NCBI GenBank assembly: GCA_020059045.1
Contig: JAGVCW010000022.1
Coordinates: 1 to 21,943 of the forward strand
Origin: Minisyncoccota bacterium
GTDB taxonomy: Bacteria > Patescibacteriota > Minisyncoccia > Phycocordibacterales > Zambryskibacteraceae
Length of the DNA stretch: 21,943 bases
Direction of reading: 5' to 3'
Shown: positions 1 to 21,943 of the stretch, one piece after another
Layout: every line of letters starts with the position of its first letter
Numbering within the stretch: position 1 is the stretch's first letter
Made by a program: the position numbers and the translations under genes
The notes under the pieces: generated by a model
Seen by the model: only the letters and a program-made list of their open reading frames with translations
Databases searched by the model: none
What the model was told of the DNA's origin: nothing

Positions 1-201
1 CAGCACCTGTAAGGTGAAAGGTTCCTCTCCTCGGCACAAACAAATACGCAGTTTTTTGTTTGTCCGAAGAAGGTTTACTTTCGGGGAGGACTTGAAAAGG
101 CTGAAGATATCGCACGGAGCTTGCGAGTACGATATGAAGCCTGTACAGCCTCTGTAAGAGGAAAGACTCTTCCAATTCTGTAAGGATCAAGATTCCTCTC
201 C
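1..201 (+). repeat. three imperfect direct repeats of about 28 nt, each carrying a short CTGTAAG hairpin, upstream of the first promoter
   Basis: Units at 1-30 (CAGCACCTGTAAGGTGAAAGGTTCCTCTCC), 146-173 (CAGCCTCTGTAAGAGGAAAGACTCTTCC) and 176-201 (TTCTGTAAGGATCAAGATTCCTCTCC). Units 1 and 2 form 4-bp stems with a TGTAA loop (CACC/GGTG and CCTC/GAGG). Confidence 0.45.
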
Positions 202-223
202 ATTTACACAAAGTCGTTTATTC

Positions 224-251
224 TTGACATTCCTTTTTTTTATGATATTAT
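224..251 (+). promoter_or_regulatory. sigma70-type promoter, TTGACA-16 nt-TATTAT, about 70 nt upstream of the 321 CDS
   Basis: TTGACA at 224-229, TATTAT at 246-251, and AAGGAG as ribosome-binding site 9 nt before the ATG at 321. Confidence 0.6.
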
Positions 252-320
252 GACAGCAGATTCGGTCTTTGAAATCTACTCAAACCGCGCCGCTGCGCAC
301 ACTGCAAAGGAGCAACTTAA

Positions 321-1562
321 ATGAAGCCAGAATCACTCTTCAAGGCCCTTTTCTGGGTCCTGTGGATATTGGCATTACTTTTTAGTCCAGTATCCACAAT
401 CACTATCTCAGCCATAATTCTCTCGGTTGGATGGATTCTCAGGCGAATGGCAGATAAGGAGAAGCTGTGGGGTTTCATACCGGCAAACACATTTGCATTG
501 ATTACTCCTCGAGGAAATAACGATCCTCATGTCACTAAAGAGGAAGTGACAAGCGCCGACATTGTAGATGTTTTACATGCGGTACCTGGCAAAAGATTGG
601 ACAAAACCAGCAAGAATAGCATGGAGTGGACTTTTGTTGATGGCCAAGAGGAACGTGGTTTGATAGGTTGGATTCTTTTCAAAACTCTTGGTATCCAATG
701 GATAGGCTTGTACCGCACTAGACGAACTAACCTTGTAAAGGAGTTTGTCTTTGGGAGAGATGAAAATCAATCAAGTTACATTGTTGCTCCTAAGGACAAG
801 ACAAGTAAAGATGTTTTCTTTTCCGGAAGTCAGGCTGTTATCGTCCCTCGAGTAGAGATGGCTGACGCTCTTGGTCTTACTATTGCTTTCATCACGATCC
901 TGGAGCGAACCCAACCAGTCAAGTCTGTGATGCGGGTTGCGGATTCAAATGCCAATCTGTCTGCCAAAGCACGGAAAAAGGTGCTTCGTAATGCCGGCAC
1001 TGTTACCGCACAAGATTTCATTGGTGGTCCAAACAGTGCTCAACACAAGGAAAAGTTGGAAATAGAAATACGTGATCTTTCGTCCAAGGACGTTGGAATT
1101 ATACCCGAAGCTCTGCAGGAACTCGGGCTGACAATAACTTCTGCCGACCTAGAAGATGTTGATTATGATGCTACGACTAAAGCACTTCTCCAACAAAAGA
1201 CCGCTGCACGAATCGCTGGAGAGGCTAAAGTAATTGAAGCGCTAGCAGATAGAGACGCAAAGTTTGCACGCATCGAAGCTGAAACTGCAGAAGTTAACAA
1301 AGTCATTCTCCCCCAGGCAAGAACTGCTGGAGCTGCCCGTATTCGCGAAGCGATGGCCTACGAGAAAAATAGTACAGTTCGTACGTTTGCACCAGGTGGC
1401 CGCGGTGGTTTAGGGATTATTACAGGAGATACGGAGAACGATTCCACTACTCGTCCTAGAGGCGGGGCAAACCCCGGAAGAGGATTGTCAGCGGCTCCTG
1501 AACCCACAGAACCTGCACAAACGACTCCATCTGATCCTACGGCAGTAGTGCCAAGTAAGTAG
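321..1562 (+). CDS. SPFH/band-7 (stomatin/HflK-like) family membrane protein with an N-terminal TM anchor and a Pro/Thr/Gly-rich C-terminal tail
   Basis: Strong AAGGAG ribosome-binding site. N-terminal hydrophobic helices (FWVLWILALLF...ISAIILSVGWIL). The central region (VIVPRVEMADALGLTIAFITILERT ... QQKTAARIAGEAKVIEALADRDAKFARIEAETAE) resembles the SPFH beta-sheet followed by an Ala/Glu-rich coiled helix. The C-terminal tail is low-complexity. Confidence 0.55.
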   Translation: MKPESLFKALFWVLWILALLFSPVSTITISAIILSVGWILRRMADKEKLWGFIPANTFALITPRGNNDPHVTKEEVTSADIVDVLHAVPGKRLDKTSKNSMEWTFVDGQEERGLIGWILFKTLGIQWIGLYRTRRTNLVKEFVFGRDENQSSYIVAPKDKTSKDVFFSGSQAVIVPRVEMADALGLTIAFITILERTQPVKSVMRVADSNANLSAKARKKVLRNAGTVTAQDFIGGPNSAQHKEKLEIEIRDLSSKDVGIIPEALQELGLTITSADLEDVDYDATTKALLQQKTAARIAGEAKVIEALADRDAKFARIEAETAEVNKVILPQARTAGAARIREAMAYEKNSTVRTFAPGGRGGLGIITGDTENDSTTRPRGGANPGRGLSAAPEPTEPAQTTPSDPTAVVPSK

Positions 1563-1574
1563 ATTGGGATTTCG

Positions 1575-1605
1575 AGCTAAGTACTTTTGTACTTAGCTTT
1601 TTTAA
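1575..1605 (+). terminator. Rho-independent terminator
   Basis: AGCTAAGTAC-tttt-GTACTTAGCT is a perfect 10-bp stem. It is followed by TTTTTTAA, immediately after the stop at 1562. Confidence 0.75.
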
Positions 1606-1608
1606 TAC

Positions 1609-1637
1609 TTGCAATTTAAATATGAATATGGTATAAT
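1609..1637 (+). promoter_or_regulatory. sigma70-type promoter, TTGCAA-17 nt-TATAAT
   Basis: TTGCAA at 1609-1614 and TATAAT at 1632-1637. A GAGGT ribosome-binding site precedes the ATG at 1688. Confidence 0.6.
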
Positions 1638-1687
1638 ACCGCCAGAATGAACATCGTCAAAGACACAACTCTAACCCATGAGGTAAC

Positions 1688-3298
1688 ATGTCTGACCGCA
1701 TAAGGAATTGGTTAGTGCGAGTTATCGACCGCTTGGAGAATCACTTGCGAAATCGTCGGATTAGGAACGCGGCACGAGGGCAGCCTACACAGTCGACTTG
1801 GTGGCCAGCAGGGCTAAGGAGAGACCCAGCGACAATAATGACAGCCCTACTTCTGGCAGTAGTTTCGGTAGTTGCAATTTTTCAGCTTAGCAAACTACCA
1901 TCTGTTATCAGTGGAATTTTCAAATCTGGTGAGGATGCCTGCTTGACTGCTGATCTTGCAAGATCTGCTGGAAGGGTGGACGCAATCGCCGAAGCCGCAT
2001 GTGCGGCACACCGCGAGCCGATAGAGTGGGCAGTATTGGGGCTTCGAGCTCTCGTTGTTATTGTAGTAATTATTATCCTCGTATTAGTGTGGAAATTTGT
2101 TCGTAGGCGATGGATGAGACCTACTGCAGCTCCTACTGCTACAGCAGGAGCTGCAGTAGCAACTCCAAGAGGAGCGGGAACATCAGGAATTTCATGGAAG
2201 TATGTTGGTGTACTAGCTCCTATTGCTGTTTTCTTCATCTTCAGTTGGGCACTGTACGCCTTTTGGGCTGAGTTCAGTGGTGAAGCTGGAAGAAGTTATT
2301 TCTGGAACGAATGGTTCTGGAGCACAAACTTCTGGCTACTGCTCATAATTGCACTAGCAGCATGGATCGGAGCGTTCTTCGTCAGCAATAAAGCTTTCAT
2401 TCCTTATGTTGTGGTGATCGTTATTGTAGCCCTAGCTACAACGTACAAAGACATCCGAGAAGGTCTCGCTGGCAAAGTGGTAGCAGGACCACTGCCGGGT
2501 GTAGTCGTCGCATCCGCGGTTGCTACTTTCCCGGAGAACCCGAGTGATAAGTGGAGAACTGCCGATCTTGATTCGGCTCGTACATATCTCGATTTTCCAC
2601 AGGACTCGATGTTTCTCGAGATCTTTGCGTGTGAGTCGAGCGGTATTCACTACACCGATTCTGCACGCACAGAGGTGTTACGAGGGAGGGTTGATAGCTC
2701 CGATGTGGGTATTGCTCAAAACAATGAGCGAATCCATAGAGATCTACTTGATTCCCTTGCAGCAAGTCCGGACTCAGCGGAATATTATGACATATACACC
2801 ATCCGGGGTAATGTCAATTTCGCTAAACACCTGCGATATCGCAAGATCCGCGCAGGAAGAACCGGTCTTCGGATTTACGAAGACTGGAATGCTTCTCGTC
2901 ACTGTTGGGAAAGACATGAGGGTAGCCGGTCGCGTACTGTCGAGCAACAGGTGGTAGAGTCTCCATTTGGCCCACCTCCATCACCGGATCCAATCAGATT
3001 CGTTGATAGGAAGCTTGTAATCCCAGCCGGAGACACAAGCTGGACAAACACGATAACTAGGCCAAGTATGGAGTATGAAGTCTATTGGAATACGGGAGGA
3101 CCATCATATATCGACCTCATTGCTCTCGTAAATGGGCGAGACACAGTAAGTCTGAATGCGAGCGTTGCATACAGGCCGATACGGAACTTCCGTTCGATAT
3201 CGTATAGGACAAGGGTACCTGTAGAGATCCCTGTTGAAATTTATGTCTGTATGCTCAGGCGTAACGAGGCACGGATCCTAGCACAATGTACTGATTAG
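1688..3298 (+). CDS. hypothetical polytopic membrane protein, about 5-6 TM helices, with an Ala/Thr-rich linker and a roughly 270-aa soluble C-terminal domain
   Basis: The ORF is 536 aa with a ribosome-binding site. Hydrophobic segments: TALLLAVVSVVAIF, LVVIVVIIILVLVW, VGVLAPIAVFFIFSWALYAFW, FWLLLIIALAAWIGAFFV and IPYVVVIVIVALATT. No recognisable catalytic motif. GC is elevated relative to most of the window. Confidence 0.6.
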   Translation: MSDRIRNWLVRVIDRLENHLRNRRIRNAARGQPTQSTWWPAGLRRDPATIMTALLLAVVSVVAIFQLSKLPSVISGIFKSGEDACLTADLARSAGRVDAIAEAACAAHREPIEWAVLGLRALVVIVVIIILVLVWKFVRRRWMRPTAAPTATAGAAVATPRGAGTSGISWKYVGVLAPIAVFFIFSWALYAFWAEFSGEAGRSYFWNEWFWSTNFWLLLIIALAAWIGAFFVSNKAFIPYVVVIVIVALATTYKDIREGLAGKVVAGPLPGVVVASAVATFPENPSDKWRTADLDSARTYLDFPQDSMFLEIFACESSGIHYTDSARTEVLRGRVDSSDVGIAQNNERIHRDLLDSLAASPDSAEYYDIYTIRGNVNFAKHLRYRKIRAGRTGLRIYEDWNASRHCWERHEGSRSRTVEQQVVESPFGPPPSPDPIRFVDRKLVIPAGDTSWTNTITRPSMEYEVYWNTGGPSYIDLIALVNGRDTVSLNASVAYRPIRNFRSISYRTRVPVEIPVEIYVCMLRRNEARILAQCTD

Positions 3299-3305
3299 TA
3301 TGAGT

Positions 3306-3345
3306 GGGCGTAGCTTGCGCAAGCAAGTTATGCCTTTTTTATTGT
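3306..3345 (+). terminator. probable terminator with a short GC palindrome followed by a T6 run
   Basis: GCTTGCGCAAGC palindrome followed by TGCCTTTTTTATT, lying between convergent genes. The stem is weak. Confidence 0.35.
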
Positions 3346-3369
3346 CAAAACAAAGGGTCCACTACTCAA

Positions 3370-4338
3370 TTAATATGAAATTTTATTAACCACTCTTCCC
3401 TCTTTATCAAATAAAGTTATTGTTTCTCTTTCGTTTGCCCACATCTCCCATGACTTATTTAGATAAACTCTCCACTCGGGTAGATAGAAATCTTTGTCTT
3501 CCGAGTGTAGAGCTACACAGGACTCATATGAATAGTGACTTGCAATGAAGGCTTTACACTGGCTTGAGAGCCCGCAAACACCGTCGACACATCCCCGCTC
3601 AATATTGTTTCCTATTCGAGTTGAATCCTTTTCCTTGGGCGTGCGACATGTTGCCATAGATCTGACAAACTTATAACAGTCATCATCCAGACTTTCTACT
3701 CCCACTTCGGCGGCCGGATACGGGCAACTAGTATACATGTATGGGTAGAATTCATAAGTGGGAAGATTTTCAAGATACCCACTGCACTTGTTTACTTTAA
3801 AACTTGTTACAACAAATGGATTCTTGTTCTGGACATCACCAGTTATGATGGCTGCTTTCTCCCCTTTACCAAGAATTATAGGGCCAAGAAAATTTGACCC
3901 TTTAGTAATAAACAATTTTGCAGCTTGAGGTATTACTGCAACATCAGATTGAAGTTTCACTTGGTTCCCACCTAGGTTCGTAAACTTATTTCCTTTGCCA
4001 TTTGAAAGAGACCAACCAGTTATATTTACTCCCTCTACTGGCACATCTTGCGCATATAAATATATGTATTCTCTGGAAGGCTGTATTTCATATGTATTGC
4101 CTGATTGTATAGTAACTTTTCCATACCAAGGAGAAGCGTTGCCCTCGGACAATGTTGTGTTCCCAATTTGGCTACTTGATCCACTGGACGAATAAACACT
4201 TGTAGATGTTGTTCCAATGAGAGGACCTCCCATACTTGGGATAAACTTGCCCCGGCCAAGAAGCATAAGAAATATCACTGCCACTATCCCTATGATAAAC
4301 AGTACGTCTTCCCCTTTTGAGTAATTTGCTTTAAACAT
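3370..4338 (-). CDS. hypothetical N-terminally anchored extracellular protein with a Ser-rich linker and a Cys-rich C-terminal domain, positioned directly downstream of the pilin-like array
   Basis: The ORF is 322 aa. N-terminal TM (LFIIGIVAVIFLMLL), then SSSGSSS linker. There are 9 Cys in the last ~130 aa (CSGY, CPYP, DDDCYKF, ATCRTP, GCVDGVCGLSSQCKAF, ESCVALH). A putative own promoter, TTGTAA-17-TATTCT, lies on the minus strand in 4339-4412. Confidence 0.6.
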   Translation of the reverse strand: MFKANYSKGEDVLFIIGIVAVIFLMLLGRGKFIPSMGGPLIGTTSTSVYSSSGSSSQIGNTTLSEGNASPWYGKVTIQSGNTYEIQPSREYIYLYAQDVPVEGVNITGWSLSNGKGNKFTNLGGNQVKLQSDVAVIPQAAKLFITKGSNFLGPIILGKGEKAAIITGDVQNKNPFVVTSFKVNKCSGYLENLPTYEFYPYMYTSCPYPAAEVGVESLDDDCYKFVRSMATCRTPKEKDSTRIGNNIERGCVDGVCGLSSQCKAFIASHYSYESCVALHSEDKDFYLPEWRVYLNKSWEMWANERETITLFDKEGRVVNKISY

Positions 4339-4411
4339 TAAAGTAATTGTAATTTAGAATACTTTAAAATATTGCTTCTTACAATTAGCTTATGACCTTG
4401 CATTTCTTAAC

Positions 4412-4443
4412 AAAAGACCCCGCCTAGGCGGGGTCTTTTGTTA
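4412..4443. terminator. bidirectional Rho-independent terminator
   Basis: AAAA-GACCCCGCC-tag-GGCGGGGTC-TTTTGTT is a 9-bp GC-rich stem flanked by an A-run and a T-run. It ends the minus-strand pilin operon. Confidence 0.8.
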
Positions 4444-4492
4444 ATCATCATTCGTTATTCCTTATTCTCTATTCTTTATATCTTATTCTTCT
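4444..4492 (-). repeat. heptad-periodic purine tract, (NNN)GAAT repeated about 5 times on the minus strand, between the stop codon and the terminator; repeat family copy 1
   Basis: On the plus strand, ATTC occurs at 4450, 4457, 4464 and 4471 with period 7, and again at 4485. The reverse complement, GAAGAATAAGATATAAAGAATAGAGAATAAGGA, matches 14291-14323 at 30 of 33 positions. Confidence 0.6.
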
Positions 4493-4759
4493 TCAAAACG
4501 GAAATCTACCTGAAATATTTACACCGATTGTGTCCATAACAATCCTTATGATTCCGTAGACTCCGAACATTATAAACATTCCAATAACACCCCATAGCAT
4601 GTTTTTCTGACCTTGCTCTCGGTTCTTAGCATCTTCTGTATTAGTAAGGAATTGGAATATCCCCCACAGAAATACTAGGAGTGCTATCGCAAACATAAGG
4701 AGAATGAGTGGGTTTAAGATAAACTGATTTATCTTACCCAAAAACGGAGCAATGGACAT
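4493..4759 (-). CDS. TrbC/VirB2-like pilin-family small membrane protein, paralog 6, lacking the signal peptide and ectodomain
   Basis: Two TM helices separated by a charged loop (FLWGIFQFLTNTEDAKNREQGQKNMLWGVIGMFIMFGVYGII) match the family core of the upstream paralogs. It lies 15 nt after paralog 5. Confidence 0.5.
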   Translation of the reverse strand: MSIAPFLGKINQFILNPLILLMFAIALLVFLWGIFQFLTNTEDAKNREQGQKNMLWGVIGMFIMFGVYGIIRIVMDTIGVNISGRFPF

Positions 4760-4774
4760 GAGAAATGACTACCT

Positions 4775-5122
4775 CTATATTGCTGGGGGCTGGATTATTC
4801 CGCCACCACCCGTACCTGTTTCTGTCTGAAGAAGCTGAACGATCCCCCATACTGAAACCATAATGAATATTGCAACTATTCCCCAAATCATGATTTTCTT
4901 TCCTTCTTCTCTTTTGTCTTCATTTCCTGCGGCAAGAACAAATTTCATTAAACCCCATAGGAAAAACAGGAATGCGAGGCCGATGACGACTGGTGTTGCC
5001 ATATTGATAAGACCCCTGATCTGACTGATAACGCTCTGGGTATAGTTAAAAGTTGGATTCCCTACAGCAAGCACAATTGCTGGAAGTAGGAAACTGGCGC
5101 CAAGAGCAATAAACTTTTTCAT
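4775..5122 (-). CDS. TrbC/VirB2-like pilin-family protein with signal peptide, short ectodomain and TM hairpin; paralog 5
   Basis: Signal peptide MKKFIALGASFLLPAIVLAVG. Core PVVIGLAFLFFLWGLMKFVLAAGNEDKREEGKKIMIWGIVAIFIMVSVWGIV. Gly-rich C-terminal tail. Own minus-strand promoter at 5180-5208. Confidence 0.65.
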   Translation of the reverse strand: MKKFIALGASFLLPAIVLAVGNPTFNYTQSVISQIRGLINMATPVVIGLAFLFFLWGLMKFVLAAGNEDKREEGKKIMIWGIVAIFIMVSVWGIVQLLQTETGTGGGGIIQPPAI

Positions 5123-5179
5123 TGTTTGATAAAATTAAATAATAAAATACGTTTTAGTTATACCTAGTGGTATAGGCTT

Positions 5180-5208
5180 ATAATACAAGGATTTAATGCA
5201 AAATTCAA
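5180..5208 (-). promoter_or_regulatory. internal sigma70-type promoter, TTGAAT-17-TATTAT on the minus strand, inside the pilin array
   Basis: Reverse complement of 5203-5208 is TTGAAT, and of 5180-5185 is TATTAT, with a 17-nt spacer. Located in the 117-nt gap between paralogs 4 and 5. Confidence 0.5.
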
Positions 5209-5239
5209 GGGAAGTGTGGATAAAAAAGTGAAAGACAGA

Positions 5240-5557
5240 TTACGGTCCAATGATATAAGTGCTAAGCCCAAACTCAAATCTAAGTAACCAGACTATCCCC
5301 CAAACAGATACCATTATAAAAAGTGCTATAACACCCCAAGTCATTAACCTCTTTCCTTCTGTTCTTTTCTCTTCGTTACCTGAATTTAAGATAAAGTTTG
5401 CTAGCCCCCATAGGAAAAATAAGAAGGCGAGGCCGATGACGACTGGAAAAGCTAAGTTTAATACATTTCTGAATTCTGTGATTACTCCCTGTATACCTTG
5501 AGCCGCAACAAAAACGGGTAGAAAGGATGTGAGAATTAGAAAAAATCTATAGATCAT
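5240..5557 (-). CDS. TrbC/VirB2-like pilin-family protein, paralog 4
   Basis: Signal peptide MIYRFFLILTSFLPVFVAAQG. Core PVVIGLAFLFFLWGLANFILNSGNEEKRTEGKRLMTWGVIALFIMVSVWGIV is near-identical to paralog 5. A roughly 45-nt stretch (about 5404-5447) is about 85-90% identical to the corresponding stretch of paralog 5 (about 4949-4992). Confidence 0.65.
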   Translation of the reverse strand: MIYRFFLILTSFLPVFVAAQGIQGVITEFRNVLNLAFPVVIGLAFLFFLWGLANFILNSGNEEKRTEGKRLMTWGVIALFIMVSVWGIVWLLRFEFGLSTYIIGP

Positions 5558-5562
5558 TTAAG

Positions 5563-6024
5563 TTATGAAGTTCGAAGAAATGGAAACGCCAAATTACCCC
5601 CAAAAAAATCACTAAAAAGAATACTTACAATTCCCCAAACTGATACCATTACAAAGAGTCCTATCGCCCCCCAGAACATAAGACTCTTGCCCGCACTTAC
5701 TTTCTTCTCATCTCCTGCTGCCAAAACAAATCTCATAAGTCCCCAGAGAAAGACGAAAAACGCTAATCCTATGACAACTGGTATAAGTGAATTAATTAGA
5801 CCCACGAGTAAGCAAACAAATTCTGTGAAGTTACCAGGTTGCGTGCCTGGAGCAGTATTCCCATATGAGGGACACACTGAAGAAGAGGCCGGAGATGGAG
5901 AAGTGTTAACGGGGATAGGAAAACCGGCAAAAGCTTGCACGGGTAGAGATAGAATAATAATTAATATTACAAAGCAAGCTACGTAACTCCTCACCAAATT
6001 TATTTTGAATCTACTCGTATACAT
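5563..6024 (-). CDS. TrbC/VirB2-like pilin-family protein with an extended Pro/Ser-rich ectodomain carrying a Cys pair; paralog 3
   Basis: Signal peptide, then SPSPASSSVCPSYGNTAPGTQPGNFTEFVC with two Cys, then core PVVIGLAFFVFLWGLMRFVLAAGDEKKVSAGKSLMFWGAIGLFVMVSVWGIV. AAGGA ribosome-binding site. Lies 5 nt from paralog 4. Confidence 0.65.
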   Translation of the reverse strand: MYTSRFKINLVRSYVACFVILIIILSLPVQAFAGFPIPVNTSPSPASSSVCPSYGNTAPGTQPGNFTEFVCLLVGLINSLIPVVIGLAFFVFLWGLMRFVLAAGDEKKVSAGKSLMFWGAIGLFVMVSVWGIVSILFSDFFGGNLAFPFLRTS

Positions 6025-6027
6025 ATT

Positions 6028-6420
6028 TTATGGTCCTTGAAGTTGGTTCACTGTTGCTTGTATAGCCAAAGCTATTGCCCATGAGCCTAGAAGTATAAGG
6101 GCTCCAATGACTGAGGAGAAAAACGCACTTTTCGCACTCTTAAGTTTAGTTTCATCTCCACGTGCAGTAACAAACAGAAACCCTGCATAAATAATAGCAA
6201 GTGTAACTATTACCCCTCCAATAGGAAGTATCACGTCATTAATAACAGCAACTATGAAGTCGTAGAGTGTACCAGGAGCATTTCGGAGAGGATTGGGAAT
6301 ACAGACACTACCTTGAGGACATGGCGCGGATCCACCTGTATTACCCGCAAACACAATTCCTGGAATATAAACTACCAAGATAATGAGAAGAGAGAGAAGC
6401 ATTGTAAAAAGTTTTTTCAT
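6028..6420 (-). CDS. TrbC/VirB2-like pilin-family protein, the more classical VirB2-like variant with a Cys pair; paralog 2
   Basis: Signal peptide MKKLFTMLLSLLIILVVYIPGIVFAG. The ectodomain holds CPQGSVC. TM hairpin: IVTLAIIYAGFLFVTARGDETKLKSAKSAFFSSVIGALILLGSWAIALAI. Lies 3 nt from paralog 3. Confidence 0.6.
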   Translation of the reverse strand: MKKLFTMLLSLLIILVVYIPGIVFAGNTGGSAPCPQGSVCIPNPLRNAPGTLYDFIVAVINDVILPIGGVIVTLAIIYAGFLFVTARGDETKLKSAKSAFFSSVIGALILLGSWAIALAIQATVNQLQGP

Positions 6421-6445
6421 AAATAATTAATTCTTGCTTTAATAC

Positions 6446-6850
6446 TTAACCAAAAAGTGTAAACGGTTGATCAAGGAGAGCAACTGCAATAAATTTCACA
6501 ATAAGCCACGCGGCAAGTATAAAGAAGAAACCAATCATAGTATTTGTAAATATTCCTTTTGCCCTCTTAATTTTATCATCTGCTCCCCCTGCTGTAACCA
6601 TGAGAAAACCAGCTACGATAAACGCTATTGCTGCGAGTGGTACAGAGTAAAGTATTATGATGTTCATAATATTTATACCCAATGTGATTAGTGAGCCAAA
6701 GGTACAGGGGTCATCAAACTTGTTTTTAGTAGTATTAAAATTTGTATTGCAAACTATTAAGTTCGTATCCACAGCGAGAGTTGTAAGTGGCACGAGAAAT
6801 ACTACAATAATCAAAAAGAAACTTAGAGAAAATGTTAGTGAAGATTTCAT
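6446..6850 (-). CDS. TrbC/VirB2-like pilin-family protein, paralog 1; its start overlaps the stop of the upstream solute-binding-protein gene
   Basis: Signal peptide, an ectodomain with two Cys (LIVCNTNF...DDPCTFG), and the hairpin AAIAFIVAGFLMVTAGGADDKIKRAKGIFTNTMIGFFFILAAWLIV. The ATG (6848-6850) overlaps the TAA (6850-6852) of the 6850-8139 gene as TAATG. Confidence 0.6.
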   Translation of the reverse strand: MKSSLTFSLSFFLIIVVFLVPLTTLAVDTNLIVCNTNFNTTKNKFDDPCTFGSLITLGINIMNIIILYSVPLAAIAFIVAGFLMVTAGGADDKIKRAKGIFTNTMIGFFFILAAWLIVKFIAVALLDQPFTLFG

Positions 6851-8139
6851 TATTTGAAGAGATTTTCAAGCTCTGCACCTGCTTGGTTAATGGCAACATC
6901 CATCCTAACTCTTCCTCCCGTCACAGACTCAACCAAACGCAAGAAAATTTGATCTGTTGCCACGTTATCTGGGTCTAACCACCCCTGCGACCATAGTGCT
7001 CCATCGTAAAGTACGGGCCGCACTGCATCCGTTTGGCGCTCTGACAACAAGTCCCGACGTGCTGGAGCTATACCTAGCGATTCTGCCATAACTTTTACAA
7101 TGTCTTTACTTATTAATTCAGAAATAAAAGCGAAAGCTCCTGCGATATTTTGAGAATTTTTGACAATTGCAAGTCCTGTCATGTTGCCATACGTAATCTT
7201 TTTTATACCAGTACGTGACTGCGGGAAATTTGCAATATCAAAATTAAGATTTGGGTTCTTGATCTTTAAATACGAATACCTTGAGCCAAAATCGAAGTAG
7301 ACCGCTAGATCTCCAGCAAGAAATGCGGTTTCCGAAAGTGGAAGAGAGCGATTCCATGAGTAGAAGGGTTTAGCGGGGTTAGAAAATTCTGTATAGAAGG
7401 AAAGTGCTGCACTTGTGGGTAAAACCGGTGTGTTAAAGGATTTTCGAAGCACACCCGTCGCTACTCCATTTTCTATAGCAACTATTGGATTACCAGCTTG
7501 CATTATAAGAGCCGCCAGAATTTCCTTAGAATTTGAAATATTTTTATATTCACCAAGCGCGACCGTTGAACGAGTTACATTAAAAGCACTGTCTTTAGTA
7601 GTAAGAGCACCTGACAATGCGAAATATTCATCCCAAAATGTTGGCGGTGAAGCAAGCCCCGCGTCAGAAAAAATGTTTTTATTCCAATACATTACAAGAG
7701 GATCAATAGAGACTGGTAGTGCCAGTGCCCCAGCAGGTGTAAGGAAAATACTTCCCTCCTCAACAAACGTATCTCTGTAAGTTCTCTCTGAAATACTCTC
7801 AAAAGGAATGGTAAGTAGCTTGTTACGATTTTTGTAAACATTGTCATGAGATATGAAAATGACATCAGGTCCCACACCTTCAGCAAGGGCCTCTACAAAA
7901 TCACTATCAAAATTTTCTTCAGATTTCTCAACATAAGTCACTACTAAAGTCTGATCCTTAGATAGCTGTGATTGCCCCCAAATTTGAGAAAAAACAGACT
8001 GCGGCATGGTACCCCAGACAGTTATACTGCCACCTTCCTCCCCTCGCCCCCTACCCCCAGCTGCAAACAAAATGACACCGATAATGATAAAGGCTACAAA
8101 GACTCCAATAAATATGAGCTGAAATCTGCTTGTGGTCAT
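6850..8139 (-). CDS. extracellular solute-binding protein of ABC-type family 1 (MalE-like fold), TM-anchored, with no adjacent permease or ATPase
   Basis: N-terminal TM anchor. GPDVIFISHD resembles MalE GPDIIFWAHD. ALPVSIDPLVMYWNKNIF...PPTFWDEYFAL resembles [31 protein letters not shown]. The C-terminal DQIFLRLVESVTGG is typical of family-1 solute-binding proteins. Confidence 0.7.
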   Translation of the reverse strand: MTTSRFQLIFIGVFVAFIIIGVILFAAGGRGRGEEGGSITVWGTMPQSVFSQIWGQSQLSKDQTLVVTYVEKSEENFDSDFVEALAEGVGPDVIFISHDNVYKNRNKLLTIPFESISERTYRDTFVEEGSIFLTPAGALALPVSIDPLVMYWNKNIFSDAGLASPPTFWDEYFALSGALTTKDSAFNVTRSTVALGEYKNISNSKEILAALIMQAGNPIVAIENGVATGVLRKSFNTPVLPTSAALSFYTEFSNPAKPFYSWNRSLPLSETAFLAGDLAVYFDFGSRYSYLKIKNPNLNFDIANFPQSRTGIKKITYGNMTGLAIVKNSQNIAGAFAFISELISKDIVKVMAESLGIAPARRDLLSERQTDAVRPVLYDGALWSQGWLDPDNVATDQIFLRLVESVTGGRVRMDVAINQAGAELENLFK

Positions 8140-8214
8140 CCTTTAGATGTTATAAATCATTGATTAGATTATAACCCACAGAAACCATTACCCCTGTGTA
8201 CAGAAAAACAAAAT

Positions 8215-8769
8215 TCACCCTTTGCGAAATACAACACCATAATGGTGAGCCCCTGCAGAAATTTTACGATCATAGACAAATCCTTTACTTTCAAATAAAG
8301 CTTTAGCGCTATCTTCGTTAAACACTTGGTCCGTATGTGGCCCCAGACCTTCAAACGAATCTGTCCAATCAACTACAAGTAATTGTCCCCCTTGTTTAAG
8401 AATTCTTGCGGCCTCATTTGCAAGAGAATCCCTGTCCTTAGCTTGGAAAAGTAGATTTGAAACTACAACCGAATCCACAAAGCCATCTCTAATGCGACTA
8501 CCACCCATTTTTTCCACATCACCCCAAATTATCTCTATATTAGAAAAACCTAAACTCCTTGCTTCTTTTTTAAGTTTTGTAAGAAGCTCATTTTGTATAT
8601 CGACAGCGTACACCTTGCCTTTATCGCCAACAGCTCTAGCAATCGCAATAGAATAGTGCCCCGAACCAGAACCAAAATCAGCCACCTGCGAACCAAGCTT
8701 CAAAGAAAGCTGTTCAATGTTTTTATTTGGATCAGAAAACATTATCCATATTATACACGAGCCAAACAC
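8215..8769 (-). CDS. class I SAM-dependent methyltransferase
   Basis: Motif I VADFGSGSGHYSIAIA, acidic-loop VYAVDIQ, and motif IV-like LLVVDW. The start in the track is GTG at 8769. An internal ATG at 8742 (MFSDPNK...) is an alternative start. Confidence 0.7.
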   Translation of the reverse strand: MFGSCIIWIMFSDPNKNIEQLSLKLGSQVADFGSGSGHYSIAIARAVGDKGKVYAVDIQNELLTKLKKEARSLGFSNIEIIWGDVEKMGGSRIRDGFVDSVVVSNLLFQAKDRDSLANEAARILKQGGQLLVVDWTDSFEGLGPHTDQVFNEDSAKALFESKGFVYDRKISAGAHHYGVVFRKG

Positions 8770-8807
8770 ATATCCTTATACAAACTTGGACATTCTACAC
8801 CCAAGTA

Positions 8808-11273
8808 CTACAAGCAAATTAGAGAGGCAAGAGAGTCCCCATCTCGGAGCTTCATAATACGCACTCCTTGAGTCTGGCGGCCAAGTTCAGCTATTTCATC
8901 TATTCCTGTGCGGATAACTTGCCCCTTTTTAGAAATTGCTACTACTTCTTCAATATCACCAGTTACTATTGCAGAAGATATAATATTTCCAGTTTTCTCC
9001 GTAACTTTACCAGTCTTAATACCAGAACCTCCTCTATTTTGAATTTTATACTCATTTATGTCAGTTTTCTTGCCGTAACCATTTTCACTTATTACAAGTA
9101 GCTTTGCGCCTGTTGAATCTTTTTTTACAACTTGTGCACCAACGACGCTATCCTCTTTAGCAAGTTTCATAACCCAAACTCCCGCGGCACTCCTTCCCAT
9201 AACTCTTGCGTCAGATTCCTTAAACCTTATTGATTGTCCTTTTTTCGAAACAACCGCAACTGTATCTCCTTTTTCTACCAGAGAAGCAGAAACCAAAAGA
9301 TCGTCCGCATCAAGCTTTATAGCAATTATTCCGCTTGAGCGAACGTCTGAGAAGTTTTCAGCATCAACTTTTTTTCCCACACCATTTTTTGTCACTAGAA
9401 CTAGTGATAAACCTTCTTTACCTTTCTTGTCTTTTGATACAGAAAGAATTGATGTGATTTTCTCTTCACTACCAAGAGATATAAAATTCATTACAGATTT
9501 ACCACGAGTGGCCCGTTTCCCTTCTGGAATGTCATACATTTTTATTTGGTAAACCTTTCCCTTGTCTGTAAAAAATAGTAGATCACTATGGGTTGATGCT
9601 GTCAGAAATTGGGTTACAAAATCCTCTTCTTTGGTATTCAAATCGACAACTCCAACTCCTCCTCTTTTTTGCTTCTTGTATTCATCTGGGTTTGTCCGCT
9701 TTATGTACCCACCACCAGTAAGCACCAAGGCGTTTTCTTCATCAGCAATAAGATCTTCTGTTGAGAATGATTTGGTTGCACCTTTGATGACTTTTGTTCT
9801 ACGATCATCACCATATTTTTCTTGAATTTCTGCGGTTTCTTTCTTGATAATTACAAGAATCTTCTTTGGACTCGCGAGTATCCCTTTTAATTCTGCAATT
9901 ACAATCTGAACTTCAACCAATTCGTCTTCAATCTTTTTCCTTTCTAAGCCTGCAAGTCTAGAAAGTTTCATCTCAAGGATAGCGACAGCTTGTCTATCTG
10001 TAAATTTAAATTCCTTCATCAACCCTGCTTTTGCTTCATCGACAGTCTTCGAAGCCCGAATGAGTTTGATGATGGCATCAATGTGATCGAGAGCCTTCTT
10101 AAGCCCAAGAAGAATGTGTTCACGATCCTCGGCTTTAGCCAATTCAAATTCTGTTCTACGCTTAATAACAATTTTCCTGTGTTTGATGAATTCCTCTAGA
10201 ATATTTTTGACCGAGAGAGTTTGTGGCACACCATCTACTAGAGCTACCAGGTTCAAGTGGAAGGTCTCCTCAAGTTGAGTATGTTTGTATAAAAAGTTTA
10301 AAACCTTCTGAGGTTGGCTGCCATTTTTAAGCTCGATTACTATGCGTATATCCTTTGTCGACTCATCTCTTAATCCCTTTATTCCTTCTAATTTCTTTTC
10401 ACGTACGAGTTCAGCAATTTTTTCTATTAAAGTCGCTTTGTTTACTCTGTATGGAATTGCAGAAATGATGATTTGGAAACTTCCAAGTTTGGTTTCAACA
10501 ATTTCTGCTACTCCACGAGTTACTATTCCCCCACGACCAGTTGCATAGGCATGATGAATATCTTTTTCATTAAAAATAAGTCCACCAGTTGGAAAATCTG
10601 GCCCCTTGATAAATTGAAGTATATCTTCGTTCGCTGCATCTGGGTTATCTACCAAGTATGCCACTGCATCAGATAATTCCCGCAGATTGTGTGGAGGAAT
10701 GTTTGTGGCCATACCCACAGCAATTCCAAGTGTTCCGTTAAGCAAAATGTTTGGTGCCGCGGCTGGCAAAACCGATGGTTCTCTTTTGCTTCCATCGTAG
10801 TTCGGCCGAAAGTCTACTGTATCCTTGTCTATATCTCTCAAGAGCTCGCTTGAAAGTTTACTCATCTTCGCTTCGGTGTAGCGGTATGCTGCAGCATTGT
10901 CACCATCAATGGAACCGAAATTTCCTTGTCCAAGAACCAGTGGATAACGAGTTGAGAAATCTTGCGCCATCTTGACCATAGAGTCATACACTGATGCGTC
11001 ACCATGTGGGTGAAAGTTACCCAAAACATCTCCCACAACTGTTGCCGACTTACGGAACTTTGCAGAAGCCACAAGCCCCATGTTGTTCATCGAATAGAGT
11101 ATACGGCGGTGCACAGGCTTCAATCCATCACGTACGTCAGGCAATGCTCTATCTGTAATAACAGACATGGCATAGTCAATAAACGACTCTTTCATTTCAG
11201 TGACAATGTTGCGCGCGACAACATTCACTCTTTCCTCGTTATTTTCTTTTTTTACTTTATCATTCTTTGACAT
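8808..11273 (-). CDS. gyrA: DNA gyrase subunit A
   Basis: [43 protein letters not shown] and the catalytic Tyr region are present. The C-terminal beta-pinwheel carries a GyrA-box-like QKRGGVG. Length 821 aa. Confidence 0.92.
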
Positions 11274-11351
11274 ACTGATTTAATAGTGGACATATACTAC
11301 ACACTTACGATTTTATTCGTAATAGTCCTGCTTTATGCTATTTGCATCTTT

Positions 11352-11693
11352 TCATTCTTCTGGCTCAACTGGAGTCAATCTAATCTGCCCAGTCTCGACT
11401 TGGTTTTTTATGTTTTCATATTCTCCTTGGAAATTGAGGCCTTCTGTCCCAGAAAATAGACTTTTTATTGCGGTGAAAACTTGAGCAACACCAGTTTTAA
11501 GTGTTGCGACCGGAGTCCCTACTTGTGGAGCTTCTGGCTCATTCCTTGCCACAACTTGATTTGAACCATGTGGAAGCAAAACTGAAAGCCATACTACAAA
11601 AACTACTGCCGTAACAAGAGTTGATACGCCAAGAGTTACCCTTTTTCTGTGGTGCTCTGGTTTATTCCTCAGATTTTCTATATATTTTTGCAT
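11352..11693 (-). CDS. hypothetical small single-pass membrane protein
   Basis: 113 aa. N-terminal basic region followed by a TM helix (LGVSTLVTAVVFVVWLSVLL). Sits between the MBL hydrolase and gyrA in the same orientation, with gaps of 17 and 78 nt. Confidence 0.5.
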   Translation of the reverse strand: MQKYIENLRNKPEHHRKRVTLGVSTLVTAVVFVVWLSVLLPHGSNQVVARNEPEAPQVGTPVATLKTGVAQVFTAIKSLFSGTEGLNFQGEYENIKNQVETGQIRLTPVEPEE

Positions 11694-11710
11694 ATTATAT
11701 ATTGAGTATT

Positions 11711-12352
11711 CTAACTTGCTGCAGATAATACAACAATATCTCCTTCCTTGCCCTCCAAATCCTTCTTTTTCAAAGTAAGCTTGTCTTCTGGCTTAATTCC
11801 TTCCTCTCCACCCTCCTTTAGAAATGATTTAAGTGCGGTCGCTGAAAGCCCGTCCCCGTAATGTGTAGGAATTATTATTTTCGGTTCAAGCTGTACTGCA
11901 ATTTTATTTGCCTCTGCGGGTGTAAGTACCCCATCCCCACCAATTGGTACAAACAATATATCTATATCATCCAGAGCTTCAAGTGCTTGGGAGTCTATCG
12001 AGCTTATAGATGAAAGTGCTCCGAGAAAACAAAGGTTCATTCCTTCAAGATTCAAAAGATAAATTGTATTTATTGAATCCTTCCCATCATATTTTGTATT
12101 TGAGAGAAATCCTCGAATGAATATTCCACCTATTTCATATTCACCAGGACCAGTTATAGCAAAAGGTTCCTTATCTCCACGGGATGCTTGATCTATGCCG
12201 TTGAAATCTGGAAGGTTTGTGCTTATGAGGACGATATCTGCTCCATAACGTGAAGTTCTGAATTTTGAGTCTTTGGAGACAGGATTATAGGCAATAACCG
12301 TGTCGCCAAATTGAATTTTGAGTGACTCGACTCCTTGGTAGGTGATAATCAT
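11711..12352 (-). CDS. MBL-fold metal-dependent hydrolase (UPF0173-like)
   Basis: MIITYQGVESLKIQFGDTVIAYNP..., ...ADIVLISTNLPDF, and ...IIIPTHYGD match the short metallo-beta-lactamase-fold hydrolases. A TATAAT lies 10 nt upstream on the minus strand. Confidence 0.7.
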   Translation of the reverse strand: MIITYQGVESLKIQFGDTVIAYNPVSKDSKFRTSRYGADIVLISTNLPDFNGIDQASRGDKEPFAITGPGEYEIGGIFIRGFLSNTKYDGKDSINTIYLLNLEGMNLCFLGALSSISSIDSQALEALDDIDILFVPIGGDGVLTPAEANKIAVQLEPKIIIPTHYGDGLSATALKSFLKEGGEEGIKPEDKLTLKKKDLEGKEGDIVVLSAAS

Positions 12353-12453
12353 AGTTGCTCTAATTATAGCAGATTTGGTTCTAAAATAAAAGTGGGAAGC
12401 GTCTTGTTTTAGGCCGTATTTTATCGTTTCCTAGAGATATCCACATATTCTGC

Positions 12454-12481
12454 TTGACATATAAAACGGGTATGCTATAAT
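12454..12481 (+). promoter_or_regulatory. consensus sigma70 promoter, TTGACA-16 nt-TATAAT, driving the candidate ncRNA
   Basis: TTGACA at 12454-12459 and TATAAT at 12476-12481. This is the best promoter match in the window. No CDS follows. Confidence 0.6.
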
Positions 12482-12487
12482 CTATAA

Positions 12488-12684
12488 ACGTTATCTTTGA
12501 ATAACTAGCAAGGGGGATCGGCAGATGCCTTACCCGCATATGCCGGCCACAGACAGAGGGCAAAACCTGTCTGTGGCCGCTGACATTTTGAACCACGTGC
12601 AACATATATAGTTCAAACGTTTCCCGCGGGGCCTACAGCTTCGCGTCAAGCCACCAACCATTGTGTCGGTGGCTTTCTCTTTAT
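12488..12684 (+). ncRNA. candidate structured small RNA of unknown family, about 200 nt, with its own promoter and terminator
   Basis: GC-rich island in an AT-rich intergenic region. Perfect 13-bp stem CGGCCACAGACAG/CTGTCTGTGGCCG (12544-12556 / 12567-12579). Additional hairpins: GTTAT/ATAAC, GGCAGATGCC, TGAAC/GTTCA, the CCCGCGGG palindrome. Ends in the terminator AAGCCACC-loop-GGTGGCTT followed by a U-tract. There is no ORF of 60 aa or more on the plus strand. Confidence 0.35.
12648..12684 (+). terminator. terminator hairpin with an interrupted U-tract
   Basis: AAGCCACC (12648-12655), a 12-nt loop, GGTGGCTT (12668-12675), then TCTCTTTAT. Confidence 0.5.
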
Positions 12685-12697
12685 GTATAGTTTTCGT

Positions 12698-12726
12698 TTG
12701 ACTTGAAGCAGAAATAGTAGTATGAT
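12698..12726 (+). promoter_or_regulatory. sigma70-type promoter, TTGACT-17-TATGAT
   Basis: TTGACT at 12698-12703 and TATGAT at 12721-12726. AAGGAG at 12765-12770 lies 7 nt before the GTG at 12778. Confidence 0.5.
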
Positions 12727-12777
12727 CACAGAAGTTCCTAGAGATCTTCCCAATCGCTTTTACCAAGGAGCGTGCCC

Positions 12778-12933
12778 GTGCTTGAAAAAATTGCAATCCT
12801 TCTTGTGTTACTTTGGGTCATCGGAATGATGTTTGAATTCACTGCAGGTGGACTTATACACTTTCTGCTTGTACCTGCAGCAATAATGCTTATAGCTGGT
12901 TTAAGCATTAATCAGAAGAATGAATCTTCTTAG
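12778..12933 (+). CDS. small membrane protein of the lmo0937-like family, 51 aa; absent from the ORF track
   Basis: GTG start with a strong AAGGAG ribosome-binding site. Translation: MLEKIAILLVLLWVIGMMFEFTAGGLIHFLLVPAAIMLIAGLSINQKNESS. The LLWxxG...GGLIHxLLV motif is characteristic of the ~50-aa lmo0937-family proteins. Followed by the terminator at 12941-12966. Confidence 0.5.
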   Translation: MLEKIAILLVLLWVIGMMFEFTAGGLIHFLLVPAAIMLIAGLSINQKNESS

Positions 12934-12940
12934 CATACGT

Positions 12941-12966
12941 AGCTTCACATTTGTGAGGCTTTTTTA
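12941..12966 (+). terminator. Rho-independent terminator
   Basis: AGCTTCAC-attt-GTGAGGCT followed by TTTTTT. Confidence 0.6.
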
Positions 12967-13159
12967 ATATAGAAAATCTGCTTTAGATGTAGATATGGTA
13001 GACAAAAAAGTTTTTTTATATAGAATATCCTTACCCTGTAAGACAGGACTTATCAATTAATAGCGTTTTCATAACCCCTAGCCTGAGAATATCCTGCTTA
13101 GCAAGGCGAGGAAGAAAACAAGGTAGTCGTATAGAAACGTACGACTATCCAAGAAAAAT

Positions 13160-14284
13160 ATGAAAGAGAAAGATACTAAGGAGGAAGTGCAGGACGAAGA
13201 AGGTGTAGAAGCGAAGAAAGATAGTGTGATGACAGCATTCTTGTCTAAGAGTGCGACTCCCCCATCTGTCGATGATCTAGTAGAAGGTGTAGTTATAGGT
13301 ATAGACAAGTCAACAGTTTATATAGATTTACCACCATTTGGCACAGGAATAATCTACGGCCGAGAGTTTTTGAACGCGCGTGACATAATCAAAAAAATAA
13401 ACCTTGGTGACTCTGTGGCAGGTAAAGTAGTTGCTCTTGATAACGCAGAAGGTTATATAGAAATTTCTCTAAAGGAAGCACGCCAAGCACTCATATGGGG
13501 TGAAGCAGAGGACGCGATTAGAGACAAGAAGGTGTTTGAACTTCCTGTCACGGATGCAAACAAAGGTGGGCTCATCATAGTATGGCAAGGTATTCAAGGA
13601 TTTCTCCCAGCTTCACAGCTTAAACCAGAGCATTACCCACGTGTCGGCGACGGAGACAAAGACAAGATTCTCGACGAATTGAGAAAACTCGTAGGACAAA
13701 AAATTTCTGTCTCTATAATCGGAGCAGTTCCAAAGGAAGGAAAGCTTATTTTCTCGGAAAAAGACGGGGAGAGTAAGGATAAGGGTGCAATTATAGACAA
13801 GTACACTCTTGGTGATGAAGTACCTGGTGAAGTAACTGGCATTGTAGACTTCGGAGTGTTTGTAAAGCTTGAGGAAGGGCTTGAGGGTCTTGTGCACATT
13901 TCAGAAATGGATTGGGCACTAGTAGAGAATCCTAGATCAATGTACAAAGTCAGTGACAAAGTTAAAGTAAAAATTATTGAAATTAAGGACGGCAAGGTTT
14001 CCCTATCTATCAAAGCTCTGAAACCAAACCCTTGGGTTGAAGCAGCCAAGAAGTACAAGAAGGACGATGAAGTCAAAGGTGTGATCATTAAATTCAACAA
14101 GCATGGAGCTCTTGCATCAATTGAAGAAGGTGTGGCTGGACTTGTACACATTTCAGAATTCGGAAGCGAAGATAAATTGAGAGAGAAACTTGAACTTGGA
14201 AAAACATATGATTTTAAGATTACCCTCTTTGATCCTAAAGAGCAGAAAATGGCTCTCTCGTTTGTAGAAAAAGGGAAGGAATAG
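13160..14284 (+). CDS. rpsA: 30S ribosomal protein S1, short four-S1-domain form
   Basis: Repeated S1 domains with a GxV and L/I-VHISE signature: GEVTGIVDFGVFVKLEEGLEGLVHISEM and VKGVIIKFNKHGALASIEEGVAGLVHISEF. A 374-aa short form. Confidence 0.85.
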   Translation: MKEKDTKEEVQDEEGVEAKKDSVMTAFLSKSATPPSVDDLVEGVVIGIDKSTVYIDLPPFGTGIIYGREFLNARDIIKKINLGDSVAGKVVALDNAEGYIEISLKEARQALIWGEAEDAIRDKKVFELPVTDANKGGLIIVWQGIQGFLPASQLKPEHYPRVGDGDKDKILDELRKLVGQKISVSIIGAVPKEGKLIFSEKDGESKDKGAIIDKYTLGDEVPGEVTGIVDFGVFVKLEEGLEGLVHISEMDWALVENPRSMYKVSDKVKVKIIEIKDGKVSLSIKALKPNPWVEAAKKYKKDDEVKGVIIKFNKHGALASIEEGVAGLVHISEFGSEDKLREKLELGKTYDFKITLFDPKEQKMALSFVEKGKE

Positions 14285-14330
14285 AACGAGGAAGAATAAG
14301 GAATAAAGAATAGAGAATGAGGAGGAAATA
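14285..14330 (+). repeat. heptad-periodic purine tract, (NNN)GAAT repeated 4 times, immediately after the rpsA stop; repeat family copy 2
   Basis: GAAT at 14294, 14301, 14308 and 14315. GAAGAATAAGGAATAAAGAATAGAGAATGAGGA matches the reverse complement of 4444-4492 at 30 of 33 positions. Confidence 0.6.
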
Positions 14331-14350
14331 CAGTTGTAGGGAGGCGGAAC

Positions 14351-14385
14351 AAAAATTCTTCTGAAAGTCAGAAGAATTTTTGTTT
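14351..14385 (+). terminator. Rho-independent terminator for rpsA
   Basis: AATTCTTCTGA-aag-TCAGAAGAATT is a perfect 11-bp stem followed by TTTGTTT. Confidence 0.8.
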
Positions 14386-14422
14386 ATGTGAATACAAGCC
14401 TGCAAGTTTGTGGAGGTTGCAA

Positions 14423-14926
14423 ATGAATAGCTGTTGGTATAAGTTGGTTGTAGATTTGACCATCCACAAGGAGACTACTGTGAGTCAGGCACTGGAACAG
14501 AACGATCACCGTGTTGAAGCCGTAGTTCTATTACTCTGTGGAGAAATCCGAAGTAAAGATAATGCAACGGTAGATCCAGAAAAATTAGTTAAAATGCTTC
14601 CATTTTTTCTCTTAGGATTGAGAATATATTCCACGGGAAGATTCGAGCCGCCACGTTTCTATGGAAATATAGAGACATGCGTGGAACAAGCTCTATCATC
14701 TGGACTAACAGGTGGTATATTTTACAGGAGGATTCCATCGAAGGATCTTTATTACTTCGAAGAAAACGCCCGTAGTAAAATTCAATCTACCTATAACCAC
14801 ATGTTCGAGAAAAGCGTCCTAGCGGCTGCTCCGCAAGCTCTTTATCTGGCATTCGCAGCTTTTGTGAATGAAGTTCCCTGGAATGAAACAGCTAAAGCGA
14901 TGGAAACGTCACTTGGACAAATATAA
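14423..14926 (+). CDS. hypothetical soluble protein
   Basis: The ORF is open from 14408. The ATG at 14423 (MNSCWYK...) has a GGAGG ribosome-binding site 8 nt upstream. No recognisable motif. GC is above the local average. Confidence 0.5.
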   Translation: MNSCWYKLVVDLTIHKETTVSQALEQNDHRVEAVVLLLCGEIRSKDNATVDPEKLVKMLPFFLLGLRIYSTGRFEPPRFYGNIETCVEQALSSGLTGGIFYRRIPSKDLYYFEENARSKIQSTYNHMFEKSVLAAAPQALYLAFAAFVNEVPWNETAKAMETSLGQI

Positions 14927-14932
14927 GTCACT

Positions 14933-14953
14933 CCGAGCCATGCTCGGTTTTTT
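14933..14953 (+). terminator. Rho-independent terminator
   Basis: CCGAGC-cat-GCTCGG followed by TTTTTT, immediately after the stop at 14926. Confidence 0.7.
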
Positions 14954-15017
14954 CATTGCAAATTTTTAGCTGAATGCTAGTCTGAGACAAGAAGTGTCCT
15001 CCTACAAAGGAAGCAAC

Positions 15018-15452
15018 ATGACGGAACAACAGTTAGATTTAAGCCGATTTTGGGCACTCGATGCAACCCCTGAACAAGCTCGAGCAGTAAAAGCAACTTT
15101 CCTCCTTGAGTACTTGCTTTGCGCTATCGCTAGTGAAACCGGGAGTACTACGCTATGGGCAAAACCTTTAGAACTTTATAAGTATTTTTCTGTTTTTGCA
15201 AAAAAAGTTGGTTTGATTGGTGAAGTCTATGAGTTACACAATGGTATATGCATAGCTATGGAGTGGAGAAAATGCTTCGATAAGAGCAACTCTCCAGTTG
15301 ATGAAAATGAACTTATTGCAATACATTTATTTTCCTTCAATCCAGCCGCTACAATCCAAAAAGCAGTTGCTATCGCAGAGATAATTGGGATAAATGCTGA
15401 CGAAAAAACTTTGCTTGATGCTGCTCGTGCTTTTCTTGATTTTGAAAAGTAA
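15018..15452 (+). CDS. hypothetical soluble protein
   Basis: The ORF is open from the GTG at 14994. The ATG at 15018 (MTEQQLDLSRF...) has an AAGGAAG ribosome-binding site. No recognisable motif. Confidence 0.5.
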   Translation: MTEQQLDLSRFWALDATPEQARAVKATFLLEYLLCAIASETGSTTLWAKPLELYKYFSVFAKKVGLIGEVYELHNGICIAMEWRKCFDKSNSPVDENELIAIHLFSFNPAATIQKAVAIAEIIGINADEKTLLDAARAFLDFEK

Positions 15453-15456
15453 AAGT

Positions 15457-15488
15457 AACTGTACCATAAAGGTGCAGTTTTTATTTTT
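15457..15488. terminator. Rho-independent terminator between convergent genes
   Basis: AACTGTACC-ataaa-GGTGCAGTT is a 9-bp stem with one G-U pair. It is followed by TTTTTATTTTT. Confidence 0.65.
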
Positions 15489-15530
15489 AATTTTCTAATT
15501 ACTATCTGCTGTCTACTACTTATTACTACC

Positions 15531-16118
15531 TCAATTAAACCTATTCATCGCAATCTCTCTGCCTTCAAGAAACAAGGTCTCGAGTGCCCCAGTAACTTTC
15601 TTTGAAGTTTTTTTCAGTATTTCGCTTTCAGATAGCCTCCATTTTCCTAAAATGTGTTTGTCTACATCCTTATCACCACTTGGTTTCTTGATCTTGCCTG
15701 AGGGAGTTACGGGACTTATGCCAACACGAATTCTTACAAAACCTTCCGTCTTTAGCGCTTTCACAATAGATAGTACCCCCCTATGCCCACCCGTACCCCT
15801 ATTAAAGGAGATCTTAATTTTGCCTATAGGCATATCTAGATCATCGTGTATCACCACTAAAGTTTCTGCTTTCTTCTTGCTCGTTATTAGGGGCTTGAGA
15901 CTTGAACCAGATTTGTTCATAAATGTTTCTGGGAAAATTACTTGGATCTTTTCCTTCCCAACTTTTCCATCACAAGTCAGTGCTTGAAGCTTCTTATCAA
16001 ACTGAAGTTCCGGAAAGTCAAAAGACTTGAGAAAATTTAGAACCACCACTCGGCCAGCATTGTGGCGTGTATCTCGATATTCTTCACCAGGATTTCCAAG
16101 ACATGTGATTACATACAT
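15531..16118 (-). CDS. pth: peptidyl-tRNA hydrolase
   Basis: N-terminal MYVITCLGNPGEEYRDTRHNAGRVV matches the Pth signature GLGNPGxxYxxTRHNxG. Length 195 aa. Confidence 0.9.
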   Translation of the reverse strand: MYVITCLGNPGEEYRDTRHNAGRVVVLNFLKSFDFPELQFDKKLQALTCDGKVGKEKIQVIFPETFMNKSGSSLKPLITSKKKAETLVVIHDDLDMPIGKIKISFNRGTGGHRGVLSIVKALKTEGFVRIRVGISPVTPSGKIKKPSGDKDVDKHILGKWRLSESEILKKTSKKVTGALETLFLEGREIAMNRFN

Positions 16119-16274
16119 AAGTTAATTATAACAGATGATAATACGATAAAAATGTAGTGCTTTTACGGCAAGTAATAAATTTATTACGCTTTGAACACCT
16201 AAAATACCTAGAACATCCCAAACACTCTTGTGTCAAACCGTCATATCATAATACAATAATTCAAATTTAACTTT

Positions 16275-16889
16275 ATGGATGATAACAGACCTACCGTAGA
16301 TTCTACAAATACTGAACTTAAAGTAGAAACTAAAACTAAACAAAAAAGTTTTTGGAGAGAACTCGTCGAATTCGCATTTATTGCGCTTATCATTGTCATC
16401 CCGGTTAGAACATACATAGCTCAACCATTTGTGGTGAACGGTGCATCGATGGACCCAACATTTTTAAGCGGAGAGTACCTCATTGTTGATCAACTAACTT
16501 ACCACTTCGAGCAACCCGCGCGTGGATCAATACTCATATTCAAGTATCCGAAAGATCCATCTAAGTATTTCATTAAAAGGGTTATTGGGCTTCCAGGGGA
16601 AACAGTAAGTATTGTAAATGGTGTGGTTAGCATAATAAACAATGACAACAAAGAAGGGTTTGAACTAAACGAACCTTACATTAAGTTTGACAAGAAAGAT
16701 GACAGCCGCATTACTTTAGACGACGAAGAGTATTTTGTAATGGGAGATAACAGACTTGGAAGCGCAGACTCAAGACTGTGGGGACCAATGCCAGAGGAAG
16801 ATATTGTGGGCAGACCACTTGTGCGTCTCTTCCCTCTCGGGAAAATTGGCTGGATGCCAGGAGATGAGAGAGCATTATTTAAAAACTAA
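16275..16889 (+). CDS. lepB: signal peptidase I (S26 family)
   Basis: N-terminal TM, the catalytic Ser box VNGASMDPTF, and the Lys box region GDNRLGSADSRLWGPMP. Confidence 0.88.
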   Translation: MDDNRPTVDSTNTELKVETKTKQKSFWRELVEFAFIALIIVIPVRTYIAQPFVVNGASMDPTFLSGEYLIVDQLTYHFEQPARGSILIFKYPKDPSKYFIKRVIGLPGETVSIVNGVVSIINNDNKEGFELNEPYIKFDKKDDSRITLDDEEYFVMGDNRLGSADSRLWGPMPEEDIVGRPLVRLFPLGKIGWMPGDERALFKN

Positions 16890-18104
16890 ATGAAAGCAGA
16901 AAAAACAAACAAAAAAAAGCAGGCAGGTAAAGTTGCTGCGTGGGAAGCAAAAGATATGACTAAAGAAATGATTACTGCTTCGTATTTTGGATTTATTCCC
17001 ACAAAAACTCCAGATGTATCGAAGGACGACCACTCGAAACTCCGATCACTTAAAGATCCGTATTACGAAACAGACCGAATACATGCAGAATATCCGTTCT
17101 CATTTGATGCATTAGAAAAAATTGCTTTGTTCCGATCATATCTTGATTGGGGGATTGCCTCTCTTCCACACCCGGTTCTAATGTCATACAGAAAGCCAGT
17201 TCATGGGACAGAACACAAGAAGGGTACAGACTCTATCCTAGGGCTTGAAGCGTTCGGGCTTTCTGGTAGCGCCGCTGAAGCATTGCTTCTCAGGTCTGCG
17301 CTTTCAATATTAGAGGACTTGGGCTTCAAAAATCTCTGCATAGAGATAAATAGCATTGGGGACAAGGAGTCAGTTGCTGATCTCGAGCGTGCTACCGGAA
17401 CATTTGTTCGCAAAAATATTAACGCCATGAGTGCTGAAGAGCGAAGACTCGCAAAAAAAGATGTCTTTGATCTACTTCGCACCCCAAGCGAGAGATCTGA
17501 TACTGTTCCGGAAGTTCCGAAATCAATAAGTTTTCTGTCGGAGAACTCACGAATTCATTTCAAGGAAGTGCTTGAGTATATTGAGAGCTTCAATACTCCT
17601 TATACTATCAATTCTTCTCTTATCGGCTCCCCTTGCTTCTGCTCCGAAACAACTTTTAAGATTATGGAAGACGATGGAAAGAACAAGCAAACTCTTGCCC
17701 TAGGATACAGATACTCAAGACTTTCAAAAAAGATTGGTTTCAAAAAAGAACTGCCAGCAATGGGGGTAACTATTTCCCTCGACAAGAAAGATTCTGCAAA
17801 GCTCCCTAAGAAACAGTTTAAACCAAAATTTTATCTTATACAGCTCGGACTCGGTGCTAAAATGCGTGCCCTAGAAGCCATAGAAGTTCTAAGACACGCG
17901 AAGATTCCTGTGGCATTCTCGCTTGGCAAAGACAAGTTCCAGAGTCAACTTGGAAGTGCCGAAAACATGAAGGTTCCTTATGTGCTTATAATTGGACAGA
18001 AGGAGGCAATAGAGAATTCTATTGTAATAAGAGATATGAATACTCGAGTGCAAGAGACCGTAGAAATTAAAGAGCTACCGGACTACATAAGGAAGTTGAA
18101 GTAA
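16890..18104 (+). CDS. histidyl-tRNA synthetase-like class II aaRS-fold protein with an anticodon-binding domain; the N-terminal catalytic motifs appear degenerate
   Basis: IEINSIGD resembles E. coli HisS [49 protein letters not shown] resembles [51 protein letters not shown] resembles [20 protein letters not shown]...[11 protein letters not shown] resembles GGRYDGL...PAVGFAMGLER. The C-terminal [21 protein letters not shown] is an anticodon-binding fold. RGxxD, LRPEGT and GRYRQF are not recognisable. Coupled to lepB (TAA then ATG). Confidence 0.55.
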   Translation: [404 protein letters not shown]

Positions 18105-18144
18105 CATCCTTTCACTCGTCCAGTGCCCAAAAGCCAAAATGTTA

Positions 18145-18173
18145 TTGACATAACATTATTATGTTGGTATTGT
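18145..18173 (+). promoter_or_regulatory. sigma70-type promoter, TTGACA-17-TATTGT, with an inverted repeat AACAT-tatt-ATGTT in the spacer
   Basis: TTGACA at 18145-18150 and TATTGT at 18168-18173. The palindrome CATAACATTATTATGTTGG overlaps the spacer and is a possible operator. Confidence 0.45.
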
Positions 18174-18231
18174 TTGAAAAGATTGATCGTTATCATCACT
18201 AATAAATCTACTCTTAAGCAAGGACAACATC

Positions 18232-19083
18232 GTGGATGCACTCGAGACGGTTAGACGAGAAAGAGCAAGGAAAGGCATACCCGCTCCTGCCAAGAAACCG
18301 TTTGAAAGGGACGGAGCAGCGAAGTTCAAAAAGAATATTCGCCAGGCTATACTAGGTGCTGTATACTCCACCCTACCCAAATACTGCAATGTATGCAGTA
18401 ATCAGATTGAATACAGAGGTGAAAGTGCTGACAAGTGGCATCGCATCAGTCGCTGTAACAAATGCCAAGAAAGTGATCGTCACTCCCCAGAAGAAAAGTT
18501 CTGCAGTTACTGTTTGGTTATGATTGATCGTAGTGCATACATTGCAAACGATGGTACACCGATTGGATGGGGAGCTGTTTCGAGATGTACTACCTGCCGT
18601 CCCATTATCGATGACCTCATGCGCTACGTAAATAGGAGTGTTGAACAACTCACCACAAAGTTATCTTGCAGGCTTGGAGAAGCGATAGATCGTAAATCTG
18701 GTAAGAAAACCACACCACTACGTAGCCCAAGCAACAAACAACTCTCACTTCTGAAAGACCACGGAATAGCAGCGCCGCCAAATCGTCTTAGTTGCTATCG
18801 TCTCATCAACTACCTAATCATAGGAAATGAGACACTGGGAAGAAATTTCTCCGAACGTGTCAGAATTACACTTCGCTATCAGAAAAAGTGGATTGGCCGG
18901 AGGGTCTCTCTTTATGGAAGAACCGGAAAGGTTTTATGGCTCCTTCCTGTTCGTACTACGGAGGTCCTCCAACTGCGAGAGACGCACGGACACAAAAGGT
19001 TTCATCCTTTCAAAGCAGTTTTTAAGGGTGATGATAACAAAGGAAAAGTAATATTCTTATCTTTTCTGAAACAAGAAGACTAG
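18232..19083 (+). CDS. hypothetical protein with an N-terminal double zinc-ribbon region (four CxxC pairs)
   Basis: GTG start with an AAGGA ribosome-binding site. CNVC...CNKC and CSYC...CTTC. Basic C-terminal half. GC is higher than its neighbours. Followed by a strong terminator. Confidence 0.5.
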   Translation: MDALETVRRERARKGIPAPAKKPFERDGAAKFKKNIRQAILGAVYSTLPKYCNVCSNQIEYRGESADKWHRISRCNKCQESDRHSPEEKFCSYCLVMIDRSAYIANDGTPIGWGAVSRCTTCRPIIDDLMRYVNRSVEQLTTKLSCRLGEAIDRKSGKKTTPLRSPSNKQLSLLKDHGIAAPPNRLSCYRLINYLIIGNETLGRNFSERVRITLRYQKKWIGRRVSLYGRTGKVLWLLPVRTTEVLQLRETHGHKRFHPFKAVFKGDDNKGKVIFLSFLKQED

Positions 19084-19090
19084 AACACAC

Positions 19091-19121
19091 CTCAAGACAT
19101 AGAACGTCTTGAGTTTTTTTA
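19091..19121 (+). terminator. Rho-independent terminator
   Basis: CTCAAGAC-atagaac-GTCTTGAG followed by TTTTTTT. Confidence 0.8.
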
Positions 19122-19343
19122 TTGCAATTGCGGAGAATCCTTAGACGACTTGTCGCTAGGGTGAATCCGCAAATACAGACTAGATGTCGGCGAAGCCGAC
19201 ACTGCTTAGAACATTGTTTGCCCTGATGCCTCGTCTAATACCCTGCCAAAGCTTTGTGAGGAAATAGCTTATTACGAGGTATAAGACGAGGCCAATTTTA
19301 TTTACTTTACGTTCTGCTGCTCATGTGCTAATATTTTACCCCT

Positions 19344-19586
19344 ATGATAAATATTGAAGTCGAAAAGAACCAGAACGAAAATAGCCTATCCTTGCTTCGC
19401 CGATTTACCAAAAGAGTGCAAGGAGCGGGTATTTTGCCACGGGTACGCTCTATCAGATACTCCAGCAGAACTATTTCTGAAGCGGTAAAACGTAAGAAAA
19501 CCCTTAAGCTCCTAAGGAAACGTGAGGAGGTAGCAAAGCAAGTAAAATTGGGCAAAATTGTAGAAAATGTCCGACGCAGAAGATAA
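19344..19586 (+). CDS. rpsU: 30S ribosomal protein S21
   Basis: An 80-aa, highly basic protein. LLRRFTKRVQGAGIL resembles the S21 LRRFKR...G.L motif, with a Lys/Arg-rich C-terminus. Confidence 0.7.
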   Translation: MINIEVEKNQNENSLSLLRRFTKRVQGAGILPRVRSIRYSSRTISEAVKRKKTLKLLRKREEVAKQVKLGKIVENVRRRR

Positions 19587-19965
19587 ATATAACCTAAGCA
19601 TTCGCAATCTTACAAAAGGCAAGGCTCTCCCCTTGCCTTTTGTAAAGATTAAGCAAGCAATACTTGGCAATAAGTATGATTTGTCTATTGTCTTGTGTGG
19701 GGATGCTCTATCACACAGACTTAATCGAATATACAGAGGGAAGGACAAACCCACAAATGTACTATCATTCCCTCTTTCAAAACAAAAGGGAGAAATTTTT
19801 TTAAACTTGCCGCTATTAAAGCGGGAAGCACGTACAAACGATTTAAGCTTCATGATTTATACTTCACGAATGCTTATCCACGGTCTACTTCATTTGAAAG
19901 GAATGGAACATGGCGCTACAATGGAGCAAGCAGAGCAGAAGTTTTTCATTAAGTTTAATATTTGA
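19567..19965 (+). CDS. ybeY: rRNA maturation endoribonuclease YbeY
   Basis: YRGKDKPTNVLSFP and the metal-binding motif HGLLHLKGMEHG (H-x3-H-x5-H). Its start overlaps the rpsU 3' end by 20 nt. Confidence 0.8.
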   Translation: MSDAEDKYNLSIRNLTKGKALPLPFVKIKQAILGNKYDLSIVLCGDALSHRLNRIYRGKDKPTNVLSFPLSKQKGEIFLNLPLLKREARTNDLSFMIYTSRMLIHGLLHLKGMEHGATMEQAEQKFFIKFNI

Positions 19966-19975
19966 AAAACTTTCG

Positions 19976-20038
19976 CGAATGAGGAATAAGGAATGATGAG
20001 TTAAGAGAATTATTCGTCATTCGATTTTCGTCATTCGC
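19976..20038 (+). repeat. heptad purine tract, (NNN)GAAT repeated 3 times, plus an inverted-repeat hairpin after the ybeY stop; repeat family copy 3
   Basis: GAATGAGGAATAAGGAATGATGA matches GAATAAGGAATAACGAATGATGA in copy 1 at 21 of 23 positions. Flanked by GCGAATGA (19975-19982) and TCATTCGC (20031-20038), an 8-bp inverted repeat, with an extra inner TCATTCG copy. Confidence 0.55.
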
Positions 20039-20048
20039 CATTTCATTT

Positions 20049-21230
20049 ATGAGTCGAAACATCACCACAGGAATAGATATAGGAACATACCAGATTAAGG
20101 TTGTTATTGCTGAACGGACGAGCGAAGACGGCTCACACCCCAGAATCCTCGGTACAGGTTTCACTGAATCTAAGGGCCTTAGACATGGATATATAGTAAA
20201 TGTAGGTGAAGTAACAAAGACACTACGGGTAGCACTCTCACAAGCAGAGAAAGCAGCAGGCATAAAAATTAGGCAATCCTATGTATCAGTGGGTGGTGTG
20301 GGTCTTGCAAGTATAGTATCAACTGGCACCGTTATGATTACGCGTGCTGACTCTGAAATATCCGAACTTGATATAAAGAAAGCTATGGAAATTGCAGAGG
20401 AAGAAATCCCAAAAGCCCTTTCTCAGAATCGCAAAATAATATATGCAATCCCGGTTAAATATAAGGTTGACGGCAAGGAAGTAATGGGTAACCACCCACT
20501 TGGTATGCGTGGACTGAAACTTGAAGCAAGGGTTTTGTTCATAACATGCCTTGAGCATCATCTGAAAGATCTTGTGGAAGCTGTGGAGGAGGCAGGTGTA
20601 GATGTAATAGATATAGTGGCCTCACCGGTCGCAGCAAGTTTCGTGACTCTCACCAAGGCTCAAAGAATAGCTGGGTGTGTGCTTGCAAATATAGGTTCAG
20701 AAACTGTTTCTATTGTGGTGTTTGAGGATAGTAACCCGATATCACTTGAGGTTTTCCCCATTGGTTCCACAGACATTACTCATGACATAGCACTTGGTTT
20801 GAGGGTGCCGCTTGAGGAAGCGGAAAGTATAAAGCTTGGTGGTATAACACAGACCAATTATCCTAAAAAGAAACTAGACGAGATAATAAACGCGAGACTA
20901 TCAGACATGTTTGAGCTTATTGAGGCTCACCTGAAGAAAATTGGAAGGAATGGTCTTCTTCCTGCTGGTATTGTTATCACCGGAGGAGGATCAAGTATTT
21001 CTATGCTCGAGGATTTCGCGAAACTTTCGCTCAAACTTCCATCGCGAATTGCGCATATCAATTTTCCAGAAAAGGAGAAAGGTAAGTTCAGAGATGCGTT
21101 CTTTGCTACTGCACTTGGTCTCTGTATTATCGGTTTCAACGAAGGTGAAATAGGAGGTAAAATTGTAATGAAATCTTCAATAAATATTTTGAGAACTGTA
21201 AAGGATTGGTTCAGACCTTTCTTGCCATAA
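20049..21230 (+). CDS. ftsA: cell division protein FtsA
   Basis: N-terminal actin-fold phosphate-1 motif TGIDIGTYQIKVVIAE. A C-terminal amphipathic membrane-targeting helix (ILRTVKDWFRPFL). Lies upstream of ftsZ. Confidence 0.85.
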   Translation: MSRNITTGIDIGTYQIKVVIAERTSEDGSHPRILGTGFTESKGLRHGYIVNVGEVTKTLRVALSQAEKAAGIKIRQSYVSVGGVGLASIVSTGTVMITRADSEISELDIKKAMEIAEEEIPKALSQNRKIIYAIPVKYKVDGKEVMGNHPLGMRGLKLEARVLFITCLEHHLKDLVEAVEEAGVDVIDIVASPVAASFVTLTKAQRIAGCVLANIGSETVSIVVFEDSNPISLEVFPIGSTDITHDIALGLRVPLEEAESIKLGGITQTNYPKKKLDEIINARLSDMFELIEAHLKKIGRNGLLPAGIVITGGGSSISMLEDFAKLSLKLPSRIAHINFPEKEKGKFRDAFFATALGLCIIGFNEGEIGGKIVMKSSINILRTVKDWFRPFLP

Positions 21231-21620
21231 TTACAAAAAAAACTTGTCATACACTAATGACAAGATCGCACCACAACCACTAACAACCAGACCAAGTGCT
21301 CCCACTACTTGTGAACAACCACCACACTCCCTTACTGTGGTTATCTGCAAGTCTAGAAAACGCCCACAAGCATAAACACATACTTACCAAACCCCATAGG
21401 ATCCATAGCATGGTGACCTTCGTTTGGGTAGCAAATCTAATAAAACAATAACACGCGAATTTACTGCCTTCAAGGTGCTTTCCTTTTCAATCCGCTTTGT
21501 TAATATGTCTTTACTATTTAAGAAATAGAAGTATTATTCTTACATATAGGAAATTCGACGGATATTCGCCCTATTTTGACTTATCCCCTACACACAACTT
21601 ATTAAACTTATTAACTTACG

Positions 21621-21943
21621 ATGCCCCAAGTAAAACCAGACGTTGAAACATTTGCTCGAATCAAGGTAATCGGCGTAGGCGGTTCCGGCAAAAACGCGGT
21701 TAATCACATGATAAGCTCCAAGGTTCGTGGAGTAGATTTTATTGCTATAAACACTGACGCCCAAGACCTCCATCATTCACTTGCAAAAAGGAAGATTCAT
21801 ATAGGCAAAAACCTCACTCGTGGGCTCGGAACTGGTATGAATGTAGATCTCGGAAAGCGCGCCGCAGAAGAGACTAAAGAAGAAATTCAAGAATCAGTTA
21901 AGGGCGCTGATATGGTTTTCATTGCCTGTGGTATGGGAGGAGG
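21621..21943 (+). CDS. ftsZ: cell division protein FtsZ, 5' partial; continues beyond the window
   Basis: MPQVKPDVETFARIKVIGVGGSGKNAVNHM...NTDAQDL...GLGTGMN...ADMVFIACGMGGG. The tubulin signature and GGGTGxG region begin at the window end. Not in the ORF track because it is truncated. Confidence 0.85.
   Translation, partial: MPQVKPDVETFARIKVIGVGGSGKNAVNHMISSKVRGVDFIAINTDAQDLHHSLAKRKIHIGKNLTRGLGTGMNVDLGKRAAEETKEEIQESVKGADMVFIACGMGG

What the first reader, a model, noticed from the sequence alone, without database searches (positions are those of the whole stretch)
1..3345. A GC-elevated 3.3-kb block at the window edge carries an SPFH-family protein and a large polytopic membrane protein, each with a strong promoter and a clean terminator
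Spot counts give about 45-65% GC here, against about 33-40% in the pilin, gyrA and intergenic regions. The block contains a TM-anchored SPFH/band-7-like protein with a low-complexity tail. A 536-aa protein follows, with about 5-6 TM helices plus a roughly 270-aa soluble C-terminal domain of unknown function. Each has a near-consensus sigma70 promoter and its own terminator. The compositional shift and the independent, strongly promoted units suggest a horizontally acquired island that may extend leftward out of the window. SPFH proteins are recurring components of membrane stress, phage-defence and scaffold systems.
Basis: partly seen in the sequence, partly recalled or inferred. Interest (0 to 1): 0.5.

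Follow-up and report, generated by a model that had tools for sequence, protein, structure and literature searches.

The report
Saccharibacterial SPFH plus membrane lysozyme gene pair
The GC-richer block is a scaffold protein (SPFH) and a membrane-anchored lysozyme-like enzyme that occupy the same chromosomal slot in related Saccharibacteria, so it is not a newly inserted island, although the slot's contents diverge unusually fast and run GC-rich in almost every relative.

Summary
The features are real, but the GC figures were overstated: 1-3345 is 47.0% GC against 40.1% for the rest, not 45-65%. ORF1 (321-1562) is a membrane-anchored, stomatin-like SPFH protein. ORF2 (1688-3298) has about 5 TM helices. 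Its "unknown" C-terminal part is a divergent lysozyme-like domain (SLT_3/GH22-like, invariant Glu316) followed by a beta-rich domain. Both promoters and both terminators are present and conserved in relatives.

The window is the whole contig, so nothing extends leftward. In 13 related loci (12 distinct, nearly all labelled Saccharibacteria where a label exists) the order where covered is tRNA array, SPFH, membrane protein, VirB2-like pilin array, SBP, methyltransferase, gyrA. There is no integrase, phage or defence signature. A strain-specific acquired island is not supported.

In the window the GC excess comes mainly from amino-acid composition: four-fold-site GC is 0.33 against 0.29. The pair is GC3-elevated in 12 of 13 loci (up to 0.66 against 0.33). 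Between two close relatives (gyrA 90% identical) the pair shares no detectable DNA similarity.

Best reading: a conserved envelope module in a fixed, hypervariable slot. Function is inferred, not shown.

The parts
1..198 (+). Three decayed copies (1-27, 146-172, 172-198) of an element that resembles the 3' end of tRNA-Leu(UAG). Each has a CTGTAAG hairpin followed by a T-arm-like TTCCTCTCC. They are the remnant of the tRNA array that precedes the SPFH gene in relatives.
   Evidence: the repeat finder found the copies. They align with the tRNA-Leu(UAG) 3' halves and with the L011 and L001 duplicates. Intact arrays are present in L004, L007, L009, L012 and L014. ARAGORN and Rfam call no intact tRNA in the window.
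224..251 (+). Promoter-like site of ORF1: TTGACA, 16 nt, TATTAT, with an extended -10 TG.
   Evidence: scores it 11/12. The same TTGAC(A/T)...TGnTATnAT layout lies upstream of the SPFH gene in most of the 12 loci printed (clear in about 9).
287..305 (+). Short GC hairpin in the 5' UTR, just upstream of the Shine-Dalgarno AAAGGAG. Support is weak.
   Evidence: Four consensus pairs are kept, with changed sequence, in 8 of 10 relatives.
321..1562 (+). ORF1, 413 aa. It has an N-terminal membrane anchor (aa ~10-39), an SPFH/Band 7 domain (aa ~180-309, nt 858-1247), an Ala/Glu-rich helix and a G/P/T-rich low-complexity tail (aa ~365-413).
   Evidence: The AAGGAG Shine-Dalgarno 8 nt upstream of the ATG at 321 is conserved in relatives. 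The JGI gene call (371 aa) clips the anchor.
1574..1599 (+). Intrinsic-terminator-like hairpin after ORF1: 11 bp stem, 4-nt loop, then a T run.
   Evidence: The same hairpin-then-promoter layout follows the SPFH stop codon in 10 of 10 loci printed.
1609..1637 (+). Promoter-like site of ORF2: TTGCAA, 17 nt, TATAAT, with TG.
   Evidence: scores it 10/12. It is conserved in relatives.
1688..3298 (+). ORF2, 536 aa. It has an Arg-rich N-terminus, five TM helices (aa 49-254, nt 1832-2449), a lysozyme-like domain (aa ~300-412, nt 2585-2923; Glu316, Asp339, Gly341, Gln344, Trp400) and a beta-rich C-terminal domain (aa ~440-536, nt 3005-3295).
   Evidence: The start at 1688 is supported by a GAGG Shine-Dalgarno and by the conserved W-PAGL motif that lies upstream of the JGI start.
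3306..3335 (+). Intrinsic-terminator-like hairpin after ORF2: 13 pairs, GCAA loop, then a T run.
4493..6850 (-). Context only. Six tandem genes for VirB2-like T4SS_pilin paralogues that converge on the pair. This array is the conserved right-hand neighbour of the slot.
   Evidence: Pfam PF18895. Synteny. Pilin arrays in CPR are described in bioRxiv 10.1101/2025.01.22.634366.

Best explanation
Shown. The block consists of two separately transcribed genes that form a conserved pair in Saccharibacteria.

The first gene encodes a stomatin-like SPFH protein with an N-terminal membrane anchor.

The second encodes a polytopic membrane protein. Its tail contains a divergent lysozyme-like domain of the SLT_3/GH22-like type. 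The catalytic Glu is invariant in the family, and this protein also has the second Asp. A beta-rich domain follows.

The pair occupies a fixed chromosomal slot. A tRNA array ending in tRNA-Leu(UAG) lies on one side. The VirB2-like pilin array, then SBP, methyltransferase and gyrA, lie on the other. The genes were therefore not newly inserted in this genome.

The slot's content is hypervariable. In some relatives the second gene lacks the lysozyme domain. Close relatives share no DNA similarity across the pair. The pair is GC3-enriched relative to its flanks in nearly all low-GC relatives.

In this window the enrichment is the weakest seen, and it comes mostly from Gly/Ala/Arg/Pro-rich protein composition.

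Inferred from topology rules. The tail of ORF2 lies outside the cell.

Inferred mechanism. The lysozyme-like domain cuts peptidoglycan at the cell surface. The target is either the cell's own wall, to let the neighbouring pilus or secretion apparatus through, or the wall of the host bacterium. The SPFH protein forms a membrane-associated oligomeric scaffold on the cytoplasmic face that corrals or regulates the polytopic partner, as SPFH proteins do with HflK/C-FtsH and with stomatin-NfeD.

Inferred evolution. The hypervariability and GC excess are best explained by repeated allelic replacement or recombination at this slot in naturally competent bacteria, possibly with GC-biased gene conversion.
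For: Protein identity.
- ORF1 matches Band_7 above the Pfam cutoff, and its family profile hits stomatin.
- phmmer of ORF2 against 1.84 billion representatives finds 66 homologues whose conserved core is aa 300-412.
- In the alignment, E316, G341, Q344 and W400 are invariant.
- Five of 25 family members match PF18896 SLT_3. One of them is the positional orthologue in L001 (E=8.6e-8), which aligns with ORF2 at E=2e-10.
- The family profile hits C-type lysozymes in the PDB at E=4.6e-7.
- hhalign against hen lysozyme gives E=1.3e-4 and places E35 on E316 and D52 on D339.

Topology.
- There are five TM segments after an Arg-rich N-terminus.

Fixed slot.
- The same gene order recurs in L001-L015.
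- tRNA arrays lie upstream.

Hypervariability.
- L002 and L008 are 90% identical in gyrA, 80% in SBP and 87% in the pilin, but only 42.5% in SPFH and 44% in the slot-2 protein.
- Their flanks are 70-77% identical at DNA level, with no detectable similarity across the pair.

Composition.
- Pair GC3 exceeds flank GC3 in 12 of 13 loci. The mean difference is +0.138 and Wilcoxon p=0.00024.
- L004 shows 0.66 against 0.33, with both G and C raised at four-fold sites.
- The window shows four-fold GC of 0.33 against 0.29 and GARP residues of 0.31 against 0.23.

Regulatory layout.
- The promoter and terminator layout is conserved.

Background.
- Saccharibacteria are naturally competent (abstract of the preprint version, PMC10187176, of the Cell paper PMC10633639).
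- VirB2-like pilin arrays are known in CPR and are essential in one cultured strain.
Against: - ORF2 itself matches no Pfam model, even at E<=10, and no PDB sequence. The lysozyme assignment rests on family-level profiles.
- The AlphaFold model built from a six-sequence alignment has pLDDT 42.7, so the fold is not confirmed.
- The Asp equivalent to D52 is replaced by Ala in 5 of 25 family members.
- The two genes are separate transcription units with a terminator between them, so co-regulation is not evident.
- The 22 kb window contains no VirB4 or other T4SS core gene, so the link to secretion rests only on adjacency to the pilin array.
- No experiment links SPFH to the hydrolase.
- The cause of the GC excess is unresolved. 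Recombination, biased gene conversion and selection on codon usage or mRNA cannot be separated with these data.
- All relatives come from MAGs or short contigs.
Confidence: 0.6

Rival explanations
1. The block is a recently acquired genomic island, integrated at a tRNA gene and brought in from a higher-GC donor.
For: - GC is 47% against 40%, and the block has the lowest raw tetranucleotide correlation with the rest of the contig.
- Decayed repeats resembling tRNA 3' ends lie directly upstream, and intact tRNA arrays occupy that place in relatives.
- In L004 the same two genes look compositionally foreign, with four-fold GC of 0.62 against 0.32.
- SPFH similarity is incongruent with flank similarity in L002 and L008.
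Against: - The pair is present at the same position in every related locus found, 13 of 13.
- There is no integrase, transposase or other mobility gene.
- Nothing matches PADLOC, PHROGs or viral contigs.
- In the window, four-fold-site GC is nearly native (0.33 against 0.29) and the excess is mainly in amino-acid composition.
- After composition correction, the tetranucleotide signature is no more deviant than that of the pilin array.
- The GC-rich stretch does not extend leftward in relatives.
Confidence: 0.12
2. The GC excess has nothing to do with gene flow. It is a by-product of protein composition, namely Ala/Gly/Arg/Pro-rich membrane and low-complexity segments, together with codon bias in two strongly expressed genes.
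For: - In the window, GC2 and GARP content carry most of the shift.
- Both genes have near-consensus extended -10 promoters that are conserved in relatives.
- The highly expressed S1 gene also prefers C over T in two-fold codons. C/(C+T) is 0.55 in the window and 0.67 in L005, against 0.37-0.38 for other genes.
Against: - In relatives the shift is large at four-fold sites and affects G as well as C. L004 has G 0.27 and C 0.34, against 0.13 and 0.18.
- S1 does not raise G at four-fold sites (0.08-0.12).
- infB, gyrA and S1 do not approach the pair's GC3.
- This rival does not explain the loss of all DNA similarity between L002 and L008 within otherwise collinear sequence.
Confidence: 0.2
3. The pair is an SPFH-based anti-phage defence or stress module, in which the lysozyme-like protein acts as an abortive-infection effector.
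For: - SPFH proteins occur in some candidate defence systems.
- Hypervariable, GC-deviant loci are typical of defence islands.
Against: - Neither protein matches any PADLOC model.
- No neighbouring gene is a defence gene. The neighbours are pilins, SBP, gyrA and tRNAs.
- The pair is fixed in position across the lineage rather than sporadic.
- The predicted outward-facing topology of the lysozyme domain fits wall remodelling better than suicide from within.
Confidence: 0.05

Closest known systems
Stomatin / SPFH (Band 7, PF01145) membrane scaffolds, for example P. horikoshii stomatin PH1511, E. coli QmcA and HflK/C
   Same: - ORF1 has an N-terminal membrane anchor.
- It has an SPFH domain that matches above the Pfam threshold.
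- It has an Ala/Glu-rich helix that aligns with the stomatin coiled-coil region.
- Its gene sits next to a gene for a membrane protein with a C-terminal beta-rich domain. That arrangement recalls SPFH-NfeD pairs. This comparison is from my own knowledge.
   Different: - Identity is low and the match covers only the C-terminal two-thirds of the Pfam model.
- ORF1 has a long insertion between the anchor and the SPFH core, and a low-complexity tail.
- The partner protein matches no NfeD model.
- The partner is transcribed separately, with a terminator between the two genes.
PF18896 SLT_3 'lysozyme like domain', within the lysozyme-like superfamily that includes GH22 C-type lysozymes and SLT lytic transglycosylases
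   Same: - The conserved core CES...D-G-x-x-Q-(I/N)-N...N-x-x-x-A-K...D-W is present.
- The Glu is invariant.
- The family profile hits C-type lysozymes.
- Five of 25 family members and the L001 orthologue match SLT_3.
   Different: - ORF2 itself falls below detection by the Pfam model.
- The domain is fused to a five-helix membrane anchor and to an extra C-terminal beta domain.
- The second carboxylate is not universal in the family.
VirB1-type cell-wall hydrolases of type IV secretion systems, for example the membrane-anchored PrgK, TcpG and CwlT of Gram-positive conjugation systems (named from my own knowledge; the general description is in bioRxiv 10.1101/2025.01.22.634366)
   Same: - ORF2 is a membrane-anchored lysozyme/SLT-type domain.
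- Its gene lies beside VirB2-like pilin genes.
- The proposed role, opening the wall locally for a trans-envelope apparatus, is the same.
   Different: - The window contains no VirB4, VirB6 or coupling protein.
- ORF2 has no CHAP or NlpC/P60 second domain.
- Its anchor is polytopic rather than a single helix.
- In the one cultured strain that has been studied, the T4SS-linked lysozyme (SEML1_0006; PF18013/PF01832) belongs to a different family.
tRNA-linked genomic islands
   Same: - The slot lies next to a tRNA array that carries partial duplicates of tRNA 3' ends.
- The composition deviates from the surroundings.
- Content is replaced between relatives.
   Different: - There is no integrase.
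- The pair is fixed in all relatives.
- The block is only two genes long.
- The window's synonymous sites are close to native.

Membership tests
SPFH / Band 7 (PF01145) | Match to the family HMM above the curated threshold | tested here: met
   ORF1 scores 31.2 bits against a cutoff of 23.6, E=2.8e-7, over aa 180-309 and model positions 54-174 of 176. The homologues in L001, L002 and L003 also match.
SPFH / Band 7 (PF01145) | N-terminal membrane anchor that precedes the SPFH domain | tested here: met
   A hydrophobic segment at aa 16-34 scores KD 2.26. It is conserved in homologues and is followed by basic residues.
SPFH / Band 7 (PF01145) | Assembly into a large oligomeric ring or cage | not testable with these tools
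   This needs biochemistry or cryo-EM. The only indication here is that the Ala/Glu-rich helix aligns with the stomatin coiled coil.
Lysozyme-like superfamily / PF18896 SLT_3 | Match of the protein itself to the family HMM | tested here: not met
   ORF2 and its C-terminal fragments match no lysozyme or SLT model at E<=10.
Lysozyme-like superfamily / PF18896 SLT_3 | Homology shown through intermediates or profiles | tested here: met
   - The L001 positional orthologue matches SLT_3 at 8.6e-8 and aligns with ORF2 at 2e-10.
- Five of 25 family members match SLT_3.
- The family profile hits C-type lysozymes at 4.6e-7.
- hhalign against hen lysozyme gives 1.3e-4.
Lysozyme-like superfamily / PF18896 SLT_3 | Catalytic Glu at the end of the first helix | tested here: met
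   E316 is invariant in 25 of 25 sequences and aligns with E35 of hen lysozyme.
Lysozyme-like superfamily / PF18896 SLT_3 | Lysozyme fold | tested here: inconclusive
   The AlphaFold2 model has mean pLDDT 42.7 and is unusable. Its secondary structure is helical over aa 23-143 of the fragment, which is compatible with the fold.
Genomic island (horizontally acquired) | Composition deviates from the host genome | tested here: met
   GC is 47.0% against 40.1%. The deviation is modest at synonymous sites, with four-fold GC of 0.33 against 0.29.
Genomic island (horizontally acquired) | Mobility genes such as an integrase or transposase | tested here: not met
   No such domain appears in any ORF of the window ((orf283)). 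There are no PHROGs hits.
Genomic island (horizontally acquired) | Sporadic presence or absence among related genomes | tested here: not met
   An SPFH gene plus a membrane-protein gene is present at the same slot in 13 of 13 related loci.
Genomic island (horizontally acquired) | Insertion next to a tRNA gene, with a flanking direct repeat | tested here: inconclusive
   The window holds only decayed tRNA-like repeats, all on the left side. Relatives carry intact tRNA arrays there. I did not see a matching repeat to the right of ORF2, and I did not search for one systematically.
VirB1-type T4SS wall hydrolase | Encoded within a T4SS cluster that includes VirB4 | tested here: not met
   The 22 kb window has no VirB4, VirB6 or coupling protein. 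Only the VirB2-like pilin array is adjacent.
NfeD partner of SPFH proteins | Match to the NfeD C-terminal OB-fold domain (PF01957) | tested here: not met
   The C-terminal beta domain matches no Pfam model at E<=10.
Known anti-phage defence systems | Match to a PADLOC model | tested here: not met
   ORF1, ORF2 and the 322-aa neighbour give no hits.

The most novel reading that the evidence does not exclude
The SPFH and membrane-protein pair is a swappable surface and envelope cassette. It sits at a fixed slot next to tRNA-Leu, beside the pilin array. Saccharibacteria exchange it by transformation and homologous recombination. GC-biased gene conversion keeps it GC-rich. It helps decide which host bacteria an epibiont can attach to or feed on, with the outward-facing lysozyme-like domain acting on the host wall.
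Probability: 0.15. Interest if true: 0.75.

Novelty: new variant of a known kind. Interest (0 to 1): 0.42.

Why it matters
Saccharibacteria live attached to other bacteria, and the genes behind that lifestyle are mostly unknown.

This analysis gives names to two 'hypothetical' proteins that sit next to the VirB2-like pilin array. A similar array is essential in the one strain tested genetically.

The two proteins form a conserved pair: an SPFH scaffold and a membrane-anchored lysozyme-like enzyme. The pair diverges far faster than its surroundings and has a distinct base composition in nearly every relative examined.

That pattern is typical of genes at a host interface. It gives experimenters a short list of testable residues (E316, D339) and a defined locus to knock out or swap.

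It is also a caution for island finders. A GC shift next to tRNA remnants can mark a fixed but fast-turning slot rather than a new insertion.

Tried and rejected
- Exact-sequence look-ups of both proteins found nothing, because the public gene calls use later start codons.
- Word-indexed homologue search for ORF2 found only itself. The exhaustive phmmer search was needed.
- ORF2 and its fragments gave only noise against Pfam at E<=10, and the C-terminal 272-aa fragment only noise against PDB sequences.
- The profile search with the trimmed soluble-domain alignment returned only six proteins.
- AlphaFold2 on that six-sequence alignment gave pLDDT 42.7. I therefore ran no fold search, since it would have been meaningless.
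- PADLOC, NCBIfam and PHROGs returned no hits.
- The viral-contig scan with the SPFH alignment found no relatives.
- The metagenome scan returned only three loci and did not recover a close relative or a leftward extension of this contig.
- Rfam and ARAGORN found no RNA gene in the window.
- I considered that the 27-nt repeats might be transcription-factor sites or a novel small RNA. I rejected that in favour of decayed tRNA 3'-end copies once the intact tRNA arrays appeared in relatives.
- I considered a chimeric contig as the cause of the GC step. I rejected it because the junction between ORF2 and the pilin array recurs in 10 independent assemblies.
- I considered NfeD homology for the C-terminal beta domain. 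No sequence evidence supports it.

Full report
**1. What is in the sequence**

The window is the entire contig. The public cluster records for both proteins give a longest contig of 21,943 bp.

Apart from the block, the window carries ordinary housekeeping and envelope genes:
- six tandem T4SS_pilin paralogues
- a solute-binding protein
- a methyltransferase
- gyrA
- a metallo-beta-lactamase-fold protein
- ribosomal protein S1
- pth, lepB and a HisRS-like protein
- ybeY, ftsA and the start of ftsZ

Of the five related loci recovered from species genomes, four carry the label Candidatus Saccharibacteria and one is labelled Parcubacteria.

**2. The composition claim**

Positions 1-3345 are 47.0% GC and the rest of the contig is 40.1%. 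The 500-nt windows are 44-50% inside the block and 35-46% outside it. The direction is right and the block is the GC maximum of the contig.

Splitting by codon position changes the picture.
- GC2 is 0.45 for ORF1 and 0.49 for ORF2, against about 0.37 elsewhere.
- GC3 is 0.39 and 0.43, against a mean of 0.34. Some other genes also reach 0.40.
- Gly+Ala+Arg+Pro make up 31% of residues, against 23% elsewhere.
- GC at four-fold-degenerate sites is 0.33 against 0.29.

The tetranucleotide profile correlates least with the rest of the contig (r=0.585). Once base composition is factored out, the block (0.56) is as atypical as the pilin array (0.50-0.56) and no more. In this genome, therefore, the shift is mostly a matter of protein composition.

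**3. The two proteins**

ORF1 (321-1562, 413 aa):
- It begins with a hydrophobic anchor followed by basic residues.
- It matches Pfam Band_7 above threshold, and its family profile hits archaeal and human stomatin.
- Its G/P/T-rich tail is missing or shorter in homologues.
- The ATG at 321 has an AAGGAG Shine-Dalgarno that is conserved in relatives. The public gene call starts 42 codons later and loses the anchor.

ORF2 (1688-3298, 536 aa):
- It has an Arg-rich N-terminus and five clear TM segments.
- By the positive-inside rule the roughly 270-aa tail lies outside the cell. This is an inference.
- On its own the protein matches nothing in Pfam or the PDB.

An exhaustive phmmer search found 66 homologues of ORF2, with a shared core at aa 300-412. 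The evidence that this core is lysozyme-like is as follows.
- E316, G341, Q344 and W400 are invariant in the alignment.
- Five of 25 members match PF18896 SLT_3.
- The positional orthologue in L001 is one of them and aligns with ORF2 at E=2e-10.
- The family profile hits C-type lysozymes at 4.6e-7.
- hhalign against hen lysozyme puts E35 on E316 and D52 on D339.

The 'domain of unknown function' is therefore a divergent lysozyme-like domain. It is followed by a domain of about 100 aa that is predicted to be all-beta. The structure model was too poor (pLDDT 42.7) to confirm either fold.

**4. Regulatory elements**

The count of consensus promoter hits is not above chance.

In all ten relatives printed, the SPFH stop codon is followed by a GC hairpin with a T run. 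A TTGAC(A/T)-17-TGnTATAAT promoter comes next, then a short leader with a Shine-Dalgarno. A similar promoter precedes the SPFH gene. That conservation is the real evidence that the genes are two separate, strongly promoted units.

**5. Is it an island?**

Thirteen related loci were recovered by three routes, representing 12 distinct places because L010 duplicates L009:
- homologues of ORF1
- homologues of ORF2
- pattern scans of species genomes and metagenomes

All have an SPFH gene followed by a membrane-protein gene in the same orientation. In the 10 distinct loci that extend past the pair, the convergent pilin array comes next. SBP, methyltransferase (not detected in L002, L008 or L015), gyrA, a small hypothetical gene, the MBL-fold gene and S1 follow, as far as each locus reaches.

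On the left, five loci carry a tRNA array that ends with tRNA-Leu(UAG). The members of the array are drawn from Cys, Leu-UAA, Lys-CUU, Gly-CCC and Leu-UAG. A sixth locus starts inside that last tRNA.

The three 27-nt repeats at the left end of the window are decayed copies of a tRNA-Leu 3'-end-like element. That element is better preserved in L011 and L001.

The window contains no integrase or other mobility gene. There are no PADLOC, PHROGs or NCBIfam matches, and no relative of the SPFH protein in viral contigs. The pair is therefore ancestral at this position. A strain-specific insertion is not supported, and so is a chimeric contig.

**6. What is unusual**

Three things stand out.

First, the second gene varies. 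It carries the lysozyme domain in the window, L001, L004, L009/L010, L011 and L012. In L002, L003, L005-L008, L014 and L015 it is a shorter membrane protein (185-311 aa) with a C-terminal segment that looks strand-rich by eye and no lysozyme domain. The shorter proteins show only weak similarity to the anchor region of the family.

Second, divergence is extreme and incongruent. L002 and L008 are 90% identical in gyrA, 80% in SBP and 87% in the adjacent pilin. They are only 42.5% identical in SPFH and 44% in the second protein. At DNA level their flanks align at 70-77%. Nothing aligns from about 17 nt into the SPFH gene to about 95 nt before the end of the second gene.

Third, the pair is GC3-richer than its flanks in 12 of 13 loci. 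The mean difference is +0.138 and Wilcoxon p=0.00024.

| Locus | Pair GC3 | Flank GC3 |
|---|---|---|
| L004 | 0.66 | 0.33 |
| L009 | 0.57 | 0.33 |
| L011 | 0.52 | 0.32 |
| L012 | 0.52 | 0.31 |
| L014 | 0.58 | 0.35 |
| window | 0.41 | 0.34 |

In L004 both G and C are raised at four-fold sites. The highly expressed S1 gene shows only a C-over-T preference. The two loci whose flanking genes already have GC3 near 0.6 (L006 and L007) show essentially no difference. The window has the lowest pair GC3 of the 13 loci and one of the smallest excesses over its flanks.

**7. Interpretation**

The pair is a conserved envelope module that sits in a fixed but fast-turning slot.

I infer that the lysozyme-like domain cuts peptidoglycan outside the membrane. 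I also infer that the SPFH protein organises or restrains its polytopic neighbour, by analogy with HflK/C-FtsH and stomatin-NfeD. That analogy comes from established knowledge of those families and was not tested here.

The position beside the VirB2-like pilin array suggests a VirB1-like helper role or action on the host wall. Such arrays are described in CPR and are essential in Southlakia epibionticum. However, the window has no T4SS core gene, and the T4SS-linked lysozyme of the cultured strain belongs to a different family.

The hypervariability and the recurrent GC excess fit repeated allelic replacement or recombination. Saccharibacteria are naturally competent. GC-biased gene conversion may also contribute. 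That idea comes from general knowledge and was not tested here. Expression-linked codon bias may play a part but cannot explain the loss of DNA similarity.

No paper in the searched library mentions SPFH together with Saccharibacteria.

**8. Verdict**

- The island interpretation holds only in a modified form.
- Both proteins belong to known superfamilies, in an undescribed pairing and architecture.
- The comparative pattern is worth a specialist's attention. Function and cause remain inferred.

Noticed in passing
window 1-27, 146-172, 172-198; L011 116-182; L001 1-52 and 196-242: The window has three decayed copies of an element that resembles the 3' end of tRNA-Leu(UAG): a CTGTAAG hairpin followed by a T-arm-like stretch. 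L011 carries a 20-nt exact duplicate of the tRNA's 3' end about 130 nt downstream of the real one. These look like scars of repeated recombination at the tRNA array and may explain why several contigs break here.
   Followed up: partly
window ~88-150; L012 3225-3290: A conserved inter-tRNA hairpin element (GAAAAGGYTRAG-ATATCG...CGATAT-GAARCCTGTAYAG) is shared by the window and L012. It matches no Rfam family. Its function is unknown.
   Followed up: no
L001 49-214; L012 3411-3560: After tRNA-Lys(CUU), or its remnant, both loci share a structured-looking stretch: a terminator-like hairpin followed by TGTSCGAGRCGGAGC...CGAGCSRGGRTCGCG. It has no Rfam match and could be an undescribed small RNA or a leader.
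   Followed up: no
window ~287-305 and the equivalent place in L001, L002, L003, L004, L008, L009, L014: A short GC hairpin lies immediately 5' of the Shine-Dalgarno of the SPFH gene. Pairing is kept while the sequence changes in 8 of 10 relatives. There are only four consensus pairs, so support is weak.
   Followed up: partly
window 3370-4338 (-); L004 8803-9756 (+): The 322-aa secreted or anchored protein with a weak lamin-tail-domain match lies to the right of the pair on the minus strand in the window. In L004 it lies to the left on the plus strand (43% identity). It is not detected in the other loci, including the seven with several kb of sequence upstream of the pair. This is a local rearrangement around the slot.
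   Followed up: partly
window 321-446 and 1688-1837: The public gene calls start both proteins too late: 371 aa instead of 413, and 486 aa instead of 536. This removes the SPFH membrane anchor and the conserved W-PAGL motif of ORF2.
   Followed up: yes
window 4493-6850 (-): Six tandem T4SS_pilin (VirB2-like) paralogues are present. After composition correction their tetranucleotide signature is as atypical as that of the block. The same array of 5-7 genes recurs in all relatives that extend that far.
   Followed up: partly
L004 2471-7741: In the closest species genome, the region further left of the slot is a type IV pilus cluster: a PilB-like ATPase, PilC, N-methyl pilins and an LVIVD-repeat protein. 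A VanY-type carboxypeptidase gene sits alongside.
   Followed up: no
L002 811-1287, L005 8943-9215, L008 8834-9358 (all on the minus strand): A second small GC-rich ORF (GC 0.51-0.55) lies two genes upstream of the SPFH gene in these loci. It is separated from the SPFH gene by a small ORF of normal GC (weak DoxX match in L002). I did not examine it.
   Followed up: no
window 12353-13160: An intergenic gap of about 800 nt lies between the MBL-fold gene and the S1 gene. It contains only short, unsupported ORFs and has no Rfam match.
   Followed up: no

What the first reader, a model, noticed from the sequence alone, without database searches (positions are those of the whole stretch)
3370..8139. 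Six tandem TrbC/VirB2-like pilin paralogs headed by an orphan ABC-type solute-binding protein and trailed by a Cys-rich anchored protein, with no type IV secretion machinery
The minus strand carries, in order: a family-1 (MalE-fold) solute-binding protein with a TM anchor but no permease or ATPase; six small proteins; a bidirectional terminator; and a separately promoted 322-aa N-anchored protein with a 9-Cys ectodomain. Five of the six small proteins have a signal peptide, a variable ectodomain and a conserved helix-loop-helix hairpin (FLWG...AAGNE.KR.EGK..M.WG.IA.FIMVSVWGIV). This is the architecture of conjugative TrbC/VirB2 pilins, which occur in multiple copies in many Patescibacteria. 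No VirB4, VirB6, VirB11, VirD4 or relaxase lies within 22 kb, so this is not a conjugation locus. It may instead be a surface filament or adhesion module whose tip or base is a ligand-binding SBP-fold protein. Three paralogs carry a Cys pair in the ectodomain, reminiscent of the disulfide-bonded loop of type IV pilins. For an epibiotic or host-attached small-genome organism, this is a plausible host-interaction apparatus and looks undescribed as a unit.
Basis: partly seen in the sequence, partly recalled or inferred. Interest (0 to 1): 0.8.

Follow-up and report, generated by a model that had tools for sequence, protein, structure and literature searches.

The report
Sugar-binding protein heading a pilin operon
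A membrane-anchored sugar-binding-type protein and six different small pilin-like proteins form one operon that is kept intact in hundreds of ultra-small Paceibacteria genomes, away from the secretion machine that probably assembles the pilins, which suggests an undescribed host-contact module.

Summary
On the minus strand, a TM-anchored MalE-fold solute-binding protein (SBP, 6850-8139) is followed by six small ORFs. All six match Pfam PF18895 (T4SS_pilin), five of them above the curated threshold. A palindromic terminator follows, then a separately transcribed LTD/Cys-rich protein with 8 Cys, not 9.

The SBP-plus-pilin unit is real and conserved. In 63 of 63 related Paceibacteria loci with enough sequence, the SBP is followed within 70 nt by 4-8 pilin genes. 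At least 581 species genomes encode this SBP. The array is differentiated rather than a recent amplification: types 1, 2 and the last member keep fixed positions.

No ABC ATPase lies next to the SBP in any locus.

"No T4SS" is true only locally. All five relatives covered by a published survey encode VirB4 elsewhere.

The Cys-rich protein is an occasional neighbour, not part of the unit.

Pilin arrays in Patescibacteria are already published. I found no description of an SBP-headed, VirB4-detached, fixed-order operon.

Extras: a conserved internal promoter with a DnaA-box-like site, and one relative whose type-2 pilin carries a 2,000-aa adhesin.

Verdict: new variant of a known kind. The SBP's role is unproven.

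The parts
6850..8139 (-). Membrane-anchored MalE-fold solute-binding protein (429 aa). It has a conserved N-terminal TM helix (aa 5-27), a Gly-rich linker and a two-lobe SBP domain. It is the first gene of the operon.
   Evidence: Pfam SBP_bac_1/SBP_bac_8 at E~5e-15. AF2 model pLDDT 87.6. Foldseek matches oligosaccharide SBPs and MalE at E~1e-21. hhalign to E. coli MalE gives 91%. The subfamily is discrete: 997 representatives at E<=1e-30. The TM helix is as conserved as the globular domain (0.70 vs 0.63).
6446..6850 (-). Pilin type 1 (134 aa): signal peptide, ectodomain with a conserved Cys pair, and a helix-loop-helix hairpin. Its start overlaps the SBP stop (TAATG).
   Evidence: PF18895 at 34.0 bits. 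The overlap is shown. It best-matches position 1 in 63/65 loci. The Cys pair is present in 53/65 orthologues.
6028..6420 (-). Pilin type 2 (130 aa), the most TrbC-like member, with an NPL(K/R) motif ahead of the hairpin.
   Evidence: PF18895 at 23.4 bits (below cut-off) and TrbC PF04956 at 19.7 bits. It takes position 2 in 62/65 loci. Its profile is homologous to the type-5 profile, hhalign 98%. The L053 orthologue is fused to a 2,000-aa adhesin.
5563..6024 (-). Pilin type 3 (153 aa), FLWG-type hairpin with a longer Pro/Ser-rich ectodomain and a Cys pair.
   Evidence: PF18895 at 32.7 bits. Position 3 in 53/65 loci. About 55% identical to types 4 and 5.
5240..5557 (-). Pilin type 4 (105 aa), FLWG-type.
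   Evidence: PF18895 at 46.0 bits. It is a middle-position paralogue whose copy number varies between loci.
5123..5239 (-). Intra-operon gap with a promoter-like site (-35 TTGAAT at 5208-5203, -10 TATTAT at 5185-5180). Directly upstream is the window's only perfect DnaA-box consensus, TTATCCACA (5215-5223).
   Evidence: Promoter-like site; DnaA-box search. The equivalent gap in 33/59 related loci carries ATCC[AC]CA against 1.9 expected, typically 80-105 nt upstream of the next pilin ATG, followed by TTG.../TATAAT-like hexamers.
4775..5122 (-). Pilin type 5 (115 aa), FLWG-type, first gene after the internal promoter. Candidate major subunit (inference).
   Evidence: PF18895 at 50.0 bits, the best of the six. 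A ~115-aa protein holds the penultimate position in most loci. Its profile's only PDB hit below 0.01 is the conjugative pilin TraM in filament entry 8cw4 (E 0.0087).
4493..4759 (-). Pilin-like type 6 (88 aa): the hairpin alone, without a signal peptide. Last gene of the operon and the most conserved member per residue.
   Evidence: PF18895 at 29.9 bits. Last position in 59/65 loci. 0.95 bits per residue to orthologues. The only rival hit is a marginal PHROG holin match, E 0.007.
4409..4439 (.). Palindromic G+C-rich hairpin flanked by an A-run and a T-run. It is an intrinsic terminator usable from both directions and ends the operon.
   Evidence: Sequence read. Not listed by the pattern scan because the loop is shorter than 3 nt.
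3370..4338 (-). Accessory neighbour, not a conserved part of the unit. It is a TM-anchored protein with a disordered linker, a lamin-tail Ig-like domain and a C-terminal domain with 8 Cys.
1688..3298 (+). Convergent neighbour, with only a possible link to the operon. It is a polytopic membrane protein with a lysozyme/Rpf-like motif (ACES...D.G..Q.N).
   Evidence: It is the first gene after the array in 23/60 loci. The family profile hits C-type lysozymes weakly (E 3.6e-4). Sequences are shown.

Best explanation
This is a conserved Paceibacteria operon. It encodes a differentiated set of VirB2-like pilin subunits and, as its first gene, a membrane-anchored MalE-fold glycan-binding protein.

Shown:
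- The seven genes form one tightly packed transcription unit that ends at an intrinsic terminator.
- The SBP-pilin junction is kept in every relative examined.
- The pilins fall into fixed-position types (1, 2 and last) plus 2-5 closely related middle copies.
- A conserved internal promoter lies before the penultimate pilin.

Inferred:
- The pilins are inserted into the membrane as helical hairpins. They are then assembled by the chromosomal MPF-FATA-like type IV secretion machine (VirB4/TrsD/VirB3) encoded elsewhere in the genome.
- The promoter-proximal ~115-aa pilin is the major subunit. Types 1-2, with their Cys-bonded or expandable ectodomains, are minor surface-exposed subunits.
- The SBP-fold protein is held at the same membrane site by its unusually conserved TM helix. 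It recognises a host-derived or host-surface oligosaccharide, so the operon provides a contact or adhesion function for an epibiotic cell rather than classical ABC import.
For: Family assignment: six of six small ORFs hit PF18895. The type-2 and type-5 profiles are homologous, and the type-5 profile touches the solved conjugative pilin TraM.

Unit:
- The SBP is followed by 4-8 pilins in 63/63 loci, with the first pilin within 70 nt. This holds down to 36% SBP identity.
- The flanking adjacencies are less stable: the methyltransferase is upstream in 61/74 loci, and the lysozyme-like gene is downstream in 23/60.
- The SBP stop and the first pilin start overlap as TAATG.

Differentiation: positional orthology and a conserved Cys pair in type 1.

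Regulation: an internal promoter with a DnaA-box-like site, enriched about 17-fold across loci.

Machine elsewhere: VirB4 is listed as 'Yes' for all five relatives in Table S1 of PMC12102498. One of them lists VirB4, TrsD and VirB3 apart from a lone distant VirB2.

Essentiality: PF18895 pilins are essential inside the T4SS cluster of S. epibionticum (PMC10633639).

Surface display or adhesion: in L053 the type-2 pilin module is the C-terminal end of a 2,170-aa protein that has a signal peptide and Ig/cadherin/PKD repeats.

SBP not a standard importer part:
- No ABC ATPase lies next to it in 85 loci.
- It belongs to a discrete subfamily with a full-length conserved TM helix.
- It has the fold of oligosaccharide binders.
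Against: - No pilus has been seen in any Patescibacteria T4SS.
- The link between this array and the distant VirB4 cluster is inferred from co-occurrence in five genomes only.
- Gene overlap is common in these compact genomes. The methyltransferase also abuts the SBP, so tight spacing alone does not prove a shared function.
- All relatives share the same gyrA neighbourhood, so the synteny is partly inherited and is not independent evidence.
- Orphan SBPs that dock to distant ABC permeases are well known in monoderm bacteria.
- The complete genome of this organism is not available, so a CUT1 permease elsewhere cannot be excluded.
- No SBP-pilin complex could be modelled.
Confidence: 0.5

Rival explanations
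1. The SBP is an ordinary ABC-importer receptor for an oligosaccharide, and its permease and ATPase are encoded elsewhere. It sits in front of the pilin array only because this gene order was inherited in a streamlined genome. The two have no functional connection.
For: The fold and Pfam membership are canonical for family-1 SBPs. The whole block S1/MBL/gyrA/methyltransferase/SBP/pilins is syntenic in the same clade. The unrelated methyltransferase also overlaps or abuts the SBP in many loci.
Against: The SBP-pilin junction is the most stable adjacency of the region: 63/63, against 61/74 and 23/60 for the flanking junctions. No ABC ATPase lies within about 10 kb in any of 85 loci. The subfamily is discrete, and in every case examined it occurs in this context. 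The TM anchor is as conserved as the globular domain, which is not expected for a passive tether.
Confidence: 0.28
2. The pilin-like hairpins do not build a pilus and do not need the T4SS. They are small membrane proteins that anchor or organise surface structures, possibly forming with the SBP a membrane complex for display, sensing or uptake.
For: The array is detached from virB4. One member lacks a signal peptide. In L053 the hairpin serves as the C-terminal end of a giant adhesin-like protein. The SBP TM helix is conserved. No pilus has been shown experimentally in Patescibacteria; PMC10633639 speaks only of predicted pilin subunits.
Against: All six belong to the family that sits inside, and is essential in, a Patescibacteria T4SS cluster. 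The profile touches a solved conjugative pilin. VirB4 is present in all five surveyed relatives.
Confidence: 0.15
3. The array is a variation cassette: redundant pilin paralogues used for antigenic or host-range variation, as proposed for VirB2 arrays in Patescibacteria, Bartonella and Anaplasma.
For: Within-array identity is low, 24-57% over the aligned stretches, as reported for such arrays (PMC12102498). The number of middle copies varies from locus to locus, giving 4-8 genes in total. The ectodomains are the variable part.
Against: Types 1, 2 and the last member keep their positions and identities across 59-63 of 65 loci. This points to non-redundant, long-maintained roles. No repeats or recombination signals were looked for, and none were noticed.
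Confidence: 0.07

Closest known systems
VirB2-like pilin arrays of Patescibacteria T4SS. Examples are SEML1_0014-0019 in Ca. Southlakia epibionticum (PMC10633639) and the 441 arrays reported in PMC12102498.
   Same: Same Pfam family (PF18895). Tandem arrays of 2-11 genes with low mutual identity. No relaxase nearby. Epibiotic small-genome hosts.
   Different: Those arrays are described within or near the virB4 cluster and are reported as most abundant in Microgenomatia and Saccharimonadia. Here the array is in Paceibacteria, next to gyrA and away from virB4. It has a fixed order of types and is always headed by an SBP-fold gene. That survey's thresholds appear to have caught only one VirB2 away from virB4 in a genome that carries this operon. 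Neither paper's text mentions a solute-binding protein in this role.
Conjugative VirB2/TrbC pilins with a minor tip subunit, such as the Agrobacterium VirB2/VirB5 T-pilus and pKM101 TraM (PDB 8cw4). The T-pilus comparison rests on my own knowledge.
   Same: Signal peptide followed by two hydrophobic helices joined by a short charged loop. The profile gives a weak match to TraM. A major subunit plus minor surface-exposed partners is a plausible analogy.
   Different: The PF04956 threshold is not reached. There are six or more distinct subunits instead of one. There is no VirB5 homologue. The candidate accessory protein is a TM-anchored SBP fold. The host is monoderm-like, with an MPF-FATA-type machine that normally lacks pilins (PMC12102498).
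Archaeal bindosome (Sulfolobus Bas system): sugar-binding proteins assembled at the surface together with small pilin-like proteins. From my own knowledge; not tested here.
   Same: It pairs oligosaccharide SBPs, which carry a conserved N-terminal hydrophobic helix, with several small pilin-like proteins in one functional unit.
   Different: Bindosome SBPs carry class III (type IV prepilin) signal peptides, and the small proteins are type IV pilin-like and assembled by PilB/PilC homologues. Here the SBP N-terminus lacks Gly at -1 and Glu at +5, and the small proteins are VirB2-type.
PrgZ/TraC pheromone-binding SBPs of enterococcal conjugative plasmids. From my own knowledge.
   Same: An SBP-fold protein encoded with a monoderm type IV secretion (conjugation) system and lacking its own permease.
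   Different: PrgZ is a family-5 peptide binder that feeds the chromosomal Opp permease for signalling. Here the SBP is a family-1 MalE-type protein placed directly in front of the pilin genes.

Membership tests
Pfam PF18895 T4SS_pilin (Patescibacteria VirB2-like pilins) | HMM score at or above the gathering threshold (26.6 bits) | tested here: met
   Five of six ORFs score 29.9-50.0 bits. ORF 6028-6420 scores 23.4 bits, but its orthologue profile is homologous to the type-5 profile at 98%.
Pfam PF18895 T4SS_pilin (Patescibacteria VirB2-like pilins) | Signal peptide followed by two hydrophobic helices joined by a short charged loop | tested here: met
   Seen in the alignment of the six ORFs and in hydrophobic-segment counts of orthologues. 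The 88-aa last member has the hairpin but no signal peptide.
Pfam PF04956 TrbC/VirB2 (classical conjugative pilins) | HMM score at or above the gathering threshold (27.9 bits) | tested here: not met
   Only ORF 6028-6420 hits, at 19.7 bits. The type-5 profile hits pilin TraM (8cw4) at E 0.0087 only.
Type IV secretion system pilin (functional sense) | Encoded with, or dependent on, VirB4/VirB6-type machinery | tested here: inconclusive
   None in the 21.9-kb contig. Five of five relatives in PMC12102498 Table S1 are VirB4-positive, with the cluster elsewhere in the genome. This organism's own genome is unavailable.
Type IV secretion system pilin (functional sense) | Polymerises into an extracellular filament | not testable with these tools
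   Needs cryo-EM, cryo-ET or immunolabelling.
Patescibacteria VirB2 arrays as defined in PMC12102498 | 2-11 pilin genes in tandem with low mutual identity (mean 25%, maximum 54%) | tested here: met
   Six in tandem, with pairwise identity of 24-57% over the aligned stretches. Relatives have 4-8.
ABC transporter family-1 (MalE/CUT1-type) solute-binding protein | SBP_bac_1/SBP_bac_8 HMM above threshold and a two-lobe MalE fold | tested here: met
   56.9 and 56.5 bits against cut-offs of 26 and 27. AF2 pLDDT 87.6. Foldseek E~1e-21 to oligosaccharide SBPs. hhalign to MalE 91%.
ABC transporter family-1 (MalE/CUT1-type) solute-binding protein | Encoded with its permease and ATPase genes | tested here: not met
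   None in the window. A Walker A plus LSGGQ scan of all ORFs in 85 related loci found no adjacent ABC ATPase. The Pfam tables of L001-L005 and L086 show no BPD_transp_1.
ABC transporter family-1 (MalE/CUT1-type) solute-binding protein | Binds a ligand and docks to a permease | not testable with these tools
   Needs ligand screening and complete genomes.
Archaeal-type bindosome SBP | Class III (prepilin) signal peptide: small residue at -1, conserved hydrophobic helix, often Glu at +5 | tested here: not met
   The consensus is [ST][KR]-F-Q-[LIV]-[LIV]-x-T-G, with Lys/Arg at the would-be -1 position and no Glu at +5.
Lamin tail domain (PF00932) protein, for ORF 3370-4338 | LTD Ig-like beta-sandwich | tested here: met

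The most novel reading that the evidence does not exclude
The SBP-fold protein is a structural and functional component of a VirB2-type surface filament. Its conserved N-terminal helix would pack with the pilin hairpins, placing a glycan-binding head at the tip or base. The type IV secretion-derived pilus would then act as a host-glycan receptor or nutrient-capture organelle, a bacterial VirB2-based counterpart of the archaeal bindosome. Its expression would be tied to the replication cycle through a DnaA-box-controlled pilin promoter.
Probability: 0.22. Interest if true: 0.85.

Novelty: new variant of a known kind. Interest (0 to 1): 0.6.

Why it matters
Patescibacteria make up a large share of bacterial diversity and appear to live attached to hosts. 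How they recognise and hold on to a host is known only for a few Saccharibacteria, through type IV pili.

PF18895 pilins are essential in the one species tested genetically, yet their structure and partners are unknown.

This operon is conserved in at least 581 species genomes. It couples a differentiated pilin set to a ligand-binding protein, and in one relative to a giant adhesin. That gives concrete, testable candidates for the host-recognition end of the Patescibacteria type IV secretion apparatus.

It also shows that published surveys, which required proximity to virB4 or stricter thresholds, probably under-count these arrays in Paceibacteria, the largest class.

Tried and rejected
- Exact look-up of the window's SBP found no record. 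The window is the whole contig, so the organism's own genome could not be checked for VirB4 or ABC permeases.
- A word-indexed homologue search with pilin 1 returned only itself. Pilin orthologues were therefore collected with my own HMM on fetched loci.
Rejected.
- NCBIfam gave only sub-threshold hits to the mycoplasma ICE pilin-like family Mbov_0395. These are consistent with the pilin reading but do not establish membership.
- Class III (prepilin-type) signal on the SBP, which would make it a bindosome-like protein: rejected on sequence.
- Rfam found no known RNA family in the window.
- PDB profile search with type-2 pilins gave nothing meaningful.
- Cys-rich protein as tip or anchor of the unit: rejected, because homologues occur in unrelated contexts.
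- The pattern scan for terminators missed the real hairpin after the array; it was found by reading the sequence.
- Multimer modelling of the SBP with the pilins was not possible with the tools.
- SBP relatives below about 36% identity could not be listed. Whether the SBP-pilin link exists outside the gyrA-syntenic clade therefore remains open.

Full report
**What is there**

- The 429-aa protein (6850-8139) matches SBP_bac_1 and SBP_bac_8 well above the Pfam cut-offs.
- Its AlphaFold model (pLDDT 87.6) has an N-terminal TM helix (aa 5-27), a low-confidence Gly-rich linker and a two-lobe domain.
- That domain matches oligosaccharide-binding proteins and MalE (Foldseek E~1e-21, 16-18% identity; hhalign to MalE 91%).
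- All six following ORFs hit PF18895 'T4SS_pilin'. Five are above the gathering score; the sixth (6028-6420) is just below and also gives a weak TrbC/VirB2 hit.
- Five have a signal-peptide-like N-terminus. The last, 88-aa ORF is the bare helix-loop-helix hairpin.
PHROGs gives only a marginal holin hit for the 88-aa ORF.

**Operon boundaries**

- The SBP stop and the first pilin start overlap (TAATG).
- The other junctions are 3-25 nt, except for one 117-nt gap before the fifth pilin.
- A perfect palindromic G+C hairpin with an A-run and a T-run follows the sixth pilin (4409-4439, read).

**The window has no secretion machine**

- Every ORF of at least 110 aa was scanned against Pfam.
- The neighbours are housekeeping genes: GyrA, a methyltransferase, an MBL-fold protein, S1, Pth, signal peptidase, an aminoacyl-tRNA synthetase, YbeY and FtsA.
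- A convergent pair is also present: an SPFH protein and a polytopic membrane protein.
- The window is the entire contig.

**Is the SBP-pilin unit real?**

- The SBP belongs to a discrete subfamily. Among 1.84 billion representatives, 2,838 match at E<=1e-3 and 997 at E<=1e-30, and the best 150 are nearly all full length with the match starting in the TM helix.
- In contigs of homologues at 64, 56, 50 and 36% identity, the SBP is followed by five or six PF18895 genes.
- I built a pilin HMM and applied it to 85 loci. In all 63 non-duplicate loci with more than 3 kb downstream, the SBP is followed on the same strand by 4-8 pilin ORFs. The first starts within 70 nt, and six or seven is the commonest number.
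- The flanking adjacencies are less stable. The methyltransferase lies directly upstream in 61/74 loci, and the lysozyme-like gene follows the array in 23/60.
- No ORF with ABC ATPase motifs lies next to the SBP in any locus.
- Caveat: all these genomes share the gyrA neighbourhood. The synteny is therefore partly inherited, and tight gene spacing is common in these compact genomes.

**The array is differentiated, not a recent amplification**

- Window pilin 1 finds its best match at position 1 in 63/65 loci.
- Pilin 2 matches position 2 in 62/65, pilin 3 matches position 3 in 53/65, and pilin 6 matches the last position in 59/65.
- Pilins 3-5 are about 55% identical to each other, and their copy number varies.
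- The Cys pair of type 1 is present in 53/65 orthologues.
- The type-2 and type-5 profiles are clearly homologous (hhalign 98%).
- The type-5 profile's only PDB hit below 0.01 is TraM, a conjugative pilin solved in a filament (8cw4).
- In locus L053 the type-2 module forms the C-terminal 100 residues of a 2,170-aa protein. That protein has a signal peptide and He_PIG, Big_9, cadherin-like, PKD and fn3 repeats.
- L053 therefore shows that the region ahead of the hairpin can be expanded into a large set of adhesin-type repeats. Together with the signal peptide, this suggests it is displayed outside the cell.

**Internal regulation**

- The 117-nt gap holds a sigma-70-like promoter.
- Immediately upstream is the window's only perfect TTATCCACA, the DnaA-box consensus.
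- In 33 of 59 related loci the equivalent gap carries ATCC[AC]CA, against about 1.9 expected. It usually lies 80-105 nt before the pilin ATG and is followed by -35 and -10-like hexamers.

**The machine is elsewhere**

- PMC12102498 surveyed 3,035 Patescibacteria genomes. All five assemblies that hold my loci and appear in its Table S1 are VirB4-positive.
- For GCA_000996025.1, Table S3 lists VirB4, TrsD and VirB3 together, one VirB2 nearby, a T4CP, and a single VirB2 far from virB4.
- That paper places Paceibacteria virB4 clusters near dnaA/dnaN.
- It reports 441 VirB2 arrays, mostly in other classes, and its text never mentions a solute-binding protein.
- Wang et al. (PMC10633639) found PF18895 pilins essential inside the T4SS cluster of S. 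epibionticum. Their text and supplementary tables report no SBP in that cluster.
- No paper combined Patescibacteria, solute-binding and T4SS.

**The Cys-rich protein**

- It has 8 Cys, six of them invariant.
- Its family is small, with 35 proteins.
- A homologue lies near the array in only 5 loci, and two other homologues sit in unrelated contexts.
- It is an occasional neighbour, not part of the unit.

**Interpretation**

- The best-supported reading is a detached, differentiated pilin operon for the chromosomal T4SS-like apparatus, co-expressed with a TM-anchored glycan-binding protein used in host contact.
- The SBP's TM helix is as conserved as its globular domain (0.70 vs 0.63, with the linker at 0.34). 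That hints at specific contacts within the membrane.
- The main rival is that the SBP simply serves a distant ABC importer.
- Whether the SBP physically joins the pilins could not be tested.

**Novelty**

Pilin arrays are known. I did not find this SBP-headed, fixed-order, virB4-detached operon, its internal DnaA-box-like promoter, or the adhesin-pilin fusion described anywhere in the searchable literature.

Noticed in passing
window 5180-5223 (minus strand); equivalent gaps in L001-L085: The window's only perfect DnaA-box consensus (TTATCCACA) sits just upstream of a promoter-like site inside the pilin array. The core ATCC[AC]CA recurs in the same gap in 33/59 related loci against about 1.9 expected, usually 80-105 nt before the pilin start.
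   Followed up: partly
L053:9747-16259 (+): The fourth member of this locus's array is a 2,170-aa protein. It has a signal peptide, He_PIG/Big_9/cadherin-like/PKD/fn3 repeats, a Pro/Ser/Thr linker and a C-terminal type-2 pilin module (aa 2070-2165). This is a giant adhesin ending in a VirB2-like hairpin.
   Followed up: partly
window 1688-3298 (+) and 321-1562 (+): A convergent gene pair lies beyond the array. One gene is a polytopic membrane protein with a lysozyme/Rpf-like ACES...G..Q motif, whose family profile hits C-type lysozymes at E 3.6e-4. The other is an SPFH/Band 7 protein. The lysozyme-like gene is the first gene after the array in 23/60 relatives. This stretch also has higher G+C (0.44-0.49) than the rest of the window (about 0.39).
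   Followed up: partly
window 5123-5175 (minus strand) and related loci: In the leader of the penultimate pilin, many relatives carry an AAGGTCGTT-like motif about 25-45 nt upstream of the ATG. The closest relatives and the window have a small ATACC...GGTAT hairpin there. No Rfam family matches.
   Followed up: no
window 8053-8127 (SBP residues 5-29): The SBP's N-terminal TM helix ([ST][KR]FQ[LIV]..TG.F..FI..GV..F) is at least as conserved as the globular domain, while the linker after it is not. It loosely recalls a prepilin N-terminus but lacks Gly at -1 and Glu at +5.
   Followed up: partly
PMC12102498 Table S3, genome GCA_000996025.1 (holds L079): The published T4SS survey lists only one VirB2 away from virB4 in a genome that carries this multi-gene array. 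Its thresholds therefore probably under-count SBP-linked arrays in Paceibacteria.
   Followed up: partly
PMC10633639 supplementary table, gene SEML1_0634: In S. epibionticum, a family-5 peptide SBP listed next to secG and tRNA genes is scored essential or growth-defective by Tn-seq. This may be a precedent for an important SBP in Patescibacteria that has no adjacent permease.
   Followed up: no
window 6446-6850 (-): The public gene call for pilin 1 is 115 aa (86% of the 134-aa ORF), so the deposited annotation starts at a later codon and trims the signal peptide.
   Followed up: no
record titles of L006-L085: Many TPA assemblies that carry this Paceibacteria-type locus are titled 'uncultured Candidatus Saccharibacteria bacterium'. 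Their gene content and synteny match Zambryskibacteria/Paceibacteria records, so the titles look like generic labels.
   Followed up: no

What the first reader, a model, noticed from the sequence alone, without database searches (positions are those of the whole stretch)
4444..4492. Repeat family copy 1: a heptad ATTC tract (GAAT on the minus strand) between the last pilin stop and the bidirectional terminator
On the plus strand, ATTC occurs at 4450, 4457, 4464 and 4471 and again at 4485. This is the reverse complement of the heptad GAAT tract and lies on the coding strand of the minus-strand pilin operon. It runs from the TGA at 4493-4495 to the GC-rich terminator at 4412-4443. This copy ties the housekeeping loci rpsA and ybeY to the accessory pilin locus through a shared 3'-end element.
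Basis: seen in the sequence. Interest (0 to 1): 0.5.

Follow-up and report, generated by a model that had tools for sequence, protein, structure and literature searches.

The report
Degenerate GAAT heptad repeat in 3' UTRs
A roughly 50-base, purine-rich run of seven-base GAAT units sits between the last pilin gene's stop codon and its transcription terminator; it is a real, lineage-specific repeat that also follows rpsA and ybeY, and it belongs to the long-known but functionally unexplained class of bacterial heptamer repeats.

Summary
On the minus strand, 4443-4492 reads (GAATRAN)x7, with five exact GAAT in one register. None of 20,000 shuffles of the same composition reached this. The tract runs from the TGA of a T4SS-pilin gene to a strong terminator hairpin (4408-4444).

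The same unit follows rpsA (14279-14325) and forms both arms of a hairpin between ybeY and ftsA (19975-20038). That is four arrays in 22 kb against about 0.03-0.2 expected. Copies 1 and 2 share 32 of 36 bases, including the "variable" positions, so they are copies of one another.

The tract is predicted to have no RNA structure and matches no Rfam family. It is absent from the orthologous sites of all relatives examined (Paceibacteria/Parcubacteria, RpsA 72-87% identical), although the terminators are conserved there. One relative (L127) has GAAT/ATTC arms in its ybeY-ftsA hairpin.

In relatives, period-7 arrays with other cores are 5-30 times commoner than arrays of any other period.

Best reading: a lineage-specific, dispersed, degenerate heptanucleotide repeat, tolerated only in untranslated spacers. 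It acts at most as an unstructured 3'-UTR spacer or as hairpin-arm material. A protein-binding array is not excluded. Interest is modest.

The parts
4443..4492 (-). Copy 1: seven in-register heptads, GAATAAG ATATAAA GAATAGA GAATAAG GAATAAC GAATGAT GATTAAC, preceded by GAAGAAT which overlaps the stop codon. A purine-rich 3' UTR spacer.
   Evidence: Sequence. TRF period 7. 0/20000 composition shuffles reach five in-register GAAT. RNA MFE is 0 kcal/mol, i.e. unstructured.
4493..4759 (-). Last of six tandem T4SS_pilin (PF18895) genes; its stop codon TGA is at 4493-4495.
   Evidence: ORF list. Pfam E = 5.9e-7.
4408..4444 (-). Intrinsic terminator hairpin, UUAACAAAAGACCCCGCC-UAGG-CGGGGUCUUUUGUUAA, directly 3' of the tract. 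It is symmetric in form.
   Evidence: Fold -29.4 kcal/mol, z = -6.97. An equivalent GC-rich terminator follows the pilin orthologue in 27 relatives.
14279..14325 (+). Copy 2. The rpsA stop TAG (14282-14284) lies inside a GAATAG unit. Then follows GAAGAAT AAG GAATAAA GAATAGA GAATGAG GAGGAAA.
   Evidence: Identity to copy 1 is 32/36. Unstructured as RNA.
14344..14389 (+). rpsA terminator hairpin. Its stem, AAAAAUUCUUCUG/CAGAAGAAUUUUU, is built from the same GAAGAAT/ATTCTTC unit.
   Evidence: Fold -21.5 kcal/mol, z = -5.3. Relatives have GC-rich stems at this position.
19975..20038 (+). Copy 3. A GAAT array (19977-20001) and an inverted ATTC array (20012-20036) pair into a long imperfect hairpin that fills the ybeY-ftsA spacer. 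The hairpin ends 10 nt before the ftsA ATG.
   Evidence: Fold -29.6 kcal/mol, z = -4.2. The L127 orthologous spacer has a hairpin with GAATGAGGAATCAC / ATTC-type arms.

Best explanation
The tract is one copy of a lineage-specific, dispersed, degenerate heptanucleotide repeat with unit G-A-A-T-R-A-N. It belongs to the class of bacterial intergenic heptameric repeats (long simple-sequence repeats, or cyanobacterial 'STRR'-type).

Shown:
- It is periodic, non-random and intergenic.
- It has at least three sister loci in 22 kb.
- The copies share even their variable positions, so they were copied from each other rather than arising independently.
- It is absent from orthologous sites of relatives, whose terminators sit 5-50 nt after the stop codon.

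Inferred:
- The unit arose by 7-nt slippage next to purine-rich gene ends.
- It spread or was homogenised by recombination or template switching between 3' ends.
- It survives only where it is untranslated. Every unit carries TAA, TAG or TGA, so in sense orientation it cannot sit inside a gene.

Its effect, if any, is at the RNA level. It would provide about 50 nt of structure-free, purine-rich, stop-dense 3' UTR that separates the stop codon from the terminator hairpin. Where an inverted copy lies nearby, as at ybeY-ftsA and in the stem of the rpsA terminator, the units supply the arms of a hairpin that acts as a terminator or attenuator.

On this reading no sequence-specific trans-acting factor is required.
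For: Periodicity and family:
- 0/20000 shuffles for the periodicity; 9 matches against 0.2 expected; 32/36 identity between copies 1 and 2, reached by 2/2000 core-preserving shuffles.
- Unit profile over 19 units: information 1.7, 1.7, 1.5, 1.4, 0.8, 1.2 and 0.06 bits at positions 1-7. 16 of 19 units carry a stop triplet at columns 4-6, and stops occur in all three frames within 21-28 nt of each real stop codon.

Structure:
- Tract MFE is 0 kcal/mol, with strong hairpins immediately 3'.
- No Rfam family matches; the sub-threshold hits are all due to the terminator.

Lineage specificity:
- Absent after 27 pilin orthologues and about 80 rpsA orthologues.
- Absent at all three sites in the closest relatives L201-L205, where terminators follow the stops within about 10-15 nt.
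- An nhmmer profile of the four copies finds nothing significant outside the window.

Literature:
- Heptamers are the over-represented long SSR class in bacterial intergenic DNA, with polymerase slippage proposed as the cause (Mrazek 2007 as summarised in PMC4679880; PMC4692102).
- GAATRRN arrays occur in at least 120 loci across many phyla, often with an inverted partner.
Against: - Units are only about 71% alike, and position 7 is fully random while positions 1-4 are about 90-95% conserved. Uniform decay of a slippage product would not give this pattern.
- In the related Paceibacteria loci, none of 32 period-7 arrays is a perfect repeat. Their non-core columns are at background identity (0.26 against 0.254).
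- One array keeps its AAATT core, its position and its unit number across four diverged genomes whose surrounding intergenic DNA cannot be aligned. This suggests selection on a periodic core, i.e. a binding array.
- No length polymorphism could be examined, because no conspecific genome is available.
- No mechanism for dispersal was identified: no target-site duplication, and no terminal inverted repeats at copies 1 and 2.
Confidence: 0.5

Rival explanations
1. RNA-level protein-binding platform. Each 7-nt unit would be one site for an OB-fold (S1 or cold-shock type) or KH domain. An array of 4-7 units in the 3' UTR would recruit a multimeric or multidomain RNA-binding protein that controls 3'-end stability, processing or termination of the rpsA, pilin and ybeY-ftsA transcripts.
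For: - The core is conserved while position 7 is random.
- All three loci have the GAAT strand in mRNA sense, 0-12 nt after the stop codon.
- The tract is single-stranded by prediction.
- Period-7 arrays are 5-30 times commoner than other periods in this clade (32 against 0-7; shuffles 0-1) and sit in operon junctions.
- The genes lack Shine-Dalgarno sites, so unstructured, S1-accessible RNA matters in this organism.
- S1, Csp and CsrA were proposed as binders of TAACTGA heptamers (PMC4679880).
Against: - The tract is not conserved at orthologous sites, even in relatives with 84-87% identical RpsA.
- Cores differ between arrays and between genomes (GAAT, AATT, CTAG, TAGT, TTACT), so no single binder fits.
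- AATT-type arrays occur in both orientations relative to transcription.
- In the broad-phyla set, sense against antisense is only 30:19.
- rpsA 3' ends are not enriched for arrays beyond expectation (5 observed against about 3 expected; own arithmetic from the and 29 listings).
Confidence: 0.2
2. Remnant or member of a small non-autonomous mobile or palindromic element (REP/BIME- or MITE-like). The ybeY-ftsA hairpin would be the complete element, and copies 1 and 2 would be half-elements captured next to terminators.
For: - The copies share the order of their variable triplets (32/36 identity).
- Copy 1 is a mosaic: its 5' part resembles copy 2 and its 3' part resembles the left arm of copy 3.
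- Copy 3 is an inverted pair with arms of about 25 nt.
- The family is specific to this lineage.
- Inverted heptad pairs recur in other phyla.
Against: - Copies 1 and 2 have no target-site duplications and no second arm.
- No transposase or RAYT gene appeared among the 20 window ORFs scanned with Pfam.
- Internal 7-nt periodicity is not a property of REP elements or MITEs.
- Only 22 kb of the genome could be examined.
Confidence: 0.12
3. DNA-level operator or nucleoprotein array. Contiguous 7-bp heptads would each be bound by a dimer of a small DNA-binding protein, as the ribbon-helix-helix omega repressor polymerises on WATCACW heptads.
For: - The geometry is the same: 4-7 contiguous heptads with a 4-6-nt conserved core and variable flanks.
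- Relatives carry palindromic cores (AATT, CTAG) in either orientation.
- In four relatives, the AAATT array lies in the -17 to -50 region of a TGnTAnnAT (extended -10, leaderless-type) promoter of the SBP gene.
Against: - The window's GAAT arrays lie upstream of terminators, about 100-150 bp from the next -10 element, and not in promoters.
- No ribbon-helix-helix or other regulator gene appeared among the 20 window ORFs scanned with Pfam.
- The sequence is unrelated to WATCACW.
Confidence: 0.08
4. Selected three-frame back-up stop cassette. A stop triplet every 7 nt cycles through all three reading frames. It would release read-through or frameshifted ribosomes before they reach, and melt, the terminator hairpin.
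For: - 16 of 19 units carry TAA, TAG or TGA, and all three frames are closed within 21-28 nt of the real stop codon.
- In relatives, different heptad cores at the same rpsA 3' position also contain stops: CTAG (L121), TAGT (L125), TAAA (L126) and GATTAA (L199).
Against: - Absence of TGG is expected from the A-rich purine content alone (expected 0.66 TGG, so P(0) is about 0.5; own arithmetic from the counts).
- Period 4, 5 or 8 would serve equally well, so period 7 is unexplained.
- One stop per frame would suffice, but there are two or three.
- A neutral filter gives the same pattern: units seeded on a stop codon can duplicate downstream without changing the protein.
- Close relatives manage with 10-15-nt spacers.
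Confidence: 0.05

Closest known systems
Bacterial heptameric long simple-sequence repeats, or cyanobacterial STRR (Mrazek 2007, Mazel 1990; as summarised in PMC4679880 and PMC4692102)
   Same: Tandem 7-nt units, intergenic, several loci per genome, lineage-specific unit sequence, function unknown. GAATRRN arrays themselves occur in cyanobacteria, Bacteroidota, Verrucomicrobiota, Acidobacteriota and others.
   Different: - Here the units are degenerate (71% matches), with a fully random 7th position and no perfect copies.
- The arrays are short (4-7 units).
- The copies at different loci share the order of their variable bases.
- In the broad set 62/233 arrays are perfect repeats; in this clade 0/32 are.
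Xanthomonas GGGAATC and Nostoc GGGGAYT intergenic heptamer repeats (Rehm et al. 2015, PMC4692102)
   Same: [quoted passage not shown] Inverted pairs that can form stem-loops are described.
   Different: Those repeats are G-rich and form quadruplexes. The tract here has no G-runs, is A-rich, and is predicted to be unstructured.
TAACTGA direct repeats of marine Beggiatoaceae (MacGregor 2015, PMC4679880)
   Same: [quoted passage not shown]
   Different: Those repeats are near-perfect copies of one fixed heptamer, mostly a few nucleotides upstream of start codons. The tract here has a different unit, lies downstream of stop codons, and precedes terminators.
Omega (ribbon-helix-helix) operator heptads of inc18 plasmids (own knowledge)
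   Same: Contiguous 7-bp heptads, 4-10 per site, with a conserved 5-nt core and variable flanks, in direct or inverted orientation.
   Different: The sequence differs (WATCACW). Those heptads overlap promoters and come with a cognate regulator gene nearby. None of these features is seen here.
REP/BIME elements and terminator-associated inverted repeats such as Neisseria DUS pairs (own knowledge)
   Same: Short dispersed repeats at gene 3' ends. An inverted pair forms a hairpin that can serve as a terminator (copy 3).
   Different: REP elements have no internal 7-nt periodicity and are individually palindromic. Copies 1 and 2 here are single-armed.

Membership tests
Heptanucleotide simple-sequence repeat (LSSR / STRR-like) | Head-to-tail units of 7 nt, at least 3-4 copies, more than chance | tested here: met
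   TRF reports period 7 with 5.6 copies. 0/20000 composition shuffles match the periodicity.
Heptanucleotide simple-sequence repeat (LSSR / STRR-like) | Located in non-coding DNA, with several loci sharing one unit | tested here: met
   There are four arrays at three intergenic sites.
Heptanucleotide simple-sequence repeat (LSSR / STRR-like) | Near-identical units, the signature of recent slippage | tested here: not met
   Units match at 71%. Column 7 carries 0.06 bits against 1.4-1.7 bits for columns 1-4. No perfect array occurs among the 32 in this clade.
Heptanucleotide simple-sequence repeat (LSSR / STRR-like) | Unit-number polymorphism between strains | not testable with these tools
   The source contig is the only record of this lineage. 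The nearest relatives lack the tract.
REP / MITE-like dispersed element | Each copy an imperfect palindrome or bounded by terminal inverted repeats with target-site duplication | tested here: not met
   Only copy 3 is an inverted pair. Copies 1 and 2 are single arrays without flanking duplications.
REP / MITE-like dispersed element | Cognate RAYT or IS transposase in the genome | tested here: inconclusive
   None appeared among the 20 window ORFs scanned with Pfam. The rest of the genome is not available.
Intrinsic terminator (the adjacent element, not the tract) | GC-rich stem-loop followed by a U-run, at a gene 3' end | tested here: met
   4408-4444 folds at -29.4 kcal/mol with z = -7, and UCUUUUGUU follows the stem. 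The terminator is conserved after pilin orthologues. The heptad tract itself is unpaired and is not part of the terminator.
Omega-type RHH heptad operator | Contiguous 7-bp heptads overlapping a promoter, with a cognate RHH gene | tested here: not met
   The heptad geometry is met. However, the array lies upstream of a terminator, about 100-150 bp from the next -10 element. No RHH protein appeared among the 20 window ORFs scanned with Pfam.
HutP / TRAP-type RNA-binding triplet repeats | UAG (HutP, N4 spacers) or GAG/UAG (TRAP, N2-3 spacers) in a 5' leader overlapping an antiterminator | tested here: not met
   The period fits HutP, but the in-register triplets are UAA, UAG or UGA. The tract is in a 3' UTR, and no alternative pairing competes with the terminator.
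TIGR arrays (TIGR-Tas, reported in parasitic bacteria; PMC12045711 abstract) | Long arrays of interspaced guide units with spacers long enough to guide targeting (period about 36 nt; own knowledge) | tested here: not met
   The period is 7 nt, with 1-3 variable bases per unit and arrays of at most 50 nt.
Any Rfam RNA family | Covariance-model match at the gathering score | tested here: not met
   There are 0 matches at gathering threshold in the window. Over 4340-4500 only sub-threshold, terminator-driven hits appear.

The most novel reading that the evidence does not exclude
Paceibacteria-type CPR bacteria may use short arrays of a 4-6-nt core repeated every 7 nt (GAAT here; AATT, CTAG or TAGT elsewhere) as a general cis-regulatory device. 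The arrays would be placed at gene boundaries of genomes that lack Shine-Dalgarno sites and are rich in leaderless transcripts. They would be read by a family of proteins with a 7-nt (OB-fold or KH on RNA) or 7-bp (ribbon-helix-helix-like on DNA) step. The GAAT family in this window would then be a lineage-specific regulon linking rpsA, ybeY-ftsA and the pilin operon.
Probability: 0.12. Interest if true: 0.65.

Novelty: new variant of a known kind. Interest (0 to 1): 0.3.

Why it matters
Heptamer repeats are the over-represented long repeat class in bacterial intergenic DNA, and they have had no accepted function since they were first described.

This case adds three points:
- They occur in reduced CPR genomes, where non-coding DNA is scarce.
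- Here they are not simple slippage products. A conserved core alternates with positions that are fully randomised. Dispersed copies share even those positions. In relatives, one array keeps its core and position across diverged genomes.
- The same unit supplies both single-stranded 3'-UTR spacers and the arms of terminator-like hairpins.

If a binder exists, it would define a new cis-regulatory layer in organisms that lack Shine-Dalgarno sites. If no binder exists, the arrays are a useful marker of lineage-specific repeat turnover and a caution for annotating terminators and small RNAs.

Tried and rejected
- Recovering more of the source genome failed. Exact-protein look-ups for RpsA, the pilin, Pth, FtsA and P0001 found nothing. 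The window is the whole 21,943-nt contig, and the cluster look-up gave no taxon name. No genome-wide census was therefore possible.
- No Rfam family matched, and there are no tRNA or tmRNA genes.
- Selection for three-frame stops was rejected as a demonstrated property. Absence of TGG is expected from the composition alone, and period 7 is not needed for that purpose.
- A Shine-Dalgarno-like or ribosome-holding role for AAGGA/GAGGA was rejected. The window's genes generally lack Shine-Dalgarno sites and several look leaderless.
- An antiterminator role was rejected. The array can pair only about 7 bp with the 5' arm of the rpsA terminator. The predicted folds keep the terminator and leave the tract open.
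- rpsA-specific autoregulation was rejected. Heptad arrays at rpsA 3' ends in relatives (5 cases) are not more frequent than expected from the number of rpsA spacers sampled.
- HutP, TRAP and TIGR membership were rejected on motif, position and period.
- An nhmmer profile of the four copies found no homologous copy in about 925 kb of relatives.

Full report
**The observation**

On the plus strand, ATTC occurs at 4450, 4457, 4464, 4471 and 4485. Read on the minus strand, the mRNA sense of the neighbouring genes, the sequence after the TGA at 4493-4495 is AGAAGAATAAG ATATAAA GAATAGA GAATAAG GAATAAC GAATGAT GATTAAC. It is followed at once by the hairpin AAAAGACCCCGCC-TAGG-CGGGGTCTTTTGTT. Tandem Repeats Finder reports period 7 with 5.6 copies and 71% matches.

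Five GAAT in a single register never occurred in 20,000 shuffles of the tract's own, purine-rich composition.

ORF 4493-4759(-) is the last of six tandem PF18895 (T4SS_pilin) genes. The hairpin folds at -29.4 kcal/mol with z = -7. It is symmetric in form, but both neighbouring genes are on the minus strand.

**The family within the window**

GAATN3GAATN3GAAT with at most 1 mismatch matches nine times at four arrays, against 0.20 expected. Chains of at least 3 units number 4 against 0.03 expected.

- Copy 2 follows rpsA (four S1 domains). The TAG stop lies inside a GAATAG unit. The array 14294-14318 is followed by an AT-rich terminator whose stem, ATTCTTCTG/CAGAAGAAT, is made of the same unit.
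- Copy 3 fills the ybeY-ftsA spacer. A GAAT array and an inverted ATTC array pair into a hairpin of -29.6 kcal/mol (z = -4.2) that ends 10 nt before the ftsA ATG.

Copies 1 and 2 are identical at 32 of 36 positions, including the supposedly variable triplets in the same order. This was matched by 0/2000 composition shuffles and by 2/2000 shuffles that keep all GAAT cores fixed. The 3' half of copy 1 resembles the left arm of copy 3. The loci are therefore copies of one another, not independent products.

Over 19 units the profile is G-A-A-T-R-A-N, with 1.7, 1.7, 1.5, 1.4, 0.8, 1.2 and 0.06 bits.

**Properties**

As RNA, the tracts of copies 1 and 2 have a predicted free energy of 0, so they are single-stranded. 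No Rfam family matches; the sub-threshold hits are all driven by the terminator.

Sixteen of 19 units contain TAA, TAG or TGA, so all three frames are closed within 21-28 nt of each real stop codon. This follows from 'T plus A-rich purines' and is not separately significant.

The window's genes mostly lack Shine-Dalgarno sequences, and several have a TAnAAT element 6-8 nt before the ATG, which makes them leaderless candidates.

**Organism and relatives**

The window is an entire 21,943-nt contig. Its RpsA has homologues named Candidatus Zambryskibacteria, Paceibacterota and Parcubacteria. More of the same genome could not be retrieved.

Eighty metagenomic loci with RpsA 72-83% identical and five closer loci at 84-87% keep the gene order.

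- The GAAT tract is absent after all of about 80 rpsA orthologues and after 27 pilin orthologues. The latter all keep a GC-rich terminator within about 5-50 nt of the stop codon.
- It is absent at all three sites in L201-L205, where terminators follow the stops within about 10-15 nt.
- A profile of the four copies finds nothing significant outside the window.
- The one partial exception is L127. Its ybeY-ftsA spacer holds a hairpin with GAATGAGGAATCAC on the left and ATTC-type heptads on the right.

The tract at 4443-4492 is therefore a lineage-specific insertion or expansion between a conserved stop codon and a conserved terminator.

**Period-7 arrays in the clade**

The census covered the window plus L121-L200, 890 kb in all. 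An exact 4-mer recurring for at least 4 units occurs 32 times at period 7, and 0-7 times at each other period from 5 to 14. In shuffles it occurs 0-1 times.

About 28 of the 32 arrays are intergenic, mostly 0-12 nt after a stop codon or 5-22 nt before a start codon in short operon junctions. Cores differ: GAAT, AATT(T), CTAG, TAGT, TTACT, GATT. Four other relatives have a different heptad array directly after rpsA.

None of the 32 arrays is a perfect repeat. Four to six columns are invariant, and the remaining columns have pairwise identity 0.26, which equals the background of 0.254.

An AAATTNN array upstream of the solute-binding-protein gene keeps its core, position and unit number in L157, L175, L177 and L186, although the rest of that spacer cannot be aligned. 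Other lineages lack it, and L201-L205 have no period-7 arrays at all.

**Wider distribution and literature**

The hits come from cyanobacteria, Bacteroidota, Verrucomicrobiota, Acidobacteriota, Chloroflexota, Planctomycetota, Firmicutes and others. They are mostly perfect or near-perfect repeats, often with an inverted ATTC array 20-60 nt downstream: 14 cases, against 1 with the opposite order.

The literature describes heptamers as the over-represented long SSR class in bacterial intergenic DNA, with polymerase slippage proposed as the cause. Specific cases are TAACTGA in Beggiatoaceae, GGGAATC in Xanthomonas and GGGGAYT in Nostoc, none with an established function (PMC4679880; PMC4692102; bioRxiv 10.1101/2022.06.06.494920).

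**Interpretation**

The best-supported account (about 0.5) is a lineage-specific, dispersed, degenerate heptanucleotide repeat. It is tolerated only in untranslated spacers, because in sense orientation it is full of stop codons. It acts at most as an unstructured purine-rich spacer before terminators, and when inverted it supplies hairpin arms.

The conserved-core, random-position pattern and the statically conserved array in relatives argue that at least some period-7 arrays in this clade are under selection. This keeps an RNA-binding platform (about 0.2) and a DNA-binding array (about 0.08) alive. A REP/MITE-like origin (about 0.12) would explain the copy-paste similarity, but it lacks duplications, second arms and a transposase. 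A selected three-frame stop cassette (about 0.05) is not needed to explain the data.

**Verdict**

The element is a new variant of a known but unexplained kind, and its interest is modest.

Noticed in passing
window 12454-12700 (+): A promoter-like TTGACA-16-TATAAT (12454-12481) is followed by about 200 nt of GC-rich, hairpin-rich sequence with no long ORF and no Rfam match. This is a candidate non-coding RNA. A small membrane-protein-like ORF follows at about 12779-12934. Relatives keep a gap of about 1 kb upstream of rpsA.
   Followed up: partly
window, gene starts (e.g. 16118, 12352, 4338 on the minus strand): Most genes lack a Shine-Dalgarno sequence. Several have a TAnAAT element 6-8 nt before the ATG, suggesting leaderless mRNAs. 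Orthologues of the solute-binding-protein gene in relatives keep TGnTAnnAT about 7 nt before the ATG.
   Followed up: partly
window 14349-14385 (+): The stem of the rpsA terminator is ATTCTTCTG/CAGAAGAAT, i.e. built from the same unit as the upstream array. Relatives have GC-rich stems at this position.
   Followed up: partly
window 14321-14340 (+): GGAGG, an 8-nt spacer, then TTG immediately followed by TAG. This is a Shine-Dalgarno-like site with a start-stop mini-ORF, in a genome whose genes otherwise lack such sites.
   Followed up: no
L157 5676-5700, L175 5917-5942, L177 6280-6305, L186 5261-5292: An AAATTNN heptad array (4-5 units) is conserved in position and core upstream of the solute-binding-protein gene in four diverged relatives, while the surrounding spacer cannot be aligned. 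It lies at about -17 to -50 of an extended -10-type promoter.
   Followed up: partly
L121 11071-11095, L125 1189-1213, L126 2531-2555, L199 3243-3267: Four relatives carry heptad arrays with other cores (CTAG, TAGT, TAAA, GATT), all containing stop triplets, directly after the rpsA stop codon and before the terminator.
   Followed up: partly
L001-L120 (genome-contig hits): GAATRRN arrays occur in many phyla. When an inverted partner array is present, the order is GAAT-array then ATTC-array in 14 cases and the reverse in 1. On either strand the purine-rich arm is therefore 5'.
   Followed up: no
L129 6799-6830 and L171 14080-14111: CAATTTN heptad arrays overlap the region that tblastn aligns to the N-terminus of YbeY, so a heptad array may be translated there.
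   Followed up: no
window 4493-6850 (-): Six tandem paralogous PF18895 (T4SS_pilin, TrbC/VirB2-like) genes lie downstream of a solute-binding-protein gene. This arrangement is conserved in relatives.
   Followed up: partly
window 15495-15530 (-): The 3' region of pth reads GGTAGTAATAAGTAGTAGACAGCAGATAGTAATTAG. It has several TAGTA motifs at irregular spacing, possibly a decayed TAGT-type array.
   Followed up: no

What the first reader, a model, noticed from the sequence alone, without database searches (positions are those of the whole stretch)
4775..6024. The pilin paralogs share a near-identical nucleotide core but have hypervariable ectodomains, implying recent duplication and diversification
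Paralogs 4 and 5 share a roughly 45-nt stretch (about 4949-4992 versus 5404-5447) that is about 85-90% identical and encodes the identical PVVIGLAFLFFLWG segment. Their N-terminal ectodomains and C-terminal tails are unrelated: a GGGG tail, Pro/Ser-rich linkers, Cys pairs. Paralog 6 has lost the signal peptide altogether. This pattern fits diversifying selection on surface-exposed parts, such as antigenic or receptor variation, with gene conversion homogenising the membrane core.
Basis: seen in the sequence. Interest (0 to 1): 0.55.

Follow-up and report, generated by a model that had tools for sequence, protein, structure and literature searches.

The report
Six-gene VirB2-like pilin operon, Patescibacteria
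The flagged genes are three of six old, fixed-order copies of a small pilin-like membrane protein that ultrasmall Patescibacteria carry as a conserved operon; they are not recent duplicates, although short stretches of the membrane core do get copied between neighbouring genes.

Summary
Window 4493-6850 (minus strand) holds six tandem genes, p1 to p6, for small proteins of the T4SS_pilin family (PF18895, VirB2/TrbC-like). The finding covers p3, p4 and p5. p4 and p5 share a 45-nt stretch (4949-4993 vs 5402-5446; 40/45 identical, first 20 exact) encoding PVVIGLAFLFFLWGL. Outside that stretch, synonymous sites of every paralogue pair are at random expectation.

The array is not recent. The same order (gyrA, methyltransferase, solute-binding-protein-like gene, then 4-7 pilin genes, most often six) recurs in over 60 species-level Patescibacteria genomes. 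p1, p2, p3, p5 and p6 have positional orthologues far closer than any in-genome paralogue. The sixth gene lacks a signal peptide in 99% of 78 homologues, so that is a conserved trait.

Gene conversion in the core is moderately supported here (P about 0.003-0.009, post hoc). Family-wide it is strongly supported: 24 of 83 loci have exact matches of 20 nt or more between neighbouring mid-array genes whose ends are unrelated. Diversifying selection cannot be tested, because dS is saturated and pN is below pS everywhere.

Such arrays are published (PMC12102498, PMC10633639). This is a new member of a known kind, with new evolutionary detail.

The parts
6850..8139 (-). TM-anchored solute-binding-protein-like gene, first gene of the module. 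Its stop codon overlaps the p1 start by 1 nt (TAATG).
   Evidence: Pfam SBP_bac_1 4.3e-15 and SBP_bac_8 4.9e-15. Weak MalE-like NCBIfam hit. Directly upstream of the array in 62 related loci. The overlap was read from the sequence.
6446..6850 (-). p1, 134 aa. Signal peptide, a Cys pair (C34, C49), pre-TM helix, then the TM1-loop-TM2 hairpin.
   Evidence: PF18895 at 34.0 bits, above the 26.6 cut-off. Orthologue clade bootstrap 0.96. 93% of p1-type genes have at least 2 Cys before the core.
6028..6420 (-). p2, 130 aa. The member most like TrbC/VirB2.
   Evidence: PF18895 at 23.4 bits (below cut-off) and TrbC PF04956 at 19.7 bits. Of 44 p2-type orthologues, 44 hit PF18895 and 41 hit PF04956, best 4.3e-10. 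Clade bootstrap 1.0.
5563..6024 (-). p3, 153 aa. Long Pro/Ser-rich N-terminal segment with a Cys pair.
   Evidence: PF18895 at 32.7 bits. The best hits are slot-3 genes of other genomes; the best in-genome paralogue ranks 14th.
5240..5557 (-). p4, 105 aa. Occupies the labile slot of the array.
   Evidence: PF18895 at 46.0 bits. Its best hit overall is window p5 at 56% amino-acid identity. It falls beside the p5 clade in the tree.
5402..5446 (-). p4 copy of the 45-nt near-identical patch at the start of TM1.
   Evidence: 40/45 nt identical to 4949-4993, with the first 20 nt exact.
5180..5208 (-). Promoter-like TTGAAT-17 nt-TATTAT inside the 117-nt spacer between p4 and p5.
   Evidence: Found by the consensus scan. 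The TTG and TAT.AT positions are invariant in an alignment of six related spacers. Function is inferred.
4775..5122 (-). p5, 115 aa. The best-conserved type. Ends in a GGGG tail.
   Evidence: PF18895 at 50.0 bits. Orthologues are 59-65% identical. The AF2 model shows a helical hairpin, residues 25-63 and 68-102, with pLDDT 77.7.
4949..4993 (-). p5 copy of the 45-nt patch, the probable gene-conversion tract.
   Evidence: 11 of 15 codons identical against 5.6 expected, P about 0.003. Mosaic test against five orthologues gives P about 0.008-0.009. A rare Phe is shared by p3, p4 and p5.
4493..4759 (-). p6, 88 aa. The last slot; has no signal peptide.
   Evidence: PF18895 at 29.9 bits. The p6 type has 78 members, median 87.5 aa, and 1% have an N-terminal hydrophobic segment. 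Clade bootstrap 0.97.
4407..4444 (-). 17-bp GC-rich hairpin followed by a U run. Intrinsic terminator of the operon, usable in both directions.
   Evidence: Fold energy -29.1 kcal/mol, z-score -7.3, and none of 200 shuffles folded as well.

Best explanation
The interval holds three of six tandem genes for small VirB2/TrbC-like proteins of the T4SS_pilin family. They lie on the chromosome of a Patescibacteria (Paceibacteria-type) bacterium.

**Protein layout.** Each protein has a Sec signal peptide (absent in p6). Then come a slot-specific N-terminal segment, a short helix ending in an invariant Asn, two hydrophobic helices joined by a charged loop, and a short tail. With the signal peptide removed, both variable ends should face outward and the loop inward (inferred from VirB2/TraA topology).

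**Age of the array.** It is an old operon of fixed order: a solute-binding-protein-like gene, p1 to p4, an internal promoter-like site, p5, p6 and a terminator. The six are ancient, non-redundant paralogues and not recent copies. Purifying selection holds the core.

**Gene conversion.** On top of that selection, short gene-conversion tracts of about 20-200 nt pass between neighbouring mid-array genes (slots 3 to 5). These tracts re-homogenise parts of TM1 or TM2 and leave the exposed ends distinct. In this window the trace is the 45-nt p4/p5 patch.

**Function (inferred).** The six subunits probably co-assemble into one envelope structure, a heteromeric pilus-like stalk or channel. A type IV secretion machine encoded elsewhere in the genome probably serves it. 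p5 is the likely major subunit.
For: **Shown**
- Family hits.
- Helical hairpin model.
- Arrays of 4-7 genes (most often six, 36 of 85 sources, i.e. 84 loci plus the window) in nearly all loci.
- Synteny of gyrA, methyltransferase and the solute-binding-like gene with the array in 62 loci.
- Positional orthology.
- Saturated synonymous sites in all paralogue pairs.
- Core versus flank pN.
- Localised p4/p5 identity island, and mosaicism against orthologues.
- A Phe at the eighth patch residue is rare in types 4 (0/30), 5 (2/135) and 3 (7/60), yet is present in window p3, p4 and p5.
- Family-wide excess of long exact matches within arrays. The median is 22 nt within arrays against 11 nt between genomes at core identity 0.7-0.8. 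24 of 83 loci have a match of 20 nt or more, mostly between adjacent genes just before the last slot.
- In the 36 pairs with such matches, the ends are unrelated. Median amino-acid identity is 0.19 (N-terminal), 0.25 (pre-TM helix), 0.68 (core) and 0.21 (tail).
- Operon signals.

**From papers**
- Southlakia epibionticum has six tandem PF18895 genes (SEML1_0014-0019). All score as essential in Tn-seq (PMC10633639).
- 441 VirB2-like arrays have been reported in Patescibacteria (PMC12102498).

**Inferred**
- Co-assembly is suggested by single ORFs that fuse 3-8 such hairpin units.
Against: - No T4SS gene (VirB4, VirB6, VirD4) lies in the 21.9-kb window or within 6 kb of the array in the related loci. 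The link to a secretion machine therefore rests on family names and on Saccharibacteria.
- Direct homology to Agrobacterium VirB2 was not detectable (hhalign E about 0.2).
- Fold searches cannot tell a helical hairpin apart from many unrelated proteins.
- Orthology of p3 and p5 on the 84-column core alone has weak bootstrap support (0.17-0.48). It rests on full-length BLAST ranks.
- The conversion test in this window is post hoc. A 20-nt exact run is only at about the 93rd percentile of the control pairs.
- Some long identical stretches in metagenome-assembled genomes could be assembly artefacts, for example L038.
- The Tn-seq essentiality of the upstream array genes may reflect polar effects.
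Confidence: 0.7

Rival explanations
1. The genes are recently duplicated pilin copies under diversifying selection on their surface-exposed ends, giving antigenic or receptor variation. Gene conversion keeps the membrane core uniform.
For: - The ends evolve 2-3.5 times faster than the core and carry the indels.
- Slots 4 and 5 show birth and death of copies and lineage-specific duplications, for example L073 5/7 and L008 5/6.
- Core-limited identity islands are common.
- The same idea is raised for Patescibacteria arrays in PMC12102498.
- It has a precedent in Bartonella trwL (PMC2883598).
Against: - Five of the six genes have ancient positional orthologues.
- Synonymous sites are saturated.
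- Slot-specific features are conserved: the Cys pair of p1, and the missing signal peptide of p6.
- pN never exceeds pS.
- Three samples carry an identical array, 0 differences in 2,461 nt.
- All six homologues are essential in S. epibionticum, which argues against redundancy.
Confidence: 0.15
2. There is no gene conversion in this window. The 45-nt patch is a chance run on top of strong purifying selection on TM1, perhaps helped by local codon preference.
For: - Identical-codon enrichment in the patch against the rest of the core is not significant (Fisher P = 0.12).
- 7.4% of between-genome pairs at the same core identity also have an exact run of 20 nt or more.
- The region was picked by eye before it was tested.
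Against: - 11 of 15 codons are identical against 5.6 expected (P about 0.003).
- An independent mosaic test against five orthologues places the excess similarity on the same segment (P about 0.008-0.009).
- p5 carries Phe and Trp where all five close orthologues aligned have Met or Leu and Tyr. This matches p4.
- The same kind of island recurs in 24 of 83 loci.
Confidence: 0.2
3. The six proteins are not pilus subunits. Together with the co-transcribed solute-binding-like protein they form a membrane-embedded multi-hairpin complex, for uptake or host contact, that works without a type IV secretion machine.
For: - The solute-binding-like gene is fused in transcription to the array in 62 loci.
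- No T4SS gene lies nearby.
- Single ORFs with 3-8 fused hairpin units and no internal signal peptides exist. These are hard to fit with a filament polymerised from monomers.
Against: - The family and its p2 type match TrbC/VirB2 and a Mycoplasma ICE pilin-like model.
- In S. epibionticum the homologous six-gene array lies inside the T4SS cluster, next to VirB6-, PrgI- and VirB4-like genes.
- Pilin genes are often encoded away from virB4 in this phylum. They are near virB4 in only 1,135 of 1,948 assemblies (PMC12102498).
Confidence: 0.12

Closest known systems
VirB2-like pilin arrays of Patescibacteria. Quinonero-Coronel et al. 2025 (PMC12102498) report 441 arrays of 2-11 genes. Wang et al. 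2023 (PMC10633639) describe the six-gene essential array SEML1_0014-0019 of Southlakia epibionticum.
   Same: - Same Pfam families (PF18895, with PF04956 for some members).
- Same phylum and tandem co-oriented arrangement.
- The same typical number of genes (six).
- Low identity between members.
   Different: - Here the array sits next to gyrA and is translationally coupled to a solute-binding-like gene. No T4SS gene lies within the contig.
- p4/p5 identity (56%) slightly exceeds the published within-array maximum of 54%.
- The papers I read do not mention the fixed slot order, the last member without a signal peptide, or core-limited gene conversion.
Bartonella Trw type IV secretion system: tandemly amplified trwL (VirB2 homologue) and trwJ copies. 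Source is Nystedt et al. 2008, as cited in PMC2883598.
   Same: - Several co-expressed VirB2-type paralogues in tandem.
- Exposed parts diversify faster than the rest of the machine.
- Recombination occurs among copies ('diversifying selection and concerted evolution').
   Different: - Trw copies lie inside a complete T4SS locus of a diderm.
- Their copy number varies between close species, and orthologues are hard to assign.
- Here five of six slots are stable over deep divergence.
Agrobacterium VirB2 / RP4 TrbC conjugative pilins (Pfam PF04956).
   Same: - Small size and a signal peptide.
- Two hydrophobic helices joined by a short charged loop.
- p2-type genes hit PF04956.
   Different: - Profile-profile comparison with three VirB2 sequences was not significant.
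- VirB2 is a single gene next to virB1 and virB3. Here there are six genes and no virB neighbours.
Mbov_0395 family pilin-like conjugal transfer protein of Mycoplasma ICEs (NCBIfam NF045849).
   Same: p5 and p2 match this model at E = 1.1e-7 and 5.3e-5. It comes from a monoderm conjugation system, as proposed for the Patescibacteria T4SS.
   Different: The scores (31.4 and 22.8 bits) are below the model's cut-off of 40. That family is not known to me as a six-gene array (from my own knowledge).

Membership tests
Pfam PF18895 T4SS_pilin | Match to the family model at or above the gathering score of 26.6 bits | tested here: met
   p1 scores 34.0, p3 32.7, p4 46.0, p5 50.0 and p6 29.9 bits. p2 scores 23.4, below the cut-off, but 44 of 44 p2-type orthologues match at E <= 0.01.
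TrbC/VirB2 pilins (PF04956) | Sequence match to the TrbC/VirB2 model | tested here: inconclusive
   Window p2 scores 19.7 bits against a cut-off of 27.9. 41 of 44 p2-type orthologues match at E <= 0.01, best 4.3e-10. hhalign against three Agrobacterium-type VirB2 sequences gives E about 0.2.
TrbC/VirB2 pilins (PF04956) | Signal peptide followed by two hydrophobic helices joined by a short charged loop | tested here: met
   The alignment and the AF2 model show helices at residues 3-20, 25-63 and 68-102. p6 lacks the signal peptide. Cleavage itself was not tested.
TrbC/VirB2 pilins (PF04956) | Encoded within a T4SS gene cluster, next to virB3/virB4-type genes | tested here: not met
   No such gene lies in the 21.9-kb window. 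None was found among the large flanking ORFs of the related loci. The rest of the genome is not available.
TrbC/VirB2 pilins (PF04956) | Polymerises into an extracellular pilus | not testable with these tools
   Needs microscopy or proteomics. Fold searches were uninformative.
Patescibacteria VirB2-like pilin arrays (PMC12102498) | Two or more VirB2-like genes in tandem in a Patescibacteria genome, with low identity between members | tested here: met
   Six tandem genes. Identity to p1 is 19-32%. The relatives are all Patescibacteria metagenome-assembled genomes.
Antigenic-variation pilin systems with silent cassettes (for example Neisseria pilE/pilS; from my own knowledge) | One expressed gene plus promoterless, truncated donor copies, with conversion acting on the variable regions | tested here: not met
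   All six genes are complete ORFs with start codons and conserved orthologues. The identity islands lie in the conserved core and not in the variable ends.
Antigenic-variation pilin systems with silent cassettes | High strain-level polymorphism of the exposed regions | tested here: inconclusive
   The only strain-level data are three contigs from three samples with 0 differences in 2,461 nt of array. No close relative of the window itself was found.

The most novel reading that the evidence does not exclude
In Paceibacteria-type Patescibacteria the six hairpin proteins and the co-translated orphan solute-binding-like protein may form one fixed-stoichiometry envelope organelle. Each slot would have its own exposed decoration. 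Recurrent core-limited gene conversion between neighbouring slots would keep the membrane helices mutually compatible while the exposed ends stay different. Lineages that fuse 3-8 units into one polypeptide would be the extreme form of the same design. That would be a heteromeric, possibly T4SS-independent, host-contact or uptake device and not a classical single-pilin conjugative pilus.
Probability: 0.2. Interest if true: 0.65.

Novelty: new member of a known kind. Interest (0 to 1): 0.42.

Why it matters
Patescibacteria depend on host cells. In the one species that can be genetically manipulated, the homologous six-gene pilin array is essential for growth on the host (PMC10633639). Three results here change how these arrays should be read:

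- The array has a fixed slot order over deep divergence.
- Its last member always lacks a signal peptide.
- In this clade it is tied to a solute-binding-like gene and not to the secretion ATPases.

These points argue that the copies are distinct parts of one structure and not interchangeable antigenic variants. The recurrent core-only gene conversion gives a concrete, testable evolutionary signature. If the co-assembly reading holds, it tells experimenters to look for a heteromeric filament or channel and to delete the genes one at a time with non-polar alleles.

Tried and rejected
- **PDB sequence search.** The family profile gave nothing significant. The pKM101 TraM pilin appeared at E = 0.066 among GPCR false positives.
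- **Profile-profile comparison.** hhalign against three plasmid VirB2 sequences was not significant.
- **dN/dS per domain.** pS is 0.54-1.0 in every available orthologue pair, so omega cannot be estimated.
- **Strain comparison.** L001, L002 and L003 are identical. No relative of window p5 lies between 65% and 100% identity.
- **Fisher test.** Identical codons in the patch against the rest of the core gave P = 0.12. A codon-usage expectation test replaced it.
- **First bootstrap run.** It failed on undefined distances and was repeated.
- **Lytic transglycosylase suspicion.** I suspected the 536-aa neighbour (1688-3298) might be a VirB1-like lytic transglycosylase. Pfam, NCBIfam and PDB give no support.
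- **Terminator scan.** The consensus terminator scan missed the hairpin at 4407-4444. Direct folding found it.
Full report
**What is there.**
- The minus strand of 4493-6850 carries six tandem small ORFs:
  - p1 6446-6850
  - p2 6028-6420
  - p3 5563-6024
  - p4 5240-5557
  - p5 4775-5122
  - p6 4493-4759
- The finding's interval covers p3, p4 and p5.
- All six match Pfam PF18895 (T4SS_pilin). Five score above the gathering cut-off. p2 is just below it and also gives a weak TrbC/VirB2 hit.
- The rest of the window is housekeeping: GyrA, a SAM methyltransferase, S1, Pth, LepB, YbeY and FtsA. Other genes are a Band 7 protein, an unannotated 536-aa membrane protein and a Cys-rich protein. There is no VirB4, VirB6 or VirD4.
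- The window is a whole 21,943-bp contig.

**Checking the observation.**
- p4 and p5 both encode PVVIGLAFLFFLWGL.
- In correct register (4949-4993 vs 5402-5446) the DNA is 40/45 identical, and the first 20 nt are exact.
- 11 of 15 codons are identical against 5.6 expected from the window's codon usage (P about 0.003, post hoc).
- The phrase 'near-identical core' is too strong.
  - The 55-codon TM1-loop-TM2 core is 73% nt identical for p4/p5 and 64-65% for p3 against either.
  - Outside the patch, identical-codon counts among same-residue positions equal random expectation for p4/p5 (19 vs 19.5).
  - The same holds over whole genes for p3/p4, p3/p5, p5/p6 and p1/p2. Synonymous sites are saturated.
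- The N-terminal regions are not wholly unrelated. All six share a pre-TM helix ending in an invariant Asn.
- p6 indeed has no signal peptide.

**The array is old.**
- Contigs carrying the closest p5 relatives (59-65% identity) show the same layout: gyrA, methyltransferase, solute-binding-like gene, then six pilin genes.
- A scan of species-representative genomes returned 79 further loci, all Patescibacteria metagenome-assembled genomes (Zambryski-, Campbell-, Kaiser-, Taylorbacteria and the like).
- A local HMM found tandem arrays of 4-7 members in nearly all of them, most often six (36 of 85 sources, i.e. 84 loci plus the window).
- The solute-binding-like gene lies directly upstream in 62 loci. 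Its stop often abuts or overlaps the first pilin start. In the window the overlap is 1 nt.
- For p1, p2, p3, p5 and p6 the best hits are same-slot genes of other genomes. The best in-genome paralogue ranks 61st, 84th, 14th, 9th and 136th.
- Neighbour-joining on 84 core columns recovers the p1, p2 and p6 clades with bootstrap 0.96, 1.0 and 0.97. The p3/p4/p5 group is poorly resolved (0.17-0.48).
- The slot order 1-2-3-(3/4/5)-5-6 dominates.
- The p6 type (78 genes, median 87.5 aa) has an N-terminal hydrophobic segment in 1% of cases. The missing signal peptide is therefore a conserved trait.
- 93% of p1-type genes carry a Cys pair before the core.
- p4 is the exception: its best hit is window p5.

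**Gene conversion.**
- Against five p5 orthologues, window p5 is more like window p4 over codons about 17-49. It is more like its orthologues in the signal peptide, TM2 and the tail.
  - A maximal-segment permutation test gives P about 0.008.
  - The segment VIGLAFLFFLW beats even the best orthologue per codon (P about 0.009).
- Window p5 has Phe and Trp where all five close orthologues aligned have Met or Leu and Tyr, which matches p4.
- The Phe at this position is rare in types 4 (0/30), 5 (2/135) and 3 (7/60), yet it is present in window p3, p4 and p5.
- Family-wide, at core amino-acid identity 0.7-0.8, within-array pairs have a median longest exact match of 22 nt (75% reach 20 nt or more). 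Between-genome pairs have a median of 11 nt (7.4% reach 20 nt or more).
- 24 of 83 loci have a within-array match of 20 nt or more, and 10 have 30 nt or more. Most are between adjacent genes just before the last slot.
- In the 36 such pairs, median amino-acid identity is 0.68 in the core, 0.19 in the N-terminal region, 0.25 in the pre-TM helix and 0.21 in the tail. In L056 slots 4/5, for example, all 165 nt of the core (55 codons) are identical while the ends are unrelated.
- Core-limited conversion is therefore real for mid-array slots. In this window it is a small example.

**Selection.**
- In every orthologue comparison pS is 0.54-1.0, which is saturated.
- pN is 0.06-0.24 in the core and 0.18-0.46 in the flanking regions, and it never exceeds pS.
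- Three contigs from three samples carry identical arrays.
- Diversifying selection can be neither shown nor excluded. Relaxed constraint is sufficient to explain the data.

**What the proteins are.**
- The AF2 model of p5 (pLDDT 77.7) shows a signal-peptide helix and a long helical hairpin.
- Fold and PDB sequence searches are uninformative.
- Of 44 p2-type orthologues, 41 match TrbC/VirB2.
- p5 and p2 match a Mycoplasma ICE pilin-like model below its cut-off.
- hhalign to Agrobacterium-type VirB2 is not significant.
- The family is very large: 63,102 representative clusters at E <= 0.001.
- Some representatives are single ORFs with 3-8 fused hairpin units and no internal signal peptides. This hints that the units work together.

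**Operon signals.**
- Gene gaps are 25, 3, 5, 117 and 15 nt.
- The 117-nt p4-p5 spacer holds TTGAAT-17 nt-TATTAT, and its key positions are invariant in six relatives.
- A strong hairpin terminator follows p6.

**Literature.**
- VirB2-like arrays of 2-11 genes are reported in 383 Patescibacteria assemblies, with a suggested role in host adaptation (PMC12102498).
- S. epibionticum has six tandem PF18895 genes inside its T4SS cluster. All score as essential (PMC10633639; reviewed in PMC12857230). Polar effects are a caveat.
- Bartonella trwL is the closest precedent for tandem VirB2 paralogues with diversification and recombination (PMC2883598).

**Verdict.** This is a known kind of locus. 'Recent duplication' is refuted, core gene conversion is supported in a limited form, and diversifying selection is untested.

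Noticed in passing
window 6850-8139 (-): A TM-anchored solute-binding-protein-like gene (SBP_bac_1) is translationally coupled to the first pilin gene. It sits directly upstream of the array in 62 related loci. No ABC permease or ATPase lies nearby, so it is an orphan binding protein tied to the pilin operon.
   Followed up: partly
window 5180-5208 (-), within spacer 5123-5239: A promoter-like TTGAAT-17 nt-TATTAT lies in the only long intergenic gap of the array. The spacer is 103-121 nt in the three relatives where it was measured, and the key motif positions are invariant in six. This suggests separate, perhaps higher, expression of p5 and p6.
   Followed up: partly
window 4407-4444: A 17-bp GC-rich hairpin with flanking A and U runs (-29.1 kcal/mol, z-score -7.3) lies about 50 nt after the p6 stop. 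It is a likely bidirectional terminator. The consensus scan missed it.
   Followed up: yes
window 1688-3298 (+): A 536-aa multi-TM protein has no Pfam, NCBIfam or PDB match. Homologues lie convergent to the array in at least 10 related loci. My guess of a lysozyme-like motif found no support.
   Followed up: partly
window 3370-4338 (-): A 322-aa protein has an N-terminal TM segment, a weak lamin-tail-domain hit and a Cys-rich C-terminus. Homologues lie just downstream of the array in 4-5 close relatives.
   Followed up: no
P0024, P0034, P0042 (library hits): Single predicted proteins of 368, 552 and 820 aa contain 3, 6 and 8 tandem pilin hairpin units with no internal signal peptides. They look like fused 'poly-pilins'. 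I could not check their genomic context.
   Followed up: partly
L052 2784-4799; L038 slots 3 and 4: L052 has a 671-aa ORF whose only Pfam match is a C-terminal pilin domain. In L038 two neighbouring genes are identical over about 109 codons and then diverge. That is either a very recent duplication or an assembly artefact.
   Followed up: no
window 16890-18104 (+): A 404-aa ORF matches only the HGTP anticodon-binding domain clearly. Its match to the His-tRNA synthetase core is weak (E = 3e-4, below the cut-off). It is a divergent class II synthetase-like gene.
   Followed up: no

What the first reader, a model, noticed from the sequence alone, without database searches (positions are those of the whole stretch)
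6446..8139. The solute-binding protein is translationally coupled to the first pilin by a TAATG overlap
The TAA stop of the 429-aa solute-binding-protein gene (6850-6852, minus strand) shares its last A with the ATG (6848-6850) of pilin paralog 1. The following pilin genes are separated by 25, 3 and 5 nt. This is operon-level coupling of a periplasmic-binding-fold protein to pilin subunits, so the pairing is functional and not accidental adjacency.
Basis: seen in the sequence. Interest (0 to 1): 0.55.

Follow-up and report, generated by a model that had tools for sequence, protein, structure and literature searches.

The report
Binding-protein gene heads VirB2-like pilin operon
In this tiny-genome (Patescibacteria) bacterium, a gene for a sugar-transporter-type binding protein runs directly into a row of six conjugation-type (VirB2-like) pilin genes; over a hundred related genomes keep this pairing and one fuses it into a single protein, which suggests the binding protein works with the pilus apparatus and not with an ordinary transporter.

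Summary
On the minus strand the TAA stop (6852-6850) of a 429-aa membrane-anchored MalE-fold binding protein (SBP) shares base 6850 with the ATG of the next gene, and the following gaps are 25, 3 and 5 nt. The downstream genes are VirB2/TrbC-type type IV SECRETION pilins (PF18895), not type IV pilus pilins, and there are six, not four.

The overlap alone proves little. The exact 1-nt overlap is not conserved, and most genes here lack Shine-Dalgarno sites. An unrelated pair (signal peptidase/HisRS) also abuts with a 0-nt gap.

Comparative data do support a real link:
- In 124 of 125 related loci with enough downstream sequence, the SBP is followed by pilins.
- The P1-type pilin is always first, and SBP|P1 is the tightest junction (median 3 nt).
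- The unit methyltransferase-SBP-pilins persists where the gyrA flank is lost.
- No ABC permease lies within 6-10 kb in any locus.
- One MAG encodes an in-frame SBP::P1 fusion with a degenerate signal peptide.

Pilin arrays are known in Patescibacteria, but I found no report of an SBP partner. Verdict: conserved operon with a probable physical partnership; translational coupling is plausible but untested. New variant of a known kind.

The parts
8215..8769 (-). Class I SAM-dependent methyltransferase. The likely true start is the ATG at 8742, giving MFSDP...; specificity is unknown. It is the first gene of the conserved unit in most relatives.
   Evidence: Pfam Methyltransf_31/25/11. Only generic NCBIfam hits, all below cut-off. 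Present directly upstream of the SBP in 49/51 metagenome loci and most genome loci. It overlaps the SBP start in 28%. It is retained with SBP-pilins where gyrA is absent.
6850..8139 (-). 429-aa binding protein: an N-terminal TM anchor (residues about 5-27), a variable linker, then a MalE-like type II periplasmic-binding fold.
   Evidence: PF01547/PF13416, E about 4e-15. AF2 pLDDT 85.6. Foldseek top hits are sugar SBPs 4qsd, 4r9g and MBP, TM 0.66-0.72 at 16-19% identity. Best PDB sequence hit is 4r9f, E = 4e-14. 1708 representatives at 50% clustering have E <= 1e-30. F6, F14, G21 and F25 of the anchor are at least 95% conserved in 79 species.
6848..6852 (-). TAATG stop/start overlap between SBP and pilin P1.
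   Evidence: Read directly from the sequence. Orthologous junctions have a median gap of 3 nt, and 20% overlap.
6446..6850 (-). Pilin P1 (134 aa): Sec signal peptide, a two-Cys N-terminal segment and a VirB2-like helical hairpin. It is always the first pilin after the SBP.
   Evidence: PF18895, 34.0 bits against a cut-off of 26.6. P1-type is at position 1 in 63/63 arrays. It is fused to the SBP in L086/P0262.
6028..6420 (-). Pilin P2 (130 aa).
   Evidence: PF18895 23.4 bits and TrbC 19.7 bits, both below cut-off. P2-type is at position 2 in 64/68 arrays.
5563..6024 (-). Pilin P3 (153 aa), a member of the P3/P4/P5 subgroup.
   Evidence: PF18895 32.7 bits. 55-57% identical to P4 and P5.
5240..5557 (-). 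Pilin P4 (105 aa).
   Evidence: PF18895 46 bits.
5180..5208 (-). Promoter-like site (TTGAAT-17-TATTAT) inside the 117-nt P4|P5 spacer. It is a possible internal promoter for P5-P6.
   Evidence: This is a consensus match only. A spacer of similar size lies at the same place in L001 and L004. Mid-array gaps have a median of 29 nt, IQR 7-100.
4775..5122 (-). Pilin P5 (115 aa), the best match to the family model.
   Evidence: PF18895 50 bits. Weak NCBIfam match to the Mbov_0395 ICE pilin-like protein, below cut-off.
4493..4759 (-). Pilin P6 (88 aa, no obvious long signal peptide). It is always the last gene of the array.
   Evidence: PF18895 29.9 bits. P6-type is last in 62/65 arrays.

Best explanation
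The SBP gene belongs to a conserved Paceibacteria (Parcubacteria-type Patescibacteria) module: SAM-methyltransferase, membrane-anchored MalE-fold binding protein, P1, P2, a variable number of P3/4/5-type pilins, then P6. It is transcribed at least from the SBP through P4. In most relatives transcription probably starts upstream of the methyltransferase.

The binding protein is most likely an extracytoplasmic partner of the VirB2-like pilin assembly, and specifically of P1. It is tethered in the same membrane and probably still binds a conserved ligand, likely a carbohydrate. It probably does not act as the receptor of a neighbouring ABC importer.

The near-zero SBP|P1 spacing keeps the two products co-expressed. 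Termination-reinitiation at TAATG is a plausible way of doing this in this genome.

Shown: gene order, junction tightness, positional orthology, fold, lack of local permeases, and one natural fusion. Inferred: physical interaction, ligand class, and translational coupling.
For: 1. Overlap and gaps were read directly. No terminator-like site lies on the minus strand between 8235 and 3901.
2. Pilins follow the SBP in 68/68 genome loci (41-58% SBP identity) and 56/57 metagenome loci (32-60% identity to the P0262 query used for that scan).
3. SBP|P1 is the tightest junction: median 3 nt, 84% within -20..+12 nt. GyrA|MTase has a median of 190 nt.
4. The architecture is fixed. P1-type is always first (63/63), P2-type second (64/68) and P6-type last (62/65). 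These are old, specialised paralogues, not recent duplicates.
5. The block moves as a unit. 10/51 metagenome loci lack gyrA within 3.5 kb upstream, and five inspected ones have unrelated upstream genes, yet all keep MTase-SBP-pilins. One lineage keeps only SBP plus P1 (L162).
6. Rosetta-stone fusion: P0262/L086 is a 586-aa in-frame SBP::P1 protein in the same context. Its nearest relative (L087) has separate genes 4 nt apart, with a normal P1 signal peptide. In the fusion that peptide is shortened and loses its hydrophobic core (MNAAAVGNAAAAIDG), which is what the membrane topology of a fused protein requires. No alternative frame restores a signal peptide.
7. No EAA-loop permease ORF was found in any of the roughly 165 loci, with 6-10 kb flanks (for the first set).
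8. The TM anchor has one conserved face (F6, F14, G21, F25 at >=95%), which is unusual for a passive anchor.
9. After controlling for GyrA distance, SBP divergence tracks P1 and P2 (partial r 0.42-0.43) more than MTase (0.24) or LactB3 (0.15).
Against: - In most loci the whole stretch LactB3-h113-gyrA-MTase-SBP-pilins is syntenic, and GyrA is 65-82% identical. The sampled genomes are therefore fairly close, and part of the conservation is inherited gene order.
- The fusion is seen in one MAG only. None was found among 78 further metagenome loci.
- The permease test is a local regular-expression scan, not a whole-genome search.
- Mirror-tree correlations can arise simply because all these proteins are surface-exposed.
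- One locus (L142) has tsf, not a pilin, after the SBP.
- No expression or interaction data exist.
Confidence: 0.6

Rival explanations
1. Inherited synteny without a functional link. The SBP is the receptor of an ABC sugar importer encoded elsewhere. The pilins serve a T4SS encoded elsewhere. The tight junction only reflects genome compaction.
For: - The entire upstream block (LactB3, gyrA, MTase) is also conserved.
- Unrelated genes in the window abut with a 0-nt gap (SPase/HisRS).
- MTase/SBP overlap is as frequent as SBP/P1 overlap.
- The SBP has a full MalE-like fold, and many aromatic and polar residues are >=95% conserved, as expected of a working sugar receptor.
- Sources annotate it as a multiple-sugar transport SBP.
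Against: - CUT1-family SBP genes normally sit beside their permease genes (general knowledge), and none is present in any locus.
- Pairing survives loss of the gyrA flank.
- One lineage keeps just SBP plus P1.
- The in-frame SBP::P1 fusion has a degraded signal peptide.
- SBP|P1 is the tightest of all junctions.
Confidence: 0.25
2. The six small two-helix proteins do not build a pilus. Together with the SBP they form a membrane complex, either a binding-protein-dependent channel or a sensor. In this reading 'T4SS pilin' is only a fold label.
For: - No VirB4, VirB6 or VirD4 gene was recognised in the window.
- The gene order 'SBP first, then membrane proteins' mimics ABC, TRAP and TTT importer operons (general knowledge).
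- The paralogue positions are fixed and ancient.
- The SBP anchor has a conserved helix face.
Against: - Five of six proteins pass Pfam's PF18895 threshold.
- Similar six-gene arrays in Saccharibacteria lie inside an essential T4SS cluster (PMC10633639).
- According to PMC12102498, VirB4 is widespread in Patescibacteria, and in Paceibacteria, the best-represented class, virB4 tends to lie near dnaA/dnaN, i.e. elsewhere in the genome.
- There is no precedent for VirB2-like proteins as importer subunits.
Confidence: 0.1
3. Accidental adjacency or overlap peculiar to this contig, or a mis-called P1 start.
For: - JGI's gene call starts P1 19 codons downstream (115 aa), which would remove the overlap.
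- The exact 1-nt overlap is seen in only 4 of 77 junctions.
Against: - Orthologues start with the same MK... signal peptide right at the SBP stop.
- The 115-aa version would lack a signal peptide.
- Adjacency is conserved in 124/125 loci.
Confidence: 0.03

Closest known systems
VirB2-like pilin arrays of Patescibacteria (Southlakia epibionticum SEML1_0014-0019; survey of 441 arrays in PMC12102498)
   Same: - Tandem array of divergent PF18895 pilins. There are six here and six in S. epibionticum.
- Within-array identity here is 24-57% by BLASTP, against a reported mean of 25% and maximum of 54%.
- Both are chromosomal and occur in a monoderm.
   Different: - Here the array is not next to VirB4, VirB6 or PrgI. 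It is headed by a MalE-fold binding protein and a methyltransferase.
- The S. epibionticum cluster contains no SBP.
- The survey paper does not contain the words 'solute' or 'substrate-binding'.
- The paralogue order is fixed across genomes, which argues against the antigenic-variation idea raised in that paper.
CUT1-family ABC sugar-binding proteins (E. coli MalE; CpMnBP1, PDB 4R9F/4R9G; Atu4361, PDB 4QSD)
   Same: Same two-lobe type II binding fold, PF01547/PF13416 membership and extracytoplasmic location.
   Different: - Only 16-19% identity to the structural matches.
- No NCBIfam model reaches its cut-off.
- No adjacent permease or ATPase genes were found in about 165 loci.
- The TM anchor is conserved.
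- The operon partners are pilins.
Sulfolobus bindosome: sugar-binding proteins with pilin-type (class III) signal peptides, assembled by the Bas system (PMC3047682)
   Same: It is a precedent for sugar-binding proteins being organised at the cell surface by pilin-related machinery.
   Different: - That system uses type IV pilin-like signal peptides, a PibD peptidase and a T4P-type ATPase.
- Here the SBP N-terminus (MSKFQLIL...) lacks the Gly/Ala at -1 and the +5 Glu of prepilins.
- The partners here are VirB2-type pilins, not type IV pilins.
- This is an analogy only.
PrgZ/TraC pheromone-binding OppA-like SBPs encoded on enterococcal conjugative plasmids (own knowledge, not checked here)
   Same: An SBP-fold protein is encoded together with a Gram-positive-type T4SS and acts as an extracellular ligand receptor for it.
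   Different: - PrgZ belongs to SBP family 5 and hands peptide to the host Opp permease for regulation.
- It is not linked to pilins, which those systems lack.
Translationally coupled overlapping gene pairs (ATGA/TAATG junctions) in bacterial operons (general knowledge)
   Same: The stop and start share a base. The downstream gene has no Shine-Dalgarno site.
   Different: - Most genes in this window lack a Shine-Dalgarno site, so reinitiation is not needed to explain P1 translation.
- Orthologues usually have a 1-9 nt spacer, not an overlap.

Membership tests
ABC-transporter solute-binding protein, family 1 (PF01547/PF13416, CUT1-type) | Type II periplasmic-binding fold recognised by the family HMMs | tested here: met
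   Pfam E = 4e-15, 56-57 bits against cut-offs of 26-27. AF2 pLDDT 85.6, and Foldseek matches sugar SBPs and MBP with probability 1.0.
ABC-transporter solute-binding protein, family 1 (PF01547/PF13416, CUT1-type) | Encoded with, or demonstrably serving, MalF/MalG-type permeases and an ABC ATPase | tested here: not met
   No EAA-loop ORF was found in any locus, with flanks up to 10 kb. Two unrelated ABC-ATPase-like ORFs were found. This was a local regex test only; whole genomes could not be scanned.
ABC-transporter solute-binding protein, family 1 (PF01547/PF13416, CUT1-type) | Binds a small-molecule ligand in the inter-lobe cleft | not testable with these tools
   56 positions are >=95% conserved, many of them aromatic or Asn/Asp. 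This is compatible with sugar binding but is not proof.
VirB2/TrbC-type T4SS pilin (PF18895/PF04956) | HMM match above the gathering score | tested here: met
   P1 34.0, P3 32.7, P4 46.0, P5 50.0 and P6 29.9 bits against a cut-off of 26.6. P2 scores 23.4, below it.
VirB2/TrbC-type T4SS pilin (PF18895/PF04956) | Signal peptide followed by a two-helix hydrophobic hairpin with a short basic loop | tested here: met
   Seen in the sequences. The AF2 model of the fused P1 shows helices 505-539 and 543-578 at pLDDT 75-81.
VirB2/TrbC-type T4SS pilin (PF18895/PF04956) | Encoded with T4SS machinery (VirB4, VirB6 and others) | tested here: not met
   The ORFs scanned against Pfam (most of those of 90 aa or more) gave no T4SS ATPase or VirB6 hit. 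ORFs beyond 18,100 were not scanned. The literature places virB4 near dnaA in Paceibacteria. The rest of this genome is unavailable.
VirB2/TrbC-type T4SS pilin (PF18895/PF04956) | Polymerises into an extracellular pilus | not testable with these tools
   No pilus has yet been shown for any patescibacterial VirB2 homologue in the papers read.
Patescibacterial VirB2 pilin array | 2-11 tandem, sequence-divergent VirB2-like genes | tested here: met
   Six genes on one strand with pairwise identity of 24-57%. The definition comes from PMC12102498.
Translationally coupled gene pair | Overlapping or abutting stop and start codons | tested here: met
   TAATG at 6852-6848.
Translationally coupled gene pair | Downstream translation depends on upstream translation | not testable with these tools
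   The lack of a Shine-Dalgarno site is uninformative, because most genes in the window lack one.
Archaeal bindosome-type SBP (class III signal peptide) | Prepilin-like signal peptide with a peptidase site | tested here: not met
   The N-terminus consensus MSKFQLILTGVF has Lys at -1 and no +5 Glu.

The most novel reading that the evidence does not exclude
The MalE-fold protein is an integral, P1-associated subunit of the patescibacterial VirB2 apparatus: a ligand-capturing head at the base or tip of the filament. It would bind host-cell glycans or host-derived nutrients and couple recognition to transport. The orphan T4SS of these epibionts would then be a binding-protein-dependent uptake or attachment device, not an exporter.
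Probability: 0.15. Interest if true: 0.85.

Novelty: new variant of a known kind. Interest (0 to 1): 0.58.

Why it matters
[quoted passage not shown] One idea under discussion is that it imports material from the host.

A binding protein is the hallmark component of import systems. In a large group of Paceibacteria-type genomes it is genetically welded to the first pilin of the array. The family has 1708 sequence clusters, and in one case the two proteins are fused. This gives a concrete, purifiable handle: find its ligand and its contacts.

There is also a practical point. These proteins are routinely annotated as 'multiple sugar transport system substrate-binding protein'. Such labels can be read in metabolic reconstructions as evidence of sugar import, which may be wrong for this family.

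Tried and rejected
1. P0116 (557 aa) looked like a possible SBP-pilin fusion. It is an internal duplication of the SBP.
2. I considered the absence of a Shine-Dalgarno site before P1 as evidence of coupling. I rejected this because gyrA, S1, pth, SPase, HisRS and others also lack one.
3. I considered a prepilin-like (class III) signal on the SBP because F6 and Q7 are conserved. I rejected it because there is no Gly/Ala at -1 and no Glu at +5.
4. A search for P1 homologues, meant to find more fusions, returned only the query itself. This is a limit of the word index with short divergent proteins. The same happened for the fusion's C-terminus, which gave one hit, P0270.
5. A metagenome scan seeded with the fusion found no further in-frame fusion among 78 loci. 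The apparent matches to query residues 1-583 are adjacent genes in different frames.
6. The AF2 model of the fusion gave a confident pilin hairpin and a more confident anchor helix.
7. h536 looked like a VirB1-like lytic transglycosylase from its 'CESSG...GIAQNN' motif. There is no Pfam support even at E <= 10.
8. Rfam and tRNA scans of the window found nothing.
9. Literature searches for an SBP-pilin link in CPR/Parcubacteria found no paper.
Full report
**The observation**

The minus strand reads ...TTCAAATAATGAAATCT.... TAA at 6852-6850 ends a 429-codon ORF (6850..8139). The ATG at 6850-6848 opens a 134-codon ORF (6446..6850).

The long start of the second gene is the right one. Orthologues begin with the same MK... 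signal peptide within a few bases of the upstream stop. JGI's shorter 115-aa call would remove the signal peptide.

**What the genes are**

The 429-aa protein matches SBP_bac_1 and SBP_bac_8 (E about 4e-15). Its predicted structure has pLDDT 85.6. The model shows an N-terminal helix (residues 5-27), a disordered linker, and a two-lobe fold. The closest solved structures are sugar-binding proteins: Atu4361, CpMnBP1 and maltose-binding protein, with TM 0.66-0.72 at 16-19% identity. The best PDB sequence hit is 4r9f, E = 4e-14.

The downstream genes are not type IV pilus pilins. They match PF18895, the VirB2/TrbC-like pilin of type IV secretion systems. There are six of them: 6446-6850, 6028-6420, 5563-6024, 5240-5557, 4775-5122 and 4493-4759. 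Five score above Pfam's threshold.

Upstream lie a small SAM methyltransferase (8215-8769) and gyrA (8808-11273). All homologues of the binding protein come from Patescibacteria of the Parcubacteria/Paceibacteria type.

**Is the overlap meaningful by itself?**

No, for four reasons:
- In the same window signal peptidase and HisRS, which are unrelated, abut with a 0-nt gap.
- Most genes here lack a Shine-Dalgarno sequence, including gyrA, S1, pth and HisRS. The lack of one before P1 therefore says nothing about reinitiation.
- Among 77 orthologous junctions (74 after removing duplicate loci), the exact 1-nt overlap occurs four times and a 4-nt ATGA overlap nine times. Most have 1-9 nt spacers.
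- Promoter-like matches in 3000-9000 are no more frequent than in shuffled sequence. No terminator-like site lies on the minus strand between 8235 and 3901.

Co-transcription is therefore likely but not shown.

**Comparative evidence: gene order**

A scan of one genome per species found at least 581 species with a relative. I analysed the best 80 (41-58% identity). I built a pilin profile from the window's six paralogues.

- Every one of 68 loci with at least 1.2 kb downstream has pilin genes directly after the binding-protein gene on the same strand.
- There are four to eight pilins per array, most often six.

A second scan of metagenome contigs was seeded with a divergent relative.
- It gave 56 of 57 loci with pilins after the SBP.
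- The exceptions are L142, where tsf follows, and L162, where only a P1-type pilin follows.
- In one further locus (L051) a hicA/hicB-like cassette has been inserted between the two genes.

**Comparative evidence: array architecture and junctions**

The array has a fixed architecture:
- The P1 type is at position 1 in 63/63 arrays.
- The P2 type is at position 2 in 64/68.
- The P6 type is last in 62/65.
- The P3/4/5 type, whose members are about 55% identical to each other, varies in copy number.

Median junction gaps across the block:

| Junction | Median gap (nt) | Notes |
|---|---|---|
| SBP\|P1 | 3 | IQR 1-8; 84% within -20..+12; 20% overlap |
| P2\|P3 | 5 | |
| MTase\|SBP | 10 | 28% overlap |
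| P1\|P2 | 11.5 | |
| mid-array | 29 | IQR 7-100 |
| gyrA\|MTase | 190 | |

SBP|P1 is the tightest junction of the whole block.

**A caveat, and how far it goes**

In most loci the whole stretch LactB3-h113-gyrA-MTase-SBP-pilins is syntenic. GyrA is 65-82% identical across the first set. Part of the conservation is therefore inherited gene order within one fairly compact clade.

Against a purely historical explanation:
- 10 of 51 metagenome loci have no gyrA within 3.5 kb upstream. The five inspected have unrelated genes further upstream. All still keep methyltransferase-SBP-pilins.
- The region downstream of the array varies freely.
- Insertions are seen between gyrA and the methyltransferase but, apart from L051, never between the SBP and P1.

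**The fusion**

A search of 1.84 billion representative proteins found 1708 clusters with E <= 1e-30. One hit was oversized: P0262, 586 aa.

- Its first 433 residues are the binding protein. Its last 150 or so align with the window's P1 (E = 9e-9), including both cysteines and both hydrophobic helices.
- It lies in the usual context and is followed by P2-type and further pilins (L086).
- Its closest relative (L087) has separate genes, with TAA, 4 nt, then ATG. That P1 has a normal signal peptide, MNTIKKIAISASALAILLGSASIAPILA.
- In the fusion this segment is shortened to MNAAAVGNAAAAIDG and has lost its basic and hydrophobic parts. No other frame encodes a signal peptide.

That change is what the topology of a fused protein requires: anchor, ectodomain outside, pilin N-terminus outside, then the hairpin. 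It argues for a real evolutionary fusion and against a sequencing slip. It remains a single MAG.

The AF2 model of the fusion shows a disordered linker (residues 440-504) and a confident hairpin (505-539 and 543-578).

**Further hints**

- No ORF with an ABC-permease EAA loop occurs in any locus. Sugar-binding proteins of this family are normally encoded next to their permeases (general knowledge).
- The membrane anchor has four positions conserved at >=95% over 79 species (F6, F14, G21, F25). Their spacing places them on roughly one helix face. This suggests a specific intramembrane contact.
- With GyrA distance controlled, SBP divergence correlates more with P1 and P2 (0.42, 0.43) than with the methyltransferase (0.24) or LactB3 (0.15). 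This is weak evidence, since shared surface exposure could produce it.

**Most likely mechanism**

The binding protein and the pilins are made from one transcript. In most relatives it starts before the methyltransferase. In this window there is a 75-nt spacer with a TATAAT-like box before the SBP gene. A possible second promoter lies in the conserved spacer before the last two pilins (5180-5208).

The two products are inserted into the same membrane and act together. The binding protein would be a ligand-binding, probably glycan-binding, partner of P1. I put this at 0.6.

Translational reinitiation at TAATG is a reasonable way to keep the two in step in this genome. It is neither conserved in form nor tested.

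**Rivals**

- Inherited synteny with an ABC importer encoded elsewhere: 0.25.
- A non-pilus membrane complex: 0.1.
- Chance adjacency or a mis-called start: 0.03.

**Comparison with what is known**

Arrays of two to eleven divergent VirB2-like pilin genes have been described in Patescibacteria. In Southlakia epibionticum a six-gene array is essential and lies inside the T4SS cluster (PMC12102498, PMC10633639, PMC12857230). That cluster has no binding protein. The survey paper does not mention one. My literature searches found no report of such a pairing.

The nearest functional analogies are the Sulfolobus bindosome (PMC3047682) and the plasmid-encoded pheromone-binding proteins of enterococci (own knowledge). 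Neither is homologous in its pilin part.

I therefore rate this as a new variant of a known kind.

Noticed in passing
window 8215-8769 (-) and orthologues in L001-L169: A small class I SAM methyltransferase (MFSDP...) is almost always directly upstream of the binding-protein gene. It overlaps the SBP start in 28% of loci and stays with SBP-pilins when gyrA is lost. It may belong to the module. Its substrate is unknown.
   Followed up: partly
window 1688-3298 (+): A 536-aa membrane protein convergent with the pilin array. Its C-terminal half has 'FACESSG...DVGIAQNN', reminiscent of lytic-transglycosylase motifs, but there is no Pfam hit even at E <= 10. GC here is 0.47-0.50 against 0.37-0.41 elsewhere. 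It is syntenic with the Band_7 gene (321-1562) in about a dozen loci.
   Followed up: partly
window 3370-4338 (-): A 322-aa secreted, Cys-rich protein with a weak lamin-tail-domain match follows pilin P6 on the same strand after 154 nt. It is present in only a few relatives (L007, L014; inverted in L010, L017), so it is a variable add-on.
   Followed up: partly
window, upstream of pth (16118), h113 (11693), LactB3 (12352), SPase (16275): Most genes lack a Shine-Dalgarno sequence. Several have a TATAAT-like box only 0-12 nt before the ATG, which suggests leaderless or very short-leader mRNAs in this organism.
   Followed up: no
L051, between SBP stop and first pilin (745 nt): A hicB/hicA-like toxin-antitoxin pair is inserted exactly at the SBP|P1 junction. 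It is the only insertion seen at this junction in about 125 loci.
   Followed up: partly
L162 7282-7740: One high-GC lineage keeps only a single P1-type pilin after the binding protein, followed by unrelated genes. This suggests that SBP plus P1 is the minimal pair.
   Followed up: partly
P0116 (557 aa, ENA contig): A binding-protein homologue with an internal tandem duplication of about 125 residues (the region around residues 125-250). It may be an assembly artefact or a real duplication.
   Followed up: no
window 16275-18104 (+) and L001 1-658: The signal peptidase I and HisRS genes abut (0-1 nt) both in the window and in a relative 50% identical in the SBP. This is a conserved tight junction between functionally unrelated genes, and a useful control against over-reading overlaps.
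   Followed up: partly
S. epibionticum SEML1_0634 (Wang et al. 2023, supplementary table): A family-5 peptide-type solute-binding protein is listed as essential and Patescibacteria-enriched. It sits next to secG and a holin-family gene, not next to permeases. This is another possibly orphan essential SBP in a patescibacterium.
   Followed up: no

What the first reader, a model, noticed from the sequence alone, without database searches (positions are those of the whole stretch)
12454..12684. A candidate novel structured sRNA with a perfect TTGACA-16-TATAAT promoter, a 13-bp GC stem and its own terminator
The best promoter match in the window drives a region with no plausible CDS. The roughly 200 nt downstream are GC-rich in an AT-rich background and contain several strong hairpins: a perfect 13-bp stem at 12544-12579, GGCAGATGCC, TGAAC/GTTCA, and the palindrome CCCGCGGG. 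They end in a stem plus U-tract at 12648-12684. I found no diagnostic motifs of SRP RNA, tmRNA, RNase P RNA, or the 6S, TPP or fluoride classes. Its position, divergent from the MBL-hydrolase-gyrA operon and upstream of a tiny membrane protein, suggests either an independent regulatory sRNA or a riboswitch-like leader whose weak terminator gates the downstream lmo0937-like gene.
Basis: seen in the sequence. Interest (0 to 1): 0.65.

Follow-up and report, generated by a model that had tools for sequence, protein, structure and literature searches.

The report
Orphan small RNA in conserved promoter slot
A perfect, evolutionarily conserved promoter in this ultra-small (CPR) bacterium drives a ~195-base hairpin-rich RNA ending in its own terminator; the RNA has no detectable relative, and related genomes carry quite different, highly folded RNAs or small genes behind the same promoter.

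Summary
The window's only 12/12 sigma-70 promoter (12454-12481, TG-extended) precedes about 195 nt that form five or six hairpins, including a perfect 13-bp stem, and end in a hairpin plus an interrupted T-tract (12648-12682). Folding z is -4 to -5.4. There is no Rfam, tRNA or tmRNA match.

The RNA sequence is an orphan. nhmmer, blastn, shuffle-calibrated Smith-Waterman and a covariance model found nothing in 164 syntenic loci from related Zambryskibacteria/Paceibacteria, nor in phage, plasmid or viral collections. Covariation therefore cannot be tested.

The promoter, however, is orthologous. TTGACA-N16-tATGcTATAAT sits at the same place, divergent from the MBL-gyrA operon and upstream of rpsA, in essentially all relatives with at least 70% MBL identity. 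There it drives mutually unalignable, very strongly folded RNAs of 80-860 nt (z mostly -4 to -9) or small protein genes.

The riboswitch reading is not supported. The downstream DUF5670 gene has its own promoter and is absent from this spacer in relatives.

Best reading: an independent promoter-to-terminator small RNA gene occupying a conserved "expression slot". Its function is unknown. Rivals are a 28-codon ORF behind an SD-like motif and the idea that the RNA body is dispensable. Interest is moderate.

The parts
12363..12371 (-). TGCTATAAT extended -10 of the divergent MBL-hydrolase/gyrA operon. It ends about 10 nt before the MBL start codon, so the mRNA is near-leaderless. This marks the left neighbour of the unit.
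   Evidence: Read from the sequence. The same ...TTATAGCA... lies next to the MBL start in relatives.
12454..12481 (+). Sigma-70 promoter: TTGACA, 16-nt spacer with TG extension, TATAAT.
   Evidence: 12/12 match, unique in the window. Orthologous TTGACA-N16-(t)ATG(c/a)TATAAT is present in 18 related genomes. The window aligns with L001 only across this promoter-proximal stretch.
12488..12684 (+). Predicted transcript of about 195 nt. The start is inferred about 7 nt after the -10; the end is in the T-tract.
   Evidence: Inferred from the promoter and terminator. Fold z is -4.0 to -5.4. No Rfam match.
12490..12505 (+). 5'-terminal A/U-rich hairpin GUUAU-CUUUGA-AUAAC.
   Evidence: Present in both the MFE and centroid structures. 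Relatives' RNAs also begin with a 5' hairpin, for example UUCG-capped hairpins in L006 and L084.
12510..12518 (+). SD-like purine tract AAGGGGGAU. Unpaired in the centroid; paired with the 3' CU-rich tail in the MFE.
   Evidence: SD motifs are rare in this genome but enriched in the related cargo RNAs.
12519..12545 (+). Hairpin 1: CGGCA-G-AUGC / loop CUUACCC / GCAU-A-UGCCG. It holds the AUG at 12525 in its stem.
12525..12611 (+). 28-codon ORF MPYPHMPATDRGQNLSVAADILNHVQHI*. This is the rival coding reading. Its first four codons resemble the MPFP* mini-ORFs of relatives.
   Evidence: The resemblance is not statistically significant on its own.
12544..12579 (+). Hairpin 2: perfect 13-bp stem with a 10-nt loop AGGGCAAAAC.
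12587..12617 (+). Hairpin 3: UUUGAAC / 17-nt loop / GUUCAAA.
12625..12645 (+). Hairpin 4: CGCGGGGC / CUACA / GCUUCGCG (8 bp, two of them G-U).
12648..12682 (+). Terminator: stem AAGCCACC(AAC) / (GUC)GGUGGCUU followed by UUUCUCUUU.
   Evidence: The same C-interrupted T-tail style follows the terminators of the related cargo RNAs. Ordinary terminators in the window have pure T runs.
12698..12726 (+). Separate promoter-like site TTGACT-17-TATGAT for the downstream DUF5670 gene. Not part of the RNA.
12778..12933 (+). DUF5670 (lmo0937-like) small membrane protein gene. AAGGAG SD lies 8 nt upstream; its own terminator is at 12941-12960.
12999..13026 (+). Conserved rpsA (S1) promoter TAGACA-16-TAGAAT. 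This marks the right border of the variable spacer.
   Evidence: The equivalent T(A/G)GAC(A/T)-N16/17-TAGAAT precedes S1 in relatives.

Best explanation
The region is an independent, strongly transcribed small-RNA gene. A conserved TG-extended consensus promoter starts transcription near 12488. The roughly 195-nt product folds co-transcriptionally into a string of hairpins: a 5' protective hairpin, an exposed SD-like tract, then four stems that include a perfect 13-bp stem. It ends at its own hairpin plus U-rich tail.

The unit occupies a lineage-conserved 'expression slot' between the MBL-gyrA operon and rpsA. The promoter and the flanks of this slot are inherited. The transcribed body has been exchanged or rebuilt many times, and in this genome it is a short orphan version.

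Shown: the promoter, the hairpins, the terminator, promoter orthology, the non-homology of the body, and the absence of any known family.

Inferred: that the RNA accumulates and acts as an RNA. The most likely mode is through its single-stranded SD-like tract and C-rich loops, that is, by engaging 30S subunits or mRNA ribosome-binding sites. It is inferred not to act as a cis leader.
For: **Promoter.**
- The promoter is a unique 12/12 match with a TG extension.
- TTGACA-N16-(t)ATG(c/a)TATAAT is invariant at the same position in 18 related genomes. Sequences diverge immediately after the -10.
- The window aligns with its closest relative only across this promoter region.

**The same slot in relatives.**
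- In relatives the promoter is followed by non-coding bodies of 76-860 nt, each ending in a GC hairpin with a C-interrupted T tail like the window's.
- These bodies fold far better than dinucleotide shuffles. z is -3.5 to -9 in 15 of the 17 related RNAs, and -4.4 for the window.
- Coding cargo and housekeeping controls give z from +1.7 to -3.3.
- One cargo type (L005/L007) keeps perfectly conserved blocks and a long-range helix between genomes with only 68% MBL identity. This argues that slot RNAs are under selection.

**The window RNA itself.**
- Fold z is -4.0 to -5.4, third lowest of 161 windows.
- The downstream gene has its own promoter, SD and terminator.

**Shine-Dalgarno content.**
- AGGAGG occurs at 1.69 per kb on the sense strand of slot RNAs, against 0.27 per kb in the background.
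- AGGAGGT is seen 9 times against 0.4 expected.
- This is in a genome where about 3 of 22 genes have an SD.
- The window RNA has AAGGGGGAU in the equivalent 5' position.
Against: - There is no homolog of the transcribed sequence, so there is no covariation support for any of its helices.
- There are no expression data.
- The reverse strand folds as well. Perfect palindromes are as compatible with DNA-level features as with RNA.
- The terminator's T-tract is interrupted.
- Protein-coding cargo in the same slot (L090, L162) shows that the promoter does not require an RNA product.
- No complementary target was found among the 22 local genes.
- The window's RNA is the second shortest of the set and could be a remnant.
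Confidence: 0.5

Rival explanations
1. The act of transcription matters and the RNA body does not. The conserved strong promoter lies about 100 bp from the near-leaderless promoter of the MBL-gyrA operon and fires divergently from it. It could serve as a generic expression slot, or as a source of local negative supercoiling or insulation for the gyrase operon. On this reading the window's 195 nt are a dispensable, possibly decaying filler that only has to fold and terminate.
For: - The promoter is invariant while the body is not homologous between genomes.
- Cargo similarity does not follow the MBL tree. L003 and L005 share 87% MBL identity but have unrelated cargo.
- Cargo can be protein genes or as short as 76 nt (L094, z -1.5).
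- The arrangement with the gyrA operon is conserved.
Against: - A filler would drift to the genome's AT-rich, unstructured composition. Instead the bodies have z of -4 to -9, against about 0 for controls.
- The bodies show strand-specific SD enrichment.
- At least one cargo type is conserved in blocks.
- There is no direct evidence for supercoiling coupling.
Confidence: 0.2
2. It is a short mRNA. The SD-like AAGGGGGAU, 6 nt upstream of AUG 12525, directs translation of a 28-residue peptide, or of a very short regulatory leader peptide related to the MPFP* mini-ORFs of relatives. The hairpins would be the 3' part of that mRNA.
For: - The SD-like tract and AUG have proper spacing.
- Relatives carry AGGAGGU followed by ATG CCN TTT CCG TAG (MPFP*) in L012 and L081. 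Variants occur in L084 (VPFQ*) and L083 (MPP*, VTPFT*).
- The window has ATG CCT TAC CCG (MPYP...).
Against: - The AUG is buried in hairpin 1, and a perfect 13-bp GC-rich stem lies inside the ORF.
- The peptide has no homolog-based support.
- The 12-nt resemblance to the MPFP motif is within chance on its own. Similar 1-mismatch matches occur in gyrA genes, and no local similarity exceeds shuffles.
- The stop codon of the mini-ORF is not conserved in the window.
Confidence: 0.15
3. It is a cis-acting leader or attenuator, riboswitch-like, whose terminator gates read-through into the DUF5670 gene (and possibly rpsA).
For: - It has the same orientation as DUF5670 and lies 94 nt upstream of it.
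- The terminator is only moderate, with an interrupted T-tract.
Against: - DUF5670 has its own promoter-like site, SD and terminator.
- tblastn finds no DUF5670 gene in any of the 80 genome loci, while the promoter-RNA-terminator unit persists.
- No Rfam riboswitch was found.
- No conserved aptamer-like sequence or structure was found in 164 loci.
- The extended fold shows no competing antiterminator.
Confidence: 0.07
4. The palindromes are DNA-level elements, such as protein-binding or recombination sites or REP-like hairpins, rather than RNA structure.
For: - The 13-bp repeat is perfect, and both strands fold equally well.
- The spacer is a hotspot of gene-content change.
Against: - The sequence is not repeated elsewhere in the window or in any locus.
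- No recombinase, transposase or RT is nearby.
- The palindromes lie exactly between a consensus promoter and a terminator.
Confidence: 0.05

Closest known systems
Promoter-to-intrinsic-terminator trans-acting sRNAs of Gram-positive bacteria (e.g. RsaE/RoxS-type RNAs with C-rich loops)
   Same: It is a stand-alone unit between protein genes. It has a sigma-70 promoter, several hairpins, C-rich single-stranded loops (CUUACCC, UUUCCC) and a terminal hairpin with a U-rich tail. Its size is about 100-200 nt.
   Different: There is no sequence or structural match to any such family. No target complementarity was found locally. No conservation was found, even in genomes with 80% identical flanking proteins.
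Fast-evolving protein or ribosome 'sponge' RNAs (CsrB/RsmZ type)
   Same: The related slot RNAs are abundant-looking, variable in length (80-860 nt) and unalignable between genomes. They are nevertheless enriched in one short purine motif, AGGAGG(U).
   Different: The window RNA has a single SD-like tract, not a repeat array. The motif is the SD, not the A(N)GGA of CsrA sites presented in hairpin loops. No CsrA partner was examined.
6S RNA
   Same: Similar size, a strong constitutive-type promoter, and poor sequence conservation between phyla.
   Different: The fold is a string of separate hairpins, not a long rod with a central bubble. There is no Rfam 6S hit even at E<=10. Relatives' RNAs reach 860 nt.
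Leader-peptide attenuators and dual-function sRNAs (ermCL/tnaC-type leaders; SgrS/SR1-type sRNAs)
   Same: An SD, a short ORF beginning Met-Pro, hairpins and a terminator all lie in one short transcript. Relatives have MPFP*/MPP* mini-ORFs ending Pro-stop.
   Different: No regulated downstream gene shares the transcript by necessity. No alternative terminator/antiterminator pairing is evident. The ORF is not conserved.
Variable cargo at conserved genomic hotspots (integron-like or island-like slots)
   Same: Conserved flanks, here the promoter on the left and the T-tail plus rpsA promoter on the right. Non-homologous cargo whose similarity does not follow the host-gene tree. Tandem accumulation of units, seen in the window and in L084.
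   Different: No integrase or attC-like sites. The cargo is mostly non-coding RNA rather than ORF cassettes. Near-identical strains carry identical cargo.

Membership tests
Any Rfam 15 family (including SRP, tmRNA, RNase P, 6S, riboswitches, ROOL/GOLLD/OLE/HEARO/raiA) | Covariance-model score at or above the family's gathering threshold | tested here: not met
   There were 0 hits in the window at gathering. With E<=10 on 12350-12800 there were only two reverse-strand hits of 13-15 bits against cut-offs of 60-153. There were 0 hits at gathering in 17 related loci and no hit inside the related RNAs at E<=1.
tRNA / tmRNA | tRNA-like domain detected by ARAGORN | tested here: not met
   No gene was found in the window or in 23 related loci.
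6S RNA | Extended rod formed by 5' and 3' halves with a large central bubble | tested here: not met
   The MFE and centroid structures are five or six independent hairpins.
Riboswitch / cis leader of the DUF5670 gene | Conserved aptamer found upstream of the same gene family in other genomes | tested here: not met
   No homolog of the RNA was found in 164 loci. tblastn finds no DUF5670 gene in the 80 genome loci. The DUF5670 homolog search returned only the protein itself, so other contexts could not be examined.
Riboswitch / cis leader of the DUF5670 gene | The regulated gene depends on the leader's promoter, and there is a mutually exclusive terminator/antiterminator | tested here: not met
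   A separate promoter-like site lies at 12698-12726. No competing structure appears in the extended fold.
Independent bacterial sRNA gene | Own promoter | tested here: met
   A 12/12 TG-extended promoter that is unique in the window and orthologous in 18 genomes.
Independent bacterial sRNA gene | Own intrinsic terminator | tested here: met
   A hairpin at 12648-12675 followed by TTTCTCTTT. It is moderate in strength because the T-tract is interrupted.
Independent bacterial sRNA gene | Discrete stable transcript | not testable with these tools
   No expression data are available.
Independent bacterial sRNA gene | Structure supported by covariation in homologs | tested here: inconclusive
   No homolog exists in the data searched, so there is nothing to count.
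Retron ncRNA / other RT- or nuclease-associated guide RNAs | Adjacent reverse transcriptase, Cas/TnpB/IS110-type protein or repeat array | tested here: not met
   Neighbours are an MBL hydrolase, gyrA, a methyltransferase, DUF5670, S1, Pth, signal peptidase and T4SS-pilin-like proteins. There is no repeat array.
Type I toxin-antitoxin (sRNA antitoxin for the small membrane protein) | Extended complementarity between the sRNA and the toxin mRNA | tested here: not met
   The duplex energy with the DUF5670 initiation region is no better than for shuffled sRNA (p about 0.6).
Small protein gene | ORF conserved in relatives | tested here: not met
   The 28-codon ORF has no counterpart. Relatives have only 2-22-codon ORFs of different sequence.

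The most novel reading that the evidence does not exclude
Zambryskibacteria keep a fixed, very strong promoter next to the gyrase operon as a slot. Unrelated, highly folded RNAs bearing Shine-Dalgarno sequences and mini-ORFs are swapped into this slot. In a lineage whose own genes largely lack SD sequences, these RNAs would act as abundant 30S/anti-SD (or mini-ORF) decoys or sensors of translational capacity. The window's 195-nt RNA would be the minimal version.
Probability: 0.12. Interest if true: 0.8.

Novelty: new member of a known kind. Interest (0 to 1): 0.45.

Why it matters
Regulatory RNAs of CPR/Patescibacteria are almost unexplored, because these organisms are uncultured and standard RNA families explain very little of their non-coding DNA.

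This locus gives a concrete and easily testable candidate. It has a consensus promoter, a defined 5' end and a defined terminator.

It also exposes an unusual pattern: one conserved promoter with many non-homologous, strongly structured transcripts. If that pattern is real at the RNA level, it would be a new way for minimal genomes to diversify non-coding functions.

If instead the RNA body proves dispensable, the locus becomes a clean example of a conserved divergent promoter acting on a gyrase operon.

Tried and rejected
1. **Known RNA families.** Rfam at the gathering threshold and at E<=10, plus ARAGORN, gave nothing.
2. **Sequence homologs next to the MBL gene.** nhmmer and blastn against 164 loci gave none.
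3. **Motifs that looked shared by eye.** These were CCACAGAC...GTCTGTGG with L086, CACCAACCAT with L081, CCTTACCC with the S1 leader, and the ATG-CCN-TWY-CCG motif. Shuffle-calibrated blastn and Smith-Waterman show none exceeds chance. The observed top score was 19.0 bits against a null median of 20.6, and the best of 17 p-values was 0.025. I therefore do not claim homology to the other slot RNAs.
4. **Structural homologs.** A single-sequence covariance model found only itself.
5. **Mobile-element or phage origin.** There were no blastn hits in the phage or plasmid collections and no exact-pattern hits in viral contigs. The one hit to a relative's motif (L165) is a chance match in a GC-rich coding region.
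6. **Fast vertical divergence of one ancestral RNA.** Rejected as the sole explanation, because cargo similarity does not track MBL identity. Strain-level hypervariability is rejected because near-identical strains have identical spacers.
7. **Strand assignment from folding or G-U content.** Uninformative.
8. **Base-pairing targets among the 22 genes of the window.** None was better than for shuffles.
9. **Other contexts of DUF5670 homologs.** The search returned only the query itself.
10. **Literature.** Two full-text searches found no description of such RNAs in Parcubacteria/Patescibacteria.

Full report
**Setting**

The window comes from a CPR bacterium. The MBL-fold hydrolase at 11711-12352 (minus strand) has its best matches in Candidatus Zambryskibacteria and Paceibacteria MAGs. 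Nothing is closer than 80% identity among 5.8 billion proteins.

The finding lies in the 807-bp spacer between two units.
- On the minus strand: MBL hydrolase, a 113-aa protein, gyrA and a methyltransferase.
- On the plus strand: rpsA (S1, 13160-14284).

The spacer also holds a 51-53-aa DUF5670 membrane protein gene.

Yes.
- The promoter TTGACA-16-TATAAT with a TG extension (12454-12481) is a 12/12 match. It is the only one in 21.9 kb; the others score 11/12 or less.
- The 13-bp perfect inverted repeat is at 12544-12556 / 12567-12579.
- The predicted RNA forms a 5' A/U hairpin, a 9-bp hairpin that contains an AUG, the 13-bp hairpin, a 7-bp UUUGAAC/GUUCAAA hairpin, an 8-bp hairpin built from the CCCGCGGG region, and a terminal hairpin followed by UUUCUCUUU.
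- The fold is significantly better than dinucleotide shuffles. z is -4.0 and -4.4.
- In a 200-nt sliding scan of the first 16 kb, the 12501-12700 window has z -5.4. That is third lowest of 161 windows, whose mean is -0.57.

Three qualifications apply.
1. The GC excess is modest (51-55% against 41%) and is matched by some coding stretches.
2. There is a 28-codon ORF behind an SD-like tract.
3. The reverse strand folds just as well (z -4.9). Orientation therefore rests on the promoter and the T-tract.

**Known families**

- Rfam 15 gives no hit at the gathering threshold. At E<=10 it gives only two chance-level reverse-strand hits.
- ARAGORN finds no tRNA or tmRNA.
- No reverse transcriptase, recombinase, Cas-like gene or repeat array is nearby.

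**Relatives**

I collected 164 loci around MBL homologs: 80 from GTDB species genomes, 80 from metagenomes, and four by exact protein look-up. The divergent MBL/S1 arrangement is nearly universal, but the spacer ranges from about 150 to 3200 bp.

The window's transcribed sequence has no match in any of them.
- nhmmer and blastn find nothing.
- Shuffle-calibrated local alignment finds nothing.
- A covariance model built from the sequence plus its centroid structure finds nothing.
- Phage and plasmid collections and viral contigs give nothing.

More exactly, it cannot be tested.

**The conserved promoter**

The promoter itself is clearly orthologous. In essentially every locus with at least 70% MBL identity, and in a few beyond that, the same TTGACA-N16-(t)ATG(c/a)TATAAT sits 70-150 bp from the MBL start (further in L003 and L094) and points away from it. 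Sequence similarity stops right after the -10. The window aligns with its nearest relative, L001, only over this promoter-proximal stretch.

What follows the promoter differs from genome to genome.
- Most carry non-coding bodies of 270-860 nt.
- L094 carries one of 76 nt.
- The window carries about 195 nt.
- L090 and L162 carry protein genes.

Each non-coding body ends in a GC-rich hairpin with a C-interrupted T tail of the same style as the window's. The conserved rpsA promoter follows.

These bodies are almost all mutually unalignable. Only L005 with L007, and L002 with L003, align. Cargo similarity does not follow the MBL tree. L003 and L005 share 87% MBL identity but have unrelated cargo. 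L005 and L007 share 68% MBL identity and 86% S1 identity, and their cargo is 66% identical. Near-identical strains have identical spacers. The picture is therefore replacement or recombination at a hotspot, not hypermutation.

**Are the slot RNAs real structured RNAs?**

- Their folding z-scores are -3.5 to -9 in 15 of the 17 related RNAs.
- Protein-coding cargo in the same slot gives -0.2 to -3.3. Window housekeeping genes give about 0 to +1.7.
- The L005/L007 pair keeps long, perfectly conserved blocks and a long-range GUGCCC/GGGCAC helix.
- The most over-represented word on their sense strand is the Shine-Dalgarno AGGAGGU: 9 observed against 0.4 expected. AGGAGG occurs at 1.69 per kb against 0.27 per kb in the flanking DNA.
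- This enrichment occurs in a genome where only about 3 of 22 genes have an SD, and several look leaderless.
- Several slot RNAs have a tiny ORF after the first SD. L012 and L081 have MPFP*. L084 has VPFQ*. L083 has MPP* and VTPFT*.
- The window has AAGGGGGAU followed by ATG CCT TAC CCG, but the ORF runs on for 28 codons through the 13-bp stem.

I regard this last resemblance as a lead, not a demonstrated homology. It does not exceed chance in the shuffle tests.

**Interpretation**

The best-supported reading is an independent promoter-to-terminator small RNA gene sitting in a conserved expression slot.

The riboswitch or leader reading is weak, for three reasons.
- DUF5670 has its own promoter-like site (12698-12726), SD and terminator.
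- tblastn finds no DUF5670 gene in the 80 genome loci.
- The extended fold offers no antiterminator.

There are three serious rivals.
1. The RNA body may be dispensable, and the conserved divergent promoter itself may be the functional element. It could be a generic expression slot or a source of supercoiling coupling to the gyrA operon.
2. The transcript may be a short mRNA or leader-peptide unit.
3. The palindromes may act at the DNA level.

No base-pairing target stood out among the local genes.

**Novelty and score**

The RNA belongs to no described family, so it is a new candidate of a known kind, a stand-alone bacterial sRNA. Evidence for it is thermodynamic plus a strong synteny and promoter argument, with no covariation and no expression data.

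The wider pattern is the more interesting result and deserves follow-up: one invariant promoter with many unrelated, strongly folded, SD-bearing RNAs. Two literature searches found no prior description.

Overall interest is 0.45.

Noticed in passing
L001, L002, L003, L004, L005, L006, L007, L009, L012, L032, L061, L081, L083, L084, L086, L091, L094: minus strand, upstream of the MBL match: The same consensus promoter drives 76-860-nt non-coding, terminator-ended bodies. They are mutually unalignable but fold with z mostly -4 to -9. None matches Rfam.
   Followed up: partly
Slot RNAs of L012 (locus 3367-3391, minus), L081 (2676-2701, minus), L084, L083, L006: A strong SD, AGGAGGU, is followed by a tiny ORF: ATG CCN TTT CCG TAG (MPFP*), or variants VPFQ*, MPP* and VTPFT*. 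L006 keeps the sequence without a start codon. AGGAGG is 6-fold enriched on the sense strand of slot RNAs although the genome is SD-poor.
   Followed up: partly
window 12363-12371 (minus strand) and the upstream regions of the other genes in the window: MBL hydrolase has TGCTATAAT ending about 10 nt before its ATG, so the mRNA is near-leaderless. The same arrangement is seen at 15531-16118. Only about 3 of 22 genes in the window have a recognisable SD.
   Followed up: partly
L005 and L007 slot RNAs (alignment A3): This cargo type is shared by genomes with 68% MBL but 86% S1 identity. It has perfectly conserved blocks (UUCGGCGCUUAGGGGUGCCC, GGAUAGAUNUGCGCACAUCUCCUGAUUC, GCCACGGGCACGGCCUC) and a long-range helix. 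It looks like a genuine new structured RNA family.
   Followed up: partly
L001 spacer positions about 658-745 and 783-870 (window orientation); L002 and L003 slot RNAs: There are internal direct repeats of RNA modules. L001 has two ~85-nt copies. L002 and L003 together have three copies of a hairpin GGGUUCCGG-AAAU-CCGGACCC followed by UGACAGGACAGCA.
   Followed up: no
L084 spacer positions about 95-215 and 870-990 (window orientation): The promoter and the first ~80 nt of the slot RNA are duplicated in tandem. The second copy serves as promoter and 5' leader of a 159-aa lipoprotein-like gene.
   Followed up: no
L086 and L091 slot RNAs: They share a hairpin with an identical 11-nt loop and a covarying stem: CUGAG-CGCCUCAUAAG-CUCAG against CCGAG-CGCCUCAUAAG-CUCGG. 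The one viral-contig hit to this motif (L165) is a chance match in a coding region.
   Followed up: partly
window 12999-13160 and the equivalent regions of relatives: rpsA has a conserved promoter T(A/G)GAC(A/T)-N16/17-TAGAAT. It is followed by a leader that starts with a hairpin of variable, apparently covarying sequence and then a conserved AUUAAUAGC-like tract. There is no SD before the S1 start.
   Followed up: no
window 4413-4441 and about 4500-4760 (minus strand): A GC hairpin flanked by A and T runs (AAAAGACCCCGCCTAGGCGGGGTCTTTTG) looks like a bidirectional terminator. Next to it is an unlisted ~85-codon hydrophobic ORF, adjacent to three T4SS-pilin-like genes (4775-6024). The 4301-4600 windows have fold z of about -5.
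   Followed up: no
window 2701-2900 (inside ORF 1688-3298): This has the lowest folding z-score of the sliding scan (-5.9), inside a 536-aa ORF with no Pfam match.
   Followed up: no
L090, L162, L011 and L084 spacers: Protein-coding cargo in the same slot is also GC-rich (52-65% against about 40% for the genomes). GC-richness is therefore a property of slot cargo in general (foreign origin or biased conversion) and is not by itself evidence of RNA structure.
   Followed up: partly

What the first reader, a model, noticed from the sequence alone, without database searches (positions are those of the whole stretch)
14285..14385. A dispersed heptad-periodic purine element, (NNN)GAAT repeated 3-5 times, sits between the stop codon and a hairpin at three unrelated genes
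Directly after the rpsA stop, GAAT recurs at 14294, 14301, 14308 and 14315 with an exact 7-nt period. It is followed by a perfect 11-bp terminator hairpin. The 33-mer GAAGAATAAGGAATAAAGAATAGAGAATGAGGA matches, at 30 of 33 positions, the sequence directly after the last pilin gene stop on the minus strand (4444-4492). A related tract follows the ybeY stop (19976-20000). In all three cases the purine strand is the mRNA strand, the element begins within 10 nt of the stop codon, and a hairpin follows. Seven nucleotides is not a DNA helical repeat. This points to an RNA-level function such as an RNA-binding-protein landing pad, a GGA-rich CsrA-like motif, a 3'-UTR stability element, or the scar of a small mobile insertion. 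I know of no described family with this structure.
Basis: seen in the sequence. Interest (0 to 1): 0.7.

Follow-up and report, generated by a model that had tools for sequence, protein, structure and literature searches.

The report
GAAT-core heptanucleotide repeats in intergenic spacers
The purine tracts after three genes are real, related copies of an imperfect 7-base repeat (GAAT plus three looser bases), and they belong to an already described but still unexplained class of bacterial intergenic heptamer repeats, here found in a Parcubacteria (candidate phyla radiation) genome.

Summary
GAAT recurs at an exact 7-nt period after the S1 (rpsA), T4SS-pilin and ybeY stop codons: 9 pattern hits against 0.2 expected.

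Syntenic Zambryskibacteria-like relatives have the same terminators directly after the rpsA and pilin stops but no heptads. The arrays are therefore lineage-specific insertions between the stop codon and a pre-existing terminator. Some relatives carry GAAT arrays at other spacers; others carry none.

Across 10 arrays in 4 related genomes, the 5' end of the purine strand always abuts a gene boundary. Five follow a sense stop codon and five sit against the start codon of a gene on the other strand. The unit consensus is GAAT-R-A-N, with the core almost invariant and the spacer about 60% variable.

The unit length, placement rule, inverted pairs and turnover between relatives match the GGGAATC and GGGGAYT heptamer repeats of Xanthomonas and Nostoc (Rehm 2015). 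So "no described family" is wrong. This is a new member without G-tracts, which argues against G-quadruplexes as the general explanation. Function remains unknown. An RNA-level role is possible but not shown, and CsrA-type GGA sites are not supported.

The parts
14285..14329 (+). Heptad array 1: GAAGAAT-AAG GAAT-AAA GAAT-AGA GAAT-GAG GAGG. It is a purine-only tract in the rpsA (S1) 3' UTR.
   Evidence: It folds to 0 kcal/mol as RNA. It is absent from the orthologous rpsA 3' regions of L121, L124 and L125.
14347..14386 (+). Native A-tract/stem/T-tract terminator of rpsA, with a 15-bp perfect stem at 14350-14364 / 14368-14382.
   Evidence: -21.5 kcal/mol, z -4.7. Relatives have terminators of the same architecture (A-tract, stem, T-tract), directly after the stop in L121 and L124 and about 60 nt after it in L125.
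4445..4492 (-). Heptad array 2, with six registers (five perfect GAAT, one degenerate ATAT). It starts immediately after the TGA of the last T4SS-pilin gene (4493-4759).
   Evidence: It matches array 1 at 30 of 33 positions. It folds to 0 kcal/mol. It is absent after the orthologous pilin genes of L121 and L125.
4407..4444 (-). Native terminator hairpin after the pilin gene: TTAACAAAAGACCCCGCC-TAGG-GGCGGGGTCTTTTGTTAA.
   Evidence: -29.1 kcal/mol, z -7.7. Relatives have equivalent terminators without heptads.
19975..20001 (+). Heptad array 3a (CGAATGAG GAATAAG GAATGAT GAG), lying 10 nt after the ybeY stop. It forms the 5' arm of a hairpin.
   Evidence: An orthologous array with 5 perfect GAAT units is present in L125.
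20012..20042 (-). Heptad array 3b, the inverted copy: GAATGAC GAAAATC GAATGAC GAATAAT on the minus strand, read as ATTC-type units on the plus strand. It ends 6 nt before the ftsA ATG (20049) and forms the 3' arm of the hairpin.
   Evidence: best nhmmer hit, E 3.7e-5.
19975..20038 (+). Interrupted hairpin formed by arrays 3a and 3b in the ybeY-ftsA spacer.
   Evidence: -29.6 kcal/mol, z -4.7. The orthologous L125 spacer no longer folds significantly (-14.1 kcal/mol, z -0.5).

Best explanation
These are copies of a lineage-specific family of imperfect heptanucleotide repeats. The unit is GAAT-R-A-N, with 3-6 units per array. They are of the same kind as the intergenic GGGAATC and GGGGAYT heptamer repeats of Xanthomonas and Nostoc.

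Shown:
- The arrays are additions to short intergenic spacers. They sit between a gene boundary and a hairpin that is already there in relatives.
- They come and go between related genomes.
- At least arrays 1 and 2 are copies of one another, not independent local slippage products.
- The 5' end of the purine strand always abuts the nearest gene boundary. The purine strand is therefore transcribed as a structure-free 3'-UTR tract after a stop codon, and the complementary pyrimidine strand lies in the leader just before a start codon.
- Where both halves are present they form a long hairpin with the purine arm 5'.
- The GAAT core is held nearly invariant while the 7th base is free.

Inferred:
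- The arrays spread by copying (recombination or an unidentified mobilising activity) plus occasional slippage.
- They persist only in the orientation that is translationally harmless. In that orientation there are stops in all three frames after a gene, and no Shine-Dalgarno-like or AUG motifs before one.
- Their main physical effects are to space the terminator away from the stop codon or, as inverted pairs, to add a stem-loop between genes.
- They are not a dedicated regulator of the three genes.
For: Statistics of the period.

Insertion between the stop and a native terminator. L121, L124 and L125 lack heptads after rpsA and after the pilin gene, although synteny is conserved.

Patchy distribution in the lineage: the window has 4 arrays, L125 has 2, L260 has 3 and L261 has at least 1. 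L121, L124, L258 and L259 have none.

Placement: in 10 of 10 lineage arrays the 5' end of the purine strand lies 0-57 nt from a gene boundary, and within 20 nt in 9 of 10. Five follow a sense stop and five abut the start codon of a gene on the other strand. None has the opposite orientation (with the gene tables).

The same rule holds in a crude ORF analysis of 266 GAATRRN arrays from other genomes and viral contigs. Arrays lie closer to the 5' neighbour in 49 of 66 and 51 of 84 cases, with medians of 17-28 nt against 83-114 nt. Inverted partners lie downstream against upstream in 14:1 and 20:1 cases.

Core against spacer differences between adjacent units: 6 of 132 against 59 of 99.

Arrays 1 and 2 share 30 of 33 positions, including the order of spacers.

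The purine tracts fold to 0 kcal/mol.

The published class has matching properties: a mode of 4 units, 89-93% intergenic, an average of 28 nt from the 5' ORF against 160 nt from the 3' ORF, 70-75 convergent inverted pairs per genome, and length and sequence variation between related species (PMC4692102).
Against: - The near-perfect conservation of GAAT, beside a spacer that differs at 60% of positions between neighbouring units, is not what neutral decay of a slippage product predicts. It points to sequence-specific recognition or a templated generating mechanism that I could not identify. Detection required at least 3 perfect 4-mers, which inflates the contrast somewhat.
- The harmless-orientation filter explains why purine arrays avoid sense leaders. 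It does not explain why pyrimidine arrays avoid the position just after stops.
- Only 22 kb of the source genome, and about 170 kb of relatives from one syntenic region, could be examined. Several arrays are not independent: 3a with 3b, window site 3 with the L125 ybeY array, and L125 trxB with L260 trxB.
- No mobilising enzyme or target-site duplication was found.
Confidence: 0.55

Rival explanations
1. RNA-level recognition array. Each GAAU(RA) core at a fixed 7-nt step is bound or cut by a factor acting on the single-stranded 3' UTR just upstream of the terminator hairpin. Candidates are an oligomeric RNA-binding protein or a ribonuclease that prefers single-stranded A/U-rich sites next to a stem. 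The factor would set mRNA stability or termination efficiency.
For: - Strand rule relative to genes: purine strand in the mRNA after stops in 5 of 5 stop-proximal arrays, and a bias in the same direction in other taxa (PMC4692102).
- Strong core conservation with a free 7th base.
- The tract is completely unstructured, hence accessible, and always lies 5' of a hairpin.
- In L125 the GAAT arm stays perfect while the complementary arm and the hairpin have decayed.
- Most Xanthomonas repeats are transcribed (PMC4692102).
Against: - Half of the lineage arrays put the pyrimidine strand, not GAAU, into the adjacent gene's mRNA. These are the start-proximal arrays.
- The arrays are absent from the orthologous UTRs of close relatives, so they are not needed for these genes.
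- There is no Rfam family and no candidate binding protein.
- The CsrA-type GGA motif is not a conserved feature.
Confidence: 0.25
2. The basic unit is the inverted pair: a purine array, a loop, then a pyrimidine array. It acts as an intergenic stem-loop, either a terminator or an RNA-stabilising or processing hairpin analogous to REP/BIME. Sites 1 and 2 would be half-elements that use, or grew next to, a native terminator.
For: - Site 3 is such a pair (-29.6 kcal/mol).
- Many GAAT arrays in other phyla are true inverted repeats with matched unit variants, for example L029, L037, L081, L109 and L111 and L129 and L130.
- The polarity is strongly purine arm first, with downstream partners in 34 cases against 2 upstream.
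- Xanthomonas has 70-75 convergent pairs per genome.
Against: - Sites 1 and 2 have no pyrimidine partner, and their hairpins are unrelated native terminators.
- The orthologous L125 pair has lost its pairing without compensatory change.
- Most arrays in the wider sample are single.
Confidence: 0.1
3. Duplex-DNA binding array. A protein that binds one heptad per dimer, as the RHH omega/ParB of pSM19035 does on WATCACW heptads, coats the arrays. The arrays would then act as operators, centromere-like sites or nucleoid sites.
For: - There is precedent for contiguous 7-bp heptads, direct or inverted, with a threshold of at least 4 units (PMC9499535).
- Typical array length here is 3-6 units.
- The core is conserved and one position is free.
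Against: - A duplex binder does not predict the consistent strand orientation relative to stop and start codons.
- The arrays lie after genes rather than over promoters.
- The heptad sequence is unrelated to WATCACW.
- No RHH or ParB gene is evident in the window.
Confidence: 0.07
4. Chance low-complexity purine or AT-rich sequence, with no relationship among the three sites.
For: - The genome is AT-rich (about 40% GC).
- Heptamer arrays of many different cores are common in sequence databases.
Against: - 9 hits against 0.2 expected, with 0 of 100 shuffles reaching 9.
- 30 of 33 identity between sites 1 and 2.
- The same core recurs in all real heptad arrays of the related genomes.
Confidence: 0.02

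Closest known systems
GGGAATC (Xanthomonas) and GGGGA(C/T)T (Nostoc) intergenic heptameric simple-sequence repeats (Rehm et al. 2015, PMC4692102)
   Same: - 7-nt unit with a conserved core and variable positions. GGGAATC rotated is GAATCGG, so it also contains GAAT.
- About 4 units is typical.
- About 90% are intergenic.
- They hug the 5' neighbouring ORF: within 50 bp of the stop on the coding strand, or upstream of a start on the non-coding strand.
- Convergent inverted pairs are frequent.
- Length and sequence differ between related species.
- Function is unknown.
   Different: - The units here are A-rich with no G-tracts, so G-quadruplex formation, the property emphasised in that paper, is impossible.
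- The host is a Parcubacteria (CPR) genome.
- The copy number per genome is unknown.
Heptanucleotide 'long simple sequence repeats' of prokaryotes (Mrazek 2007) and cyanobacterial heptamer repeats (STRR; three heptanucleotides of Calothrix PCC7601). Cited from the summaries in PMC4679880 and PMC4692102.
   Same: Tandem 7-nt units are over-represented in intergenic DNA of particular lineages and are dispersed over the genome.
   Different: Classical long SSRs are near-perfect, slippage-type arrays. Here no array is perfect, and adjacent units differ at 60% of spacer positions while the core is fixed.
TAACTGA direct repeats of marine Beggiatoaceae, Cyanobacteria and Bacteroidetes (MacGregor 2015, PMC4679880)
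   Same: Dispersed heptamer direct repeats of 2-6 units in intergenic regions, close to gene boundaries. A post-transcriptional role has been proposed but not shown.
   Different: Those lie mostly a few nucleotides upstream of start codons on the coding strand, and only one inverted set was found. The unit is different.
REP / BIME / REPIN elements
   Same: Short dispersed extragenic repeats placed after stop codons. They often occur as inverted pairs forming hairpins in 3' UTRs, and they vary between relatives.
   Different: REPs are imperfect palindromes mobilised by RAYT (Y1) transposases. The arrays here are non-palindromic tandem heptads, and no RAYT is present in the window. Separate REP-like palindromes do exist in the relatives L260 and L261.
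omega/ParB (RHH) heptad operators and parS of pSM19035 (PMC9499535)
   Same: Contiguous 7-bp units in direct or inverted orientation, with at least 4 units needed for function.
   Different: The sequence differs (WATCACW). Those are promoter-overlapping plasmid sites bound on duplex DNA, with no strand rule relative to genes.

Membership tests
Intergenic heptameric SSRs of the GGGAATC/GGGGAYT type (Rehm 2015) | Tandem 7-nt unit, at least 2 copies (typically about 4), perfect or heterogeneous with a conserved core | tested here: met
   Arrays have 3-6 units. 41 of 43 lineage units carry a perfect GAAT core.
Intergenic heptameric SSRs of the GGGAATC/GGGGAYT type (Rehm 2015) | Intergenic and close to the 5' neighbouring ORF: after the stop on the coding strand, or before a start on the non-coding strand | tested here: met
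   Met by 4 of 4 window arrays and 10 of 10 lineage arrays. The same bias appears in 266 arrays from other taxa.
Intergenic heptameric SSRs of the GGGAATC/GGGGAYT type (Rehm 2015) | Frequent convergent inverted pairs | tested here: met
   Window site 3a/3b and the L125 ybeY-ftsA spacer are inverted pairs. The polarity is purine arm first.
Intergenic heptameric SSRs of the GGGAATC/GGGGAYT type (Rehm 2015) | At least four G-tracts able to form a G-quadruplex | tested here: not met
   There is no GGG run in any unit. This is a property of the published examples rather than of the positional class.
Intergenic heptameric SSRs of the GGGAATC/GGGGAYT type (Rehm 2015) | Many copies dispersed over the genome (about 180) | not testable with these tools
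   The window is the whole 21.9-kb contig. The source genome could not be retrieved. Local density is 4 arrays per 22 kb, and 0-3 per 21 kb in relatives.
Intergenic heptameric SSRs of the GGGAATC/GGGGAYT type (Rehm 2015) | Variable between related genomes | tested here: met
   Arrays are absent at the orthologous rpsA and pilin sites of L121, L124 and L125. The ybeY-ftsA array is shared only with L125.
Slippage-type simple sequence repeat (VNTR) | Near-identical adjacent units and copy-number polymorphism between strains | tested here: inconclusive
   Only 2 of 33 adjacent unit pairs are identical, which argues against recent slippage. The only strain-level pair available (L260 and L583) is 100% identical.
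REP/REPIN elements | Imperfect palindrome with a conserved 5' tetranucleotide, associated with a RAYT (Y1) transposase | tested here: not met
   Arrays 1 and 2 have no self-complementarity (0 kcal/mol). No Y1 transposase is present in the window.
CsrA/RsmA binding sites | Conserved GGA, preferably in hairpin loops, overlapping a Shine-Dalgarno sequence | tested here: not met
   GGA appears only when the free 7th base is G (10 of 43 units). The tract is unstructured and lies downstream of stop codons.
Intrinsic terminator (the hairpins at sites 1 and 2) | Stable stem-loop followed by a T-run at a gene's 3' end | tested here: met
   Free energies are -21.5 and -29.1 kcal/mol, with flanking A- and T-tracts. 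Terminators of the same architecture occur at the orthologous positions in relatives that lack heptads.
Any Rfam family | Match at or above the gathering score | tested here: not met
   There are 0 hits in the whole window.
RHH omega-type heptad operator / parS | WATCACW heptads bound by an RHH dimer on duplex DNA, overlapping promoters | not tested
   Only the 7-bp periodicity and the threshold of at least 4 units resemble it.

The most novel reading that the evidence does not exclude
The conserved core at a strict 7-nt step, the strand rule relative to stop and start codons, and the purine-first polarity of inverted pairs are shared by the A-rich GAAT arrays of this CPR lineage and by the G-rich heptamers of Xanthomonas and Nostoc. 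These shared features would reflect one common, still unidentified strand-aware process. Candidates are an oligomeric single-strand nucleic-acid-binding or cleaving factor, or a transcription-coupled generating mechanism. If so, heptamer repeats would be a general bacterial UTR element, and G-quadruplex formation would be incidental.
Probability: 0.15. Interest if true: 0.7.

Novelty: new member of a known kind. Interest (0 to 1): 0.4.

Why it matters
Intergenic heptamer repeats are the most abundant long simple repeats in many bacteria, yet they have no accepted function. The best-studied examples were interpreted through G-quadruplex formation.

The arrays here obey the same placement, orientation, unit-number and inverted-pair rules without any G-tract, and they sit in a reduced CPR genome where spare intergenic DNA is scarce. 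This suggests the rules come from something other than G4 structure. It also gives a compact system in which to look for the responsible factor: four arrays in 22 kb, with empty orthologous sites in close relatives.

For annotation, it warns that these tracts are insertions in UTRs. They are not regulators specific to rpsA, the pilin gene or ybeY.

Tried and rejected
(1) Association with four-helix-bundle (23S-IVS/Avd-like) genes. One array (L044) sits just upstream of such a gene. An iterative HMM over all ORFs of 120 loci found the family in only 4 loci, 3 of them adjacent to an array. This is not a general explanation.

(2) A 'three-frame stop cassette' as the selected function. In the window, stops follow each gene stop at +12/+19/+26, +7/+14/+21 and +14/+21/+28, and the antisense strand is open. 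However, stop-bearing units are about as frequent in start-proximal arrays (14 of 21) as in stop-proximal arrays (17 of 22); I counted these by hand from the units. Xanthomonas GGGAATC contains no stops. This is therefore a by-product of the motif.

(3) GAAT as a universally special core. The genome, metagenome and viral scans all returned many GAAT arrays. No cross-phylum GAAT family can be claimed.

The hairpins at sites 1 and 2 are unrelated native terminators that are present in relatives without arrays, so there is no joint structure to model.

(5) Alternative genetic code with TGA read as sense. The ybeY TGA aligns with TAA stops in relatives, so the code is standard.

(6) Recovering the rest of the source genome. 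Exact-protein look-ups failed, and the specific 21-mer scan of metagenomes returned only unrelated contigs.

(7) Strain-level copy-number variation. The only close pair (L260 and L583) is identical.

(8) Flank-unit conservation analysis. It is confounded by the search pattern, so I discarded it.

(9) Pfam scan of the unannotated window ORFs for a binding protein or transposase. Nothing relevant was found.

Full report
**What is in the sequence**

The window is a whole 21,943-bp contig of a Parcubacteria genome. Its S1 homologues are named Zambryskibacteria or Paceibacterota, and the 100%-identical protein sits on a contig of exactly this length.

- Site 1: after the S1/rpsA stop (TAG, 14282-14284), GAAT recurs at 14294, 14301, 14308 and 14315.
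- Site 2: after the last T4SS-pilin gene (PF18895; TGA 4495-4493, minus strand), GAAT recurs at 4488, 4474, 4467, 4460 and 4453, with one degenerate unit between.
- Site 3a: after ybeY (TGA 19963-19965), GAAT recurs at 19977, 19984 and 19991.

The pattern GAATN3GAATN3GAAT with at most 1 mismatch gives 9 hits against 0.20 expected, and TRF calls period 7 at each site. It consists of ATTCGTC-type units at 20012-20042, which read as GAAT heptads on the minus strand, and it ends 6 nt before the ftsA ATG. A profile of the units finds nothing else in the window.

**Structure**

As RNA, the purine tracts at sites 1 and 2 have no structure at all (0 kcal/mol). Each is followed by a strong A-tract/stem/T-tract terminator, at -21.5 and -29.1 kcal/mol. 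The site-1 stem is 15 perfect base pairs, not 11. At site 3 the hairpin is made by the array and its inverted copy (-29.6 kcal/mol, z -4.7).

**The copies are related**

The site-1 33-mer matches site 2 at 30 of 33 positions, including the order of the variable spacers (AAG, AAA, AGA). Under a null that draws units from the lineage's own unit pool, P is about 0.002. These are copies of one another, not independent slippage products.

**Comparison with relatives**

S1 homologues at 80-87% identity lie on syntenic contigs.

- In L121, L124 and L125 the rpsA stop is followed by a terminator of the same A-tract/T-tract architecture with no heptads (directly in L121 and L124, about 60 nt downstream in L125). 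In L121 and L125, the two relatives that cover the pilin locus, the pilin stop is followed directly by such a terminator, again with no heptads. The window's arrays are therefore additions between the stop codon and a pre-existing terminator.
- The ybeY-ftsA spacer of L125 aligns with the window (80% identity over the two-sequence alignment) and carries five perfect GAAT units. Its complementary arm has decayed and no longer folds significantly (-14.1 kcal/mol, z -0.5).
- L125, L260 and L261 carry further GAAT/ATTC arrays at other spacers: upstream of trxB, after a CAP-domain gene, and after the hisS-like gene. L121, L124, L258 and L259 have none.
- Apart from one ACAACCG array in L125 (19032-19057, inside the called trxB ORF), every clear non-homopolymer heptad array in these genomes has the GAAT core.

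**Rules that emerge**

(i) In 10 of 10 lineage arrays the 5' end of the purine strand lies 0-57 nt from a gene boundary, and within 20 nt in 9 of 10. [quoted passage not shown] Five abut the start codon of a gene on the other strand, so the pyrimidine strand lies in that gene's leader. None has the reverse orientation.

(ii) Adjacent units differ at 6 of 132 core positions but at 59 of 99 spacer positions. The consensus is GAAT-R-A-N with the 7th base free. Detection required three perfect 4-mers, which inflates the contrast somewhat.

(iii) The purine array always lies 5' of a hairpin or of its own inverted copy.

**Wider occurrence**

A scan of one genome per species for GAATRRN x3 + GAAT hit the 120-locus limit. 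The loci came from Cyanobacteria, Bacteroidota, Verrucomicrobiota, Acidobacteriota, Chloroflexota, Planctomycetota, Alphaproteobacteria and Clostridia. Many are purine-array/loop/pyrimidine-array inverted repeats with matched unit variants.

A crude ORF-context analysis of 266 such arrays from genomes and viral contigs gave three results:
- Arrays lie closer to the 5' neighbour in 49 of 66 and 51 of 84 cases.
- Median distances are 17-28 nt to the 5' neighbour against 83-114 nt to the 3' neighbour.
- Inverted partners lie downstream in 34 cases and upstream in 2.

Control scans with the cores GATA and AGTA also saturated, and unbiased GAATNNN arrays have diverse spacers. I therefore cannot claim that GAAT is a special core across phyla. 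Heptamer arrays in general are common.

**What is already known**

- Heptanucleotide repeats are reported as the most abundant long simple repeats in many prokaryotes (Mrazek 2007, as summarised in PMC4679880).
- Rehm et al. (PMC4692102) describe about 185 GGGAATC arrays per Xanthomonas genome, and GGGGAYT arrays in Nostoc. The arrays are heterogeneous, (GGGANTN)n, with a mode of four units. They are 89-93% intergenic, on average 28 nt from the 5' ORF against 160 nt from the 3' ORF, within 50 bp of the stop on the coding strand or upstream of a start on the non-coding strand. There are 70-75 convergent inverted pairs per genome, and the arrays are mostly transcribed. [quoted passage not shown] Their function is unknown.
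- MacGregor (PMC4679880) describes TAACTGA repeats next to start codons.

The window's element fits the positional class feature by feature. The exception is G-tracts, which it lacks.

**Interpretation**

I file it as a new member of this known, unexplained class.

- Its inference from '7 is not a helical repeat' to RNA is unsafe, because the RHH omega/ParB protein binds contiguous 7-bp heptads on duplex DNA and needs at least four (PMC9499535).
- Its CsrA/GGA idea fails, because GGA depends on the free 7th base.
- Its 'scar of a small insertion' and 'sense-strand, stop-proximal' points are borne out.

My best account (confidence 0.55) is a copied and dispersed heptamer family that persists only in a translationally harmless orientation. 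In that orientation it adds an unstructured spacer or, as a pair, a stem-loop.

The fixed core beside a free spacer is the main fact this account does not explain. It keeps an RNA-level, or more generally single-strand-level, recognition array alive as the main rival (0.25).

**Dead ends**

- The link to four-helix-bundle genes holds in only 3-4 of 120 loci.
- The stop-cassette idea fails because stop-bearing units are equally frequent in start-proximal arrays.
- There is no Rfam match.
- There is no retrievable source genome.
- There is no strain-level variation to examine.

Noticed in passing
L261:480-1290: A 211-aa Y1 (HuH) transposase-like gene (weak PF01797 hit, RAYT/IS200-like) replaces the methyltransferase/SBP genes next to gyrA. 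It is flanked on both sides by the palindrome AATTGAGACGTCC(R)ACGTCTCAATT, which is a REP/RAYT-like arrangement in a Parcubacteria genome.
   Followed up: partly
L260:14310-14345, 19235-19265, 19300-19335: A REP-like palindrome, CCACTTGGAAACT(C/T)(G/A)GTTTCCAAGTGG, occurs three times in intergenic spacers. In two cases it lies next to an ATTC heptad array.
   Followed up: no
window 18232-19083: A 283-aa Cys-rich ORF with weak double-zinc-ribbon hits lies between the hisS-like gene and ybeY. It has no counterpart in any of the syntenic relatives, so it is probably an insertion.
   Followed up: partly
window 1-3300: The GC content is 44-49% here against about 38-41% for the rest of the contig. 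The region holds an SPFH/Band-7-like ORF (321-1562) and a 536-aa ORF without family hits (1688-3298).
   Followed up: no
L044:1100-1576, L066:6714-7398, L026:40-633: GAAT heptad arrays lie immediately upstream of small genes. By sequence alone (from memory, not checked against Pfam) these resemble four-helix-bundle / 23S-rRNA-IVS (Avd-like) proteins.
   Followed up: partly
L129, L132, L133 (metagenome contigs, 64-67% GC): AT-rich arrays (GAATAAAGAATAGAGAATAAGGA, about 26% GC) sit in very GC-rich contigs, in L129 as an inverted pair. They are compositionally foreign to their hosts.
   Followed up: no
window 16890-18104 and orthologues: The 'hisS-like' 404-aa protein hits only the anticodon-binding domain confidently. 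The catalytic HisRS domain scores below threshold (20.6 bits against a cutoff of 25).
   Followed up: no
window 14323-14339, 4452-4405, 19992-20003: The 3' ends of the arrays create Shine-Dalgarno-like motifs followed by tiny ORFs: GGAGG-N8-TTG-TAG at site 1, ATGATGATT... (14 codons running through the terminator) at site 2, and ATGATGAGTTAA at site 3. These are probably by-products of GAATGAT units.
   Followed up: no
L261:3700-3830: A stretch of about 130 nt is rich in irregularly spaced ATTC (GAAT on the gyrA strand). It overlaps the gyrA start and two small called ORFs, and may be a degenerate long array or a Glu/Asn-rich coding extension.
   Followed up: no

What the first reader, a model, noticed from the sequence alone, without database searches (positions are those of the whole stretch)
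19966..20048. Repeat family copy 3 carries 8-bp terminal inverted repeats and fills the ybeY-ftsA gap
After the ybeY stop, a tract with three heptad GAAT units (19976-20000) is bracketed by GCGAATGA (19975-19982) and TCATTCGC (20031-20038), with an extra TCATTCG at 20016-20022. The 23-mer GAATGAGGAATAAGGAATGATGA matches copy 1 at 21 of 23 positions. Terminal inverted repeats around a roughly 60-nt element resemble a miniature inverted-repeat element. Alternatively this is an attenuator-type hairpin regulating read-through from rpsU-ybeY into ftsA, whose ATG lies 10 nt downstream.
Basis: seen in the sequence. Interest (0 to 1): 0.55.

Follow-up and report, generated by a model that had tools for sequence, protein, structure and literature searches.

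The report
Hairpin built from seven-base repeats
The gap between the ybeY and ftsA genes of this small candidate-phyla-radiation bacterium holds two opposed runs of a 7-base repeat that fold into one long hairpin; this is a local example of a widespread, known but still unexplained kind of bacterial intergenic repeat, not a jumping element.

Summary
The sequence is as described, apart from one coordinate that is off by one base. The "terminal inverted repeats" are not transposon ends. They are the outer units of two convergent, imperfect heptanucleotide arrays: (GAATRRR)3 at 19977-19999 and (ATTCGYC-like)4 at 20012-20042. Together they fold into one dominant 64-nt hairpin (19975-20038, -29.6 kcal/mol), starting 9 nt after the ybeY stop and ending 10 nt before the ftsA ATG. 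Copies 1 and 2 are single GAAT arrays lying between a stop codon and a canonical terminator.

Period-7 arrays dominate the intergenic tandem repeats in 80 related Paceibacteria loci. They sit close to gene ends and often occur as inverted pairs. GAAT arrays in metagenomes had a convergent partner in 24 cases and a divergent one in none.

This matches the heptameric intergenic repeats published for Xanthomonas (GGGAATC), cyanobacteria and Beggiatoaceae, whose function is unknown.

- A MITE reading is not supported: there is no target duplication and no second full copy.
- A two-state attenuator is not supported.
- A leaky terminator or intercistronic stem-loop is the best functional guess, because the hairpin has terminator polarity and persists in all 7 members of a sister clade.
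- The nearest relatives lack it, so it is not essential.

Verdict: a new member of a known kind, of modest interest.

The parts
19975..20038 (+). The whole imperfect hairpin that fills the ybeY-ftsA spacer: an 8-bp outer stem, a 3-bp middle stem, a 4x4 internal loop, an 11-bp inner stem and a 10-nt loop.
   Evidence: RNA fold gives -29.6 kcal/mol, z -3.8, reached by 0/200 shuffles. The same structure appears in a longer context. Outer-stem probability is 0.99. As DNA the fold is -14.9 kcal/mol.
19977..19999 (+). The 5' arm: a purine-rich heptad array, GAATGAG GAATAAG GAATGAT GA.
   Evidence: GAAT occurs at period 7 three times. It matches copy 1 at 21/23.
20012..20042 (+). The 3' arm: an inverted, pyrimidine-rich heptad array, ATTCGTC ATTCGAT TTTCGTC ATTCGCC ATTTCAT. 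It contains an exact 11-nt direct repeat, TTCGTCATTCG, at 20013-20023 and 20027-20037.
   Evidence: TRF calls period 7, 4.4 copies, consensus ATTCGTC. The exact repeat is shown. The arm is unique in the window.
19963..19965 (+). The ybeY stop codon (TGA), 9 nt before the base of the hairpin.
   Evidence: Relatives stop at the homologous position with TAA, so TGA is a stop codon here.
20049..20051 (+). The ftsA start codon, 10 nt after the base of the hairpin. No Shine-Dalgarno motif precedes it.
   Evidence: The region 20039-20060 is mostly unpaired (probability about 0.7).
19938..19973 (+). A neighbouring 11-bp hairpin whose 3' arm contains the ybeY stop codon. It is separated from the heptad hairpin by one base.
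4445..4494 (-). Copy 1: a single GAAT heptad array of about 7 units. It starts 2 nt after the TGA of a T4SS-pilin-like ORF and stays unpaired in the fold.
4407..4444 (-). A canonical terminator directly after copy 1: a perfect 19+19-nt palindrome with an A-tract and a U-tract.
   Evidence: (I12).
14288..14323 (+). Copy 2: a single GAAT heptad array of 4 exact units. It starts a few nt after the TAG of the S1 protein gene and stays unpaired in the fold.
14350..14382 (+). A terminator-like hairpin downstream of copy 2.

Best explanation
What it is. The element is a convergent pair of short, imperfect heptanucleotide simple-sequence-repeat arrays: (GAATRRR)n followed by its inverse (YYYATTC)n. 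It belongs to the same kind of intergenic heptamer repeat described in Xanthomonas, cyanobacteria and Beggiatoaceae. It is not a transposable element.

Likely origin (inferred). Such arrays probably grow by 7-nt slipped-strand duplication, and paired arrays then persist around intergenic centres.

What is shown. No promoter is recognisable inside the spacer, so the pair is most likely transcribed with ybeY and ftsA (the co-transcription itself is inferred). In that RNA it would fold into one stable 64-nt stem-loop. The stem-loop has a purine-rich 5' arm and a U/C-rich 3' arm, followed by CCAUUUCAUUU.

Likely function (inferred). The stem-loop acts as a leaky, terminator-polarity intercistronic hairpin. 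It would lower or buffer read-through from rpsU-ybeY into ftsA-ftsZ and protect the upstream message from 3' exonucleases. It covers positions -18 to -11 of the ftsA leader, and a ribosome terminating on the ybeY stop 9 nt upstream would open the basal stem. That would give mild translational coupling. It is not a two-state switch.
For: Identity as heptad arrays:
- TRF finds period-7 arrays at all three copies and at the inverted arm.
- In 80 related loci, intergenic tandem repeats are dominated by periods 7, 14 and 21 (119 of about 259 arrays). Coding repeats are dominated by periods 6, 9 and 12.
- Exact GAAT heptad arrays lie 0-23 nt after a stop codon in sense orientation (13 cases), or as ATTC 0-57 nt before a start codon (12 cases).
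- 43 of 119 period-7 arrays have an inverted partner within 160 nt, against 8-13 in the controls.
- The published Xanthomonas repeats have the same anatomy: heterogeneous (GGGANTN)n, mostly 4 units, about 90% intergenic, close to the ORF end, on the coding strand when downstream and the non-coding strand when upstream, with 70-75 convergent pairs (PMC4692102).

Structure:
-.

Terminator polarity:
- Of 99 metagenomic GAAT arrays, 24 have a convergent ATTC partner and 0 a divergent one.
- In Paceibacteria pairs, the left arm is purine-rich 29 times against 13.
- 8 of 13 sense GAAT arrays are followed by a canonical terminator hairpin.

Persistence at this junction:
- All 7 loci of a sister clade (79-88% FtsA identity to each other) carry a GAAT...ATTC hairpin between ybeY and ftsA, with fold z-scores of -2.5 to -11.4.
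- L007 and L010, in the window's own clade, carry one too.
- The median z of ybeY-ftsA spacers is -2.5, against -1.6 for all co-directional spacers.

Co-transcription:
- No promoter-like site lies in the spacer.
Against: - There are no expression data of any kind.
- The hairpin lacks a canonical U-run, and the simple terminator rule does not call it.
- The nearest relatives (FtsA 76-79% identical: L001, L002, L201, L202) have shorter spacers with no array and little structure. Any function is therefore dispensable.
- Boundary-spanning hairpins are only modestly commoner in real co-directional spacers than in shuffles (33% against 24%).
- The start codon and the last 10 nt of the leader are not sequestered, so any translational effect would be small.
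- The 24:0 polarity could have another cause.
Confidence: 0.5

Rival explanations
1. A neutral by-product. The arrays are slippage-prone heptanucleotide microsatellites that accumulate where intergenic DNA tolerates them. The hairpin is an accident of two arrays lying head to head and does nothing that is selected.
For: - The nearest relatives lack the arrays both at ybeY-ftsA and after the S1 gene.
- Orthologous positions in other genomes carry arrays of unrelated units: TAGCTNN, AGCGTTT, TAGGCNC, AGAAGTT.
- Unit number and order differ between orthologous arrays.
- Mismatches are not significantly concentrated in particular columns (p about 0.06).
- The literature attributes the excess of heptamers to polymerase slippage.
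Against: - Neutral accumulation predicts no orientation rule. Yet GAAT lies on the sense strand after stop codons (13 arrays, against one ATTC-sense array within about 20 nt of a stop, by my reading of the table). Convergent pairs outnumber divergent pairs 24:0.
- The element is present in 7 of 7 members of a clade spanning 79-88% FtsA identity.
Confidence: 0.3
2. Protein-binding heptads. The repeated GAAT/AUUC units are tandem binding sites for a single-strand nucleic-acid binder, such as ribosomal protein S1 or a cold-shock protein that covers about 7 nt. The U/C-rich array before ftsA would then act as an SD-independent translation enhancer, masked by the purine arm.
For: - Shine-Dalgarno motifs are not enriched upstream of genes in this clade.
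- ftsA leaders are pyrimidine-rich across the clade: 60% against 50% for all genes, p 4e-8, not corrected for phylogeny.
- The same proposal was made for the TAACTGA repeats (PMC4679880).
Against: - Within single genomes, different spacers carry unrelated heptad units, which does not fit one sequence-specific binder.
- An RNA binder would not explain why the complementary GAAU arrays sit in 3' UTRs.
- Nothing was tested directly.
Confidence: 0.1
3. A miniature inverted-repeat transposable element (MITE), or REP- or Correia-like mobile palindrome, inserted between ybeY and ftsA.
For: - It has inverted ends and is about 64 nt long.
- Related arrays occur at three sites in 22 kb.
- The nearest relatives have shorter spacers.
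- Copies 1 and 2 share the order of four unit variants (p about 0.05).
Against: - There is no target-site duplication.
- There is no second copy of the 3' arm or the loop.
- Copies 1 and 2 are half elements without a partner.
- The arms are internally tandem-repetitive and vary by whole units between orthologues, which is microsatellite behaviour.
- No transposase or RAYT-like gene was noted among the ORFs examined, but only 10 ORFs were scanned.
Confidence: 0.05
4. A riboswitch-like or leader-peptide attenuator that toggles between two structures, using the duplicated TCATTCG.
For: - Two possible 3' partners exist for the 5' arm.
- Two mini-ORFs lie in the 5' arm, at 19979-19996 and 19993-20004.
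Against: - The alternative pairing is 11.8 kcal/mol less stable, and the minimum-free-energy and centroid structures coincide.
- In the predicted fold both TCATTCG copies are used at once, in nested stems.
- No Rfam family matches, even at E up to 10.
- The sequence is not conserved in relatives.
Confidence: 0.03

Closest known systems
Xanthomonas GGGAATC / (GGGANTN)n heptameric intergenic repeats, and Nostoc GGGGA(C/T)T repeats (Rehm et al. 2015, PMC4692102)
   Same: - The unit is 7 nt, with a shared GAAT core.
- The units are heterogeneous, and an array typically has about 4 of them.
- About 90% are intergenic and lie close to the neighbouring ORF end.
- The purine strand is the coding strand when downstream of a gene and the non-coding strand when upstream.
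- Many occur as convergent inverted pairs able to form stem-loops.
- Length and sequence vary between relatives, and the function is unknown.
   Different: - The host here is an AT-rich CPR bacterium.
- The G3 tract is replaced by mixed purines (AAG, GAG, AGA), so the G-quadruplex rationale given for those repeats cannot apply.
- The copy number per genome is unknown, because only 22 kb of the genome is available.
TAACTGA heptamer direct repeats of marine Beggiatoaceae, some cyanobacteria and Bacteroidetes (MacGregor 2015, PMC4679880)
   Same: - Short intergenic heptamer arrays of 2-6 units, within a few nt of start codons.
- The host genomes make little use of Shine-Dalgarno sites.
- Stop codons fall in all three frames in one orientation.
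- S1, Csp or CsrA binding has been proposed.
   Different: - One fixed unit, almost always direct: 169 direct sets against a single inverted one.
- Mostly upstream of start codons in the forward orientation.
- Here the unit is degenerate, pairs are common, and arrays also follow stop codons.
Cyanobacterial STRR heptanucleotides and the long simple sequence repeats of Mrazek et al. 2007 (as cited)
   Same: Heptanucleotide units are the commonest class of longer tandem repeat in prokaryotes and are mainly intergenic. Polymerase slippage has been proposed as their origin.
   Different: Those arrays are often long and perfect. Here they are 3-7 units long and imperfect.
Bidirectional intrinsic terminators and intercistronic stabilising stem-loops such as REP in malE-malF (from my own knowledge)
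   Same: - A hairpin with an A/purine-rich 5' flank and a U-rich 3' flank, placed between cistrons.
- The exclusive purine-arm-first polarity is the polarity a terminator needs.
   Different: - There is no uninterrupted U-run.
- The stem is long and poor in G-C pairs, with an internal loop.
- The window's real terminators are short G+C-rich stems followed by T5-7.
MITEs, Correia elements and REP/BIME
   Same: Small, intergenic and palindromic; co-transcribed with flanking genes and able to fold in RNA.
   Different: - No target duplication and no conserved full-length copies.
- The arms are made of tandem 7-nt units that vary by whole units.
Haemophilus influenzae hmw1A/hmw2A ATCTTTC heptanucleotide repeats, which cause phase variation (PMC8262952, PMC12721329; titles and abstracts only)
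   Same: A heptanucleotide SSR lying between promoter and gene, whose effect runs through 5'-UTR structure and RNase III processing.
   Different: Those are long perfect arrays upstream of a surface adhesin. Here the arrays are short and imperfect, and lie before a housekeeping cell-division gene.

Membership tests
Heptameric intergenic simple sequence repeats (Xanthomonas GGGAATC type) | Tandem unit of 7 nt | tested here: met
   TRF finds period 7 at 4450-4488, 14292-14318 and 20012-42. Exact GAAT occurs at 7-nt spacing.
Heptameric intergenic simple sequence repeats (Xanthomonas GGGAATC type) | Short heterogeneous arrays (about 2-26 units, mode 4) with a conserved core and variable positions | tested here: met
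   The arrays have 3-7 units, with a GAAT core and RRR spacers. Clustering of mismatches in particular columns is only marginal across the clade (p about 0.06).
Heptameric intergenic simple sequence repeats (Xanthomonas GGGAATC type) | Intergenic and close to an ORF end: coding strand when downstream, non-coding strand when upstream | tested here: met
   13 arrays lie 0-23 nt after a stop in sense orientation, and 12 lie as ATTC before a start. All three window copies follow a stop codon within about 10 nt.
Heptameric intergenic simple sequence repeats (Xanthomonas GGGAATC type) | Frequent convergent inverted pairs | tested here: met
   Window 19977-99 paired with 20012-42. 43 of 119 arrays have a partner. 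Convergent against divergent is 24:0.
Heptameric intergenic simple sequence repeats (Xanthomonas GGGAATC type) | G3-4 tract per unit, giving G-quadruplex potential | tested here: not met
   The units are GAATGAG, GAATAAG, GAATAAA and GAATAGA, with at most GG. This sets the window's arrays apart from the G4 subclass but not from heptamer SSRs in general.
MITE | Terminal inverted repeats | tested here: inconclusive
   An 8-bp inverted repeat is present. It arises from two opposed tandem arrays, and an 8-bp inverted repeat occurs in 11.5% of shuffles.
MITE | Target-site duplication flanking the element | tested here: not met
   The flanks are CTTTC|GCGAATGA...TCATTCGC|CATTTC. There is no adjacent direct repeat.
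MITE | Multiple full-length, near-identical copies in the genome | tested here: not met
   The 3' arm and loop are unique in the 22-kb window. Copies 1 and 2 are single arrays. The rest of the genome was not available.
MITE | Empty site in relatives that aligns across the insertion point | tested here: inconclusive
   The nearest relatives have 47-67-nt spacers without the element, but the spacers cannot be aligned.
Intrinsic (Rho-independent) terminator | Stable stem-loop | tested here: met
   -29.6 kcal/mol, with a basal 8-bp stem containing 4 G-C pairs.
Intrinsic (Rho-independent) terminator | U-run immediately 3' of the stem | tested here: not met
   The tail is CCAUUUCAUUU. The inner stem is followed by GAUUUUC. 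The consensus scan does not call it, although it calls the window's other terminators.
Intrinsic (Rho-independent) terminator | RNA 3' ends or a drop in read-through at the site | not testable with these tools
   There are no transcript data.
Known structured RNA family (Rfam) | Covariance-model match | tested here: not met
   There is no match at gathering score in the window. At E up to 10 there are only chance eukaryotic hits, well below their gathering scores.

The most novel reading that the evidence does not exclude
Paired heptad arrays may be a sequence-agnostic but polarity-constrained cis-module that flanks terminators and gene junctions across very distant bacteria. It would run from 36%-GC to 70%-GC genomes, and include CPR bacteria as well as the Xanthomonas repeats. 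It would be made or read by a conserved machine, such as RNA polymerase or the termination apparatus, RNase III, or a process that adds sequence in 7-nt steps. It would also be independent of G-quadruplex formation. The ybeY-ftsA copy would then be a tunable valve on cell-division gene expression, with its strength set by the number of units.
Probability: 0.12. Interest if true: 0.7.

Novelty: new member of a known kind. Interest (0 to 1): 0.35.

Why it matters
Heptanucleotide intergenic repeats have been noted in bacteria since about 1990, and again in 2007 and 2015, without a function. This locus adds three things.
- They are abundant in the streamlined genomes of CPR/Patescibacteria, where every intergenic base is at a premium.
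- The AT-rich CPR version keeps the GAAT core, the closeness to gene ends and the convergent pairing, but has no G-tracts. The G-quadruplex idea therefore cannot be the common explanation.
- Pairs obey a strict purine-arm-first polarity (24:0). That is what a terminator-like RNA hairpin would need, and a purely neutral microsatellite model does not predict it.

If the hairpin does throttle read-through into ftsA-ftsZ, changes in unit number would be a simple way to retune cell-division gene dosage. For annotation, the practical lesson is not to call such structures MITEs.

Tried and rejected
- Three-frame stop-codon arrays. Every window unit contains TAA, TAG or TGA, and a period of 7 cycles through the reading frames. 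Across 119 arrays, however, the share with no stop (18%) equals that of random intergenic segments (22%), and there is no sense/antisense asymmetry (33% against 31%). Rejected as a selected feature.
- UGA recoding or C-terminal extension. Relatives stop at the homologous codon with TAA. Rejected.
- Conserved core with variable spacer as a sign of selection. This was only marginal (z 1.8, 32 of 500 null draws).
- Copies as dispersed mobile copies. The unit-resampling null gives p 0.05 and 0.36.
- General 'stop-to-start' spanning hairpins in all co-directional spacers. These are barely above shuffles.
- Consensus structure and covariation across the seven clade-T spacers. The alignment was too poor and the consensus energy only -1.2 kcal/mol. 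Uninformative.
- Rfam at gathering score and at permissive thresholds: nothing. No tRNA or tmRNA.
- Looking up the window's own FtsA by exact sequence to find more of the genome: not on record. The window is the whole 21.9-kb contig.
The copy number in this genome therefore remains unknown.
- A 2026 paper on terminators in metagenomes has nothing on Patescibacteria or heptamers.

Full report
**Setting.** The window is an entire 21.9-kb contig. Its best FtsA relatives are Candidatus Zambryskibacteria, Paceibacteria and other Parcubacteria MAGs. It is about 40% G+C and carries a CPR-typical T4SS-pilin-like gene (PF18895). ORF 19567-19965 is YbeY and ORF 20049-21230 is FtsA. The 80-aa ORF just upstream looks like ribosomal protein S21 by eye but has no Pfam hit.

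**Checking the observation.**
One slip: the extra TCATTCG is at 20017-20023, not 20016-20022.
- The 23-mer matches copy 1 at 21/23, and no shuffle of the window gives such a match.
TRF reports 20012-20042 as 4.4 copies of ATTCGTC, which is the reverse complement of a GAAT heptad. TTCGTCATTCG occurs twice exactly, 14 nt apart.
- The '8-bp terminal inverted repeats' are therefore the outermost units of two tandem arrays that point at each other.
- An 8-bp inverted repeat on its own is weak evidence, since 11.5% of shuffled spacers contain one. The complete hairpin is not chance: 19975-20038, -29.6 kcal/mol, z -3.8, reached by 0 of 200 shuffles. It is the same in a 151-nt context.

**The other copies.**
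- Copy 1 (4445-4494, minus strand) begins 2 nt after the TGA of the pilin-like ORF.
- Copy 2 (14288-14323) begins a few nt after the TAG of the S1 gene.
- Both are single purine-rich GAAT arrays that stay unpaired in the predicted fold. Each is followed by a strong canonical terminator.
- Copies 1 and 2 are 89% identical over 36 nt. When units are resampled from the pooled arrays, that similarity has p about 0.05, and the similarity of copies 1 and 3 has p 0.36. The 'family' is thus a shared unit type rather than demonstrable copies of one mobile sequence.

**Relatives.**
- I fetched 80 loci around FtsA homologues, plus the two nearest relatives by exact protein look-up.
- ybeY-ftsA adjacency holds in 67 loci. 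The spacer runs from 0 to 281 nt and is not conserved in sequence.
- The four nearest relatives (FtsA 76-79% identical) have 47-67-nt spacers with no array and little structure. In L202 the S1 gene runs straight from its stop codon into its terminator.
- The arrays are therefore extra sequence specific to this lineage, not a fixed leader.
- Even so, GAAT...ATTC inverted arrays sit at the same junction in L007 and L010 in the window's own clade. They also sit there in all seven members of a sister clade whose FtsA proteins are 79-88% identical to each other. Unit numbers, spacer triplets and central loops all differ. Each of the seven folds into a strong hairpin, with z from -2.5 to -11.4.

**A clade-wide pattern.**
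- TRF on all 1.18 Mb shows intergenic tandem repeats dominated by period 7 (79 arrays), period 14 (33) and period 21 (7), out of about 259. Coding repeats are dominated by periods 6, 9 and 12.
- The units differ among genomes and among spacers within one genome: CTAAACG, AGCTAAA, GATTAAG, TCTCTAA and GAATNNN, among others.
- Downstream of the orthologous S1 gene, about ten genomes carry a heptad array between stop codon and terminator, each with a different unit.
- Exact GAAT arrays of at least 3 units number 24-31. Nearly all lie close to a gene boundary: GAAT on the sense strand 0-23 nt after a stop (13), or ATTC on the sense strand shortly before a start (12).
- 43 of 119 period-7 arrays have an inverted partner within 160 nt, against 8-13 in the reversed or complemented controls.

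**Beyond the clade.**
- Of the 99 arrays with enough flank, 24 have an ATTC array within 150 nt downstream and none has one upstream.
- A convergent pair and a divergent pair would both form hairpins. This 24:0 asymmetry is therefore not explained by hairpin potential alone, nor by neutral slippage.
- It does mean that any transcript crossing the element meets the purine-rich arm first and the U/C-rich arm last, which is the polarity of an intrinsic and indeed bidirectional terminator. Consistent with this, 8 of 13 sense GAAT arrays in the Paceibacteria set are followed by a canonical terminator hairpin.
- Among pairs of all unit types, the left arm is purine-rich 29 times against 13.

**Literature.** This anatomy is already described, though not for CPR bacteria.
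- Rehm et al. (PMC4692102) found about 186 GGGAATC/(GGGANTN)n arrays per Xanthomonas genome. They are mostly four units long and about 90% intergenic. They lie on average 28 nt from the upstream ORF, on the coding strand when downstream and the non-coding strand when upstream. 70-75 of them form convergent inverted pairs. Length varies between species and no function was identified. The authors favoured G-quadruplexes.
- MacGregor (PMC4679880) described TAACTGA heptamers next to start codons in Beggiatoaceae and proposed S1, Csp or CsrA binding.
- Both papers cite Mrazek et al. 2007 for heptamers being the commonest longer SSR in prokaryotes, and for polymerase slippage as their source.
- The window's arrays share the GAAT core and every positional feature but have no G3 tract, so G-quadruplexes cannot be the common denominator.

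**Mechanism at this locus.**
- Shown: one dominant structure, with outer-stem probability 0.99. The alternative pairing that uses the first TCATTCG is 11.8 kcal/mol worse. Positions -10 to +12 around the ATG are mostly unpaired.
- Shown: no promoter-like site lies in the spacer, and there is no U-run like those of the window's real terminators.
- Shown: a second 11-bp hairpin (19938-19973) contains the ybeY stop codon and abuts the heptad hairpin.
- Inferred: the spacer is transcribed with ybeY and ftsA. The hairpin acts as a leaky terminator or an exonuclease barrier. A ribosome terminating 9 nt upstream would open the basal stem that covers -18 to -11 of the ftsA leader.
- I put about 0.5 on this combined reading and about 0.3 on the hairpin being a tolerated by-product of microsatellite dynamics. 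Protein binding, MITE and two-state attenuator readings take the small remainder.

**Ideas that failed.**
- Selection for stop codons in three frames.
- UGA recoding.
- Significant core-against-spacer constraint.
- A general excess of stop-to-start spanning hairpins.
- An alignment-based consensus structure.
- Any Rfam family.

**Verdict.** The MITE label is wrong. The hairpin is real but is not a switch. The element is a new, AT-rich, G4-free member of the known class of heptameric intergenic repeats. It sits at a junction where such hairpins recur in this group of bacteria. Interest is modest for the locus itself. The strict pair polarity and the abundance of these arrays in streamlined CPR genomes are worth a dedicated genome-wide study.

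Noticed in passing
window 19938-19973: An 11-bp hairpin (GAAGUUUUUCA ... UGAAAAACUUU) whose 3' arm contains the ybeY stop codon. It lies one base before the heptad hairpin, so the two could stack.
   Followed up: partly
window 19894-19922: A promoter-like site, TTGAAA-17-TACAAT (10/12), inside the 3' end of ybeY. It coincides with the conserved HLKG...(S/T)ME coding motif, so the same TTGAAA...TA(C/G)AAT spacing recurs in most relatives. It could be an internal promoter for ftsA-ftsZ, which would put the hairpin in a 5' UTR. The scan as a whole was not above chance (4 sites found against 3.1 expected).
   Followed up: no
80 loci L001-L080 and the window: Shine-Dalgarno motifs are not enriched in the 40 nt upstream of start codons, whereas TATA and TAAT are. 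Several ftsA genes have TGTTATATAAT only 7-12 nt before the ATG (L032, L044, L075, L079). This suggests leaderless or very short-leader mRNAs in this clade.
   Followed up: partly
ftsA leaders, 61 loci (last 30 nt before the ATG): The ftsA leader is pyrimidine-rich across the clade: mean 60% against 50% for all genes, Mann-Whitney p 4e-8, not corrected for phylogeny. The window's ATTC array is 73% pyrimidine.
   Followed up: partly
3' of the S1 gene in L009, L010, L019, L020, L042, L043, L046, L066 and window 14285-14325: At the same orthologous position, between the S1 stop codon and its terminator, different genomes carry period-7 arrays of unrelated units (TCGAAAN, TTAGCTT, AGAAGTT, TAGCTNN, TAGGCNC, AGCGTTT, GAATNNN). 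This points to independent origin or rapid turnover with the period kept.
   Followed up: partly
metagenome loci L084, L097, L103, L123, L147, L148, L167, L172, L182, L186: High-GC (65-70%) contigs carry GAATGGG/GAATAGG arrays, a 20-45-nt centre that is often G+C-rich, and then CCCATTC arrays. This is the same architecture as in the window. The host organisms were not identified.
   Followed up: no
window 19979-19996 and 19993-20004: Two mini-ORFs lie inside the 5' arm: ATG AGG AAT AAG GAA TGA, and ATG ATG AGT TAA. They arise from the GAATGA units, and no ribosome-binding signal is visible.
   Followed up: no
window 4493-6420, minus strand: A run of small paralogous ORFs (88-153 aa) that share direct-repeat families D1-D4. 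The first of them hits PF18895 (T4SS pilin), so this is a tandem family of pilin-like genes.
   Followed up: no
window 19344-19586: An 80-aa ORF overlapping the ybeY start by 20 nt. It resembles ribosomal protein S21 by eye (…LLRRFTKRVQGAGIL…) but gives no Pfam hit at E 0.001. The same 80-aa gene precedes ybeY in L201 and L202.
   Followed up: partly
L053 4523-4570; compare L073 3238-3256: In L053 an ATTC heptad array lies inside the N-terminal coding region of a thioredoxin-reductase-like gene (MTEKSKFDIQNSIFDLCIIGGGPAG). In L073 the orthologous gene starts right after a GAAT array. Heptad arrays can therefore be absorbed into ORF starts.
   Followed up: no
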